In this document: positions 1 through 64,000 of the stretch, piece by piece
Layout of the letters: the number at the start of each line of letters is the position of its first letter
Numbering within the stretch: the stretch's first letter is position 1
NCBI GenBank assembly: GCA_013239625.1
Contig: MU053136.1
Location: forward strand, 762,017 to 826,016
Source of the DNA: Lama guanicoe
Lineage: Eukaryota
Length of the DNA stretch: 64,000 bases
Direction: 5' to 3'
Program-made: the position numbers and the translations under genes
The notes under the pieces: model-generated
What the model saw: only the letters and a program-made list of their open reading frames with translations
Databases searched by the model: none
Told to the model about the DNA's origin: nothing

Positions 1-284
1 TAAATAGGCTTTCAAACAATCTTTTGCTCAGTCCCTTGTTTACCCCTAATTCCAGAGCTATCTGGTGCTTCAATTTTTGAGCCTTTAGGAACTCTTCAGC
101 TGAACAGAGTTGCTTCTTAGGTCCCCCATTGCTGGCTTGTTACTCAACATTATCAATTCTGCTAAATCATTCACCTCTTTCCATTTGCTTTCTGTCTTCT
201 AAAATTGCAGTGCTATAGGAGTCTTCTCATAGCTCTTGTGGTTTTAGTGTCTTATTTTAAAAGGTACTTACTGACATTTTAGTG

Positions 285-875
285 GATTGAAAACAACCTA
301 AGAGTCTGCTGATGGATGAATGGATAAAGAAAATGTGATGTATATACACCCATACACGCGTACACACAGCACATAGTGGAATGTTATTTAGCTATTAAAA
401 AAAGGAGGTCCTGCCATTCATGACAACATGAATGGACCTTGAGAGCATTATGCTAAGTGAAATAAGTCACAGAAAGACGAATACAATATGATATCACTTA
501 CATGTAGAATCTAAAAAAGCTGAACTCAGAAACAGTAGAATGGTTGTTGCTGGGGGCTAGTGGGGGTGTAGGAAATGGGGAGATGTTTGTCAAAGGGTAC
601 AAACTTCCACTTACAAGAAGAATAAATGAGGGGAATCTAATGTACAGCATGGTAACTATAGTTAAAAATACTGTATTGTATACTTGAAAGTTGCTAAAAG
701 TAGATTTAAAATATTCTGACCACACACACAAATGATAATTATGTAAAGTAATGGAGGTGTTAACAAACTTTAGTGGTAATCATTTCACATTATTTACATT
801 ATTAAATCATGTTATGCACCTTAAATGAACACAGATATATGTAATGAGTTATATCTCATTAAGCTGGAAAAAAAT
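285..875 (+). mobile_element. L1 3' end fragment
   Basis: gatgaatggataaagaaaatgt...catgaatggaccttgagagcattatgctaagtgaaataagtca...; A-rich end. Confidence 0.8.
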
Positions 876-2039
876 TTTAAATTAAAAAACCAGAACCACT
901 CCTTAACAATAAATAATAAAATTAATTAAAAATAAAAGAGATTTCTCAACACCAACAAAGATTAAGAAATTATAAAATTTATTAATTTAGTTAATCAAAG
1001 AGTCTAAAATTAAAATAGCAAATACTCTGAGCAATAAAGATAAAAGAAAGCAAAATTAAAAGGGAATTAAAATGGTAAAAAGTACTTTTTAAATCAAAGG
1101 GAAAATAAAATACTAAAGATTACATATATAGAAGTTAAAGCTTAGCATGTTGATCATAATTATAATAAATAAAAAGATAAACATAAGATTATTGAATTCA
1201 GAGAACAAAAACATTGTTAAATAGAAAAAAACAGTTAAAATGAAGAAATGATTAATAATAAGGAAATTTCTGCTGGTTAGACATAAAATATACAATACGA
1301 TCAGAAATACAAAAATTAAGTAGGCAAAATATGTTTAAACAATGCAGAAACAGGTGAACAATTTTAGAGTTTAAGAAATTAAAGATGTAAAACTTAACTG
1401 AATTAAAAGAGATAGCAGCTTATGTGCTTAAGGTTAACACCTTGTTTCAGGGCAAACAGAGTTTCTGGATAAAGCCAGCCTCCTTAGTTGGGACTGAGCA
1501 AAGAAATCTTGACATTCATCTTCCTCTAAATGGCAGCTCACAGTGCCTGTATCTCAAAGATTGTAAAATACCTGTGGGAGAGGGATGAGTGTTCACTGCC
1601 AAAAGGCTTTGTCAGAGAGGTTACATACAGAGCTGAGCTTCTGAGAGCAGCCCATACATGCTATCTACCAGGCTGTAATTGACACGTGAGGCTCCAGATT
1701 GGCTAGGAGGCTAGCTGGCAAAAATATCTCTGCTCTTTATAACCTCTGGAAATAAAGTCAAAGGTTGCTTAGATAGTATAATCAGTTACAGAAGTAATAT
1801 GATGATGATTTTTAAATATTTGATGTTGACATGGAATAACATGTGGTTTAGAAAAGACTATTTTATACTCATGTTACAGGAGAAATGAGGTCAAAGTCCA
1901 CTATAGAAATTACATAACTGAACAGAGAGTCAACAACCAGAAAAATGGAGGGTAGTTAAAAAAAAAATCTCTCAAATAGATAGAGACCTAAGATCTATCA
2001 TGTCAGTATAATTTAGGAAAATTAAATATTATCAACGTA

Positions 2040-2126
2040 GGAATTCAGGGTTTTCTTGGGTGCGAGCCACCCTGTCCTCCTTGCTCAGCCCTGCAATAAA
2101 CCTTTCTCTGCTCAAAAAAAAAAAAA
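2040..2126 (+). mobile_element. Short polyadenylated retrocopy of an LTR-like (R-region) transcript
   Basis: AATAAA at 2095-2100, poly(A) from 2114, flanked by direct repeat attatcaac (2028-2036 / 2127-2135). Confidence 0.65.
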
Positions 2127-2719
2127 ATTATCAACACAATGTCAAATCTCAGAGCTAAATCATTAAAAAAAAACACTCAATCATGATAAAAATAACTTAA
2201 CAAAAAGTTAATGATCCTGAACATCTAGATACAAAATACAATTTATAAAGAGGAGAAGAATGAGAAGAAAGCAGAGACAGATAGAAAAATAATTAAAGAT
2301 ATCAATGTTTGACTATCAAATCATGATATTTAGTAAGCAACATTTTCAATGAAGAATCTGTTATACACTCTAGGGTTTTTGTTTATGCCCAAAAGTTATA
2401 TATTACAATAAATAGGACAAAGAATTGCCATTTATTTTCAAGAATATATGGATGTCACAAATTTGATCATATACTAGGACACAAAGATGCACTCCAAAAA
2501 ACTTAAAGGCAGCGTATTTTACTCGTACAGTGTCTTAAAGTGAACAACAGAGGAGAATTGGAAAATGCCCAACCACCGAAAATGTATTAAGATATTCTCT
2601 AGATCAGGGATGAAATCCAAAGCCAAATAATGCTTTAACAGCTAAGAAAATTAAATACCACAAATACATACAATTTTAGGGAATTTGGCCAAATAAAACA
2701 TTCAGTAAAGTTAATTGCA

Positions 2720-3315
2720 CTAAATGGTGCAACTGTTTTGAAAACCAATTGGACAGTTCACCAAAAAGTTCATAAAGTTACCATATGACCCAGCAATTCC
2801 ACTTCTAGATACATATACAAGAGAACTGAAAACATGCTCACCCAAAAACTTATACACAAAGTTCACATCAGCATTATTTATAATAGCTATAAAGTAGAAA
2901 CAACCCAAATGTCCATCAATTGATAAATGGATTTTTTAAGTGTGGGATAGCTATACAATGAAATATTATTCAGCCATAAAAAGGAATGGAGCACTGTTCC
3001 TTGCCACAACATGGATGAACCTTGAAAATATACTAAGTGAAAGAAACCAGACACAAAAGGTCACCCACTATTATTCCATTTATATGAAACATTCAGAATA
3101 AGCAAATCCATAATGACAGAAAGTAAGTTCTTGATTGCCAGGGGCTGAGAGAGGGGAGAATGGCAAATGATTGCTGATGGGTACAGGATTTCTTTTTTGA
3201 GAGATGAAATGTTCCAGAATTAGTGGTAATGGTTACACAACCTAAAAACCACTGAACTGTACAGTTTTAAAGGGTGAATTTTATGGTATGTGAATTAAAT
3301 CTCAATTAAAAAGTA
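2720..3315 (+). mobile_element. Old L1 (L1M-type) 3' end
   Basis: ccatatgacccagcaattccacttctag...acaacccaaatgtccatcaa...ggtatgtgaattaaatctcaatt. Confidence 0.8.
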
Positions 3316-6300
3316 AACAATAAGTAAATTTCACCAGTTTAGAAATAAAAACAGAAAAATAATGAATCAAGATCTATGCCTATAAGAGAGAACCCAAAAT
3401 TGCACGTGGAAATAGCAGGTGGAAGCTTTCTCAACTATATACTGTGCAAATAAATTTGATAATCAAATAGAGAAGATCAATTACCTACCGTAACCAGTAC
3501 TTAGCAGTTGCATTGGGTATGCGAGACTAGATTGGGTTGTAAGAGTAGATTGGGTTGTAAAAGAGGTGTCTAAAGTATCAATTTGTAGTTTAACTCAGAC
3601 AGTTATTTCTCTCTCTACAGTCGTTTGGGCATAAACAGTTCAGGGTGCTATGGCACCTTCAGGATGTCAGAAATCCTGGCTCCTTAGACCTTGCTGCATC
3701 TCTAAGTGTTGCCCTTGTTGAGTGGTCCAGTTTGACACATCATCAAGTCTTCACTCCAACCAACTGAAAGGGAAAAATAGGAAGTTGTTCCCTGTTGTTC
3801 CCTAACTCTCTCACTGAGACGGTCTGGGTGCAGCAACGTTCCAATATCAATGAGAACCGCTAGCATCCAGATCTTGGCTTTTAAATACCATCATCCACTA
3901 AAAAGAAACAAGATAGTGATTTCAGGGCTGATGCAGGGAAAGTGAAAAAATGAGTCTGGAACACATTTTTGTGCCAGGAAGTAAGAAAATGCTCACAGAT
4001 GATGGGAACATGACACTTAGCCAACAGAAACTGGTTTGAAGGGGGTCCTGCTTGTTAAATAGATGACAAATTGAGCATCAATAAATGTTGAAGTTAGTAG
4101 AAAATAACCAATTGAATAAAATAGGAAACCATGAGCTCATGTTGATATTAATTAGTTAATAAGTAATAGAATATTTTCATAGTTTCACAGTTCTCTCCCT
4201 ACAAAACCCTTGCTAATTACAAAGAGAAATAACGCAACTTTATAGTAGAGAAGACAGACAACACCTGAATCAAGTGATGAACGTGAACCTTGTCAGTAAC
4301 AGGACAGATTGAAATCATGCAACACCTGATGGGATGCACCGAGAGGAACGTAGCTGCACCTGTGTGATATTCCTGCCAAAGGTACATATGAATCCAACCT
4401 TGAGGAAATCGCAGACACAACCAAACTGAGGGATGTTCTACAACATAACTTGTCTGTAATCTTCAAAATGTTTTGGTCATGAAAGTCAAGAAAAGACTGA
4501 GGAACTGTTCCAGACTGAAGGAGATTAAGGGATATGACAACTAAATAAACAACATGTGATTCTGAACTGGATTTTGCCTGCCAAGAACAATATTAGGACA
4601 GTGGGCAAAATGTAAACAGGGCCTGAGATTAGATGGTAGTAAAGTAACACTGTTAATCTCGTTATGATATTGTGGTTATGTAGAATGATCCTGTGAGTAG
4701 GAAACACAACTAAAGATTTTTAAAGGAATTTAAAACAAATTTTCCTTTTCTGATTTTGCAGTGTTAGTGTAAAGAAATGCAGCAGATTTCTGTGTATTAA
4801 TCTTGTAACCTGCTACATGCTGAATTCATGTATCAGCTCTAGTAGTTTTTGTGTGGAGTCGGTAGGGTTTTCTACATACAGTGTCATGCCATCTCTGTTT
4901 TTCAGGGCTGTGAAATCATGTATCTCATACATTTGACTCTTAGCTTACTATTTAAATGGTAGTGATATTCATCTGTATAGGAAATCTCCAACTTAGGAGG
5001 ACCCTGACATATGACCATCTATTTATGATGGCTTGATTTGTTGGATACCCCATTTTAGACCTAGTCTTATTGAAAAGAAAGGCACAACAGTGGTGACAAA
5101 AGTTTGCTCTGTAACAACTGTCGACTTTATTAGGACCAGGCCAGTGCAATCAAAGATAGCAAGAAATCATATACTCTCATTTGTAAAGTGGAGTAATTTG
5201 ATAGGATGAAGATATTATCCAAGAAAGCAAATTCCCACGTCTCCAAACATAGCAATAATTCCAGCACAGACGTTGTTTTCTCTTTGAAATACCTAAGATC
5301 ATGCCTGGATGAGGCATCAGATAAGTTTTCACTGTGAGAAAACTGTGGTTTTATCACTGCAGGAACGAAAATGTTGGCGTAACACCAGAGTTCTGTTAAT
5401 CCATTTAGGCAGCCACGGATGGGACTTGGGGTCAGGAGACCTGCCCTGACTTTAGCTAGGGATCCTCAGAAGTCAGAGAAGTGAGCCTCTCAGTTTCAGT
5501 TTTCATACTAGTTAAGGAGGGATAATCAGGGGATGCCCGCCTCAGAGCGTTATCACATGAGCTAAGTGTTTTTAAATGTGGGCATGGTGTGATGAGTACC
5601 AGGCATGAAGCTATTAGAAATTGCTAAGAGAGACACAAGGAGAAACAGTTAGTTTTAGACTAGTTGAAGCATAGCTCCAGTGGGAAAAGGAAGGACCCAT
5701 TTCCAGGCACCTTGGCCTACTGTCTCTTTGAACTCTTGACATTGACCTATGGGACAATATTATTCTCTTTTAAGAGATGAGGAAACAAGCTCAGAGCAGT
5801 ACCTTTGCCCAGAGTTACACTGTTGAAGGTGGCAGAGCTGGGGTCTGACCACAGCCCTTTTTGACTCTGAAGGCCAGATTTCCTACACTCAGCCGTCTCT
5901 CCCCAAAGCTGGGGAGGAAGCAGGCAGAGCTGAAAGGAAGGGGAGGAGAGTGATGTTGATATGGGGCAGAGCAGGAGTCAAAAACCAAAGCATGGACTAG
6001 GGGAACTCTTTCACTGAAAGAGGTATCCACTGCCAGAGAGTCTGGGTAGAGGTAGTTAAGTCTGGGTATTTCAAAAGTTTAGAGGAAGAGGACTAAATTA
6101 TTTAATAAACTGATTTAGTAATTAGCTTATTTAATTTTTGGAAAACTAAGGTTTTGGTTTTTTTTTTAAAAACACTGCTAGAAAAAACCTGTACATCTAA
6201 AGTAGAACACCACTGATAACGTGTGATTCTCATTAGTAGCTGTGACCTTGCCCACATCTTTTACACCAGGTTGTTAAGAGACCCTGTAACCCTTTACATT

Positions 6301-6598
6301 TTAATAATTCTCTCAGTGCAGTCATCCCACACTGTGTGATCCAGCTAGAATGTGAGTACCATGAGGCAGGGGCCCTGTTTGGTGTACAGATGAGTCTTTA
6401 GCACCCAGAACCCTGCCTGGAATATGGGAGGTGCTCACCAAGCATTTTTTGAGAAAATGAATATGGAAATTTGTGAACTAAAATATGGCATGCTCTCTGA
6501 GAACCTGTTACACGTTCCTCTGGTTCTTTCTCCTTTCAAGAGGAAAATCTGGCTCGTTGCCCCCATGTAGCATCAAGTGTTTAGATTGAAACTGTAGA

Positions 6599-6820
6599 CT
6601 ACACAGCATCAGCAGGCCTTACTGAATTTGAAGTAAGACGAAGAACTAAGTCTGTCACTGGTGTCAGTAAATAAGACAGAGGGAGAGAAGCACTTGGCGT
6701 CCCAGCCAGCATAGTAGCGGGTCTGAGGCTGAACAGTGGTCAGGGCGTGCTCCATGCAGTTGGTGACCAGGCTCAGATTCTTCTGTCCTTTAGAAACAAG
6801 TTTATTAAAATACTGGTAAT
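6599..6820 (-). pseudogene. SDR9C pseudogene last exon, frameshifted
   Basis: ctataacag|AT TAC...NLSLVTNCMEHALTTVQPQTRYYAGWDAKCF[frameshift ~6686]LPLSYLLTPVTDLVLRLTSNSVRPADAV-TAG (6601-6599). Confidence 0.87.
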
Positions 6821-7024
6821 CTGTTATAGAGGGACAATGTTAGAGCTGTAAAAACACGTTAACATGGAAAGAAGCAGGATAAAATACAAGGTACAAACAG
6901 TATTGGAGGGGTGGGAGAGTGCAGGACAAGAACAGGAGGGCTCTGTGTTCCAGGTCTGATGGCTGGGTGGTGGCTGCTGGAGGGCTCTGTGAGAGGAGGC
7001 GGGCACAGGGCTTGGGGCACAGGC

Positions 7025-7335
7025 TTTGCGGCTGTGTTGTCCCGTACAGCAACCACAAGCCACACGTAGCAATTTAAAATAAGAAATGAGGCCAGTCTGA
7101 TTGAGATGTTCAGCAAGTGTAAGATTCACATTGTGTCTCAAAGACTTAGTACAAAGAAAGAATGTATAATATCTCAATTGCAATTTTCATGTTGATTATT
7201 TGTTGAAATGACAGTATTCTGGAAATGGTCTGTTCTGGATTAAATTCACCTGTCCATTGGTTTTTGGTTTGTTTTTTTTCAATGTGGCTGACGTTTGTGG
7301 CTGGCATTATATTTCTATTGGGCTAACGTCTATAG
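7025..7335. mobile_element. MER33-like hAT element in the last intron of the SDR9C pseudogene
   Basis: gttgtcccgtacagcaaccacaagccacacgtagc...aaagacttagtac...attatatttctattgg; similar to 41595-42570. Confidence 0.55.
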
Positions 7336-7669
7336 CAACATTGCCAGGGTTCAGTTCATCACTTTGCACTGTTTTGCTGAGTGATCTTGGGAAATCACTC
7401 AACATTTCAGGCCTCAATTTCCTTATCTGTAAATGAGGACTAGCAGCAGCACTTTCCTTCTAGGGTTATGAGGACTGAGTTAATCCTTCCAGAAGGCCTC
7501 GTGTGTGTTGAGTATGTGTTGGGGCTCAGGGGAAGCCGGCAGCCTGGGCGAGGCAGGAAGGGCAGCAGCAAGTGAGCCTAGTCTCAGACTGGCATGGAGC
7601 AAGCAGTCAAGAAGTTTTCTCAAGTTAATAACTTTGCCGTCCCTGTGCTGTGGGGACCGAGGAACTTAC

Positions 7670-7830
7670 AGCCTTTGAAATGCTTGTCTCCGTGACTCTC
7701 CTTCACCTCTGGGAACGCTTGGCCCCAGATCCCCTTGAGTACACCCTGTATATTGTCATGGCAAACGGATGTTTTAAATTTCCCAGGTGCTGTGATAGCG
7801 ACGTGAACAGCAAAAGGACAGAGCTCCCTT
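7670..7830 (-). pseudogene. SDR9C pseudogene exon (REL..F.V.V....PG.F.T)
   Basis: tgtttcag|A AGG GAG CTC...AAA GGC T|gtaagt; 161 nt; RELCPFAVHVAITAPGKFKT...IWGQAFPEVKESHGDKHF (ORF 7620..7841). Confidence 0.82.
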
Positions 7831-8973
7831 CTGAAACACAAGGCAAAGGACTGTTAACCAAGGAAACAGCATCATTCTGTGACCTAATCAGTCCCACCCC
7901 TTCTTAAACTAGAATGCTGCAGGCAGTGTTTCAAGAAAGGCATTTAGGTCAAGGAAGAAAATGAAAGAGTACACCCAAGTATCTGGGGAAGATGTTCAAA
8001 TAAAATTCAAAAGCACAACACCCATAGACTGCTTTCTGAGAAGCTTCAGATCTGGGCCGGAGGCACTGATGCTGCCTCTTCCTGCCCACCTCACACCTCT
8101 CTCCCACAGACCCACCCTCTGTGACAGCTCCCTGAGCCCTCACGTCCCTTCCTGGCCCCTGCCTCCTCCTCCTTACCTACTTGCTCAGTTCCTTTGTGAA
8201 GCCTCCTTTGGCCTCTGCTGCACAAAAAGGTAAGTCACCCCCTCATCATTGCCTCTATGCACCTGCACACACCCGTGTTCATATTTGCTGTATACCCACT
8301 ACAGAAGTTTTTCTCCCACAGAACTGAGTTCAGATTCTGGTTCAACCTCACACTTAACCGTAGAGAACCACATTTAACATGCGGGCTTTCTGTAAGGAGT
8401 AAATAGAGCACTTGGCACAGAGCTTTACCTTTAAATTAACCCGCCAATGTTCATTCTCCCCTCCTGAGAACCATTAGTCAGGTTTAGTGACTTAAAGCAC
8501 TTAAATAATAAGGCAAATAATGTTTTAGAAACAAACTCTTAACATTCCCATGTGGGATATACGTTATATACATAATATTCATATATATATGAATATTTTA
8601 TTTATATATGTCTTACAAAAATACATTAAATTTGTTTAAAACATAAAGACATCTTATAGGAATAACAATAAAACAAAGTAAGTCAAAAGAATATGAAAAG
8701 GAATATATATGAATATATATCTATAAATGAATCACTCTGCTGTACACCAGAAATTAACACAGCATTGTAAGTCAACTATATTTCAATTAAAAAAAAAGTC
8801 CTAATACATTTTTCACATTCCATAATGTATGACCTTATATTATCGAAAGATTTAGACATTCCATTCCCAAAGTCCTTCATTTCATTCAGCACCAATAGAT
8901 CTGGAACCCAGGCCCATCACTTGCAGATACACTCCCAGCCACAGTCAGGTCTTCCTCAGAGGCTGGTCCTTGC

Positions 8974-9230
8974 CTCAGGCTGTCAGAAGAGGCTTCTACA
9001 CTGTATTTAGAAATGCAGTCCACCACCCAACACAGACATTCTCCCAGTTGGGCTAGAATCATTGACTTTTCTTCCTCTGGTCTTTCTGACCAGGGGAAGA
9101 AAGCTCAAGGTCACCTTGACGAGGCCAATCAAGTTCACATTCAAGATCTTTAAAAAGTCGTCTTCGGTCAGCCATTGATTTGGGACAATAGGCAGGGCAA
9201 TGCCGGCATTGTTCACCAAACCCCAGAGGC
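8974..9230 (-). pseudogene. SDR9C pseudogene exon (catalytic exon), 2-nt deletion
   Basis: cttttaccag|GC CTC TGG GGT TTG GTG AAC AAT GCC GGC ([10 protein letters not shown]...[18 protein letters not shown]). GGA-C-TGC ATT TCT AAA TAC has lost 2 nt of the YxxxK Tyr codon near 9018. Ends CTG AG|gcaagg; 257 nt versus 259 for the paralogous exon in this window. Confidence 0.88.
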
Positions 9231-9289
9231 CTGGTAAAAGCCAAAGAGTATTAGTTAGAAATAGGAAACTCATTTAAGAATCATTTCAG

Positions 9290-11100
9290 TGTTCAAATTA
9301 CATCCTCTTGAGGAAGATAAACAATAAATTCAATAAACTGGTAAGTTAGTTATAAAGTATGTTAGAAAGTGGAAAGTAGTGATGGATTAAAACAACAAAT
9401 GAGCAGGTGAGGAATGTGTGCCATCATACTGAGTCAGCTGTACAGGACAAGCTTCCTGGAAAAGTTGAGAACTGAGCAAACTTGCAGAAGGAAAATGGGT
9501 CAAAGGGACAATCTGGAGCAGGTAGTTCCAGGGGAAGAACAGCTGCAATAAATACCTTAAGGCCGGGGGATGCCTGGCCTGTTGGAGGAGCAGTAGGAAG
9601 ACCAATGTGTCTGGGGCAGTAGCAATAGTTGAGAAATAGTAGAGAACTGGTCAGGGAAGCCATGGGATGCCAGGTCATGCAATGCTTTGTACGCCATTTT
9701 AGAGTTTAGCTTTTACTTCAGGTAAAAAGGGAGACCACTGCAGGGTTTTGAGTAGAGTTGCGAATGATCTAATTTATTTTTTAAAAGGTCATCTGTGTCT
9801 GCTCTGTTAAACTGACTGAGGGTAGGCAAGGGTAGGTACAGGGGCAGCTAGTAGGAAGTTACTGCAGTGATCCAAGCATGAAATGATGACCGTTAGAACC
9901 GGATTGGTGGCAACAGCAGTAGCAAAAAGAACTCAAACTCTCAACAGATTTTAAAGACACAGTATAAATTTCTGACTTTTTGAATATGGTGAGGGAGAGG
10001 AAGAGTGATTTTGCTGAAATGAGCAACAGAGTAGAGTTACCACTAACTGAGATGGGAAAGGTTTGGAGACGGGCAGTAATCAGGAGTTCAGTTCACTAAG
10101 GTTAAATCTGAGACGTCTCCCAGATATTCAGCTGGAAATATGGAGGAAGCTTTTGTATATTTGAGTCTGAAGCTAAGGAGAGAGTTCTGGGTTGGGGTTG
10201 GAGGTACAAGTGTAGATACCTTGGAGATCCAAAAATTGAGGCCTGAGGGCATTCTACATTAAGGATCTGGGGGAAGTGGAGGAACCAGCAAAGGAAGCTG
10301 AGTGGAAACATTGAGGGAAGAGGAAATACATTCTAAGAGAGTGGTGTCCTGGAAGCCATAGAAAGAAGGTATATCAAGAAGGAGAGAAGGAGAAAGTCAA
10401 ATATTGCTATGGCAAGTTGGGTGAGGCCTGAGAATTGACCTTTAGATGTAGAAGTTGAAAGTCATTGGACACGTTGTTAAAAGCAGTTTGGGAAGAGTGT
10501 TGGGTGTTGGTGCCTGATTGGAAATGCTCCAGTAGGAAATAGGAAGAGGGGCTGGAGGCAGTGAACATAGACAGATCCATAGAGGAATTTTGTGGTAACA
10601 AGGGAAAGATTTCATGGTGGTGATGGAGGTGGCAGTTAAGGGATGGGAAGATCGGAGAAATAAATAGTAGAAAGTAAAAAATTAATGATTTAAAAAAAGA
10701 AAGAGAATAGAATTGCGGGGGTGGGGTGTGCTGAACAGGCTGAGAGGAGTATGCTCTAGAGCACAAGTAAATGGCCTGGGTTTACACAAGGGGAAGGTCG
10801 GACAGGCTGTGCTGGTGCAGGTGATGGTAGGCAGGTGGAGGCGGTGGGAAGAGTCCTGGGGAAATTATCTTCCAGTTGCTTCAGTTTTTCTCAGTCAAGT
10901 TGGTCATCAGCTCAGAGCTAGGATAGGAGAGAACAAGTTGGAGGTATGAAGAGAGGAAAGATTTGAAATGGTTGTTTGGAAATTAGGACAATGAATGGAA
11001 TATGACCATATGACAGTAGCATAAAAGCCCACTAAAGGTTTGTGGCCATGAATTTTTCATAAGACTAATCATGTGTGGATTCAGGTTTCTCCATCCACAG
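9290..11100 (-). mobile_element. LINE-2 (L2) remnant
   Basis: Purine-rich + strand with L2-like motifs (cagggttttgagtagag...atgatctaattt; aggagttcagtt; gagaattgacc...agcagtttgg). Boundaries approximate. Confidence 0.6.
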
Positions 11101-14087
11101 TCAACTCCACAAGGTCAGGCGTGGGGAAGTGAGAGGTGGTGGTTGCAAGAATGAGTTGCCTCATGCTTCTAAGAGTGAGACCAGTAGGCCTCAGCCCCGC
11201 TGCCCCGTCTGTGCTTTGAAAAACTTGCAGAGCTCAAAAAGTATTTATTTTTATAATTATAATTAAGCTTTCAATATCCTGCAGCAGGGCGGTATCATGC
11301 CTCAGATACTACCTTTCTCACTCTCCCATACCTGAGAGATAATGGTACTACCCTTCCCTTCCTTTTAAAAACCAATTGGGATGTGATTGGCCAAAAGAGA
11401 GTGAGGTCATAGATAATTTCAACTCCTTTCCAATCTGTCTTGAACCCCATACATCCTTTGTAACTCAAATTTGCTGCACTGTTCCCATGACTTTTGACCC
11501 AGCCTGGTAATTTCACACGCCCTGACTAAGAATTGCTGATATTAGGCAGTGTGCAGAGTGAACTGGCCCAGACAACAGGGTCCTGGCAAAGGGACAGTGA
11601 CTCAGGGAAAACAGATAAACAGATTGCAGTTTGCAAAAATAAACATTCATTCATTATCTCACAATTCCTGGTCTTCTTCCCACTACCCTCATAACCCAAA
11701 ACGACTGGAAGGAGAGGGATTTTCTCTCTTGCTTGGTGGAGATGGCCCTTGGCTGCTGACTTTCCAATATCAGTATTACTTTTTCTTTGACAATAACTGT
11801 ATTTCCTATTTTCATTTTTTAGAACTTTGTGGGGTTGTGGGGACGTGTGACTAGAAAAGAAGTGACATCTATCACAATTTACGCCCGTGGCTTAAAATCC
11901 CAACAGAAGCCACTTTCCACTAGAGAGAGCCTATGCTCAAAAGGGAGAGGGTGAGGGATCTGTGCTGTGTCTGCACGGGCAGACACCTCACAGGGAAGGT
12001 TGACTGATTCTCACGTGCTGATGTCATCCAGGCTTACAGGAGACCATATGCCTAAATAGGGCATCCGTAAATGTTTTTTAAGCCATCAGTCCTTCTCTCA
12101 AAGGATTTAAAACTGCTTGTGATAAAAGTTATGTTGGGAAAGGGGAATACATGAATAATTATTACAATCAAGATTAAATACCATAAGAGTCAGAAAAGTA
12201 TATGTAACTAGATTTACAAAGAAGGCTTTATGCTGGGGTGGGGGGGCCTTTAAAGGAAAGGCTCCAATTCAGCATTGCAGAAAGAAGAAAAGGGGACCAC
12301 AGAAAACTGTGGACATCAGCAGTCCCCAGACGCATCAGATTTAGCTCCTTAAGTGTAAGAGGCTTATTTCTGAAATGTTGACCATGTGAGGTCTTGTGGC
12401 TTCAAACTTTCATTAACACGTGCAGACTTGTCTCTGGAAGGGCCAAGCCCCTTTTTCATTTTTCTCTCATTACCACTGGAGAGAGAGAGAAAAGTGAAAC
12501 TTCAAAGGAGACACGCCTTCTGGGGCCTAAGGAATTTTTAGGTGTTTTTGGAGATGCTGGAGGCAGTAAAAGGTCTTTATTCACACTAGGATCTTGAAGT
12601 AAAATGGCCAAATAGAACCTTTATTGAACTAAATGATTAAAAAATGTGCATCAACCTCGTTGATGGTTCACTGTTCTGTAAATAATTCAGGAGTTAAAGT
12701 TCCTCACATCAACAGATTTCTGAGTATTTGTGATGATTGCTATAGAGTCACAGCCAATCACCAATTAAAATGAATTATGAGTAGTTCTGGTGGTTAGTTT
12801 CACTTTTAGCACTAGTTTATTTTCAAATAAAACTTTATTTTAAAATTTATTACTTTCTAAGAGAAAATGTTTTTTTTCTACGTGGGTATGGGTGCATTTC
12901 CATGCATTTGACTTGGTGTGTGATGTGAGGCCTCCACGGTAACCTGCTGGGCATCCAGGCTGAAGCGAGGCAATATCTTACCCTCTTTTATTCGGCCTCA
13001 GTAGCTACGTAGCTGAGACAGGAAATTTAACCAGTTTTCGTGTCATGAATTTAAACCAGAAAATAATGCTGCTGTCAGCAATTGTGAACAAGCATTGTTG
13101 TAAAAGCCCCAAAGGAAAACATTTAACTCCCCCACCCCAAAATGGTCCCAGTGCCTTATACAAAAAATGGTAATAAAGTGTTGTTGTCTTCTGGAGCCCT
13201 TGGGAGTGGGAGGACCACACAGCGTGGGCAGAGGGAATTAATTCTTGATCTCCTTCTCAGAACTGGGAGTGGGAGGGCTCTGCAAGGAAGGAACATGCAG
13301 GAGAATTTGACAGTGAATTACAGAGAAAGCAGCAGTTCCTTTATGGTTAGCGCAGCACAGGAGGAGGGGCCGACAGCATGCCTTTCCTTGGCACAGCCTC
13401 TCCCTCGGGGATTCCCTGTGCTCCCACTCAGAGTTCTTGCCCAGGATGCATTTGGGCCAAGGTCAGGTGAGTGCAGGAAAGGGAGAAAGAGTCAACACCT
13501 ACAGCTGCTAGTCTACTAGATGCTCACTCAGCTGTCCTTGGTGGGTTCTCTGCTTCCAGTTCCCAAATGGTCTGCCCTGGACTTCTTGAAGACTGGGAAG
13601 TTTGTCTGCTCCCTTGCCAGAGGTCAGGCACCTGCTTAGGCTCACAGGAAACCCACTCTGCTCCTTGTCTGGGTTTCCTCAGAATCTCATCCCAGGACTG
13701 ATAAGAGGGAATAATACACAGGAAGATGTTGCTCTGGTCTTGTGATCAGAGTTTCGGTATAACTTGATCTCACTTATTTTCTCAAAATTGCCTCATCATA
13801 AATTCACCTGTGGGCACTGGTGAGCAGTAAAGACATTCCCAGAACCCCTCCTGGATGCAGTAGGTTATTCTGATTTTCACCATCTGCTGAGTTTGAGAAA
13901 GACAGGTATATACTGTTTTCAGGAAAAGACATATACAGTGACATGTAGGGAGCATGAATGGCAGCCTGTGCTAAAGGAACCAGAGTTAACATTTTTACTT
14001 TGGATTTTCAGAGGATACTACACCTGCAAATTAAAGTTTCTACACCACAGTCACTCTTTCTTTTCCTTCATTGCCCTTCTACACTAG

Positions 14088-14785
14088 AAGGAATCAGTAG
14101 AAAGTATTTGAAGATGTGATAGCCAAAAACTTACCTAACCTGGGAAAGGAAACAGACTTCCAAGTCCAGAAAGCACAGAATTTCAAACAGGATCAACCCA
14201 AAGGGGAACACACCAAGACACACTGTAATTAAAATGGCAAAAAATTAAAGAGAATATTAAAAGCAACACAAGGGGAAAGCAACAAGTTATGCACAAGGGA
14301 ACTCTCATAAAGCTATCATCTGGCTTTTCAGCAGAAATTCTGCAGGCCAGAAGGGAGTGACATGATACAGTCAAAGTGACAAAAGGGTGAAACCTACAAC
14401 CAAGAATACTCTACCTACCGAGGCTGTCATTCAAATTTGATAGAGAAATGAAAAGTTTTATAGATAAGCAAAAACTTAGAGTTCAGAACCACCAAACCAT
14501 CTTTATAAGAATGGTTAAAAGGACTTCGTGAAGTGAAAAAGAAAGGCCACAACTAGAAACATGGAATTACAAAAGGAAAAAGGCAGATATACAATAAAGG
14601 AAGTAAATGAGCCATATCAAAGCTAGTAGTAAGGTTAAAAGACAAAAGGAGTAAAATCATTTATATCTATAATAAACAGTTAAGAGGTACACAAAGCAAT
14701 TAGATGTAAAAATGATGTCAAAAACAATAATCATGAGGGAAGGAGAGTACAAATGCAGGGTTGCTAAAATGCATTTGAAATTAAA
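14088..14785 (+). mobile_element. Older L1 ORF1 3' half and inter-ORF fragment
   Basis: Degenerate ORF1 DNA (atagccaaaaacttacctaacctgggaaaggaaacagac; ctgcaggccagaagggagtg) homologous to the adjacent younger ORF1. Confidence 0.75.
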
Positions 14786-16520
14786 AGACACAGTGCCAGA
14801 GAGATATGAGCAATATGAAGAAGCAGAATAACCACTCCCAATTAAAAGATCAAGAGAAATCCCCTGAAAGTATGATCAAGGAAATAGACACTGATGGTCT
14901 ACTAGATCAAAACTTCAAAAAAGAGCTGATCAAAGTACTGAAGGAACTAAAACAGATAGTGTTTAGAGATATAAAATATGTCAAAAATGAAATAGAAGCT
15001 ATAAAGAACCAAGTAGTATTAGTAAACTCATTTGCTGAGGTGAGAGCTGCCCTAAAGGCTGTCCAAAGCAGGCTAGATAATGCAGAGGAACAAATAAGTG
15101 ACCTAGAAGACAGGACAACAGAAAGCGCCCAATCAGAAGAGCTGAGAGAAAAATAATGAAAACAATATAAGGGACTGATGGGATAACATAAAGCATGCCC
15201 ATCTATGCATAATAGGGGTTCCAGAAGGGGAAGAAAGAACAAAGAGGATTGTAAAGGTATTGGAAGAAATCATGACTGCAAACTTCCCAAACCTAAAGAA
15301 AGAATCAGATATCCAAGTAGAGGAGGCTCAGAGGGTTCCAAACAGGAAGAACCCAAACAGACCCACGCCAAGACATACCATAATCAAGATGGCCAGAGAC
15401 AAGGATAAAGAAATGATCCTGAAGGCAGCAAGAGAAAAACAAATTGTGAGTTACAAGGGACCCCCCCATGAGGCTCTCAGCTGATTTCTCGACACAAACA
15501 CTACAGGCCAGAAGGGAGTGGCAAGATATATTCAAAGTCCTGAAAAAAAGATGCAGTCTAGGATACTCTATCCAGCAAGGGTATCCTTCAGAATAGAAGG
15601 AGAGAGAAAGAACTTCACAGAGACAAGCAAAAACTGAAAGAGTTTAGCAACACTAAATCCATGCTAAAAGAAATATTGACAGGTCTACTCTAAATAGAAA
15701 AGAAGCAGGATGCTACAAAAATGAGAAACTCATAACTGGAAAGGAGATAACTGCCATGAATTCCAAAAAGAATAAACAAAGAATTGTAAAAGAAGACATC
15801 TAAATCACTGAAAGTGAGAGAGGGAAGCAAGGAAAGCCACTGTGGAAAACAGTATGGAGACTCCTCAGGAGACTAGGAATAGACTTACCATGTGACCCAG
15901 GAATCCCACTCCTGGGCATATATCCAGAAGGAATCCTACTTCAAAATAACACCTGCACCCCAATGTTCATAGCAGCACTATTTACAATAGCCAAGACATG
16001 GAAACAACTTAAATGTCCATCAACAGATGACTGGATGAATAAGAAGTGGTATATTTATACAATGGAATACTATTCAGCCACAAAAACCAACAACATAATG
16101 CCATTTGCAGCTACATGGATGTTCCTGGAGAATGTCATTCTAAGTGAAGTAAGCCGGAAAGAGAAAGCAAAATACCATATGAGATCACTCATATGTGGAA
16201 TCTAAAACAAACAAACAGACAAAAAAAAAACAAATACAAAACAGAAACAGACTCATAGACATAGAATACAAACTTGTGGTTGCCAAGGGGGCGGGGGGTG
16301 GGAAGGGACAGACTGGGATTTCAAAATGTAGAATAGATAAACAAGATTATGCTGTATAGCACAGGGAAATACATACAAGATCTTGTGTTAGTGCACAGCG
16401 AAAAAAATGTGACAATATATATATGTTCATCTATAACTGAAAAATCATGCTCTACACTGGAATGTGACACAACATTATAAAATGACTAGTACTCAATAAA
16501 AAATGTTAATTATCAAAAAA
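14786..16520 (+). mobile_element. 5'-truncated second copy of the same ORF2-deleted L1 derivative
   Basis: ORF1 fragments (14806..15156, 15260..15484) closely match the 24569-27355 copy. Same junction gcaaggaaagccactgtgg near 15834; ORF2 C-terminus 15963..16205; 3'UTR with AATAAA and A-rich tail. Confidence 0.88.
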
Positions 16521-16599
16521 AATCATGTAGGAGGAAAAAAGAAAGAAAAATACATTTCTACTTTTGTATTATATATATAAAGCATACATAATTATACAT

Positions 16600-18590
16600 A
16601 AAGTATAATTGACCTGGACACTGTGTTCACTCCGGGTTCACAACATAGTGACTTGATGTTTTTATAGGTTACAAAGTGATCACCACAGCAAGTCTGGTCA
16701 CCATCTGTCACCATACAAAGTTATCACTTTATTGACTGTAGTGGGGAGGGTGTAGCTCAGGGGCAGAGCACATGCCCAGCATGCATGAGGTCCTGGGTTC
16801 ACTCCCCAGCACCCCCATTAAAAAAATTAAACAAATATTATTGACTGTAACCCCCGTGCTGTACATTTTATACCCGTGACTCCTTTATGTTGTACCTTGA
16901 AGTTTGTACCTCTCAATCTGCCTCACATATTTCTCTCATCCCCCCACCATCGTTCCTTCTGGCAACTACCAGTTCGTTCACTGTATCTATGGGTCTGCTT
17001 CTGTTTTGTTACATTTATTCGTTTTGTTTTTTAGGTTCCACACACAAGTGAAATCATACGTACATTCTTTCTCTGTCTGACTTATTTCATTTAGCATAAT
17101 ACCCTCTGGGTACATCCATGTTGCCACAAATGGCAAGATTTCATTCTTTTTAATGGCTGAGTTATATTCCTCCTCTTTATCCATTCATCTACTGATGGAC
17201 ACTTAGATTGCTTCCATTTCTTGGTTATTGTTAAATAATGCTTCAGTGAACACAGGGGTGCATGTATCTTTTCAAATTAGTGTTTTTATTTCCTTTAGAA
17301 AAACACCCAGAAGTAGAATTGCTGTATCATATGGTAGTTCTATTTTTAGTTTTTTTAGGAAACTTCATGCCATTTTCCCAGTGGTTGTACCAATTTCCAT
17401 TCTCACCAATAGTGCACAAGGGTTCTCCTTTCTCCACATCCTCCCCAACACTTGTTATTTGTTGTCTTTTTGATAATAGCCATTCTGACAGGAGTGAGAA
17501 TATAGCTCATTGTGGCTTTGATTTGCATTTCCCTGATTATTAGTGATGTTGAGCATCTTTTCACGTGCCTGTTGGCCATCTGTATGTCTTTAGAAAAATG
17601 CCTATTCAGGTCCTCTGCCCATTTTTTAAATCAGATTGTTTATTTGTTTGACCTTGAGTTGTATGTGTTCTTTGTATTTTTTGGATATTAAACTCTTCTC
17701 AGATATATCATTTGCAAATGATAAACTTCTCCCATTCAGTAAGTGACCTTTCCATTTTGTTTATGGTTTCCTGGCCCACTGGTGGGCAGGGCTGGGACCT
17801 GGCATGGCAGACTGCACTGCCCAGGGAGTCCTGGGGATGGTGCTGGTCCACTGTGGGTGGGGCTGGTTCCCGCATGGCTGGCTACTTGGCCTGAGGAGTC
17901 CTGGGACTAGTGCTGACTGGCTGGTGGGGGGAGGGGTAAGCCCACAGGATGAGTGGGCTAGAGAGAGGACTCCAGAATGGCACTTGCCAGCACCAGTGTC
18001 CTCATGGTAGAACAGGCTCCCCAGAATTGCTGCCACCAGCATCCGTGGTCCCAGGGGCGTCCCAGTTGCCTCCTGCCTCTCTGGGAGGCACTCCAAGATC
18101 AACAAGTGAGTCTGACCCAGGCTCCTTTCAAATTACTGCCTCTGCACTAGGTCACAGGGTATGTGAGATTTTGCATGTGTCCTTAAAGGGCTCTGTTTCC
18201 TAAGCCCTCTAGTTGAGGATAGTATTCAAGCCCCACTGACCTTAAAAGTCATACGTTGTAGGGGCTTATCTTCCCAGTGCAGAGCTCCCAGGCTGTGGAG
18301 CCCAGTGTGGGGCTCGGAGCCCCCTCCTTTGGGAACACCTCTGCAGTTGTGATTACCCTCCCATTCCTCAGTCACCTACCAGATAGTGTGGCTCTTGACT
18401 ATTACAGGTCTCTACCCCTCCTACCCATCTCAGTATGGTTCCTTCTTTATAACTGTAGTTGTGGGAAATCTTTTCTGCTAGTCTTCATGTTATTCTCATC
18501 AATAGTTACCTGTAAATACTCGCAGTTTCAGTGAATGTGAGGAGGTGAGCTCAGGGTCTTCCTACTCCGCTATCTTGGCCACTCCTCCCA
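16600..18590 (-). mobile_element. Older L1 with 5'UTR joined directly to the ORF2 3' end
   Basis: L1-type 5' end (ctactccgctatcttgg ~18565-18578); GC-rich UTR 17771-18590; abrupt junction at 17770/17771 into ORF2 C-terminal DNA and 3'UTR (ORF 16987..17184). Confidence 0.7.
16741..16837 (+). mobile_element. tRNA-derived SINE (camelid Vic-1-like)
   Basis: ggggagggtgtagctcag...gggttcactcccc (A/B boxes), A-tail, 12-bp TSD ttattgactgta (16729-16740 / 16838-16849). Confidence 0.85.
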
Positions 18591-21500
18591 TCCCAGGGGA
18601 GATTTCCTTCTGACTTTTTCATTTTAGGTTCCAAATCTTCAAATGGGATATGAGATTTTGGACTTAAAATGACATGGACTAAAGACAGAAAAGTCTTGCC
18701 CCTTGGGAAACCATAGGCAGAAGTAACTAGACATCGAAGACAGGAGTTTGGCCTCACTGGGAGGGAAGAGGTACAGAGAAAGAACCCAGTCATGAGAAGC
18801 TCCTAAAGACAGCTCCACCTCAGCCAACGTGGGGTTAGAAAACTTAGTGGATGAATTTAATATACAGCTTGTGGCCATGTTAGTCTTAATCACATTGATG
18901 CTTTGGAATGTTTCTTCTCAAATCCATTCCTTTTCTGTTCCTAAAGTACATTATTCTGAAATAATGTGAAAACATTAATCTGTGAAAACATTAATTCTGA
19001 ACATTAACCTGCTCACTCAAGATAAACATCTTGATATTTTAAAAGTCTTTTTAGTTCAAATAGTGCCTTGTGATGTCTCTGCCCAGAGCAATGTGACCCA
19101 TGACCTATGTTATCAGAACCACCTATTTCAATACATTTGTCAACATACCATGTTTGTAAAAAGGTGTCAGTGTTATGTAAGTGTTATATAAGTTGAGCTA
19201 GGTGTTTTCCTAGCTGGCGTTACTGAATTTTGTCAGATAGTTTATATTCTAACCTAACTCCAAATTACTTTATCTTTTAAGAAATAGAAGCAAAGAAACT
19301 TGTTTTCACATATACACACTAAGCAATTTACAAAAGTTCACAAGTCATATCTTATAGATGAGAATGATGAAATTGGTAAAAAGAAACACCTTTTCACCTT
19401 TTCATAGAAAAGTATATGGTAAGTGCTCAAGATACTTACACTTGGTCCATTTTAAATCACTGGAGTCCTTCCTCACTGCTTTATATAACATCACCAAAAC
19501 CCACTCATTCTTTCTTTGCAGTGCCTCTAGGATGCATTTTTCCTCTCCATTTCAAAATAAGATCATAGACTTTCTTCATGTTTTCTATAAACTGGAAAAT
19601 ACTACACAAATGCAAGATATTATTATTCCCACTATAGTCTCCTTTCTCTAGAACATTAACATCATTACCTTCTCTTTAGGTCTGTGTACCCTTCTGATTC
19701 CCCTTTCTCCAGTCTTACCCTCTTCTTGTTCCCACTAATTTGACATGAAAGACCGTAAGTATCTTGGTCACAAATGTATCTCTTCTCTGGGACATGGAAG
19801 TGGTAGCAAATATGACAAGCAAATACTTAACAGCTATATCGTATAAAGATCCGTGCATGTTGGTAGACAAAAACATTAAAACAACATTAGATAAAGGGCC
19901 ACAGAATTACGTACCATGAGACAGAACATAAATGGATCTATGGAGACCTTAGGCTCCTTTACTATAATTTAAAGGAACTTTTCTATCTTCAGCTACCTGT
20001 TGAGAAGCTATAAAAATATTTATGTTCCCTGACCTCCTCCCAAGAAAATAATACAAAAGACAACAGATCTATAGTCCCAGTGTTGCTTGCTGCAACATTA
20101 TTTACAATCACAGATATTTGTTATATCCTAATGTCCAATTACTAGAAGATACATGGACTATGAATTATAATACAGTTTATTAAAATATATAAATATTGTG
20201 TAGAATGATAGATTATTAAGTGAGAATAAAACATTATTTGACACTATAATTAAAACATTAAAATTCTGTCTATGAAGTGACAAGAATTAGAAGGAAATGT
20301 GGAAAGCTCAAACTCTGATTTTTTGGGGTGTTAAAGTGGCTTCTTCTCTTTCTTTTATTTTCATTTCCATGAATGCTGTTCATGCAAAATTCTAAACTGC
20401 TTTTTTTTTTGAAGAATCTAGCTATTGATTATTTAAAACAAAGTTATTTTGTTATTTTACCTTCTGTAAAATAGGGATAAAAACAATACACACCTCACAG
20501 AGATGTCGAGACTTAAAGTTAGACTTTTTTTTTTAAACCAGCATTTTGGAAACTGCCCAACAAAAGGCAAATGTAGAGACCTACTACATGCCACTGTGCT
20601 AGGAGCTGTCTGCATTCACGCACATACACACACGCATGCACACAAACACACAATCTCATTTATCTTCATTCTGTTCCTGCCCTTGCAGGCCCCATCTTTT
20701 CCAATCAACCTGCTGTCTCCCCAGGGTTCCCCAGCATAAACTTCCTCTTCAGGGAAAGTTCCTTCAGCCCTCACACAGCCAGCTGCACAGTCCTGCTCAA
20801 ACACTTTGACACGTGTTGTCCAATCTAACAAGTACCTATTGAACAGCCGCCAAGAAAAATGATACGAACATATAAAGATTGAGTTCCTTGCCTAAAAGGG
20901 TTGTCAATCTCATCTGAGAAACCAGGTAGATTCTAAAAACTATCTGCTTAAGGGAGAAAAGTTATCTACAACTTGGAATATATAATTTATCGTCCAAACC
21001 AATCCATTTTTGAGAGTATGAAGGAGGGTATTAATAGTTATGTTGAGGCAATAGGAGTAAACTGGGCAAAATAGGGCATGCGGACCCCATAAGGAGACCA
21101 GATCTGGGTAACTGAAGGACCCTTTGTTTGCTGAGCACCCAGAGGGACCTGGGTTTGCCACCTGGGGCAGGAAATGGGACCAAACTAAGTTAATCTACAT
21201 GATGGGGAAGTTGATGTTTCCAGGGAGACACCCAGAGCAATGGGAAGAAGTCAAAAGGCTGGAAGCAGGGGGAAGAGCTTCAGGCCGAGAGGCCCCTGTG
21301 AGAAGGTAGCAGAGAAGAGATTTGGGGGACTCAAACCAGCCTGTTCTGAATTTTAAATTGCTTGCTTCAAGGCATGTAAACAACTTCCATCTTCTCCCCT
21401 ACAAAATCCTCAGTAAAAGCTGTGTTGCCCACTCTACTCTTTTGTAAGTGGATTCTTTGGGGGGAAAGTAGTGAGATTCTGAGTTCTGCTTTGGGGTTTA

Positions 21501-24500
21501 TGTAGGGGCAAAACCAGACATGCCTACCAGAGCTAGGGTACAGAGCTAGATCAGTCAACTAAAGCAACTCTTTTTGAGTTTATCTTATGTTTTAAACACT
21601 AGGCCCTTTATACGCATTTTTTGTTTTTCATCTTTAAACAAGCTTCAATCCTTGCACAGTGCTGAAGTGTATGGTATAGACTGTGAGTTCCACAGGGAGC
21701 AAACTAGGGAGGAAGGAGTTTGGGTGAGAAGAGTCAGAACAGACTTCCTAGAGGCCCACAAAAGGGAAGGGAAGGGAGGCCGATCCAGAGGGGATGGCGT
21801 GAACAAAGATGGGGATAAGAATGAGCTGGCATTTACAGGGAAAGCGAGGAGGCCAGTCTTTTCTGCTAAGGAGTGGGGAGCCATTTGAAGGAAGCTGGAT
21901 GAAGCCTTCAGGATCTTCAGTCAGCAGAGTTAGAGAAGGAAAAAACACCTGCTACAGCCTGTTCCCCAAATGCCACAGTGCCTCCTTTCATGGCCAGGAC
22001 GCAGCTCCTCCGTTCCAGAGTGCTCCAGAGCCTGAGATTCCCTGAGGCTTTCATGTTCTGTAGCTTGGCTTCACCCTCTTAACCCTCAGCTACCCCTGGC
22101 TGCTGGTGGTGCTGCCTGGCAGCTGAGGTGAAAGTCTCAGGCGGGGGGGCCAAAGAAGCAGCAGGTCAGAATCCTTTTCAAGCAATGTATCCCCCCACTT
22201 TTTAATTATAATTATTTGCATATGCAAGAGAATATGTGTAGTGTGCATAGGTAAGTTCAGAAGCAAAATAACTAAACAGCCATGAGGCCTCCACCAATCT
22301 GAGAACTAGAATATTACCAGTATTATTGAAGTCCCATATGACTCCTTCCCATCCCAAGCTCCTTCCTCTCCCAGAGGTAACCATCATCCTGAACTTTGTC
22401 TTTTCCCCTCTTTTTCTTTGTGTACTTACCATACACACACACACACACATATATATATACACATTCCTAAACAACATATTCTTTCTGTTTTCTTGTTTTT
22501 AAACTTTATAAAAATCTTTTCATACTACTGTCTTCTAAACTTGCTTTTGTCACTTAACCTTGTATTTCTAAGATTAATCCATTGATGTTAGACGGGACAG
22601 TTCATTCATTTTCACTGCTAAATAGTTTCCATTTTATGACTATACTGCAATGTATTTCTCCGTTTTTCTACTGATGGTCGCCTTTTGTCTTTTAAAAAAT
22701 TTATTGTGAGATTACAAAAGTAAGATATATTTGTTGTAGATAATTGGAAAATACAAAAGATGATAAAAATTGTTTGAAATCTCACTACCGTCAGCATCTT
22801 GATTTATATGTTTTCAGTCATTTTAGCCCATTTTTTAACAAAATGTGGATCATACTGAACACAATCCACATTTTACTTAACCATGTCATGAATATCTCCC
22901 TATTCAGCAAGCTTCATCCTTCTACAACTTGATTTTTAATGACTATTTTTTACTCTCTAATAGTTGATGGACACCTAAAATTTTTGAGGAAGACAACTGA
23001 GGTTGTCATGAAAAAGCATTCTGAAAAGAAAATTGGGGCAGAGGAAGCTAAATGTAGAAGGCCACTTCAGAGGCCATTGTAATTATCTGTGCCCTGGCTG
23101 CCTTCCCAGTGCCTTGGGAGCTCTGGGAGAGACCCTGAGAAATGAAAACAGATCCTAACCCTCAGCAAGATGTACAGTGCAAAGCACCACAGGGTGAATC
23201 CAGGAACAAGTACTGTGAGAACTCAGAAGAGGGTAGGAGTCGGGGTCTGGCAGGGCCTCCCAGAGGAAAGGGACAGGGGGTGGCAAACGGGACAAGGGGG
23301 CTCAGCAAGTAAAGGCCCTCTTGAAAAATTATGTGTGGACTTAGGCCTTCTCCCTTCTGTCCATCATCTGTTAGTCATCATTTTCTACTCTTTCAAATGA
23401 GAGTAGGAAGTCCTCTTCCTTACTCCTCTTTCCATATGGAGACTCGTTCTCATTTGTTTTCTCACAACTCCTTCAGAAGAAGACCAGCCTGAAGAACCTC
23501 CAGCCACAAGGAGGGTGATTCAGCATAACTTTTAACTGATTTAAAATCCTTGAAAATGGTCTTTGGCAACTTCATATTTGATTCATCGCCTGCTTCATAC
23601 TTTGTCAATTGCTACTTATAAGCACACACAGGTCGCTGCTTATAAACACATACAATTTCTTTGGCAACAAATTTCTGCTTCACTTCCATGGCCTAGCTCA
23701 TCTCTCTGTTACATTTGCTAAGAAACCTTCCCCCAAGTTCTTTTCTTTCCTCCTACCCCTCTTAAGTAATGGCTCCTTTCTCTGAGCCGCATTGTCCCAG
23801 TACCAGCCATTGTCACCCCACGCAGGGTTATAGTTGCTTGCTGTAGTCTTAACAATATGCTCTCCAAAAGGAGGGATCCTGCCTCCTTGGCTCTGTGCTC
23901 CCAGTGCCTGACTCCAAGAAGCTTAGTATTGTAAAATGGACACTACTTCAAAAAAAATAAAAGCAAAAGGAATGTAGGAAAAATTTAGGGGGCACAATAT
24001 TTCCTTGGGTGTAGACTAAAGAGACCTCAGCTCTGGGTAACTTTGTTACATAAGCACATCAGAAGTTTTTCATGGCACTATTTTCTATCAAATTGCCTCT
24101 GTGTCCTGCATGTTCCACATAAAACCACAATCTTATTATCACTTCCACCCACGCCGAAAACCTGCAGCACGTCTCAGTGAACAACTCTTCATATCTGCAA
24201 AGCTCTGAAGCACCTGTCTCTGCTTTCTCACTTAATGACTATTTATGAAGCAACTATTATGTTCAAGGAACAATCTCTTTTGACGTCCCCTGCAGCACCC
24301 TTGAGACCCATTGCAAGAGACAAACAAAGCTTCTATTATAAAGGTACACCCAGATGCTAAGTAATGATGGGTGAGGGTGCAACCAGCTTTACTACTGCAA
24401 CTCATGTTCTCAAAGTTATTACATGCTGTACTTCCTGTGTCCCAGCTTTCCCTGTGCCTTTTAAACTTTAATAACAGGATGGCAGCATGATACAAGCCAT

Positions 24501-24568
24501 CTAGAAACAACTTTTAAAAGTAAGGCTGCTAAAGTTTAGGAAAACTTTCTTGTATACACTATATTTTC

Positions 24569-27355
24569 TTTTTCTTTTCTTTTTTTTTTAACATTTTTTA
24601 TTGAGTACTAGTCATTTTACAATGTTCTGTCAAATTCCAGTGTAGAGCACAATTTTTCAGTTATACTTGAACATATATATATTCATTGTCACATTTTTTT
24701 CACTGTGAGCCACCACAAGATCTTGTATATATTTCCCTGTGCTATACAGTATAATCTTGTTTATTTATTCTACATCTTGAAATCCCAGTCTGTCCCTTCC
24801 TACCCACCGCCCCCTTGGCAACCACAAGTTTGTATTCTATGTCTATGAGTCTGTTTCTGGTTTGTTTGTTTGTTTGTTTTTTAGATTCCACATATGAGTG
24901 ATCTTATATGGTATTATTTCTTTCTCTTTCTGGCTTACTGCACTTAGAATGACATTCTCTAGGAACACCCATGTTGCTGCAAATGGCGTTATGTTGTCAG
25001 TTTTTATGGCTGAATAGTAATTCCCTTGTATAAATATACCACTTCTTCTTCATCCAGTCGTCTGTTGATGGACATTTAGGATGTTTCCATGTCTTGGCTA
25101 TTGTAAATAGTGCTGCTATGAACATTGGGGTGCAGGTGTTATTTTGACGTAGGGTTCCTTCTGGATATATGCCCGCAAGCAGGATTCCTGGGTCACATGG
25201 TAAGTCTATTCCTAGTCTCTTGAGGAATCTCCATACTGTTTTCCACAGTGGCTTTCCTTGCTTCCCTCTCCCACTCTTAATGATTTAGATGTCTTCTTTT
25301 ACAATTCTGTGTTTATTCTTTTTGGAATTCATGGCAGTTATCTCCTTTCCAGTTATGAGTTTCTCATTTCTGTAGCATCCTGCTTCTTTTCTATTTAGAG
25401 TAGACCTGTCAGTATTTCTTTTAGCATGGATTTAGTGTTGTTAAACTCTTTCAGTTTTTGCTTGTCTCTGTGAAGTTCTTTATCTCTCCTATTCTGAAGG
25501 ACAGCCTTGCTGGATAGAGTATCCACGGCTGCATCTTTTTTTCATTCAGGACTTTGAGTATATCTTGCCACTCCCTTCTGGCCTGTAGAGTTTGTGTCGA
25601 GAAATCAGCTGAGAGCCTCATGGGGGTTCCCTTGTAACTCACAATTTGTTTTTCTCTTGCTGCCTTCAGGATCATTTCTTTATCCTTGTCTCTGGCCATC
25701 TTGATTATGGTATGTCTTGGTGTGGGTCTGTTTGGATTCTCCCTGTTTGGGACCCGCTGAGCCTCCTGTACTTGGATATCTGATTCCTTCTTTAGGTTTG
25801 GGAAATTTGCAGTCATGATTTCTTCCAATACCTTTTCAATTCTCTTTGTTGACAAGCTTTATGTTATCCTATAGGTCCCTTATATTGTTTTCATTGTTTT
25901 TATTTGTTTTTCTCTCAGCTGTTCTGATTGGGTGCTTTCTGTTGTCCTGTCTTCTAGGTCACTTATTTGTTCCTCTGCATTATCTAGCCTGCTTTGGACA
26001 GCCTTTAGGGCAGCTCTCATCTCAGCAAATGAGTTTACTAATTCTACTTGATTCTTCTTTATAGCTTCTATTTCATTTTTGACATATTTTATATCTCTAA
26101 ACACTATCTGTTTTAGTTCCTTCAGTACTTTGATCAGCTCTTTTTTGAAGTTTTGATCTAGTAGACCATCAGTGTCTATTTCCTTGATCATACTTTCAGG
26201 GGATTTCTCTTGATCTTTAAATTGGGCGTGGTTCCTCTGCTTCTTCATATTGCTCATATCTCTCTGGCACTGTGTCTGGTGGGTGGGAGGGTCAATCCCC
26301 CTCCTGATGCCACAGTCAGATGCTGTGCTTGAGGGGAGGGAGGTGGGTGGATCTTGCCCCCCTCCCAGCACCGTGGTCAGGTGTTGCATTCCTACCTAGA
26401 AGGTGGGTGGCCGCCCACCCTATCCTGGCCCAGGTTGCTCGCTCCACCTCAGATTGGCGCTCCGCAGGCAGGCTCAGGGAAGACAGTGGAACGGCCCACC
26501 CCTGCTCTGGGCCAAATCTCAGCTCCTTGTTTGTCTTGGCAGTGCGAGTTCTCTGAGTTGCCAGGGCAGAAAGATCCTATCTGCCTCGGGCTGTAAACAA
26601 GTCTCAATCCTGCCTAGGAGGTTGCGGAGCCCCCGGGTGTGGATTTAGGTCTCACCCCTGCCCCTGCGCTGAGCACAGGAGGACATAGCAGCTGTGGCTG
26701 CGCCTGCCTCTCTTCTCACGAGAAGCGCCAGTAATGGCGCCACGGGTCTTAGGAGACGAAGGCTACAGCGCTCCTACCCCCAGGGCACACCAGCCTTGTT
26801 GCATGCTTTTTTCACAATTTATGGGGGACCAAGGTCATTCTGCTACATATCCCCTCCCAGCCATGGCGCGCAGCACCCAGCAGTCCCCCGGGGCTGCCTC
26901 AGTGCAGCTGTCCTAGTCCTCTGCCCGGCTCGGGTGGCCAGTCCTGGCCCCCAGCTGCCAGCTCACATCTCAGGGTGGGTGTTGCGGGGTCTCTTTGTGC
27001 CCATTTAACTTAGTTCTTTCAGTCAAGGGGTGCTTGGGGCAGATCTGAGCCTCAGAGGCTCCCCCCCTGTCCCACTGGCCTCTCCGTTGGAGGGGGGAGA
27101 CCCAGCAAATGAGCACTAGTCCTCCTTTGCCGCTCCCTCCCCGTGGGACTGGTCCTGCACTGTTTTGTTTTTTCTTCTTTCTTTTTTCCTTTTTTCCTAC
27201 CAGATTCGTGGTGTCTTTGTCTTTCGAAGAAGGCAATGTTCTTTCGGAATTCGGTAGGTGCTCTGGTTGGCTAAGTGGGTCTGAAAATGTGAGTCTTGGT
27301 GTATTTGTGGGAGAGGGTGAGCTACGAGTGTCCTTCTACTCCGCCATCTTGCTTC
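24569..27355 (-). mobile_element. 5'-complete, ORF2-deleted L1 derivative (HAL1-like): CpG-rich 5'UTR, ORF1, ORF2 C-terminal stub, 3'UTR and A-tail
   Basis: Perfect 18-bp TSD tgtatacactatattttc (24551-24568 / 27356-27373). 5' end GAAGCAAGATGGCGGAGTAG. ORF1 ATG at 26257, frameshifted (ORFs 25880..26389 and 25451..25855). Deletion junction ~25254. Confidence 0.9.
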
Positions 27356-28574
27356 TGTATACACTATATTTTCATTTCAGCTCCTATAGCTACTGAGAAG
27401 TGACTAGAATACATAAGAAGTAAAGTATGTCCTCAGACCAGCACAACTAAAGAAATTGTCTGCTCTAACAAAATGCATCACTCTTCCTCCTAAAATGAAA
27501 TTGCACAGAAATAGAAGTTCAGTTTTTAACTGAATAAAGAAGTTTACAAAGTTGGTTCTTTGTGGAGAACAAGGTTGGTGTGAGGTAAGGGGAGCCTGGG
27601 GAAACACAGAAGAAGGAGCTTTCCTCAAAAGAGACTTCTAAAGATGTGATGTTAAGGAGAAGTCTCAGGAAGGAGGGGCCAGTCAAGAAACAAATACTAT
27701 AGCAAGGTCAGTTGAGGCCAAAGCTGATTAGCATCCATTAATTTTTTAATTTGGAAGTTACCAGAGCAGCTGTGGTGCTGGCAAAGAAAAGAGCTGAATT
27801 AGACTAGACTGAGGTGGGTATGAGGGTGAAAAATCAGAAAGGAGAGAAGAAACTTCTCCTTTTGAAGAATTTGAATTTGAAGGAAAGAGCAAGACAGGGC
27901 GGTGTCTAGAAAGAGACACCAGGGTACAAAGGGAGTGTTTTCAATATGGCACAGATGGAAGTGTGTATCTAGACTTGGGGAAAGAACCAGTGACAGGAGT
28001 GGTTGAGAACAAGGCTAGGGAAGGAATAATTGCTAGAGGAAGGATGCAGGAAGGGACTGGATTCACAGCACAGGAGAAGAAATTCTCCTTACATAGGAGG
28101 AGAGACACTGCATCAGACTGCAGAGAAGGAGGTTATGTTGGTCAGCAGGGAACTCAGGAAATGGAGGGATTTCTCATTTGGTACCCTCACTTTTCTCTTA
28201 GTATGACAAGAAGATTGTGGGGTTCAGGGCATTGAGAACTATGGTGAATGTTTGAAAAAACTTATAGGGAAATGGGAGACAGCTGATTAGGGACACAGAA
28301 GCTGCTGCAATAAGCTTGGTATTAGACTTCAGACTCCATATTTTAGTAGCAAGAGACTGACTAAAACAGTGACCCAGGTGTCTGTTCTGTCCTGGGAAGA
28401 GGTGAAGGCAGCAGCAGGTTCACAGATTGGAGAATATAGAGAAAAGGGTCAAGGAACCTGCAGTCTACATGAGATCAAAGAACAAGAATTTGGGAGGATA
28501 GAAAGGAGAGTTCTGGAAACACAGGACCATGTGATCAGAAAGTTGGTACTGAAGTTTAAGATTTCAGAGAAGAA

Positions 28575-28754
28575 GAGGGAAAGGTATAACCCAAGTGGTA
28601 GAGCACATGGTTAGCATGCATGAGGTCCCGGGTTCAATCCTCAGTACTTCTTCTAAAAAAAATAAATAAACCTACCCCCCTTCAAAAAAAAAAGTTATAA
28701 AGAGAGGTGGGGGAAAGTCTCTACCCCTCTTACACCTCCTTTCAAAAAAAAAAA
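28575..28754 (+). mobile_element. tRNA-derived SINE (Vic-1-like)
   Basis: gggaaaggtataacccaagtggtagagcac...gggttcaatcc; A-rich tail; TSD cagagaagaa. Confidence 0.8.
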
Positions 28755-30091
28755 CAGAGAAGAAATGATCCTGAGTGTTAAAAATCCAGAGCAAGGTTAT
28801 GACCTGTAGTTGCCTGAAATAGAAATGGCCACTGAAGTTAGGAAGATCAAGAAAATGTTAAACTAAGATATCATCTTCATGAGCGCTGAAAGCACTGAGA
28901 CTGATGGCAGACCTGAGGCAGAGAAGAAAACCATGTGACAGAATGTTCTGGAAATGGTGGGCATTTGGTTTCTGACTTCCCAGTCTTCCTCTTTTAATAC
29001 AGCACCTTGATTTCCTTTGGGGGAGTTACCTCTCCCATGGTCTGCAGACTCAGTGGATGTGCACATCCCAGCTCCTTGCCCTCCTCTACCTGAGGGACTG
29101 GTGCAGCACCACAGTTAGACCAGCGGGAATCCCTCTCTCTCTGTCTTCTGTCTTTGTGTCTGTCTCTCTCGCTCGCTCGCTCGACTGTGAGCAGTACAGA
29201 GCAGTACAAATGCAAAGGACGGTTGGGACAAATTATTTCAGAGTGGTGCCCTGACAAAACTGACAAGGAGTTCTTGGGGCTGAGAATCCTTCCCCAATGC
29301 TGGCTTTTTAGCGTTCAGTGCCGTACCCACCCACCCTGCAAATTCTTCCCATAAGTTGTCTTTCTGTTTAGTTAGCTGGAGTTGGTTGCTGTTGCTTACG
29401 TCTAGAGAAGCCTGTGAGACGCACTCAGTCCTGAGCTGTAAGTCTAGGGGGCAGTGAGGAATGCAGGTTAGTGTACCTGAAATACGTACAGGAAGCCAAC
29501 TGAGTGGTGCTGCTGGAGTCCGAATGCTCTTGCTCTCAGTGACTTTGTACGGTATAAATCTACAACTTAAAAAATTTTTTTTTCACTTTTATTGAGATAC
29601 AGTTGACATACAACACTGTATAAGTTTAAAAATTTTTTTTCCTTGTGGTGAGAATTCTTAGGATTTACTCTCTTAACAATTTTCACATATAATATACAGC
29701 AGTTAATTATATTTATTGTGTTGTACATTCTATCCCTAGTACTTATTTATCATATAATTAGGACTCTGTACAGTTTGACTGCCTTCAACTTATTCCCCCT
29801 TCACCCCCACCTCTGGTAACCACAAATCTGATTTCTTTTTCTACAGGTTTGTTTGTTTGTTTATTTGTTTGTGTTAAAAGTACAGTTGACAGGAACTATT
29901 ATTGATTATATTCCCCACACTATACATTTCATACCAGTGACTCATTTATTTCACACCTGGGAGTTTGTACCTCTTAATCTCCCTCACCAAATCTACAAAT
30001 ACTTATTTTATTGTTTGATGTTGCTTTTTTATTTTTCAATTAAACCTTTGGCAGCAGTGAGCTTTAAAATCTCATATTTCATTTAAAATTA

Positions 30092-30172
30092 AGAGGGGAG
30101 GGTATAGCTCAAGTGTTAGAGCGCATACTTAACATGTGCTAGGTCCTGGGTTCAATCCCCAGTACCTTCTCC
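30092..30172 (+). mobile_element. tRNA-derived SINE (Vic-1-like)
   Basis: ggggagggtatagctcaagtgttagagcgc...gggttcaatccccagtacc. Confidence 0.82.
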
Positions 30173-31498
30173 ATTTCATTAAACAGTTAATGTAACTTGC
30201 AAAGATTTGTTAACAACTGGGAGCCATACTAATACCACTGACCAAGCCAGGAAGGCAAAAGAAGCATCTCCATCTGCTTCAAAAGTTAGTCTTGTTTTAA
30301 GAAGACTGCACCCAAAGACATAGATTTGCCACCTGCAGCTACAGATGATACATTTACATTTCACCCTATGAAGAGTCACTTTTCATTTTGAACAAATGAC
30401 AATTTTGATTTCAAATTTTTTCTTGTGCACATGTGATGAGGCCAAAGTTGTTAATGTGTCAAATCCTTTAGCAGAAAAACATTATAAACAGCTAATGTCA
30501 TTTTATGCCAGTATTAACATGTGACTCAAGTAGAAAATGAGTTAATTCCAATAATGCTTTGTTTTTTATCCAGTTATTAAAACGAAAGTAAAGTTTTTGA
30601 GTTAATTCTGTCAAAGTTAAAAAACTTTGTGACATTGTAAATGTAACTGTAAATTCAACTTTAAAGTTCAACATTGAAGATAAAGTTAATTAGTTTGGGC
30701 AGCAATAGTTACAGATACAAAAGTTGATAGAACCCAGTGTCATGATGAGAGCAAAGTCCTCTCTGAATCAAAAATTATGGGAAAAAAATGTACTTGGCCT
30801 TGGTTGCAATACACATAATGTTAATGACTGCTTCCAAACAAACTGTGACCTTCTACCTATTCAAACTGGAAGTTATATCTTTCAAAATTTATAAATGTTT
30901 TAATTTATATAAAGAATAATTGAACTATAAAATTGTGTTGTGGCAAAACTGATATTAAAAAATAAATGCTTTGTAAAAAAATTAACTACATAGGCCATAA
31001 AACAAATCTCAGCAAATATCAAAGTCCTCTGCTGATGAAGTTCTCTGACCTGAAGATCGTTGTTCTACAAATCAATAAGTAAATGATTGTCAGAAAATCC
31101 TCATGTGTTTGAATACACACTAACGAAAATGAAGAAACTATTTCCATGTACAACACTACAGGCAAATCTTGTAAGCATAATGCTGATCAAAAAAACACAA
31201 TATATAAGAAGCGAAATAGGCAAAATAAGACCATATTTTTTAGAAACACAGTCATGATCTCACTTGTATGTGGAACTTTTTTTAAAAAAATAGAACAAAA
31301 TAAATGAGCTCATGAATACAGAGAACAGATTGATGGTAGCCAGAGGTAGCGAGTGGAGATGGGTGAAATGGGTGAAGAGGGTCAAAAGATGCAAACATCC
31401 AATTATAAAATAAGTTATGGAGATGTAATATACAGTATAGTGACCATTGTTAATAATACCGTGTCGTATATTTGAAAGTTGCTAAAGAGTACATCTTG

Positions 31499-31624
31499 TG
31501 GGGGTGGGTATAGCTCAAGTGGTAGAGCGCATGCTTAGCATGCACAGGGTCCTGGGTTCAATCCCCAGTACCTCCTCTAAAAATAAATAAATAAGTAAAC
31601 CTCACGAAATATAAATAAATAAAT
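31499..31624 (+). mobile_element. tRNA-derived SINE (Vic-1-like) nested in an L1 3' fragment
   Basis: gggtatagctcaagtggtagagcgcatgcttagcatgcac...gggttcaatcccc; (TAAA)n tail; degenerate TSD gagtacatcttg/gaatagatcttg. Confidence 0.85.
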
Positions 31625-32904
31625 GAATAGATCTTGAAGTTCTCATTGCAAGAAAAAAATTTTGTAGCTATGTATGGTGACAGATGTTAAATAGACTTAT
31701 TGCCATATCATTTACCACTAGACCATCAAATGAGGAAGGTGTACACCCAGGTGGCCAGTGTTCCATACATTGATCAAAGTGGGAGTTACAAGCGTATTCA
31801 CTTTATAATTATTTATTAAATTCTACGTATATGATTATGCATTTCTTTGTGCATTGTATTTCACAGTAAAAAATAATGTTAAAAATTAAAGGAAATAAAT
31901 AACTTTGAATGGGTATAGGTTTTCTTTTTAGGGTGATGATAATGTTCTGAAATTAGGCACTGGAAATAGTTACATAGCTCTGTGAATATACTGAAGTGTA
32001 CACTCGGAGTGAATTTTATGGTATGTAAATTATATCTCAATAAGACAGTTTTAAAAAAATACTTTAGTACAGCAGGACACCCTTCTTCTCTTTCCTGCCT
32101 GCCACTGATTAGATTTGAGAGATGTGTGAGCTTTTGAAGAACTACCTTGTAAAAAAAAAAAAAAGGAACTACCTTGCAAATCAGTCTGTGCCCTAAATTT
32201 TTTGCTTTTTTAAAAATGAGTCTTTTCAATTTTATTGAATTTTGTTCAAAAAACAGTTGGAAATCTGTACTCAATATTCAACAAATGGAAGAGTGTTATT
32301 AAAGCATTTAGTAAACTGCAGCTATTGAAAACACTGTAAAGAGCAAGACTTTTTTTGTATATATATGTTTTTATTTGAAGTATAGTCAGTTTTCAATGTT
32401 GTGTCAATTTCTGGTGTACAGCACAATGCTTCAGTCATACATGAACATACATATATTCGTTTTCATATTCAAAAGCAAAACATTTAAACTCATCCCTGCA
32501 AAACAAGAGAGGAACAGAACAAGTTAAAAGTAAGAATCCAAACAGTGTATAAGGTTTACTTTTGAAAATCTATATTCCATAATTATATTTTGGACTCTAT
32601 GAATTTATGGGATGAATCTTTTATGGAATTCCAATTTTAATGGATTAACTTATATTCTGCACTGGAATGGAAAAAATTGAGAAGGTTATGATTTTGCAGC
32701 ATCTAGATTTGGTGGAACCATAGAGGCAAGTTTTTTGTCAAAAATAGGTTTTGAATGTAGCCCGAAAGAAGTATATATGAACATATTTAGGCTGAAATAC
32801 ATATACTTTTCAATACCAAAAAAAATTGAAAATAGGTTCCATTTAGTAGAATTTCCTCCAAAGTTATTCAGCACCTATAGAGAAAGTATTCTCTCAATAT
32901 TATG

Positions 32905-33845
32905 AACTACACATCACTAATTATCAGAGAAATGCAAATCAGAACTACAATCAGGTATCACCTCACACTGGTTAGGATAGCCATCATCAAAAAGTCACAA
33001 ATAATGTGCAGGCGAGGCTGTGGAGAAAAGGGAACACTCTGACACTGTCAGGGGAATGTAAATTGATGCAGCCACTGTGGAAAACAGCATGGAGTTTCCT
33101 TAAAAAACTAAAAGCAGAGCTGCCATAAGATCCAATAATCCCACTCCTGGGCATATATCCAGAAAAAATGAAAACTCTAATTTGGAAAGATGCACCCACC
33201 CCGATGTTCATATCAGCACTATTCATAATAGCCAAGGCATGGAAACAACCTAAATGTCCATCAACAGATGACTGGATAAAGAAGATGTGGTGTGTGTGTG
33301 TGTGTGTGTGTCTTGCTTTTGAATATGAAAGTGAATATATGTATGTTCATGTATGACTGAAGCATTATGCTGTACACCAGAAATTCACACACACACATAC
33401 ACCACAATGGACTATTATTCAGCCATAAAAAGAAATGAAATAATGCCATTTACAGGACCATGGATGAATATAGAAATTATTATATTAAGTGAAGTAAGTC
33501 AGGCAGAGAAAGACAAATATATGGTATCACTTATATGTGGAATCTAAAAAAGATACAAATGAACTTATTTACAAAACAGAAAGAGACTCACAGACATAGA
33601 AAACAAACCTATGGTTACCAAAGGGGAAGTGGGAAGGGGAGGGATAAATTAGGAATATAGGATTAACAGATACATACCACTATATATAAAATAGATAAAC
33701 AACAAGGATTTACTGTCTAGCACATGGAACTATATTCAATATCTTATAATAATCTATAATGGAAAAGAATCTGAAGCTGTACACCTGAAATTATCAAAGT
33801 ATTTTAAATCAACTATAGCTAAATAAAGAAAAATTTTTAAAAAAT
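32905..33845 (+). mobile_element. L1 3' portion (ORF2 C-terminus and 3'UTR)
   Basis: catcactaattatcagagaaatgcaaatc...; ORFs 33168..33356 ([20 protein letters not shown]) and 33353..33547. Confidence 0.85.
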
Positions 33846-34589
33846 ATATTCTGGACTACAGAAGTCAGTGTTTCTCAACAATTTCAAATTCATTGACCAA
33901 TTATGTGCAATTTTATGAAAAGTTTAAAATAATAAGACCATATGGAAAAAATATATTCTTCAAAAACAATTCTAGTGATTCAGTAGAGACAGATACAGCT
34001 GATATGCTGATTAAAGAATGTGAGTAAGTTCCAAAAATAAGAATTCTGGTTAGGCCATTTTAATGTTTAAATAATCAATATAAAGAATATTTTATGCTTT
34101 ATTATTTACAGACCTATATTATTACATTTAGAAAAAATATTATTTTGAGAATAGATTTGAGTAGAACTGCTTATGACTATATTTGCTCCTCTTGCAATAA
34201 GAAGCTGTACAGGTGGTAAGAGCATCAAGCTGGCCCTTAAATTACTATAATCTCCCCAACCACCATCCCATCATCTACTCCAAGTGTCTTTCCCCTGTTC
34301 CCTAGGAACAAAGCCCCACCACACTGATTAGCAGACTGGCTTTCTGGCCTGCCAGGAATGTGTTAAATATAAATATCCTCCCACCATAAACACAATATAA
34401 GTTACAGAAAACTCAAACATTATAAAAATGTACAATGCAGAAAGTGTAGGTCCACCCCCTAACCCATCTCTGAGATAAACGTCAACATTTGGGATTATTT
34501 CTCGCACACACACACACACACAAATACACACCCCACAAGCTTGCATGTAGTGTATGCACATATATTTATTTTTACGTATGTTTCATACT

Positions 34590-35074
34590 ATTACAGGAGT
34601 TCAGAATAGGCCTCCCCAAAATGGCATGTGGATTATTTTGAGCTAAAGGCAATGGAGGCCTTTTGGGCTCAAGATAACTATTGCTCCTCCCTTAACTACC
34701 TAGAAGAATTTAAATTGGGGATTTTTTTCCCAGGGAAAAAAAAAAGAGTTATTGCCAGATACAACTTTTATCTAAGTGGCCCCACGTATATGGCAAAGAA
34801 AACATCTAATTACTAAACATCTGCTCTTCTAACCATCCTATGAATGACCGCTGTCCTTGGAAGTGTGAGGCCCCTAGCTCATTCCTTAGGTCAGGATGGC
34901 ATATCTGCCTCCTTTTACTTTCCTGTCTGACCCTCTCATGTCTCTGGGGTTCCCATACTTACGAAATTAAATCCAGTTTTCCCCAGTTAATCTGTCTCGT
35001 GTCATTTTAATTATTTGACCAGCCAAAAAGAACCAAAGAAGGGAGGGCGTAAGAGAAATTTTCCCTTTCCCAAC
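34590..35074 (+). mobile_element. Probable solo ERV LTR
   Basis: ~480-bp unit beginning aggagttcagaataggcctccccaaaatggcatgtggattattttgagctaaagg, with ATTAAA, ending ...cccaaCA. Confidence 0.5.
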
Positions 35075-35859
35075 ACTATTTATGCTACTCTATATTTTTT
35101 GCTGAATAATGTATGTATCTCAGATGCAGCCTTCCATGTAGATAAGAAGTTAATGATTTGGAGATTTTGCTCAAGTAATTCATTAACAGGAAGATCAATG
35201 TTTCGTTTATCCTGTCCAGCAGATCTAAGTGAATGTTTAGAGGCTTCTAGCATTGCAAAACTGTCTAGTCTATGGAATAAAACTCCTAAATGTGCATAGA
35301 GCTCCCTCACTTTTTTGTGTTCCAGTCAGCAATTTAAATTCTGACTCTCGTTCCTAGGATTGCTAACTGCTCAAGAAAACCTCCCTCCCAAAGCATCAGA
35401 AAAACAGCATTTACATGTTACATAATTTTATATGTCCTGTATTTGCTGCATTCAGCAAATATTTATTTAATAACTACTACTTGCAAGGTCCTAGAGATTA
35501 AAATTTTACTGACACATTTATTGATGATTTCTTTCCCAAGGACTAAGCTATTTAGTAATGCTGCTGCCCTCTAAACATTCTACACTTCATTTACATCATT
35601 TGACAGGATAAACCGGTCTTCTTGTTAGTGATCTACTTGAACAAATCTTTCAAAACAGTGTCTGGCTGCAATTAAATTTCCAGCAACATCCACTAAGAAG
35701 AACATAGCAAGACAGATAAAAATTACTACACTTTATTGAAAAACTATGGTTTATTTTTTACGTTCAACAAGTGTTTTTTACTATTTACTATACACAGGGC
35801 ATAGTAATAGGTATTTAAAGAGGTCATTCCTACACTTCGAGATTACACAGATTATGGCG

Positions 35860-37700
35860 TTTTTAGATTTAATTTTTATTATTACAAAATAGTGTAAGCA
35901 TTAATTAATACCTGCACCTATGTATCTAACACCCAACTTAAGAAATGCAACAGTATTATTTCAACTGACATCTCCAATATACTGTTCCTAAATCATCAAA
36001 GATTATTACCATCAGGAATTTGGTGTTTATTATTCTCATAAACTCTTTAGTACTTTTATTATGTAGATTTATCCATAAACAATATATAGGACTTTCTGTA
36101 AGTTTTGATACTTTAAACAGAAGATATCATACCACTATTCATATCTTCTGCAACTTATTTTTTTCTGTCATTGTGTTCTTAAAGTTTACCCACGTTAATA
36201 CATGTAGCTTAATTTTGTTCACAGTAGCCATCAAATGGACGGACGGGTGGGTAATTAGCTAGCTAGACAGATAGATGTAGACATGCTGACTAACCATTAT
36301 ATGAACATACTACAGTTCATCCATTCTCCTGTGAATGGACAGATAGGTTCTTTCCAGTTTATCATGATTCAGACAGTAGGGTGATGAAGATTCTTGTACA
36401 GGTCTCCTTTTGTACATGTATGATATTAATGATCTGTATCTGGGAGTGGAATTGTTGGGTCATAGGGCAAATGTGTTTCAGCTTTATCAGATATTTCCCA
36501 AATGGCTCACCAAAATGATTGTACAAATTCACTCTTGCACCAGAAGTGTATGGTCTCCCATTGATCTACAGCTTCACTCTTGGTGTTAGCTGACGTTTTA
36601 ATTTTGGGCAGTATGACGAATGTGAAACTGTATCTCACTGTGGATTTACTTTGCATTTCTCCAATTACTAGTTAAAATGAGCACATTTTGCAGTCAAATG
36701 CTCTACTACTGAGATATACCCCCTAAGAAGAGCATATTTTGTATGTTTATTGGTGATTTAGATTTTCTTTTCCTCTATCCATTTTTTCTACCAAGGTTTC
36801 TTTTGCTTACAAATTTTGAGGAGTTATTTCTATTCTTATTAAAATTTGTGGTTGTCTCTGGTGTTAACATATCTCACAACTGGTGGCTTGTCTTTTGACC
36901 TCCGTAAGGAGTGTATTTGATGTAGAGAAGTCCTTAATTTTACTGTAGTCAGACTTAATACTCTTCCTTTATGATTGTGTTTTTGTGTGTGTATCTTGTT
37001 TAGAGACTTGCTTATCCCAAAGACGTAAGTAAATATGTTTGCAGCGTTTTATTTTGATAGGTTTAAAGTTTTGCTTTTCACATTTAGGTATTTGTTCCTC
37101 TGGAATCCATTTTCGTGTGTGGGATGGGGTAAGGGTCTAATTTTATTCTTCTCCATAGGAAAAAACAGTTGTCTCATCACCATTATTGAATTGTTTCCCC
37201 ACTACATCCTTATGATACCACTGTTAGATCTAGTTCCACATGTCTCTCAGCTCTCCACTCTGTTCTTTCCATCTGTCTATCTTTACTTTCCATCTATTTG
37301 TTTATATTATTAGTTTTATAGTAAGTCTTAATGCTTGAAGAGGCAAGTTTCTCTCACCTTGTTTATCAAAATTCTCTTGGTTCTGCATGCCCTTTTGCTC
37401 TTCCAATTAAATTTAAAAACCAGCTTCTCAATTTGAATAAAAATGCTGTTGGGATTTTGACTGGATTGGAATTATTCATAAAGTATTCGGGGGAAAGTTG
37501 ATATATCTTTTTCTGATATTGAGAATACCTATTCATGAATATTGTATGTTTTTACATTAACTTAGGTCTTCTTTAGTGCCTTGCAATAAAATTTTATAAT
37601 TTTCTATGTGAAGGTATTACATATCTTTTGTTAGATTTATTCCTAGGCATCTTATTTTTTATAGTTGCTATTGCAAATGGTAACATTTGAAAAACTACAG
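35860..37700 (-). mobile_element. Ancient L1 (L1M-type) ORF2/3' remnant
   Basis: T-rich degenerate L1 antisense motifs (gggagtggaattgttgggtcatagg; ttgcatttctccaattacta; ttagatttattcctagg). Confidence 0.65.
36689..36723 (-). pseudogene. Tailless 5'-half tRNA-Cys(GCA) retropseudogene
   Basis: Minus strand GGGGGTATATCTCAGTAGTAGAGCATTTGACTGCA is 33/35 identical to the recalled mammalian tRNA-Cys 5' half and ends at the anticodon. Flanking direct repeat gagcacattttg/gagcatattttg. Confidence 0.8.
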
Positions 37701-39194
37701 TCCCTATATGATGCCTGAGATTTCTTCAAAATAATTTAGGTTGGACTTTAGAATCATGTTTATGTTTTATATATTCAAAGAATAAAATTAAATCAATAAG
37801 AATGTGGGAGCAGGGGAGGAGGCCAAATTAAATACTAACAAATAAAATGAACCAAACTATATTTCAAATAAATAATAAAAACACACTGAATGGGAAGAAA
37901 AGACCTAATTTTGGAAGTTCTATATATATTTTCAGCTTAAAGGCAAAAAGAACCACAAGTAAATATTGATCTTCAAATAGTAGATTGGATTTTTTTTAGT
38001 GCAGTAGGCATAGGAATTATAAAAATATGAAGCATTTAATGATAGAAATAGTTTATAACCAATTGAATAAAATAAGAATCCATGACTCCATTCTTAATAA
38101 AAATTTTTTAAAAGGAGATGGAAATTTCAACTTGTAAATGCAAATGAAGTGATAGAGTTAAAAATCACCATTTGGAACCATCACAGTAATAACTGATTTT
38201 AAAAAGAACTATTTAATAATTCTAAAATTAGTAGGTAAAAGTTTAATGAGGAACAAGACATCCATATAACATCAAAATATCCTCACAAGTTACTTCTTAT
38301 TACAAAGGAAAACATATTAACCGTACAGTAGAAAAACTTGGCAGACTCTACTTTAACCAAGGGTTCTAACTTAACATCACCAACAATGAGATAAACTTGC
38401 ATTCTGTGCCTACTGATGTAATGCCCTGAGAGGGACACTCTTATCACTTCTGTGGCGTTTCTGCCAGAATGCGTAACCTGAATCTGATCATGAGAGCAGG
38501 TCATACAATCCAAATCGAAGGCCACTTTGCAGAATAACTGGCCTATATTCTTCAAAAATGTCCAAAGCATAAGAGATTTTTTAAGTTAAGAAACTATTAT
38601 AGACTAAGTCGGAGTACAGGGACATGAAAAATCAGTGTGATCCTATATTGGATCAGTTGACATGCAGTGGGTAATTCTATGCTCTATTTAACTGTCGAGA
38701 TAATATTATTGATAGTGTTCTAACACCAGAGAGAAAAGCTGAAAAAAAATAAGTAAAAATTATATGAATAAAAAATCAAAGTGATAACTCCAAGAAAAAC
38801 AAAAAATTATTAGTACTAATAATTAACTAAACTGTAAACAATATTCTCATACTAACAATGCAAACACTATTTACTGAAATGTGATTAAAATTATATTAGA
38901 AATATACGGATAGGAAATGGTCAGAAAAGTGGTGTAAAAAAGCTAAATTCTCATTTACCCAAACAGGAAGTTAACTGAGAATGTCTGAAATTAGTAAACC
39001 AAGAATAAGTATGTTATTTAGAAATACAGTGGCAAATACCAGAAGAAACAGCCAAAAGTTGAAAGCATTTGCCTGTAAGGAGCAGCAGTGAAGGTGGGGG
39101 AACTGCTGTTTTTTCCATTGTTAAGCTTTTAAGTCTTAATTGAATTTTTTTACTGTGTATGTGTATACTATTTTGATTTTTAAAACTAAAAATT

Positions 39195-40040
39195 ATTTTT
39201 TATTGAAGTATAGTTGATTTACAATGTTTTGTTAGTTTCTAGTGTACAGCAGAGTGATTGAATTATATATAAAGAGAGAGATATTCTTTTTCATATTCTT
39301 TTCCATTATGGTTTATTATAAAAATACCATATGAGATCGCTCATATGTGGAATCTAAAAACAAACAAACAAACAAAGCATAAATACAAAACAGAAATAGA
39401 CTCATAGACATAGAATACAAACTTGTGGTTGCCAAGGGGGCAGAGGGTGGGAAGGGATAGATGGGATTTCAGAATTGTAGAATAGATGAACAAGATTATA
39501 CTGTACAGAACAGCACAGGATACACAAGACCTCATGGTAGCTCACAGAGAAAAAAATGTGACAATGAATATATATATGTTCATGTATAACTGAAAAATTG
39601 TGCTCTACACTGGAATTTGACACAATATTGTAAAATGATTATAAATCAATAAAAAGTGTTAAAAAAAGATATTGAATATAGTTCCCTGTACTATACGTAA
39701 ATCTTTGTTGTTTATCTATTTTATATACAGTAGTTTGTACCTGCTAGTGTCAAACTCCTAGTGTATCCCTCCCCACACCTTTCCCTTTTGGTAACCATAA
39801 ATTTGTTTTCTGTGACTGTGAGTCTTTCTGTTTTGTAAATACATTCATTTGTATCATATTTTAGATTCTATTATATAAGTAATATCATATAATATTTGTC
39901 TTTCTCTGTCTGACTTACTTCACTTAGTATGATAATCTCGAGGTCCATCCATGTTGCTGCAAATGGCAATATTTCATTTTTTATGGCTGAGTAATATTCC
40001 ATTGCGAGTGCACACTTGCACCCGCACGCATGTGTGTATA

Positions 40041-40075
<35 letters not shown>

Positions 40076-40755
40076 ATGTCATCTTTATCCATTCATTTGT
40101 CAGTGGACATTTAGGTTGCTCCCATGTCTTGGTTATTGTGAATAGTGCTGCTGTGAACATTGTGGTGCAAGTATCTTTTCGAATTAAACTTTTCATATTT
40201 TCTGGATATACGCCCAGGAGTAGGATTGCTGAATCATACTGAAACTCTATTTTTAGTTTTTAAGGAATCTCCATATGTTTTCCATAGTGGCTGCACCAAT
40301 TTGCATTCCTACCAACAGTGTAGGAGGATGCCTTTTCTCCACACCATCTCCAGCATCTATCATTTGTGGACTTTTTAATGATGGCTGTTCTGAGTGGTGT
40401 AAGGTAATACATCATTATAGTTTTGATTTACATTTCTCTGATAATTAGCAACATTGAGCATCTTTTCATGTGTCTATTGGCCATCTCTATGTCTTCTTTG
40501 GAGAAATGTCTGTTTAAATCTTCTGCCCATTTTTAATTGGGTTGTTTGGTTTTTTGTTATTGAGTTGTACGCACTGTTTGTATATTCTGGAAATTAAGCT
40601 CTTATTGGTTGCATCATTTGCAAATATTTTCTCCCAGTCCCTCAGTTGTCTTTTCATTTTGTTGATGGCTCCTTTGCTATGCAAAAGTGTGTACATTTGA
40701 TTAGATACCATTTGTTTATCTTTGCTCTTATTTCTATTGCCTTGGAAGACAATTC
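39195..40755 (-). mobile_element. L1 3' portion containing a nested younger, opposite-strand L1 3' end (~39320-39667) and a (CA)n tract (40043-40074)
   Basis: ORFs 39871..40092 and 40514..40840 resemble the ORF2 C-terminus. The nested piece matches the 3'UTR at 16170-16510. Confidence 0.85.
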
Positions 40756-41256
40756 TTTTTAAGTAAAGAAGAAATACATTCAAAAACAGTTGGCAAATAG
40801 GGAGGAGAATACAAAATAAAACATTTTTTGAAATTACCAAAGTACACCCATTTCAAGTAAAGATAAACAGACCCACCCACGTATTTCTTAATGATCCCTG
40901 AGCAATAATAGTTCATCATATCACAGAACAGCTATTAATTTACATAAAGAAATTATATCAAAACAAATTAAATTGTTTTTGGTCTACTCTGTTTAATAAG
41001 ACAAGGAAGAATGATGCATTTTGAAAATACTGTCATCAAAAAATGTTTAAAATAGTAAAGATTCATCACCTAAAGGAATAAACTTTGGATATAAATATAA
41101 ACATGCTGGTTCTCTGATGATGCCAGATAAATGAGTTTAGGCAATAAAGCTTATTGTTGCTAAAAGTACAGATTATAAATAAAGATTACCGTAACACTAA
41201 CAATCAATTTCAGATTTTTGCCTTCGTCATTTCAAGAGCCACCAAGCCAGTTTTCT

Positions 41257-41473
41257 TTAGACTGCCTGGGCTGGTTTGGGCCAGGGTCTAGTCAATATAT
41301 AGTCTGCCAGGATGTAGGTAAATAAGATAGAGGGATGAAGCAAAATTGAGCATCCCAGCCTGCTGAATATCAAGTGCGGGGATGCACAGATGTCAGAGCG
41401 TGTTTCATGCAGTCTGTGACCAGGCTCATGTTCGGGCTAATTTGCGACAGCCCTTTTCTTGTGGTTTCAAAAT
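41257..41473 (-). CDS. HSD17B6: HSD17B6 last coding exon, disrupted by a nonsense codon and a frameshift
   Basis: tatacag|AT TTT GAA...[36 protein letters not shown][-1]LADYILTRPWPKPAQAV-TAA (41259-41257). 217 nt, one short of keeping the frame. Confidence 0.9.
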
Positions 41474-41594
41474 CTGTATACAAAAAGATAAATTGCAGTC
41501 AGCAATTTTATTCCTTGTATTTTAAGATCCTATTGCACTCAGCCACAGAAGTCTAACTATATGTAATTTCCACAAGCATTAGGCCGATCAGACC

Positions 41595-42570
41595 CATACT
41601 TCCCAATATAACAGTCACTAGCCACATGGAGGTGTTAAGCACTTAAAATACAACTAGTATGACTGAAAATTGAACTTTTAAATTTTAATTAATTTTAATT
41701 TTAAAACTCAATTCTGTTATTGGAAAACTTTTAAGTATCTTTGGAACAATATAGGTATGTTAATCTACTTTTTCAATTGGAAATTTTTTAACGTCTCCAT
41801 TGAGACATAATTCATACATCATAAAAATCATCCATTTAAAGTGTACAAATCAATGACTTTAAGTATAATCCGAGTTTTGCAGCCATCACCACAAACTAGA
41901 GAACATTTTCATCATCCCAAAAGGAAACCCTGTACCCATGAATAGTCACTCCCATTTCCGGCCAACCCACCCAGCCCTAGGCAACCACTAATCTATTTTC
42001 TGTCTCTATGGATTGCCTTTTATGGACATTTCATAGAAATAGAATCATACATTGTGGTCTTTTGTGACTGGCTTCTTTCACGGAGCAAACTGTTCTCAAG
42101 GTTCATCCATGTTGCAGCGTATATCAGTACTTCACTTCTTTTTATTGCCGAGTAATATTCCATTGTACGGCTATACCACACTTTGTTCACCCATTCAACA
42201 TTTAATGAACATTTAAGCTGTTTCCACTTTGGGGCTATTATGAAATAATGCTGCTGGCAACTACAAATTTTATTCATCTAAATATAGATGAAGTATGTCC
42301 TGGGAAAGTTTAGCATCCAAGTTGAGGTGTGCTGTAAGTGTAAAACACATACCAATTTTCAAAGACCTAAGGGAAAAAATACGTTAAATATCTTATTAAT
42401 AAATTTTATGTTGATAATAAATGAAGAAATGGCAGTATTTGAGGGTATATTGGTTTTAAATGAAATATATTATTACAATTAATTTTACCTGTTTCTTTTC
42501 CTCTTTTTAAAAGTAGCTATTAGAAAATTTATTGTATATATAGCTCTTAGATATCTATTGGACAGCACTG
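41595..42570. mobile_element. MER3/MER33-like hAT-Charlie element interrupted by an L1M 3' fragment (~41790-42255, minus)
   Basis: cccaatataacagtcactagccacatg...ctattggacagcactg termini; internal L1 ORF 42020..42277. Confidence 0.55.
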
Positions 42571-43805
42571 ACCTACTGACCTAGACTATTCTGATCCATG
42601 GACAAATAAATGAATAATGTCAACTCCTTTTAAATCATGAAATAAATACATCCCTCCTCTTACATATAGTCACTTCTTAGTAAATTCTATTTTGCTTTGA
42701 TTTCTGTTGTAAACTATATGTACCCATAAGGGGAAACAAATTCCCTCTTAGTTTAAAACTTTAGATGGGGAGGAGCTTAGAACAATGACTGGCCTCCTGG
42801 CATGGTAGGAACCATAGTTCCCTAGCTTGAGTTCTGAGAAGCTCGCACAGTTTTTTGTCAGACTTTCCTTGATCCAATTTCCCTCCCCCTGTTGGTGGTG
42901 ACCCTCTTAGGCCTGATGAACCCAGAAGACAGGGTTGTAGGTCGGAAATCTTCTGTCTGCGCATTGCCCTTCACCTTTCCTCTGTACTAAGACATCGTCC
43001 AAGGCCAGGGACAGGGCTACTGCTACCCACCCCACGGCCTTTTTGTGAAATGGAAAGGAGAGCTGCTCCCTTTGGCCTTGGCAAGCTGCTGACTTCTTTG
43101 TTTGGGAAAAAAAGCATCCCTTCCCCCAGGAAGGTGCCCCACACCAGTGTGCATGACTTACTTCTACTAGGAAGATTGCCTTCCATCCACCCCCAAAACT
43201 GCCTCCTCCTCCAGGTCATCAGAATGATATTCTTACACAAAATTGAACCATCTCACTCTTACAAGCCTGCTGTGGCCTGCACATGAGGTCCAGCCTCTGG
43301 GAATGGTCAATAGGGCCCTGCAAATCTGGTCCTCACTCACTCACCTCTGCCCACCTACATACACCCTGCGCCCCCTCACAATGAAACATGGAGTTTGTGG
43401 CCAGGCCCTGTTACCAAAAGAGTATGTGACATTGAAGGCTGCACTTTAGCTGAGCAGGCCTCCCACACCAGCCTGGCAAAACAATGAAGAGGCACGTCCC
43501 TCTCAAGACCCAGAGACTCCATGCCTCTAACCGTGTAATACCTCCCTGTGCTAGGCGGCCAGGCCCACAGGTGACAAGGCAGGGCAGGCCCTGGCCCTAG
43601 GCTGCCTGTATAGTCTCTTCCCCAGCCGCAGCAGCCATCACCAAGTCAGCCATGAGGGCAGTGGGACATTTCTGAGCCCCTCCTATCTTGGGAAGGCTCT
43701 GTTTAAGGAGCTTTATTCTCAGAGGATCTGCCAATCAATCCACACCAACCCTCTTTGCCCTTCTCATGCGAGGCTTTCCATGATCCCCTCAAAAGAAAAA
43801 CTCAC

Positions 43806-43969
43806 AGGGATCAAAAAACTTCTGTCCATAGGTCTCCTTGATATGAGGAGGGACTTCTTTCCAGACTTGCTTCATTGTCTCTGAGGCCTTCTGCAGATCT
43901 GTCATTTCTGTTCTGAAGTAGCCAGGTTCAACTATGCTGACTTTCACCCCAAAATGCTGAAGCTCACGC
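43806..43969 (-). CDS. HSD17B6: HSD17B6 third coding exon
   Basis: ttttccctag|G CGT GAG CTT...GAT CCC T|gtgagt; 164 nt; RELQHFGVKVSIVEPGYFRTEMTDLQKASETMKQVWKEVPPHIKETYGQKFFDP (translated by hand). Confidence 0.92.
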
Positions 43970-44964
43970 CTAGGGAAAAACCCTCAAGTTAATGCCTCTG
44001 ATTGGAAGATACCATAATTTCAATGTTCTCAGGGAGGAAACAAAACAAAACATAGTTATGAAAAACACATTTACCGAGTATTTTAAGGAGAGGAAAAAAA
44101 GAAATTTTAAACATCCCTAGATGCAACAGCCGGGACATGATTATACAAACTACCAGAACCATTCAACAGTTCTCAACACATCCACTCTTCTGAGTTATTA
44201 AGTACCTACCATGTGCTAGACACTGCAAACATGACGAATATGAGGAATAATAATGAAAATCAGCATTTTTATGGTATCTACTGTGCTACATGCTCAATCT
44301 CAGTAAATTAAGACTCTGCTCCCCACCTCAGAAAGCTCACAGTGAGTGAGTACGTCTAACAAGTAAGCAAATAGTTGCAATACAATTCAAAAGAAGTCTA
44401 AAGGAGAGGTATTCAGAGGGCTACATAAGTAGAGCGGGGGATGCAGACTTTCTGAGGGAGTCAGAATAGGCTTCAGTGAAGAGAAAATGTTGCAGTTGAG
44501 CCTTGAAGAATAAGGAAGGACTTTCCCCACGAAGAAAGAGGAGGAGTGGAATATCAGGCAATGGAAACTGCACACACAGAAGCAGGGGGCTGTGAAAAAT
44601 TACAGTGTGTTCAAAGACTGCAAGAGACCATTAATGGAATAGGATGTGGGCCTTAAAATTACAAGTCATTGGTCATTCCGGAATATTCAAGGCAGTTCAA
44701 AAAACAGTTCCAAAAATACTTATCAGAGGTTGTGCATGTCCCAGGCACTGTGCTAAGTGCCGCTTTTGCCAAGTGAAGTAAGATGATCTTGTGCACCATG
44801 TTAGACGCATACTGTAGGCACTCCAGGGAAAGCGATGAGGCTCCCTAAACTAGAAGTTCAAGCAGCCTTGCTAGGGAAGATGAGCCCAAGCTGATGTCAA
44901 AGAGAAATGTTTGGAATAATGGTCCGTAAGAATGTAAAACACAAAGCATCGTGACCCTCTAAAG

Positions 44965-45145
44965 CAATGAATGGTTCTCAGAGTGTAGACTCAGGATAAC
45001 AGTATTAGCATCTGGGGGCTTGTTAGAGATGCACATTATTGGGCCCCAGTCCAAATCGGAAACGCTCCAGATGAGAACCAACAGTCTGTTTGAACAAGCC
45101 CTCCAGGTGGCTGTGAGGCGTGCCAAAAGTAAAAAACCCCCGTTC
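44965..45145. mobile_element. MER5A-like hAT-Charlie element
   Basis: ggttctcagagtgt...gcttgttagagatgcacattattgggcccc...tttgaacaagccctccaggtg. Confidence 0.65.
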
Positions 45146-45679
45146 CAAAGGAAAGTCCTCCCTCACTGAACCAAAACATAAAACCCTCCAATTTAGAGCT
45201 TCAGAAAATGATTCTCCAGGTGTTTGAGTGTGCTGGGGAAGGGGAGGGGCTGTGCAAGCCAGGGGCGCTTCTGCCCTCTACATTCCCTTCCCCTTGCAGC
45301 TTGCTCACAGATTCCCAGCACATCACAACATCTCCATCCCCTGTCAAACTCCAACTCAGATGTGGGACAAAACTTCCTGTTTCTGTTGATCCCTAGCACA
45401 ATTAAGGCAAATTGGAACTTTGTAAAGGAATTAGTGATTTGAATGCTGGAAGAACATATCTTTGCTCTTGGTCTGGGAATGAGTCAAGGAGTCCAAGAGT
45501 CGTGAGTGGTGGTAAGTCAGCAGGGAGAAGCCCCATGGAGGCAGACAGGATGTCGGGCAGACAGGGAGCCAGGCAAGGTGCCTCCCACATAGTAACAACT
45601 TATGCAGTGTCCTCGGTTATTTCTTCCTAAGCAGATAATGTACTTTGCACGTTGTAATTGATACATACCAGTCATGGTA

Positions 45680-46177
45680 TGTGGTAGTAAATAATGGCTC
45701 CCAAAGATATCAGGTCCTAATACCTGGAACCTGTAAATATTTGTTACTGTAGGTGGCAAAGACTTTGCAGGTGTGACTGAGTTAAGGATCCTGAGATAGG
45801 GAGATTGTGCTAGATTACCTGGGCATGCCTTGAATGCAATCACAACTATCTTTACAAGAGAGGCAGAGGTAGATTTGAAGGCCAGCAGAGGAAGAGAAGA
45901 CAATATGATCACGGAGGCAGAGATTAGAGTGATTTTCCACAAGCCAAGGAATGCTGGCGGCCACCAGAAGCTGGAAGAGGCAAGTAATGAATTCTCTCCT
46001 AGAGCCTTCAGAAGGAACATGGCCCTGACAACAACTGACATTGGCCCAATGATACTGATTTCAGACTTCTAGCCTCCAGAGCTGCGAGAGAATAAGTATG
46101 TGGTGTTTTAAGACACCATACACCAGACATAAATTACTTCTGGTAATTTACTGTGGCAGCCATAGGAAGCTTATACG
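45680..46177 (+). mobile_element. MaLR (MLT1-type) solo LTR
   Basis: tgtggtagtaaataatggctcccaaagatatcaggtcctaat...ccaagaaatgc-like motif, gaagctggaagaggcaag...ggtaatttactgtggcagccatagg. Confidence 0.75.
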
Positions 46178-47146
46178 TGGTGCCTGTAATATTTACAGCT
46201 CATTTCCAAATGGAATTGCCCTAAGGTCAGCCTCTGCTAAAGGGGAGTTTGTGCAGCACCCTAATGTCTACAGCTGACTAGACTGGGAAGGGTGCTTGAT
46301 GGGAGGAGCGCCCCTCCCAGGCCTGGACAGTGATTAATTACAGTGTTATTACCTATATGGCTGTGACAAATTACTGAACCTCTGTGCCTCGGTTTCCCTA
46401 GACATACAATAAGGATAAAAATAATTCCTTCCTCACTGGGTTGCTATGAAAATTAAATGATTTAATAGATGTAAAGTACTCACAACAGTGCCTGACACAT
46501 AGTAAGTGCAAAATATATCACATGATGTGGTGTCACCTGGCATACACAAAAAAATGAACTCAGATAATAGGATTCTCTCTCTCAGAAACTGAATATAAAG
46601 GGAAATAAAAAAAAAAAGCAGCTGATAGACATGAAGCTGAAATGATGTATTAAAAAAATCCAGGAGGTAGAGGCAGGGCCATTAAGGGTTGTGGCAAACT
46701 GAAGTTACAAGAAAGAAAAGAAGCTGTTAGATAAAGAAAAGATACAAAAAGTAAAGCAAAGGAATAAGTTAGTTGGAAGCAGATAAGCACCAGAAAGAGT
46801 CGCCATGAAGAAACAAAGACAAGTGGAGGGAAGAAGACAGTCATCCTCTCTTCAGAAATGAAATTGTATCAAGGGTAAATCTTGAACTAAAGTGTGATTT
46901 GGTGACAGGAGACAAAGACCGGGGACAAAACACAGGTCTGCCAAGTCCTGATTGTGGCAGGTGAACGTTGATAAAGATACTAAAATCTGAGGCTCAGTTT
47001 CGTATATAAAATAGACCAGTAACAATATCTACAGATCGGATTTTGAGGGTGATGAAATAAGATAACGTAGGTGAAAGTGACGAGCATGGTATCGGAGACA
47101 TGTTTAAGTGCTCAGTCGTTGCTTCTGTTTTAACTTAAGAGTGTTA

Positions 47147-49600
<2,454 letters not shown>

Positions 49601-50316
49601 AATTTTTGTCACTGAAGGGATGGTAGCATACTCCCCTGAGAGAAGGGCCAAGGAGAAAAGCAGGTGTGGTGAAGAGAAGATAAAAAGACAGAGAGAGTCC
49701 TCCTTTACATTTTATGAATTTGAGGTTCCAGCAGAATTTGCAGATGAGAAAGCCAGCAAGTGGTTAGGAATTCAGGTGTGAAGAACAAGAAATAACATAG
49801 AAATCAAGATCATAAAGGTAATGGATAAAACTGTAGGTAGGTGGGGTCCATTCAGCATTGGTTGAGCCCGTAACATGTACCAGGCAAGATGTCAGAAACT
49901 GGAGTTACAGTAATGGGTAAGAGAGGTCTGTGTCCTCAGGGAGCACACGCTCTAACTGATGGGAAAATAATGACAACAACAACACTGTAGAAATATACTG
50001 CTCCGAACAGCACAGCACAGAGGCTGTGACTACCCGTAACTCCTGGTTCTGCCTGGGGGAGTCAAGAATGTCCTCAGGTAGGAGTAATAGTTTAAAGTCA
50101 ATTTTCAACTTTAAAGTACATTTAAAAAAAAATTAAACATTCTGCAACCCAAGCAAAATAATTTTATTGCCGGTTTGCAACTCCTAGGATAAATAGACAT
50201 TGAGGAGGTCCAATTAATAAGATCTATTAAATTATAAAACAAGAGGGAGGAACAAGAAAGAGGTTAAAGAGGATTTGGATAATATCCAAAGAAAATGCAA
50301 CTTAGAAAAAAAGATT

Positions 50317-50945
50317 GCTCATAATTGCCAAAAATTGAAAACAACCAAGGTATCCTTCAATATGTGAATGAAGAAATAAACTGTGGTAACTACAATAGAA
50401 TATTATTGAGCAATAAAAAGAAATGAGCTGTTAAGCTACAGAAAGACATGGAGGGACCTTAAATGCATATTGTTAAATGAAAGAAGCCAGTCCAGAAGGC
50501 CATACCCAGCATGATTCCAACTATATGACATCTGGTGAAAAACAAAACTACAGAAACAGTAAAAAGCTGAGGAGTTCCCAGGTTTGGGGGAAGGTGGTGA
50601 CGGAGGAAGAGATGACTAGATGGCTCACAGAGGATTTTTAGGGCAGTGAAATTATTCTACATTATGCTATTAATGGTAGATATGCAATAATTTCTATTTG
50701 GCAAAACCCATAGAACTGTGTAACACAGTGTGGATCCTAATGTAAATTACAGACTTCAGTTAATGATAATGCATCAATATTGGGTCATCAAATATAATAA
50801 ATGTGGCACGCCAATGCAAGACGTTAATAATAGGAGAAACTATAAGATGGGGGTTGTATATGGGAACTCCATACTTTCCAATTTTTCTATAAACCTGTAA
50901 CAGCTCTAAGAAATGAACTCTATTAATTAGAAAATAAAAACTTTT
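50317..50945 (+). mobile_element. L1M 3' end
   Basis: cataattgccaaaaattgaaaacaacc...gacatggagggaccttaaatgcatattg; A-rich end. Confidence 0.7.
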
Positions 50946-51339
50946 TTTTTTAAAAAAAGAAGAGGACCAAAGGCTGACTTTAGTGAATGTCTATATTTTA
51001 GATGGTAGCCAAGGGAAGAAGAATCAGTTTCTAAAGAACACCCTGAAAATTCTTCAAGCAAAGAATTGTGGTTGTAAACATTCTACTTGCAAGGGGGGAT
51101 AACAGCATCAAATCCATTGGGTTCATTTTTCAACGTGAAATTGTTAAGAAAATGAAACACCACAAAAGATCAAGACTGCCTTTCAAATGACAAAGCCAGC
51201 ATTTAAGCCCTGCTTTTGAAATTTTATATATATATAAAATATGTGATATATTACATATATATATTATATATTTGATATATATATATAACTTTAACATCTT
51301 CATGCCTAAGTAATGAAAGAAGAAAATAATTCTCTCTAC

Positions 51340-51652
51340 CTCTGTCCCCCACACGCTCTTTCACCCACTGGGTGGCCGCAGCGATGCTCTGTGTGTTGGT
51401 GACATCCAGGATCACCGTCTCCACCCTATCTGACGTCTGGCCCTTCAGCTTCTGGGCCCCCTTCTCCGTCAGACACGCAGCCAGCACCCTGAGTCCTCGC
51501 AGGTCCAGCTGCCTGGCCAGCAGGTTCCCGAAGCCCGAGTCACAGCCCGTGATGAATACGTACTTGTCCTGGAGGTGGCTCACCACCTGTCTCTCCCGGT
51601 ACCAGCGCAGGAGGTGGTACAGGCCCACCAGGGCCGCCGGGCACAGCCACGT
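51340..51652 (-). CDS. HSD17B6: HSD17B6 first coding exon (N-terminal anchor and TGxxxGxG Rossmann motif); start codon reads ACG
   Basis: Acceptor ttctttttcttttgaaAG (AG at 51673-51672), 19-nt 5'UTR, then ctcacc-ACG TGG CTG...GAC AGA G|gtagag. 313 nt coding; overlaps ORF 51251..51628. Confidence 0.92.
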
Positions 51653-52981
51653 GGTGAGAAGATCTCCTTCCCTTTCAAAAGAAAAAGAACAGTTTCATTT
51701 TATTCCTTCCTTTTTTCTCTAACCAGTATTGAGTATTTACTATGTGCCAGGCATTGCACGAGGTGCTGGGACTCTTTATTAACTAATATTTAGTCCAACC
51801 CTCTAGTCACAGTCCAGGGAGGGAGTCAGGGAAGTAACCAAATAAATGCACTGCCTTGTGTAGGTGCCAAATAGAAGTGTACACACAGTCTAATGAGGCT
51901 GCAGAGGAGGGCCAGTGACCCACCACCTGCAGAATTAGATACAGCTCTGCAGAGGCGGGGATTTTGGAGCTACTTCCTACAAGATAGTTGAGTTTAAAAA
52001 GTGGACAAGGATGAAAGGACACTCCAGGCAGCAATAATGTGCATATGAGTGGAGTGGTGGGCAACATAAAACTTGCTGATACCGACATGCAGCTCAGCAC
52101 GGTGAGGCAGAGAGCACACAGAGGAAGACGTGGAAGGTAAGGTAGGGAAGAGTCGGGCCAGGAGGGGCCCGTGGGCTGCACTAAGGCATCAGGATGCTGT
52201 CTTGCAGGCCACGAGGGTATGCTACTAGAAGGTATTAAATGCAGGAGTAAGATGACCAGACTTAGCTTTAGAAAGCTCTGCCTCACAGCGGGAAAGGAGG
52301 AAAGATTAAACGGGTGTGGTGAAGGCAAAGAGATTAGTTAAGAGACCCACAATTTCGGTGAGAGATTGCAGCCAAAGTAGTTTATAAATATAGACCAATC
52401 AGTTGCATTGTTCAGAGATGAGTGCTGGGTGTCCAGAGATGCCTACCTGTCTGTATGTAGTTCTGGAGAAACATCTACCACTTTGGGGCAATCTACAGTT
52501 GTTGGCTGAACTAACACATGATTCGTAAAGTTATAGGTAGAGGTCAAAGGCGGGCTTGGGCCCACTAGGACATCATAAGGCCCACACAGTGCCTGCCTTA
52601 GCTTGGCTTTACGGCCTTCCCAGTGCTCTGGCCCTTCACTTCCCCCTTAGCCTTCTCTTTGACCACACTTCTTTTACACCCTACTCTTCAGTCATAACAC
52701 ACACCGTCCAGTACCCTGCACACTACAGGCTTTTCATGCCTTGGTACACAATTCTGTGTACAGTTCCTTCTTTCCCAGCTCTCATCCCTTTGAGAAATAA
52801 CATTCATCTGTTGATGACTCCACTGAGTCATCATTTTCATTCGGCAGACATCAGTTCAGCATCTACTATGAGCCAGACACAATGTTAGGCACTGATATGT
52901 GACAGTGAACAAAACAAGGTTCCATTTTCACTGAACTCACAGTCTTAAGTGTAAAGACTGGCAAGAAAACAATGCGGTATA

Positions 52982-53319
52982 CAGTCGTCCCTTGGTATCC
53001 ACAGGGAACTGATTCTAGGACCCTTCGCAGATACCAAAATCTGAGGATGTTCAAGTCCCTTGTGTAAAATGGCATAGCAGTTGCATTTAACTTATGCACA
53101 TCCTCCCATATACTTTAAATCACCTCTAGATTACTTATAATACCTAATGCAATGTAAACGCTCTGTAAATAACTGCAAATACAATGTAAATGCTATGTAA
53201 GTAGTTGCTGGCCTGCAGCAAATTCAAGTTTTGCTTTTCCGGAATTTTTTCCTAATATCTTTGATCCACAGTTGGTTGAGTCTGCAGGTACGGAACCTGT
53301 GGATATGGAGAGCTGACTG
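52982..53319. mobile_element. MER2-like TcMar-Tigger element
   Basis: Imperfect TIRs cagtcgtcccttggtatccacagg / cctgtggatatggagagctgactg, flanked by TA on both sides. Confidence 0.85.
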
Positions 53320-53804
53320 TAACTGAAGGGAAGGATGCTGCTGGAGCACTCAGGAGAGGCTTCCAAGCCAGTCTAGGGAGGTCTGAGAAGTTTCCTAGTG
53401 AGAAGTAAATATAACTTGAGATCTAAAGCACAATCAATGGCAGTAAAGGCAGCTAACACTTGTGTAGCACTTGCCCTGTTCTGAGCATTTCACATATATT
53501 GACAGTGAATTCTCACAACAGCCCTGTAAGGCAGGTCCTGTCATATCCCTGTGTGTCAGTTCAGACGTCAAGACAGTCAAGGGCCTCACTGGGGGCAACA
53601 TCTATAGAGAATAAAGGGGGAGAGTGCAGAAACAGATGGCAATACAGGCCTGACACCTCTGAAAGAAGAGAGAGAAGGCAGGGGGATTTAAGAGAAAGAA
53701 ACTTAAACTGCAGCTCAGGCCCCAAACACTCTCAGCTAGGCTGATGGGGGTCCTTAAGCAAAGACTGCCTGGCAGAGTCCCACGCTATGCTGCACACTGG
53801 GCTG

Positions 53805-54325
53805 TAGGAGCTTTCAGTCCTGCCTCCAGACCTTCAGGGAGGGGAGAGGGGATGGAGATTGAGTTTAATCACTCATGGCCAATTATTTAAATCAGTTATG
53901 CCTATGTAATGAAGGCTCCATAGAAACCAAAAAGGATAGCATTCAGAGAGCTTCTGGTGAGCATGCGGAGATTCAGGGAAAGCCGTGTGCTCAGAGGGAG
54001 CGCAGAAGCTCTGCGCCCTTTCCCCCGGCCTTGCCCTGAGCATGTCTTTCACCTGACTGTTCCTGAGCTATATCCTTTTATAATAAACCAGTAATCTGGT
54101 AAGTAAAATGTTTCTGTGAGTTCTGTGAGCCACTCCAGCAAATGAATTGAACCCAAGGATGGGGTTGTCGGATTTCCCAACCTATAGTCAGTCTGTCAGA
54201 AGCACAAGTGATAATCTGTGTTTGCAACTGGCACCTGCAGGTGGGGTGGGGGGCAGGTAACCTTACAGGACTGAGTTGAATTGTGGGACACCTGGCCGGC
54301 GTCGCAGAGAATGGCTTGTTGTAAG
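53805..54325 (+). mobile_element. MER21-like LTR fragment
   Basis: ggagattgagtttaatcac...gcctatgtaatgaagg...aataaaccagtaat...tgagttctgtgagccactccagcaaat. Confidence 0.6.
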
Positions 54326-55807
54326 TGGGTCCAGAGCTGTTAAGGGTATAGGGGAATAAAATTGGAAGAGCCAGTGAAGGGGAGAAAATAGTGGACAGAG
54401 GCATTTAATGCAGCCTCCTCCCTCCCCTTCTTTCCTTCCCCCACCTCCGCATCCCTGTTCTCTCCCCCTCCCCCCAGCTTTCAGCTCTCTCCATTCCAAG
54501 AGCTCTGTGTTCTCTAGCCAGCTACCTCTGTACTGCCTGATTGGCGTTCTTTGCTGCACTGTAGTCACAGACAGAGCTTGTCCTGCCTGTCTATGGACTA
54601 AATGGGCAGTTTCCCGATGCCAGTCACACATGAAAATCCACCCCCCACTGGGGAGGAGCTTGGACCGCACGGCCTCCCTGGGTGTTACTGTTAAACCATC
54701 ACACAGCAAGAAGACTGGACTTGCAGAAGGGGCGTGCCAGGCCAGGCAGAGCCCCCAAACTGAGCCAAAGCTGAACATGAATCAGATATATATCCAATGA
54801 TACCTTGGCTATTGCAAACATCTATAGCCCTTGACCTGACCATTTTCTGAGGTTCTGTCCTGTGTTTCTAAATTCCGTAAGTACTCTGCAGCCAGATACT
54901 CAATATATCCAAGATAGAATGTATTGTACTTTCTCCTAAAACTTTGCCCTCCAGTACTCCCAATTTCTATCTCTATTGCTTTTTCAGTCTTCAGGCTCTG
55001 ACACTTCCTCCCCGTTGCCCCGTGCATTACCTCAGGAGATGAGGCTGCAGAATCTCGCTCTGCAGTAGCTCTGGAGCGCCTGCTGCTCCTCTTCTTTCCT
55101 GTGGCCACATCCAGTGTTCAGGTCTTCAGCATTCGATGCCCCTTGCTTGGCCAATCCTAGCAGCCTTCTCGCTATCCCCACAGCATCAGTCCCTTCCCCT
55201 CTCAGCCACACGGTGCTGTGTGATTAATTTTCCTGAAGCACAGTTCTGCTGATGTCTGTACCTGAAAATCATTTCACCTACTCAGTAAAATCTAAGTCAT
55301 CTGAATCCATGACTGGGCCTCAGCGTTGTCTCCTGCTGCTCCCACTCACACAGCCTGTGTTCCATGCACACCGAGGAGATTGCTGCTCTCCATTTATCTG
55401 TGTGCTGCTCTTTTCGTGCTCCAGATCTGTGCTCTCACTTTTCCTTTGCCTGTAATGCCCTTCTTGCTCATCTACACACGTCACATACTACCGATCCTGC
55501 AAAGCTCAGCAAATCACAGTTCCTCCATATAAAGCCTTCTCTGAATTATCAGCAGTAGATCTGCTCTCCCATAACAATATACTCAAACCGCTCCTGTGTA
55601 AGTCATCACTCCAACTGGGCTGGTACCCCTGGGGCAGTTCTGTGACTGATTCATCTTTGCAACGGACAAAGTACCTACTTCGGGGCTTTGGTCCAGCATA
55701 TAACTAAATTGGATGATTACCACTTCTGAAAGAGCCTGTTAGTAACACATATTCAGCACATAAGGCTACTTTGCCCAATTGATGGACTATAGTTAAATGT
55801 CACTACT

Positions 55808-55925
55808 TTTTGGGGGGGAGCAATTAGGTTTATTTATTTATTTTTAATGGAAGCACTGGGGATTGAATCCACGACCTCGTGCGTGCTGCGCATGTGTTCC
55901 ACCACTTGAGCTATACCCTCCCCCC
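55808..55925 (-). mobile_element. tRNA-derived SINE (Vic-1-like)
   Basis: Reverse complement reads ggggagggtatagctcaagtggtggaacac...ggattcaatccccag; flanking repeat atgtcact. Confidence 0.82.
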
Positions 55926-57109
55926 ATATGTCACTCTTACGCCCTGCATTCTTTTTCTTTTTCTTTTCTTTAAACATTTTTTATTGATTTATAATCATTT
56001 TACAATGTTGTGTCAAATTCCAGTGTTCAGCACAATTTTTCAGTCATACATGGACATATGCACACTCATTATCACATTTTTCCTCTGTGATTCCCTGTAT
56101 TTTTCTTTTTCTTGAAAGTAGCAACTACAATATAATACATATTAAGTGTTTTTACAGATCTTTTCCTTTTCTATAGATGTTTAGAAAGTGTCTAACTTCA
56201 CAAAGACACACAGAAGCAAGTGTAAGCTAAGACTGTGCTTATTCAACCTGACCATTCCGCTGGTACCTGGGGACAAAAGCCTTTGACTAGTTTTTAGCAT
56301 CTCCATCTTCCTCATCCTTCATATTCAGGCACATTCCAAACCCTGCAGATTCATTAATATTCTGTCTCACATCTCCGCCCTTCCTTATGTTCTAGCTTGG
56401 TTTTCACCTTCACTCTGCTCTCCTGGCCTAAAGCCTCCTACATGGTCCCCTCACCTCCCACTCATTCTGCACACGACTGCTGGATTAATGTTTCTCGGGC
56501 CCAGTCTTAGTCAGGCCATTCCCTCCAGCAGTCCCCACTGTCCACCAAACAAAGGGCAAACTGACCAGGTGACTCTAGGCCCTCCACCTGCAGTCCACTC
56601 ACAAATGTCCGCTTGCAGTCAAGTTGGGAAACTCGCCATTTCTCACACCTGCCAGCACATTTCGACCTTTGGAGCTTTGCTCTTGCTATTTCCTCTGCTT
56701 GTTCACTGAAACAAATATTTATCAAGTACCAACCATGAACCAAGTCCTGGGTGAGTGCTGCAAGTACAAAGAGAAGTAGAACCCAGTGCCTACAGTTAAG
56801 GAGCTCACAGAACTAATGGGGGATATACAAATAGAATTTGACACAACATTCCAAAATGACTACAACTCAGTAAAAAATGTTTTTAAAAAAGGTAAAAAGC
56901 CATATTTCTTCTGTACAGCACAAGGAACTATTTACAATATCTTGTAATAACCTTTAATGAAAAAGAATATGAAAACAAATATATGTATGAATATGCATGA
57001 CCAGGACATTGTGCTGAACACTAGAAATTGACACATTGTAACAGACTATACTTCAATAAAAAAATAACAATAATTTTAAAAAAAGAGAAATTATTTTTAA
57101 AATGTGGAA

Positions 57110-57250
57110 GGGCGGAGGGTATAGTGGTAGAGTGCGTGCCTAGCATGCATGAGGTCCTGTATTAAATCCCTAGTACCTCCATTTAAATAAATAAAATAAA
57201 TAAAATAAATGTAATTACCTCCCCCCCAAAATAAAAAACAAAAAAATTTT
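57110..57250 (+). mobile_element. tRNA-derived SINE (Vic-1-like)
   Basis: gggcggagggtatagtggtagagtgcgtgcctagcatgcatgaggtcc; A-rich tail; TSD aatgtggaa. Confidence 0.8.
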
Positions 57251-58189
57251 TTTAATGTGGAAAGGACAACAAGAGAAGGTGCTTATTTTTGCCTAAGGTG
57301 TCATGGAAGAGGTCGCATTAGAGGTGAACAGAAGTTCAGCAGCCTGAACAGAGTGAAGGGGAGCACAGCCCAGGCAGCAGGAGCAGGATGAGAGATGGCG
57401 CACAGGTTTATAAGGAAACATAGGACATGGAGTAGCAAGAGGCGATGCTAGAAAGACAGGTAAGGGCCTGATCAGGAAAACCCTTGGATGGCATGCTGAA
57501 GAATGTGGACTGTGTCCTGCATTTTGTCATTCATGCATTCAGTGAACATTTGTGAGCACCCCCATGTGGTAGGCACTGTGTTACACTGCTGGTGGGAAGG
57601 TAAAGTGGTATAGTTGCTTTGGAACCTTGCCAACATGCTCAGTTACAAAAGACCACATATTGTATGATTCAGCTTATATCAACTTTCTAAAATAGGCAAA
57701 TCTATAGAGACAGAAAGTAGGTGACTGACTGACTAGGGAAATCAGGGTTGGGGGAAATTAGGGAGGGTTACTGCTAAAGTGTAAGGAAATTCTTTTGGGG
57801 GTAACACAAATGTTCTAGAATTGATTGTGGCAAATGGTTACACAACTCTGTGAGTATGTTAAGATCTACCGAATTGTCTACTTTAAATGAGTGAATTGTA
57901 TGTGTAAATTATATCTCAATAAAGCTTTTAAATAAAATAGATATAATAAATGTTAGAAGAGGGTGTGCACTTTGGACAAAAGAAAAAGAGCAGAGTAAGG
58001 GGGATCAGGAGAAGGCCTCAACAAGAAAGCCAAGAAAGCAACATCTGAGTAAAAATATGGAGGATGTCAAACAGCTCAGCATACAACAGGTATGAGAAGA
58101 AGGGAAGAATTTGAAATATACAAAAAGCTGATGCCCTCAGACTCAGTGATTAGATGAGGGAGTCCTAGAGTAATTCCCAGTTTCAAATC

Positions 58190-59285
58190 CCTGAGATACA
58201 GGATGGTTCAGTATACATTCTTATGTATCAATAAATGTGATGCAGCACATCAATAGAATGAAAGATTAAAATCATATGATCGTCTCAAAAGATGCAGAAA
58301 AATCATTTGACAAAACTCAACACCCTTTCAGGATGAAAACTCCCAACAAATTGGGTACAGAAGGGTCAGATTTCAAAATAATAAAGCCATCTATACATTT
58401 GATACAATCCCTATCAAAATTCCAATGTCATTTTCCACCAAAATAGAAAAAACAATCCTAAAATCCTTATGGAACCACCCTGAACAACAATGCAATTCTG
58501 AGAAAGAAGAATAAGGCTGGAGGCATTGCACTTCCTGAATTTAAACTATACTACAAAGCTATCATAATCAAAGCAGTATGGTACTGGCATTAAAAACAGA
58601 CACACAGACCAATGCACCACAATCGAAAGCCCAGAAACAGACTGACACATAAGTGCTCAAAGCAATATTTGATAAAGGAGCCAAGAATACTCAATGGGTA
58701 AGAATAATCTTTTCAATAAATGTTGGAATGTTCACATGCAAAAGAAGGAAACTGGACCTTGTTTTCACCCCTCACAGAAATTAATTCAAACTGGATTAAA
58801 GACTTAAATGTAACAACTGAAACTGTAAAACTCCTGAAAGAAAGCATAGGGAAAAATTCCTTGACATTGGTCTTGGCAACAAATTTTTGGATATAATACT
58901 AAGAGCCAAAGCAAAAATAAGCTTCTGCACAACAAATGAAACAATCAACAAAATGAAAAGGCAACCTATAGAATGAGAAAAAATATTGAAAACCATGTAT
59001 CTGATAAGGAGTCAATATCCAAAATATATAAGGAACTCATACAACTTAATAGCAAAAAAAAAACCTAATGAAATCCAATTAAAAATGGACAGAGGATCTG
59101 AACAGACATTTTTCCAAAGAAGACATATAAATGGCCAGCAGGTAGATGGAAAGATGCTCAACATCACTAGTCATAAGGGAAATGCAAGTCAAAACCACAA
59201 TGAGATATCACTTTAGGCCTGTTAGAATGGCTGTTACCAAAAAGACAAGACATAATAAGTATTTGCAAGGATTGGGGGAAAAAAT
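58190..59285 (+). mobile_element. L1 ORF2 fragment with internal deletion (~58392)
   Basis: RT-region DNA (gatgcagaaaaatcatttgacaaaactcaacacc) jumps to C-terminal DNA (caatccctatcaaaattccaatg); ORF 59146..59331 is ORF2-like. Confidence 0.8.
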
Positions 59286-61118
59286 CCACCTGTGCCATCA
59301 GTCTCCAGGCAGAACAACTAGAACAACCTGAAAGCGGTTAGGAGAAAGAAAGGGAAAGGCTGGGAGGAGCTTCAGGGAAGTGGGTACTACTGAGGGCTGG
59401 GCTCTGCTTAGCAGGCATCTTCACTGAGCCACCTTCTTGGGCTGAAGGTGCTCAAATCCAAACATGTCTCTGTAGGTGTTACTCTTGTGCCTTTTCTTCA
59501 CCAACAGGGAAGTCATTGGCCCATTCTGTCTTGGAGACTTCATCCTGGGACTGTCTACAAGGAACTATCTAGGTCATCTGGCCATCCGCCAGCCTGAGAT
59601 TCCCTTTCTGCTCTCCCCACTTAGCAGAGTGAGCACTTCTCCAAGGGAAGATCATTGATTTTTGTGGATGGGGCAATGTAAGCATGGGGGAAAAGAAGGG
59701 AAAGGTAGGGGAAGAAGAAAGAAAAAAAAGTGTGAGAAAGTAGAAGGTGTCCAGGAGCTCCAGAAGGAAGGACAGATGGCTTAATCTGCCTAAGCACCCA
59801 CCAGGTTGTCCCTTCTTTGTCCCTCCCTCCCCATCGTCAGTCTCCAGATCCCATCCTCACCAGCCCCGGTCGTGGAGAGTGACAGGGCCCCAGGGTGGAA
59901 ACAGGAAGGTTTGGGGCCCCATAAATTGTCCTCTCTGGATACCTTGGAACCTGCGGCAAACACAGGGTCCCAAGCCACTGGTGTGAATATTAGAAATGTC
60001 AGTACTGACTACTACCCATGACTGTTTTCTCCCCAACCAGGAAACCCAATAGAAACTAACCATGATACCATGTCATCTGTCCCTCTGCAGAGCAACTATA
60101 AAAACCTGGCACAGGTGTGGGGGGAAAAAGGGAAAACCAAGGGAAAATCCTAGGTAGACGGTCAATCCTTAGTGTGAGGCTCTCTGCTAACCTGGGCTTC
60201 CCCCTCCAGCCATTGTGCTTAACGTGTGCCAAAGACTCTCCCATCCGAACCTGGAGGTGTTGCAGGCTTCTATGATTTTCCTCTTCAGCAACAGTGCAGA
60301 ATGTATTCCATTTGTCAGAATGCTTTTTTTCTTTTTGGAACCTGTTATGATACCAGTGAGACTACCTGCCTAGGTACCTGCCTACTCTGCCTTTTCTTCC
60401 TTTCCAAGACTCTCTCTGCATGAGTTCCTCTGCCCCCAACACCCTGTTCTTGTGATAACACAGAATCATGAAAATGGATTCTAAGGCCAGATTACCTGGG
60501 TTCAAATTCTGGCTTTACCATATACTAGTTGTGTGGCCTTAGGCGAGTGAATTAACCTCTCTGTCCCTGTATGCTCATCTTCAGCATAGGGAAAGGACAC
60601 TTCCGTGATCTGGGGGGAGAGTTAGGTGAGTTAACACATGTAAAGCACTACATAATTGTTAGATATTAGTATTATTTTGGTGGTGGTGGTTTTATTATAG
60701 CCATTCTAGGTCTGGAATCCCTGAGCCCTACCTCTTCCTCTAGGCTTTAACAGAAGGAAAATTTCACCAAGGGAACTCACGCTATCTGGTGCATTCAGCC
60801 ACCACTTTTTCCCCATAGGTGTAACTGCAGGTATTGCAACATCCTTAATCATGTCTGTGTGCCTTTCATCACTGCACTGGTCTGTGCTAGCTCACCCTGA
60901 CTTCTTCAGTTTCAAGCAGAGGACCTCTCTCTCTGTAATACAGTGGCAAAGTAAGGAATACTTTTTATTCCCTTCTTTTAAATCTTCAGCTTGTCTATAG
61001 CTTCAGTCAATCTAGTCACTGATCCTAAGAGGGAGTCTACAAACAGCAGATGGATTCATGGACTGATCAGCTGCGACATTCTTTGTTCTCACACTGGGCA
61101 TACAAACTAGGTGTTACT

Positions 61119-61576
61119 TGTAAAACAAAGAATGTTGCCCACGGGCCAGTTCTACAGGGATCAAGTCATTAACCCCTGCAGTCGCTGGCCAACAGCACAT
61201 CCTGAAAGGAATTCAGGAGGAAAATGGGATAAGGCATCTCTGCGCTTTGGGAAAAACAGACACCTTAGATAGTTAGAGATAGGGGAAAAAATTAATGAAC
61301 CCATATTCTCGCATCTTCCCATACATAGAAGAGCACTAAAATCATTACCTGACATACCTGATCCTCATGACTAGTAGTAACATTTAACTGAGATGTATGC
61401 TTGACTCCACACACTTTCTAGCCAAAATCACATATGTACTGGCTTCTCCCCCTACCTCTTTGGAGCAGTTCCTCAGAGCTGCCTGAGAGGCTGCCTCCCA
61501 GGCTATAGCCCTCAGTAGGGTCTTGAATAAACTCAACTCACAGCTCTTACATTCCGTGCTTTTCTTTCAGTTGACA
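61119..61576 (+). mobile_element. Solo ERV LTR
   Basis: TG...CA termini (tgtaaaac...gttgaca), AATAAA near 61527, 4-bp flanks tact/tatt. Confidence 0.75.
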
Positions 61577-64000
61577 TATTTAAGCCAAAAATCGTTTATC
61601 ACAATTAGATGCCAGTATGCACCCACCATAATGTTTAAACTGAAAAAGGCTGACAGTGTCTGTTGTTGGCAAGGATATGGAACAAGAAACATTAGTACTG
61701 AAAGAGTGAGTTGATGCAATCAATTTGGGGGCAAAAATGGTCGGTCCTTATCCACCTTCTCTATACTCAGAGATTCCACTGTAGGTGTATAACCATCACA
61801 GATACGCACATGGGTACCATAAGATGTATTTGCGGCAGCATTGCTTGTAATCGCCAAAAGCTGGAAACAACCGAGACATGCACCAACAGTAGAATGGATA
61901 AGAAAGTTGAGATATGTTCATACAACAGATGCTACACAGTGACAGAAATGAACAAACTGCAGCTACACACGATTACACAAATGAATCTCACAAACAGACT
62001 ACTGGATACAAAAGAACACATACTGTATGATTTCATCTACACAAAGCTTTAAAGAGACCAAACTAATCTGTGTTGCTACAAGTCAGACTGCTGGTTGCCT
62101 TTGGGGAGGAGGTAGGGCTAACCACTGAGGAAGGTATTAGTGGGTTGTCTGTGGTGCTGGTAATGTTGTATTACTTGACAGATGTGGCTGTACAGAAGTG
62201 CTAACTTGGTTAGTTCATATTTAAATTTTACCAGTTGTCAACAAAAAATTCTTTTCCTGATTTTTTTTTTCCAAACCAGGTTCCCCCTTTGCTTCCCCAC
62301 CAGATTGTATCAAACTTTGTATCACACACTAATGCTTTTGACTATGTCCACTTTGAGGGCTTCCAGTAAAAGCACGAGAGAATAATGAACAGCTGATTTG
62401 CATATATATACTTTTTTACACCTTAGAGGCACATAGCACTCATAAGCATTAAGATCAACATTCTAGATCTAACTCATTCTTTTTGATAGGTGCATATGAC
62501 ATAGCACATAAAAGGGCTTTAATTGGGATCCTGTGACACGATTAGGACTGAGGTCCCCATTTCATTGCTTTCTTGATGGCTGTTAACCAGGGACCACTCA
62601 GCAACTAGAGATGGTTCTCAAGTCCTAACCACGTGGCCCTCTCACAACAGAGTAGCTTCTGCTTCAAAGCCAGTAGGAGGATTTCCCTTGCTTTTCCCTG
62701 AATCTCTGACTTCTTTTAAGAGGCTACGTAATTAATTCAAGCCCACCTACCTTAATCTCATTTTTTATGAATGAAAAGTCAGTTGACCAATAAGGTTATC
62801 ATGGAAGTGAAATCTTTCCATACTCACAGACCGGCCCACACTCAAGCAGAGGCATTTATACCAGGCACATTCATCAGGGCCTGGGAGTCTTGAGGCCATG
62901 TCAGAATTCTGCCGCTCCTCCCCACCCCTGCCCAGCCCCTAACAGGTAAAATACAGGTAAAATACAGTCACCCCTTCCCAGCGTTCCCAAGGGTCTCATC
63001 CTAATACAGCATGAGCTTGAAGTCCAGAACCTCCTCTAAATCTAAATCTCATCAGCTCAAAGTCCAAAATCTCTTCTAAATCAGGTGAAGACGCGGCCCC
63101 TGATTATAATCCATTAACTCACCTTCCTCTGTGGACCAAACTGAAGAACCAACTTACCTGCTCCCAAAGCTGCGGTGGGCCAGGTGCAAGGACAGCTGTA
63201 GGCGTTCTAGTGCCCAGCACAGAGGAAGGAAGATGGGGGTCACGATTCTCAACCCACAGCCGCCTTCCACAGTGGTGAGAGTGCCCCTCTCTTCCCTGAG
63301 TACAGTAGTTGGATTGGGGGTTGGATTTTTTTTTTAAGAAAAAGTCCCCTCTGTGTTACCCTTAACTAAGAGGAAACCAATAGGTAAATGGAGTAGAAAT
63401 CTATAAATAGATACAGATATAAATAGTAAATTTAATATACGGTAAAGTTCACATTTCAAATCACTGGCACAACTAGTTTTCCTCCAAAAGAACCCCAACC
63501 TAGTCTTCCTGTGTTACTTGTGTAGAAAAATACGTTTCAAATGTATTAAATTCACTAGATAATTAAAACACAAACATGGAGATTATTTAGATAATTTTGG
63601 GGTGAAGGAATATTTGCTTGGCAAAGTGAGAAACCTAGATGACAAAGAAAAAGACTGACAGACACGACCACAAACAAATGTACAAGTTTCTGTGTGACCA
63701 GCGATACCATAAAACATCAAAACACGGGTGAGAGACTGCCAGAAATACCTGTTCCACAGCGTGACAAAGGTTTAATTTCCATATTTTACAAATACCACCT
63801 ACAAATTGATAAAAAGATAACGGAAGAGAAAAGGGGCAAAGGCTAAAGAAAGCAGACATGGAAGAGACATCTAAAAATTCTGCAAAATTAAGAGAGAAAC
63901 ATCCAGTGGTAGTGGAAATAGGCACTTTTTGAACAAAGCTATTGGGAGTGTGAATTTCTTTATTTTTATTTGTATTTATTTTTCTAAATTGAAGTACAGT

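Follow-up and report, generated by a model that had tools for sequence, protein, structure and literature searches.

The closest described relatives of the two L1 derivatives considered here (copies A and B) are the HAL1 (half-L1) elements of Bao and Jurka (2010), as summarised in later reports (PMC5753468, PMC5322556, PMC13756887, PMC4161310). In those summaries, HAL1s derive from L1 but lack its endonuclease (EN) as well as its reverse transcriptase (RT), retain the 5'UTR, ORF1 sequence, 3' end, poly(A) tail and target-site duplication (TSD), and depend on ORF2p in trans, all of which A and B resemble; the differences are that the ORF1 of the A/B source was already frameshifted and unconstrained, and that 122 ORF2 codons are kept. 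Spliced integrated retrotransposed elements (SpIREs; Larson et al. 2018, PMC5860796) are similarly described as internally deleted L1 inserts with recurring identical junctions, some of which need ORF1p in trans. In that account, however, each SpIRE originates separately from an active L1, has parts of the 5'UTR missing and leaves no further copies, whereas the A/B type has a whole 5'UTR (in B), has lost ORF2 instead, and carries private mutations common to its copies. Processed pseudogenes and ORF1mneoI-type RNAs, as portrayed in PMC11260458 and PMC5860796, likewise involve a polyadenylated Pol II RNA that borrows L1 proteins and comes from a single source that is passive or evolves neutrally; the A/B RNA would differ in being L1-derived itself, each 5'-complete copy carrying a promoter. 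For the camelids, supplementary Table 4 of PMC6726744 names the alpaca Repbase families L1-1_Vpa (consensus at least 6207 bp), L1-2_Vpa and L1-3_Vpa, which differ from A and B in being full-length-type consensuses; by name, none of its six HAL1 rows bears the Vpa suffix. L1-1_Vpa is of the camelid L1 lineage, with copies given as ~3% from consensus against 2.7% for each of A and B, and it may be their parent.

Both copies lie in one 64-kb stretch of Lama guanicoe DNA, here called the window. Copy B is a 5'-complete, internally deleted camelid L1 of 2787 bp on the minus strand (24569..27355), and the boundaries of the ~2.8-kb element that had been proposed there hold, as does its perfect TSD: exact 18-bp copies are found on the 5' side (27356..27373) and, directly after the A-rich tail, on the 3' side (24551..24568). 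The 5'UTR (26258..27355, 1098 bp), presumably an internal Pol II promoter, is complete and GC-rich (58%), but the description "CpG-rich" has to be softened, as CpG is moderate (33 in 1095 bp, observed/expected ~0.36 against 0.20 for the whole window). The ORF1 of B (25391..26257; Pfam PF02994, E 2.5e-18, and PF17490, E 7.7e-13) is broken by three frameshifts and one stop: a -1 at ~25902, the stop at ~25869, a 38-bp deletion at ~25857-25841 and a +2 at ~25467, with a further 3-bp deletion at ~25490. The part of the inter-ORF spacer that is kept (25252..25390, 139 bp) ends in the junction AG (25253-25252), and the remaining 24569..25251 consists of an ORF2 C-terminal remnant beginning at PLWKTVW, the 3'UTR and the A-rich tail.

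Copy A (14787..~16510, plus strand, with an A-rich tail continuing to ~16550) is truncated 19 bp before the ORF1 ATG and has the same junction as B. Its homology to B spans 14786-16522, in agreement with the 5'-truncated copy predicted at 14786-16520. At its 5' boundary stands TT|AAAA (14781..14786, plus), the L1 endonuclease consensus; hexamers of this type occur three times in 290 bp of the flank. The ORF1 of A (14806..15693) contains four frameshifts and one stop: an -11 at ~15145-15151, the stop at ~15178, a +1 at ~15461, a -4 at ~15536-15541 and a +2 at ~15621, the last common to B; a 3-bp deletion lies at ~15006. After the junction AG (15835..15836), the last 122 codons and stop of ORF2 are still open (15837..16205), with dromedary L1 ORF2 proteins as their best named relatives (81-84% identity). 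Copy A is placed at the 3' break of an older plus-strand L1 fragment (14101..14786; ORF1 C-half and inter-ORF region, 67% to B), and a comparison of its boundaries gives no clear TSD. A single chimeric insert made of A and this fragment was considered and rejected; the best TSD candidate is 7 bp.

In both copies the spacer after the ORF1 stop (143 bp in A, 139 bp in B) runs directly into PLWKTVW of ORF2 (preceded in the dromedary protein by WWECSLVQ, close to the C-terminus), and is fused at the same base to the last 122 ORF2 codons. A 29-mer across the junction has exactly two matches in the window, both without mismatch (15822-15850, plus; 25238-25266, minus), and none in 100 shuffles. The identical junction and the absence of EN and RT are as the original prediction had them, and neither copy has the intact ORF1 and the ORF2 with EN and RT of an autonomous L1; the term "ORF1-only" does not survive, since ORF1 is broken in both copies and 122 ORF2 codons are kept. 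The missing piece, comprising the spacer end and nearly all of ORF2, would be about 3.4 kb. It is improbable that the founding junction was made by a single splicing event; otherwise it would be a deletion whose microhomology does not exceed 2 bp. No homology is detected between the flanks of A and those of B, again as predicted, and a segmental duplication of one insertion is rejected on this ground.

The two copies have more in common than the junction. Fourteen ORF1 amino-acid changes are found in both and in none of the 15 camelid-type ORF1 proteins, although these may not be the exact parent subfamily; about 0.5 coinciding changes are expected by chance. Three further changes in the ORF2 tail are common to A and B and occur in 0 of the 22-23 camel-type proteins at those sites. 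The common +2 frameshift falls at codon 277 of 300, where both camelid-type proteins that cover the site in frame (P0266 and P0001, 2 of the 15) read through and about 100 of 120 mammalian ORF1 matches have the conserved residues. Because the same piece is missing and the same crippling mutations are present, it is well supported that A and B descend from one source that was already deleted and already broken.

We turn to the state of ORF1 in that source. Eight shared changes can be scored in the C-half of ORF1, and the conservation of their sites (0.37-0.99, mean 0.78) is like that of the nine private changes that postdate insertion (mean 0.78) and that of the background (0.82), with no sign of purifying selection. 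On the shared branch, F157L, I226M, P290S and K297T alter sites conserved at 86-99%. The +2 frameshift deprives ORF1p of the last part of its C-terminal domain (CTD), residues that align to the human CTD in 2YKO/2YKP, and CTD mutants are reported in 10.1101/721357 to destabilise the protein; the source ORF1p had probably lost its function. Since the shared changes hit conserved sites at the same rate as neutral changes, the source, with its ORF1 frameshifted and unconstrained, was probably no functional ORF1-only element, and both L1 proteins would have to come from other elements. The analogy with HAL1 drawn in the original prediction fails on this defining feature.

We propose, with a probability of about 0.5, that a dispersed and fully non-autonomous derivative of L1 gave rise to both copies through RNA some 11-18 Myr ago. 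A camelid L1 would have lost the ~3.4 kb in a single founding event and retained its 5'UTR promoter, 3'UTR and tail. It would then have decayed as neutral DNA, ORF1 frameshift included, yet still been transcribed, and its RNA would have been reverse-transcribed and inserted by ORF1p and ORF2p of intact L1s through target-primed reverse transcription in trans, as with processed pseudogenes. A and B would be two daughters, probably members of a dispersed family with its master at a third locus. An RNA copy is favoured because the A-B homology starts at TT|AAAA and stops at the poly(A) tail, and because the divergence between the copies (5.4%, or 2.7% per copy) is statistically even along their length (chi-square p 0.13-0.86). 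That B is itself a daughter is favoured by its perfect 18-bp TSD, which has a probability of 0.37 for a daughter against 0.07 for an older source, about fivefold. The claim that the deleted form was mobilised repeatedly in trans therefore stands in part: there was a single deleted source and RNA copying in trans is the likeliest route, but "family" refers to two copies with one junction, inverted and 8 kb apart.

This arrangement also suits a purely local history, the strongest competing reading, which we consider rather unlikely: B would be a one-off deleted L1 that decayed in place, and A would have been made from it later by DNA-templated copying, by conversion between the two inverted repeats, which lie 8 kb from each other, or as one retrocopy. 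The neutral shared branch (15 ORF1 changes in common against 10 and 5 private ones) would fit years of residence of B, and A sits at the break of an older L1 without a clear TSD. The longest stretch of aligned bases without an A-B substitution, 164 bases at 14845..15008 of A (plus), has a permutation p of 0.009 (0.048 without CpG changes; a post hoc comparison) and is possibly a later gene-conversion tract; the shared changes are not significantly enriched within it, however (5/54 codons against 10/198 outside, p 0.33). Conversion would have to span all 1.75 kb, as the diagnostic changes begin at ORF1 codon 29 and go on to the final bases of the 3'UTR, and would have to transfer the 3.4-kb deletion as well; moreover, the boundaries of A are like those of a retrocopy, and the TSD of B speaks for a younger B.

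A genuine camelid HAL1 family, whose master has a working ORF1p in cis and of which A and B are a late, ORF1-dead side branch, would agree with the anatomy, and HAL1s are described as having several independent origins in mammals (PMC5753468) and as being at times abundant (PMC3342881), with ~2,100 human copies (PMC5322556). It is nevertheless quite improbable, as the whole shared branch looks unconstrained and 0 of the 15 camelid-type ORF1 proteins carry the diagnostics of the family. Still less credible, indeed very improbable, is recurrent SpIRE-like splicing, in which intact L1s would have used one donor and one acceptor repeatedly and A and B would have inserted independently. Independent insertions with identical junctions are given as the SpIRE signature (PMC5860796), and the right break comes directly after TGCAG in two older L1s within the window and, in dromedary ORF2, after a codon for Gln. 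On the acceptor side, however, where the GT-AG rule was examined, the CAG is preceded by purine-rich sequence (pyrimidines make up ~29% in the two older copies, as opposed to 71% at an acceptor-like site before ORF1), and inserts arising independently from active L1s would not have an ORF1 frameshift and 17 derived amino-acid changes in common; independent spliced insertions are rejected for these shared mutations. The older spacer at 14480-14786 is too diverged to align with the left arm.

For the preferred reading, a dispersed derivative copied through RNA, the search for a third copy is of interest. None of 299 stored proteins has the seven family-diagnostic motifs, and a 45-residue query across the junction, run against 1.84 billion representatives, gave six weak matches, none with the left arm; this fits the local history as well. 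Viral and metagenome contigs, collections poor in camelid DNA, yielded 0 stretches in DNA pattern scans, and protein-guided scans confirmed 0 of 596 candidates in metagenomes (with little camelid DNA), 1 of 112 in genome contigs (a non-camelid 58% match), and, in two scans of viral contigs, 0 of 6 and 1 of 1 (the latter a non-camelid 64% match). The contig of the 58% match belongs to a contaminated rumen-bacterium assembly and looks ruminant. An exact look-up of six window-derived ORFs found 0 of 6 in the collection searched. A word search of sequencing runs with window positions 24000-28000 returned 14 runs from four organisms at 0.55-0.58 of words and six RNA runs at 0.06-0.15, and carries no evidential weight. 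Our literature searches turned up neither a HAL1 nor an ORF2-deleted L1 described from camelids, and the term "HAL1" has 0 occurrences in the main text of two camel repeat surveys (PMC8605555, PMC6675863).

The absence of a third copy from these searches weakens the dispersed-family reading, as do the lack of a clear TSD for A and the 164-bp run. So does copy number: windows with two copies are expected 1.4 times per genome at 300 copies and 15 times at 1000, so a family of several hundred or more is needed for the pair to be likely by chance, while efficient trans-mobilisation of HAL1-like RNA in culture is reported to require functional ORF1p (PMC11260458). That camelids have an uncatalogued family of 2.8-kb L1 derivatives, numbering hundreds to thousands and with a master lacking a working ORF1 or ORF2, is a tentative and somewhat unlikely proposal; it pictures a "SINE-like" L1 parasite that is long, Pol II-transcribed and equipped with a promoter, and that takes both proteins in trans.

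If the pair stands alone, it amounts to a neat but small example of a dead L1 being copied locally. A large family would be an omission from camelid repeat libraries and, dating from close to the camel-llama split, could supply presence/absence markers. Such a family would also test, in nature, whether efficient mobilisation of an L1-derived RNA depends on ORF1p of its own. Cell-culture work answers yes, which a large ORF1-dead family, if true, would contradict; the cis features of L1 RNA (5'UTR, ORF2 tail, 3'UTR) would then suffice to capture the L1 machinery.

We examine two insertions in the window that carry the same internally deleted camelid L1. Copy B (27355-24569, minus strand) is 2787 bp long and flanked by an exact 18-bp target-site duplication (TSD). 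Its 1098-bp 5'UTR (58% GC, CpG observed/expected ~0.36 vs 0.20 in the window) is followed by an ORF1 region with matches to PF02994 and PF17490, a 139 bp spacer, the last part of ORF2, the 3'UTR and an A-rich tail. Copy A (14787 to ~16510, plus strand) starts at a TT/AAAA site 19 bp 5' of the ORF1 ATG and also ends in an A-rich tail. As originally predicted, the junction is the same in both insertions and the flanks are unlike: the 29-mer spanning the junction has two exact matches in the window, one per copy, and none in 100 shuffles, and sequence comparison finds no relation between the flanks of A and B. Among named proteins, the ORF2 remnant is closest to dromedary L1 ORF2 (81-84%), which assigns the window to the camel family. 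In these dromedary proteins the first residues of the remnant, PLWKTVW, come after WWECSLVQ, so the right break lies 122 codons 5' of the ORF2 stop. An ordinary ORF2 has ~1270 codons; at this assumed length an estimated 3.4 kb was lost from the element.

The tail of A (16510-16557, plus strand) is split by ~27 mixed bases from a second A-run, after which an 11-bp match to 14766-14776, with one mismatch, is found. This could be a short 3' transduction with a partial TSD, or chance; if real, the transduction would imply a source other than B. The 5' end of A (14787) coincides with a pyrimidine-rich, acceptor-like AG right before the ORF1 start in B (26276-26291, minus strand), which may be microhomology; a spliced origin of A is unsupported, the sequence 5' of A being unlike the 5' end of B. 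Directly 3' of A is a second, older internally deleted L1 without any ORF1 (16600-18590, minus strand), in which ~820 bp of 5'UTR run, at a break near 17770, directly into the last ~600 bp of ORF2 and a 3'UTR; it has a decayed TSD candidate and is a single copy within the window. The tRNA-like SINE copies at 16740-16835 and near 28580, 30095, 31500, 55850 and 57150 are presumably camelid Vic-1.

An alignment of A with B covers 1666 sites, of which 87 differ (5.2%, K2P 5.4%), and contains 11 indels. The divergence corresponds to 11-18 Myr at an assumed 1.5-2.5e-9 per site per year, near the camel-llama split as quoted in PMC6726744 (16.3 Myr). In ORF1, 14 residues are common to A and B and absent from all 15 camelid-type proteins compared, a set of unnamed proteins (four cluster representatives at 75-88%, P0001, and cluster members) that probably stands for few independent loci. 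A five-reference count over 252 codons, with 48 codons around indels excluded, gives 15 changes common to both copies, 10 confined to A and 5 confined to B, the chance expectation of identical changes being ~0.5. Within 72 residues of the ORF2 tail, three further changes are common to both copies and missing at those sites from all 22-23 camel-type proteins compared (20 named, from dromedary, and 3 unnamed). They also share a 3'UTR variant that is absent from the related 3' ends at 39320-39667 (plus strand) and 55951-56090 (minus strand), two short camelid L1 fragments with 86% and 84% identity to B. These shared derived changes therefore exclude an independent origin, and A and B come from one common broken source.

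The ORF1 of this source was apparently already dead. At codon 277 of 300, both copies have gained two bases (+2; near 15621 in A and 25467 in B), so that the frame terminates five codons later. Of the 15 camelid-type proteins, only two extend across this position in frame; neither is interrupted there, and about 100 of 120 mammalian ORF1 matches likewise continue past it. The residues lost align with the C-terminal domain of the human structures 2YKO/2YKP. Scored against the mammalian matches, mean conservation is 0.78 at eight scorable shared changes, 0.78 at nine private changes and 0.82 in the background, and on these small numbers the shared branch shows no sign of purifying selection. The remaining ORF1 lesions are private to A or B, with the possible exception of a single-base loss (-1) in B near codon 119, where a deletion masks the sequence of A. 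The predicted "ORF1-only" derivative is thus correct as a layout, with most of ORF2 gone and 122 codons kept, and not as a coding capacity, because the source ORF1 is frameshifted and neutral-like. Ten unnamed camelid-type ORF1 fragments (P0267, P0289-P0297) all leave the frame at one place near codon 148, and represent either one locus sampled many times or another ORF1-dead lineage.

With a probability of about one half, we read the pair as members of a dispersed, ORF1-dead, non-autonomous L1 derivative copied via RNA. One deleted L1 with an intact promoter would have sat decaying in the genome, for a time about equal to, or up to twice, the later age of the copies, and its RNA would have been inserted by ORF1p and ORF2p borrowed from other L1s. 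RNA-mediated insertion is favored because B has a tail and a TSD, A has a tail and an endonuclease-type site, the divergence is evenly spread along the copies (chi-square p 0.13-0.86), and a perfect TSD has a likelihood of 0.37 if B is a daughter vs 0.07 if it is the long-resident source. There is a real difficulty: trans-mobilisation of ORF1-defective L1 RNA is described in PMC5860796 as known but inefficient, and a HAL1-like reporter, according to PMC11260458, required functional ORF1p, yet for two random copies to fall in one 64-kb window the family is computed to need at least several hundred members.

It is unlikely, though a serious contender, that B was a one-off insertion and A is a local copy of it. 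The two are inverted relative to each other and 8 kb apart, a neutral shared branch and an absence of relatives would be the natural outcome, and a 164-bp run (14845-15008, plus strand, and its B counterpart) is free of substitutions in copies otherwise ~5% apart. This run (permutation p 0.009, or 0.048 without CpG changes, both post hoc) suggests at least one later gene conversion between the inverted copies. However, the boundaries of A are those of a retrocopy, and the diagnostic changes span all 1.75 kb without significant concentration in the run (5/54 vs 10/198 codons, p 0.33). Recurrent splicing of L1s at the same sites, as in spliced integrated retrotransposed elements, is highly improbable. 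In two older L1s of the window the position of the right break is preceded by TGCAG, so the junction is possibly an exon join, but the sequence 5' of the break in both is purine-rich (~29% pyrimidine), and recurrent splicing leaves the mutations common to A and B unexplained. A single splice in the founder, of which the acceptor side alone is seen, is a doubtful origin of the junction.

Bao and Jurka reportedly argued that ORF1p is essential for HAL1. HAL1 (half-L1) elements have ORF1p as sole product and several origins in mammals, according to PMC5753468, PMC5322556, PMC13756887 and PMC4161310. The predicted likeness to HAL1 extends to dependence on ORF2p in trans; it stops at ORF1p, whose function, judging from the +2 at codon 277 and the neutral-like branch, the source had lost. 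A true HAL1 family of which A and B are an ORF1-dead side branch is accordingly a poor bet. Our literature searches found no camelid HAL1 or ORF2-deleted L1 described, and a term search found no "HAL1" in the main text of two camel repeat surveys. Among 30 of the 138 Vpa rows of a Repbase-based table for the camelid casein cluster are L1-1, L1-2 and L1-3_Vpa, and none of its six HAL1 rows has a Vpa name. An element of the A/B type may already be catalogued in Repbase or Dfam.

The prediction that the deleted form was mobilised repeatedly is borne out as far as the common broken source; a family beyond the pair is a hypothesis, no third copy being found in the stored proteins, with the junction-spanning protein query or in the contig collections, which are poor in camelid DNA. 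The motifs DDWM, TETSK, DTDGLL, KELIKV, MTANFP, ARDKDK and GKQGK occur in 0 of 299 stored proteins, the junction-spanning query finds no protein that crosses the junction, and the scans of the contig collections find no camelid locus of this type. Because the collections contain so little camelid DNA, these negatives show only that such a family does not predominate among ORF1-bearing elements. One contig start in a Ruminococcus metagenome-assembled genome (L001:1-358) is mammalian repeat DNA with an L1 ORF1 fragment, that is, host contamination.

What the first reader, a model, noticed from the sequence alone, without database searches (positions are those of the whole stretch)
41257..51652. 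HSD17B6 appears recently inactivated by three independent lesions
Seen in sequence: start codon ACG instead of ATG; in-frame TGA at ~codon 280 in the conserved PRTRY motif (a CGA>TGA CpG-type change); and a 1-nt deletion at ~codon 300 (total 953 nt, not a multiple of 3). All splice sites and the TGxxxGxG, NNAG and YxxxK motifs remain intact. The conserved MEHAL also reads MKHAL here, while the neighbouring pseudogene keeps MEHAL. Established: HSD17B6 is a microsomal oxidative 3alpha-HSD/retinol dehydrogenase that converts androstanediol to DHT. Inference: a recent, lineage-specific gene loss (probably camelid) affecting androgen/retinoid metabolism.
Basis: partly seen in the sequence, partly recalled or inferred. 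Interest (0 to 1): 0.8.

Follow-up and report, generated by a model that had tools for sequence, protein, structure and literature searches.

The report
Dead duplicate of camelid HSD17B6
This broken gene is the decaying second copy of a steroid dehydrogenase gene (HSD17B6) that was duplicated in early camelids, and because alpaca and camels keep an intact first copy, it is an ordinary dead duplicate and not a loss of the enzyme.

Summary
All sequence observations hold in the assembly. There are four minus-strand exons with intact GT/AG sites and 953 coding bases. Codon 1 is ACG, codon 280 is TGA, one C is missing after codon 300, MEHAL reads MKHAL, and the cofactor and catalytic motifs are intact.

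Camelids carry two HSD17B6 copies. Copy A is intact at 317 aa in alpaca and in three Camelus species. Copy B has a distinctive start of exon 4, and in dromedary and Bactrian camel its protein ends at residue 279. The window is copy B. It forms a clade with Camelus B (support 100/99), and trees that pair each B with its own lineage's A are rejected (p about 0.002).

The stop codon therefore predates the split between camels and llamas and is not recent. Only the ACG start and several substitutions are specific to this lineage. Camelus B has decayed separately, with the catalytic Lys changed to Asn and, in dromedary, a broken glycine motif.

Verdict: an unprocessed duplicate pseudogene in a gene family known for lineage-specific duplications. 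Interest is low.

The parts
51340..51652 (-). Coding exon 1 of the HSD17B6-like copy B (313 nt). It encodes the signal-anchor and the Rossmann motif TGCDSGFG.
   Evidence: Pfam adh_short E=1.3e-8 on the enclosing ORF. 96% identical to Camelus HSD17B6 records.
51650..51652 (-). Codon 1 reads ACG where all 10 compared relatives have Met.
   Evidence: sequence. T1 is unique to the window against 10 of 10 other rows. An in-frame TGA lies 15 codons upstream with no in-frame ATG between. The next in-frame ATG downstream is codon 131.
47148..47406 (-). Coding exon 2 (259 nt), with NNAG, the catalytic Ser and YCCSK.
   Evidence: Pfam adh_short E=1.1e-17.
43806..43969 (-). Coding exon 3 (164 nt). It carries the window-specific A245P change at its end.
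41257..41473 (-). Coding exon 4 (217 nt instead of 218). Its first 17 codons carry the copy-B signature shared with Camelus B.
41370..41372 (-). In-frame TGA at codon 280. It removes the last 38 residues and sits where the Camelus copy-B proteins end.
   Evidence: P0123 ends ...HPHT and P0127 ends ...HPRT.
41310..41312 (-). Site of the 1-nt deletion (a C-run one base short) after codon 300, downstream of the stop.
   Evidence: The frame shifts between TS and ADYILTRPWPKPAQAV.
41403..41405 (-). Codon 269 is AAA (Lys) where 9 of 9 compared relatives have Glu (MEHAL to MKHAL).

Best explanation
The locus is an unprocessed, duplicated pseudogene. It is copy B of an HSD17B6 duplication that arose in the camelid stem lineage.

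Proposed history:
- After the duplication, copy B acquired a cluster of changes at the start of exon 4 and a stop at codon 280. The stop cuts off the nearly invariant C-terminal 38 residues. Both events came before the split between Old World camels and South American camelids (inferred).
- Since the split, B has decayed separately in each lineage. In the window's lineage the start codon became ACG, there are further substitutions (L5P, A245P, E269K), and the now untranslated tail has a 1-nt deletion plus F290C and S309P. In Camelus the catalytic Lys180 became Asn, and dromedary also has T35M and G42R in the glycine motif.
- HSD17B6 function is presumably carried by the intact copy A, so no loss of the enzyme activity is implied.

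Shown here: the lesions in the assembly, the existence of two copies, and the grouping of the window with Camelus B. Inferred: the order and age of the events, and that the B product is non-functional.
For: 1. The lesions and exon model are read directly from the sequence.

2. The closest proteins to exon 1 are Camelus HSD17B6 records at 96% identity. The next best is 90%, among the 120 proteins listed of 1819 hits.

3. The 90% cluster of P0023 has 11 members, all named: 10 from Camelus and 1 from alpaca. They fall into two sequence types.
- Type A has 317 aa and reads ...YFENMKNGLLQSSTNLNLV...MEHAL...PRTRYSAGW...AQAV. Its members are P0122, P0128, P0129 and alpaca P0126.
- Type B reads ...YFETT[R/S]KGLSQISPNMSLV... 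and ends at residue 279. Its members are P0123 and P0127; P0125 is partial.

4. The window carries the type-B signature. It differs from Bactrian B at 2 of 34 pre-stop exon-4 positions, but from alpaca A at 11 of 34 and from Camelus A at 10 of 34.

5. In the tree of 22 rows, the HSD17B6 and RDH16 groups are separated with support 100/100. The camelid clade of 7 rows has support 99/100, and the B clade (window, dromedary B, Bactrian B) has 100/99.

6. AU tests reject window + alpaca A as a clade (p=0.0023) and reject Camelus A + Camelus B as a clade (p=0.0021).

7. Residues 280-317 are invariant at 34 of 38 positions among 7 intact orthologues from human, pig relatives and camelids. Their removal is therefore very likely disabling.

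8. Camelus B shows separate decay: K180N in 3 of 3 Camelus B rows, and T35M and G42R in dromedary B.

9. Introns are retained with GT/AG at all three, so this is not a processed copy.

10. Alpaca A sits on a contig of 66,773,292 bp. The same length is given for the contig of the alpaca RDH16 isoforms. Camelus A and B share contigs of 70,624,702 bp and 68,281,056 bp.
Against: - ACG and the deletion therefore rest on one assembly.
- The window's genome is not held. The presence of an intact copy A in this very species is extrapolated from alpaca and Camelus.
- Nearly all the signal for the B clade lies in 9 residues of codons 249-262 plus the shared stop. Exons 1-3 carry little copy-specific signal and show hints of gene conversion (A129 shared by the window and alpaca A; Bactrian B exon 1 identical to A at 104 of 104 positions). 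Part of the gene's history is therefore reticulate.
- The groups for the AU tests were named after the tree had been seen.
- That the Camelus B stop is the same TGA is inferred from where two independently annotated proteins end, not from their DNA.
- The 279-codon frame has stayed open in all three B sequences. A rough neutral simulation gives this about 2.5-7% probability over the window-to-Bactrian path (with an indel rate recalled from memory). Some past constraint or repair by conversion is therefore possible.
- The copy A rows are not resolved as a clade of their own (support 60/0).
Confidence: 0.85

Rival explanations
1. This is a true unitary loss. In the window's species HSD17B6 activity is gone, either because copy A is also absent or broken there or because the window is the only copy.
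For: The three lesions are present. The window's own genome could not be searched for copy A.
Against: Alpaca, the closest named relative by shared residues, has an intact 317-aa copy A under two NCBI accessions. So do three Camelus species. The window carries the B signature and not the A signature.
Confidence: 0.04
2. Assembly or consensus errors are responsible. The ACG and/or the 1-nt deletion in a C-run are artefacts, and the locus in this species resembles Camelus B, with an ATG start and an ORF truncated at 279 aa.
For: The deletion lies in a short homopolymer run. No reads could be laid. Camelus B keeps its ATG.
Against: 15 DNA-type runs of five coded organisms in seven coded studies hold 0.76-0.85 of the 1058 sampled 31-letter words of 41200-51199. 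The locus as assembled is therefore widely reproduced, although that search is not specific to the lesion positions and did not cover exon 1. The window also carries several other unique non-conservative changes (L5P, A245P, E269K, F290C, S309P), as expected of real decay. Even if this rival were true, the stop at codon 280 and the dead-duplicate reading would stand.
Confidence: 0.07
3. Copy B is still a working, C-terminally truncated paralogue. It would be translated from the near-cognate ACG in its ACC-ACG context or from an upstream in-frame ATG in a 5' exon, and its remodelled segment at codons 249-262 would give it a new substrate preference.
For: All cofactor and catalytic motifs are intact in the window. 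The 279-codon frame is open in all three B sequences, which a rough neutral model makes unlikely (2.5-7%). The stop is in the last exon, so by the established rule nonsense-mediated decay is not expected. Camelus gene models carry N-terminal extensions from upstream exons.
Against: The lost 38 residues are invariant at 34 of 38 positions across intact orthologues. Camelus B has lost the catalytic Lys, and dromedary B has also lost the glycine motif. L5P falls in the signal-anchor, and Met1 is lost. No upstream coding exon matching the Camelus extensions was found in the window. Gene conversion from A can explain the open frame.
Confidence: 0.04

Closest known systems
Camelus 'HSD17B6-like' gene products: C. 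bactrianus XP_074230670.1 (P0127), C. dromedarius KAB1270629.1 (P0123), C. ferus EPY80112.1 (P0125, partial)
   Same: They share the copy-B exon-4 signature (FETT[R/S]KGLSQISPNMSLV) and end at residue 279. Bactrian B is 95% identical to the window over 279 columns. They form a clade with the window at support 100/99.
   Different: Camelus B keeps its ATG and is annotated as protein-coding, but has K180N at the catalytic Lys (plus T35M and G42R in dromedary). The window keeps K180 and the glycine motif but has ACG at codon 1, L5P, A245P and E269K.
Camelid HSD17B6 copy A: alpaca XP_006219530.1 / XP_072830005.1 (P0126), Camelus P0122 and P0128
   Same: It belongs to the same camelid-specific HSD17B6 clade (support 99/100). 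Exons 1-3 differ from the window at only 13 of 245 positions in alpaca A.
   Different: Copy A is intact at 317 aa, with Met1, MEHAL, PRTRY and the full C-terminus. It differs from the window at 11 of 34 pre-stop exon-4 positions.
Human HSD17B6 (SDR9C6), a microsomal oxidative 3-alpha-hydroxysteroid dehydrogenase
   Same: It has the same four coding exons by alignment (tblastn blocks) and the same motifs. The window falls on the HSD17B6 side of the 100/100 split from RDH16. Passages of PMC8761697 report that the human enzyme strongly prefers androsterone and has only marginal activity on retinol and oxylipins.
   Different: The window is not a one-to-one orthologue, because camelids have two copies. 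The window copy is disabled.
Lineage-specific expansions of the SDR9C (RDH16/RDH7/HSD17B6) cluster, for example in mouse
   Same: Passages of PMC8761697 state that there are 8 human and at least 13 mouse SDR9C members, arising from multiple rounds of lineage-specific duplication. The camelid A/B pair, the older RDH16-like pseudogene in the window and the further alpaca fragment P0141 fit this pattern of gene birth and death.
   Different: I found no paper describing the camelid duplication or its decay.

Membership tests
Classical short-chain dehydrogenase/reductase (Pfam adh_short, PF00106) | Profile match above the curated cut-off | tested here: met
   The exon 2 ORF scores 64.6 bits and the exon 1 ORF 35.0 bits, against a cut-off of 26.6.
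Classical short-chain dehydrogenase/reductase (Pfam adh_short, PF00106) | TGxxxGxG cofactor motif, NNAG, and the catalytic Ser / YxxxK (motif definitions recalled from memory) | tested here: met
   TGCDSGFG at codons 35-42, NNAG at 111-114, SS at 163-164 and YCCSK at 176-180.
Classical short-chain dehydrogenase/reductase (Pfam adh_short, PF00106) | Uninterrupted reading frame with a start codon | tested here: not met
   ACG at codon 1, TGA at codon 280 and a frameshift after codon 300.
HSD17B6 (SDR9C6) branch as opposed to RDH16 | Falls inside the HSD17B6 clade | tested here: met
   A branch with support 100/100 separates 16 HSD17B6-type rows, including the window, from 6 RDH16 rows.
One-to-one orthologue of HSD17B6 (needed for a 'gene loss' claim) | Single copy in the lineage, with no intact co-orthologue | tested here: not met
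   There are two copies in Camelus, and an intact copy A in alpaca and Camelus. The window is in the B clade. This could not be tested in the window's own genome.
Unprocessed (duplicated) pseudogene | Introns retained at the parental positions | tested here: met
   Three introns with GT/AG. The exon blocks align to the same protein intervals as in human and Camelus.
Unprocessed (duplicated) pseudogene | Disabling lesions, together with an intact parent copy in the lineage | tested here: met
   The lesions are shown. The intact copy A is shown (alpaca and Camelus, not the window's own genome).
Unprocessed (duplicated) pseudogene | Neutral evolution (dN/dS about 1) since inactivation | not testable with these tools
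   No nucleotide sequence of copy A or of Camelus B was available. Protein branch lengths are window B 0.033 against alpaca A 0.035, which is not decisive.
Processed pseudogene | Intronless copy | tested here: not met
   The coding exons are spread over 10.4 kb with introns.

The most novel reading that the evidence does not exclude
Copy B was not dead on arrival. After the duplication it may have served the camelid ancestor as a C-terminally truncated 279-aa paralogue. It would have had a remodelled segment, with 9 shared replacements in the 14 codons 249-262, possibly at the substrate-binding lid. It would then have been lost in parallel by different routes: loss of the start codon in the South American lineage and loss of the catalytic Lys in Camelus. 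The open 279-codon frame in all three B sequences, which a rough neutral model makes unlikely, would be the trace of that functional period.
Probability: 0.12. Interest if true: 0.35.

Novelty: new member of a known kind. Interest (0 to 1): 0.12.

Why it matters
It matters little beyond annotation. The result prevents a false claim that South American camelids have lost HSD17B6 and, with it, the back-conversion of androstanediol to DHT. It documents a camelid-specific duplication of HSD17B6 whose second copy carries a shared ancient stop and is decaying by different lesions in the two camelid tribes. It also warns that gene-loss screens and gene models in the SDR9C cluster are easily confused by near-identical paralogues. 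Some older dromedary models appear to mix residues of both copies.

Tried and rejected
- **Read laying.** I asked for runs X2, X4, X10 and X16 on 41200-51700. The RNA-type rows (shares 0.06-0.14) were never laid and are no evidence of expression.
- **Own-genome search.** No genome is held for this window.
- **Second protein search at near lengths.** I hoped for run-derived ORFs of exon 1 that would show ATG or ACG. None of the 120 listed proteins (of 396 hits) is near-identical to the window. The search only turned up P0141, a further alpaca fragment.
- **Exact-pattern scan of metagenome contigs.** The pattern spanned the start-codon site, with either base allowed at the changed position. It gave 0 matches.
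- **Earlier findings.** Nothing was on record.
- **Upstream coding exons.** I searched the window for exons matching the N-terminal extensions of the Camelus gene models. Nothing convincing appeared beyond the part contiguous with exon 1.
- **Literature.** I found no paper on camelid HSD17B6 and none on C-terminal truncation of RoDH-type enzymes. One search failed on a malformed search term.
- **Rejected readings.** A processed pseudogene is ruled out because introns are present. A Lamini-specific recent duplicate of copy A is rejected by the AU test (p=0.0023). Selenocysteine read-through of the TGA has nothing to support it, and Arg is the conserved residue at that position.
Full report
**1. 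What is in the sequence**

The window is mammalian. It has AT-rich intergenic DNA and L1 ORF1 fragments, and the only other Pfam matches are short-chain dehydrogenase exons. I scanned 128 of the 152 stop-to-stop ORFs of 75 aa or more. The 24 left out lie inside or antisense to the gene between about 42.8 and 51.8 kb.

On the minus strand between 51652 and 41257 there are four coding exons of 313, 259, 164 and 217 nt. All three introns have GT donors and AG acceptors. The total is 953 nt.

- Codon 1 is ACG (51652..51650).
- Codon 280 is TGA (41372..41370), within HPRT*YSAGW.
- A C-run at 41311-41310 is one base short after codon 300, which shifts the frame before ADYILTRPWPKPAQAV*.
- Codon 269 is Lys, so MEHAL reads MKHAL.
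- TGCDSGFG, NNAG and YCCSK are intact.

**2. What could not be checked**

One search shows that 15 DNA-type runs, from five coded organisms in seven coded studies, hold 0.76-0.85 of the 1058 sampled words of 41200-51199. The locus as assembled is therefore widely reproduced, but that search is not specific to the lesion positions and did not cover exon 1.

**3. Identity**

A search with exon 1 returned 1819 hits, of which 120 were listed. The two closest are Camelus dromedarius HSD17B6 records at 96% identity. The next best is 90%, and alpaca RDH16 isoforms are at 88%.

Opening the 90% cluster of the best hit was decisive. It has 11 named members, 10 from Camelus and 1 from alpaca. Their sequences fall into two types.

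- **Type A** (P0122, P0128, P0129, alpaca P0126) has 317 aa. Exon 4 reads YFENMKNGLLQSSTNLNLVTDCMEHAL...HPRTRYSAGW...AQAV.
- **Type B** (dromedary P0123, Bactrian P0127, partial C. ferus P0125) reads YFETT[R/S]KGLSQISPNMSLVTDCMEHAL...HP[R/H]T and ends there, at residue 279.

Camelus A and B lie on the same chromosome-sized contigs. Alpaca A lies on a contig of the same length as the one carrying alpaca RDH16.

The window reads YFETTRKGLSQISPNMSLV...HPRT*, so it is type B. Per-exon counts:

| Comparison | Exon 1 | Exon 2 | Exon 3 | Exon 4 before the stop |
|---|---|---|---|---|
| Window vs Bactrian B | 5/104 | 6/87 | 2/54 | 2/34 |
| Window vs alpaca A | 7/104 | 3/87 | 3/54 | 11/34 |

**4. Phylogeny**

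I built a maximum-likelihood tree of 22 rows (the window read through with X at both breaks, 6 camelid proteins, 9 other HSD17B6-type rows and 6 RDH16 rows), keeping 317 of 444 columns.

- HSD17B6-type and RDH16 rows are separated with support 100/100.
- All 7 camelid rows form one clade (99/100).
- The window, dromedary B and Bactrian B form a clade (100/99).
- The A rows are not resolved as a clade of their own (60/0).

AU tests reject holding the window with alpaca A (p=0.0023) and reject holding all Camelus A and B rows together (p=0.0021).

Two caveats apply. The groups were named after the tree had been seen. Almost all the B signal sits in 9 replacements within codons 249-262.

The simplest history has three steps. 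There was one duplication in the camelid stem, after the split from pigs and peccaries. The exon-4 changes and the stop at codon 280 then arose on the B stem. The Camelus and South American lineages split afterwards. [quoted passage not shown]

The window is not from one of the three Camelus species. It differs from their B copies at 15-20 of 279 residues. It also shares A129 and R154 with alpaca A. A South American camelid is the likely source.

**5. Mechanism: what the lesions do**

The stop removes residues 280-317. These are invariant at 34 of 38 positions among 7 intact proteins from human, warthog, peccary, alpaca and camels. From this conservation I infer that the truncated product lacks an essential part.

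In the window's lineage Met1 is also gone. The in-frame stretch upstream runs into a TGA after 15 codons with no ATG. The next in-frame ATG downstream is codon 131, beyond the cofactor-binding motifs. No upstream coding exon like those in the Camelus models was recognisable.

The deletion after codon 300 lies downstream of the stop. Together with F290C and S309P, it marks drift in a tail that is no longer translated.

Camelus B shows different damage. K180N at the catalytic Lys is present in 3 of 3 Camelus B rows, and dromedary B also has T35M and G42R in the glycine motif. Different lesions in each lineage, laid on top of a shared stop, are the expected picture for a gene that was already dispensable when the lineages split.

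**6. What does not fit perfectly**

The 279-codon frame is still open in all three B sequences. I ran a crude neutral simulation on the window's own codons, with transitions as two thirds of changes and an indel-to-substitution ratio of 0.08-0.125 (recalled, not measured). It gives 2.5-7% for no stop and no indel along the 15-replacement path between the window and Bactrian B.

There are two possible explanations.

- **Gene conversion from A.** Several observations hint at this. Bactrian B exon 1 is identical to A at 104 of 104 positions, while dromedary B differs from its A at 9 of 104. The window and alpaca A share A129 against Thr in all Camelus rows. Older dromedary models P0022, P0023 and P0130 combine A-type exons with B-type exon-3 residues (H192, C208).
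- **A period of selection on the truncated protein.** This is my "novel case", to which I give about 12%.

Two further points argue for caution. ACG in an ACC-ACG context can support weak initiation, and a stop in the last exon is not expected to trigger nonsense-mediated decay. Both are established general knowledge and were not tested here. "Dead" is therefore an inference.

**7. Comparison with what is known**

The locus is a classical SDR by profile and motifs, and it lies on the HSD17B6 side of the family. It fails the test for a unitary orthologue, so it cannot be filed as "loss of HSD17B6". It meets the tests for an unprocessed duplicated pseudogene.

The SDR9C family is known for lineage-specific duplications. 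Passages of PMC8761697 give 8 human and at least 13 mouse members.

The window holds an older RDH16-like pseudogene as well, at 6657-9216 on the minus strand. Alpaca has at least one further exon-1-type fragment (P0141). My searches found no paper on the camelid duplication. These cover only the open library; I saw listings and abstracts, plus passages of PMC8761697 alone.

**8. Verdict**

This is a new member of a known kind and of low interest. Its main value is as a correction and as an annotation note on a confusing pair of paralogues.

Noticed in passing
window 6657-9216 (-): This is an older RDH16-like pseudogene, 63-65% identical to RDH16 in exon 2 against 48-56% to HSD17B6. Exons 2, 3 and 4 are recognisable. 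There is a frameshift at about 9018 just before the catalytic CxSKY, and an in-frame stop near 7856. No exon 1 was found in the window. It keeps NCMEHAL and has CGC at the codon that is TGA in the main locus.
   Followed up: partly
window 27205-27315 (+): A 37-aa stretch is 73% identical (E=1.7e-14 within the window) to residues 10-46 of the N-terminal extension of alpaca RDH16 isoform X2 (P0031). It lies in the GC-richest 2-kb bin of the window (0.493 at 26001-28000). It may be a remnant of a duplicated RDH16 5' exon or promoter region, or a shared repeat.
   Followed up: no
window 15179-15481 (+) and 25454-25858 (-): These are L1 ORF1 fragments (Pfam Transposase_22, E=1e-19 and 6e-21; the second also matches the dsRBD-like domain).
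   Followed up: no
protein P0141 (alpaca 'HSD17B6-like', 165 aa, nr only; not in the window): This is a further alpaca exon-1-type fragment. It begins ...VWLCPAAL, sharing the window's Cys4 and Pro5, and has Val where Met1 should be. Otherwise it is RDH16-like. It suggests more decayed copies, or sequence exchange among members of the cluster.
   Followed up: no
proteins P0022, P0023, P0130 against P0128 (dromedary; not in the window): Older dromedary HSD17B6 models carry A-type exons 1, 2 and 4 but B-type exon-3 residues (H192, V201, C208). The newer model P0128 is A-type throughout. The cause is either chimeric models or assemblies across the two copies, or gene conversion or polymorphism.
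   Followed up: no
window 41422-41464 (-), codons 249-262: Nine of the fixed A/B differences are packed into the 14 codons 249-262 at the start of exon 4, while the rest of the protein differs by about 3%. The cause is either a local burst (a complex mutation, or selection on a lid segment) or the only stretch that escaped homogenisation by conversion.
   Followed up: partly
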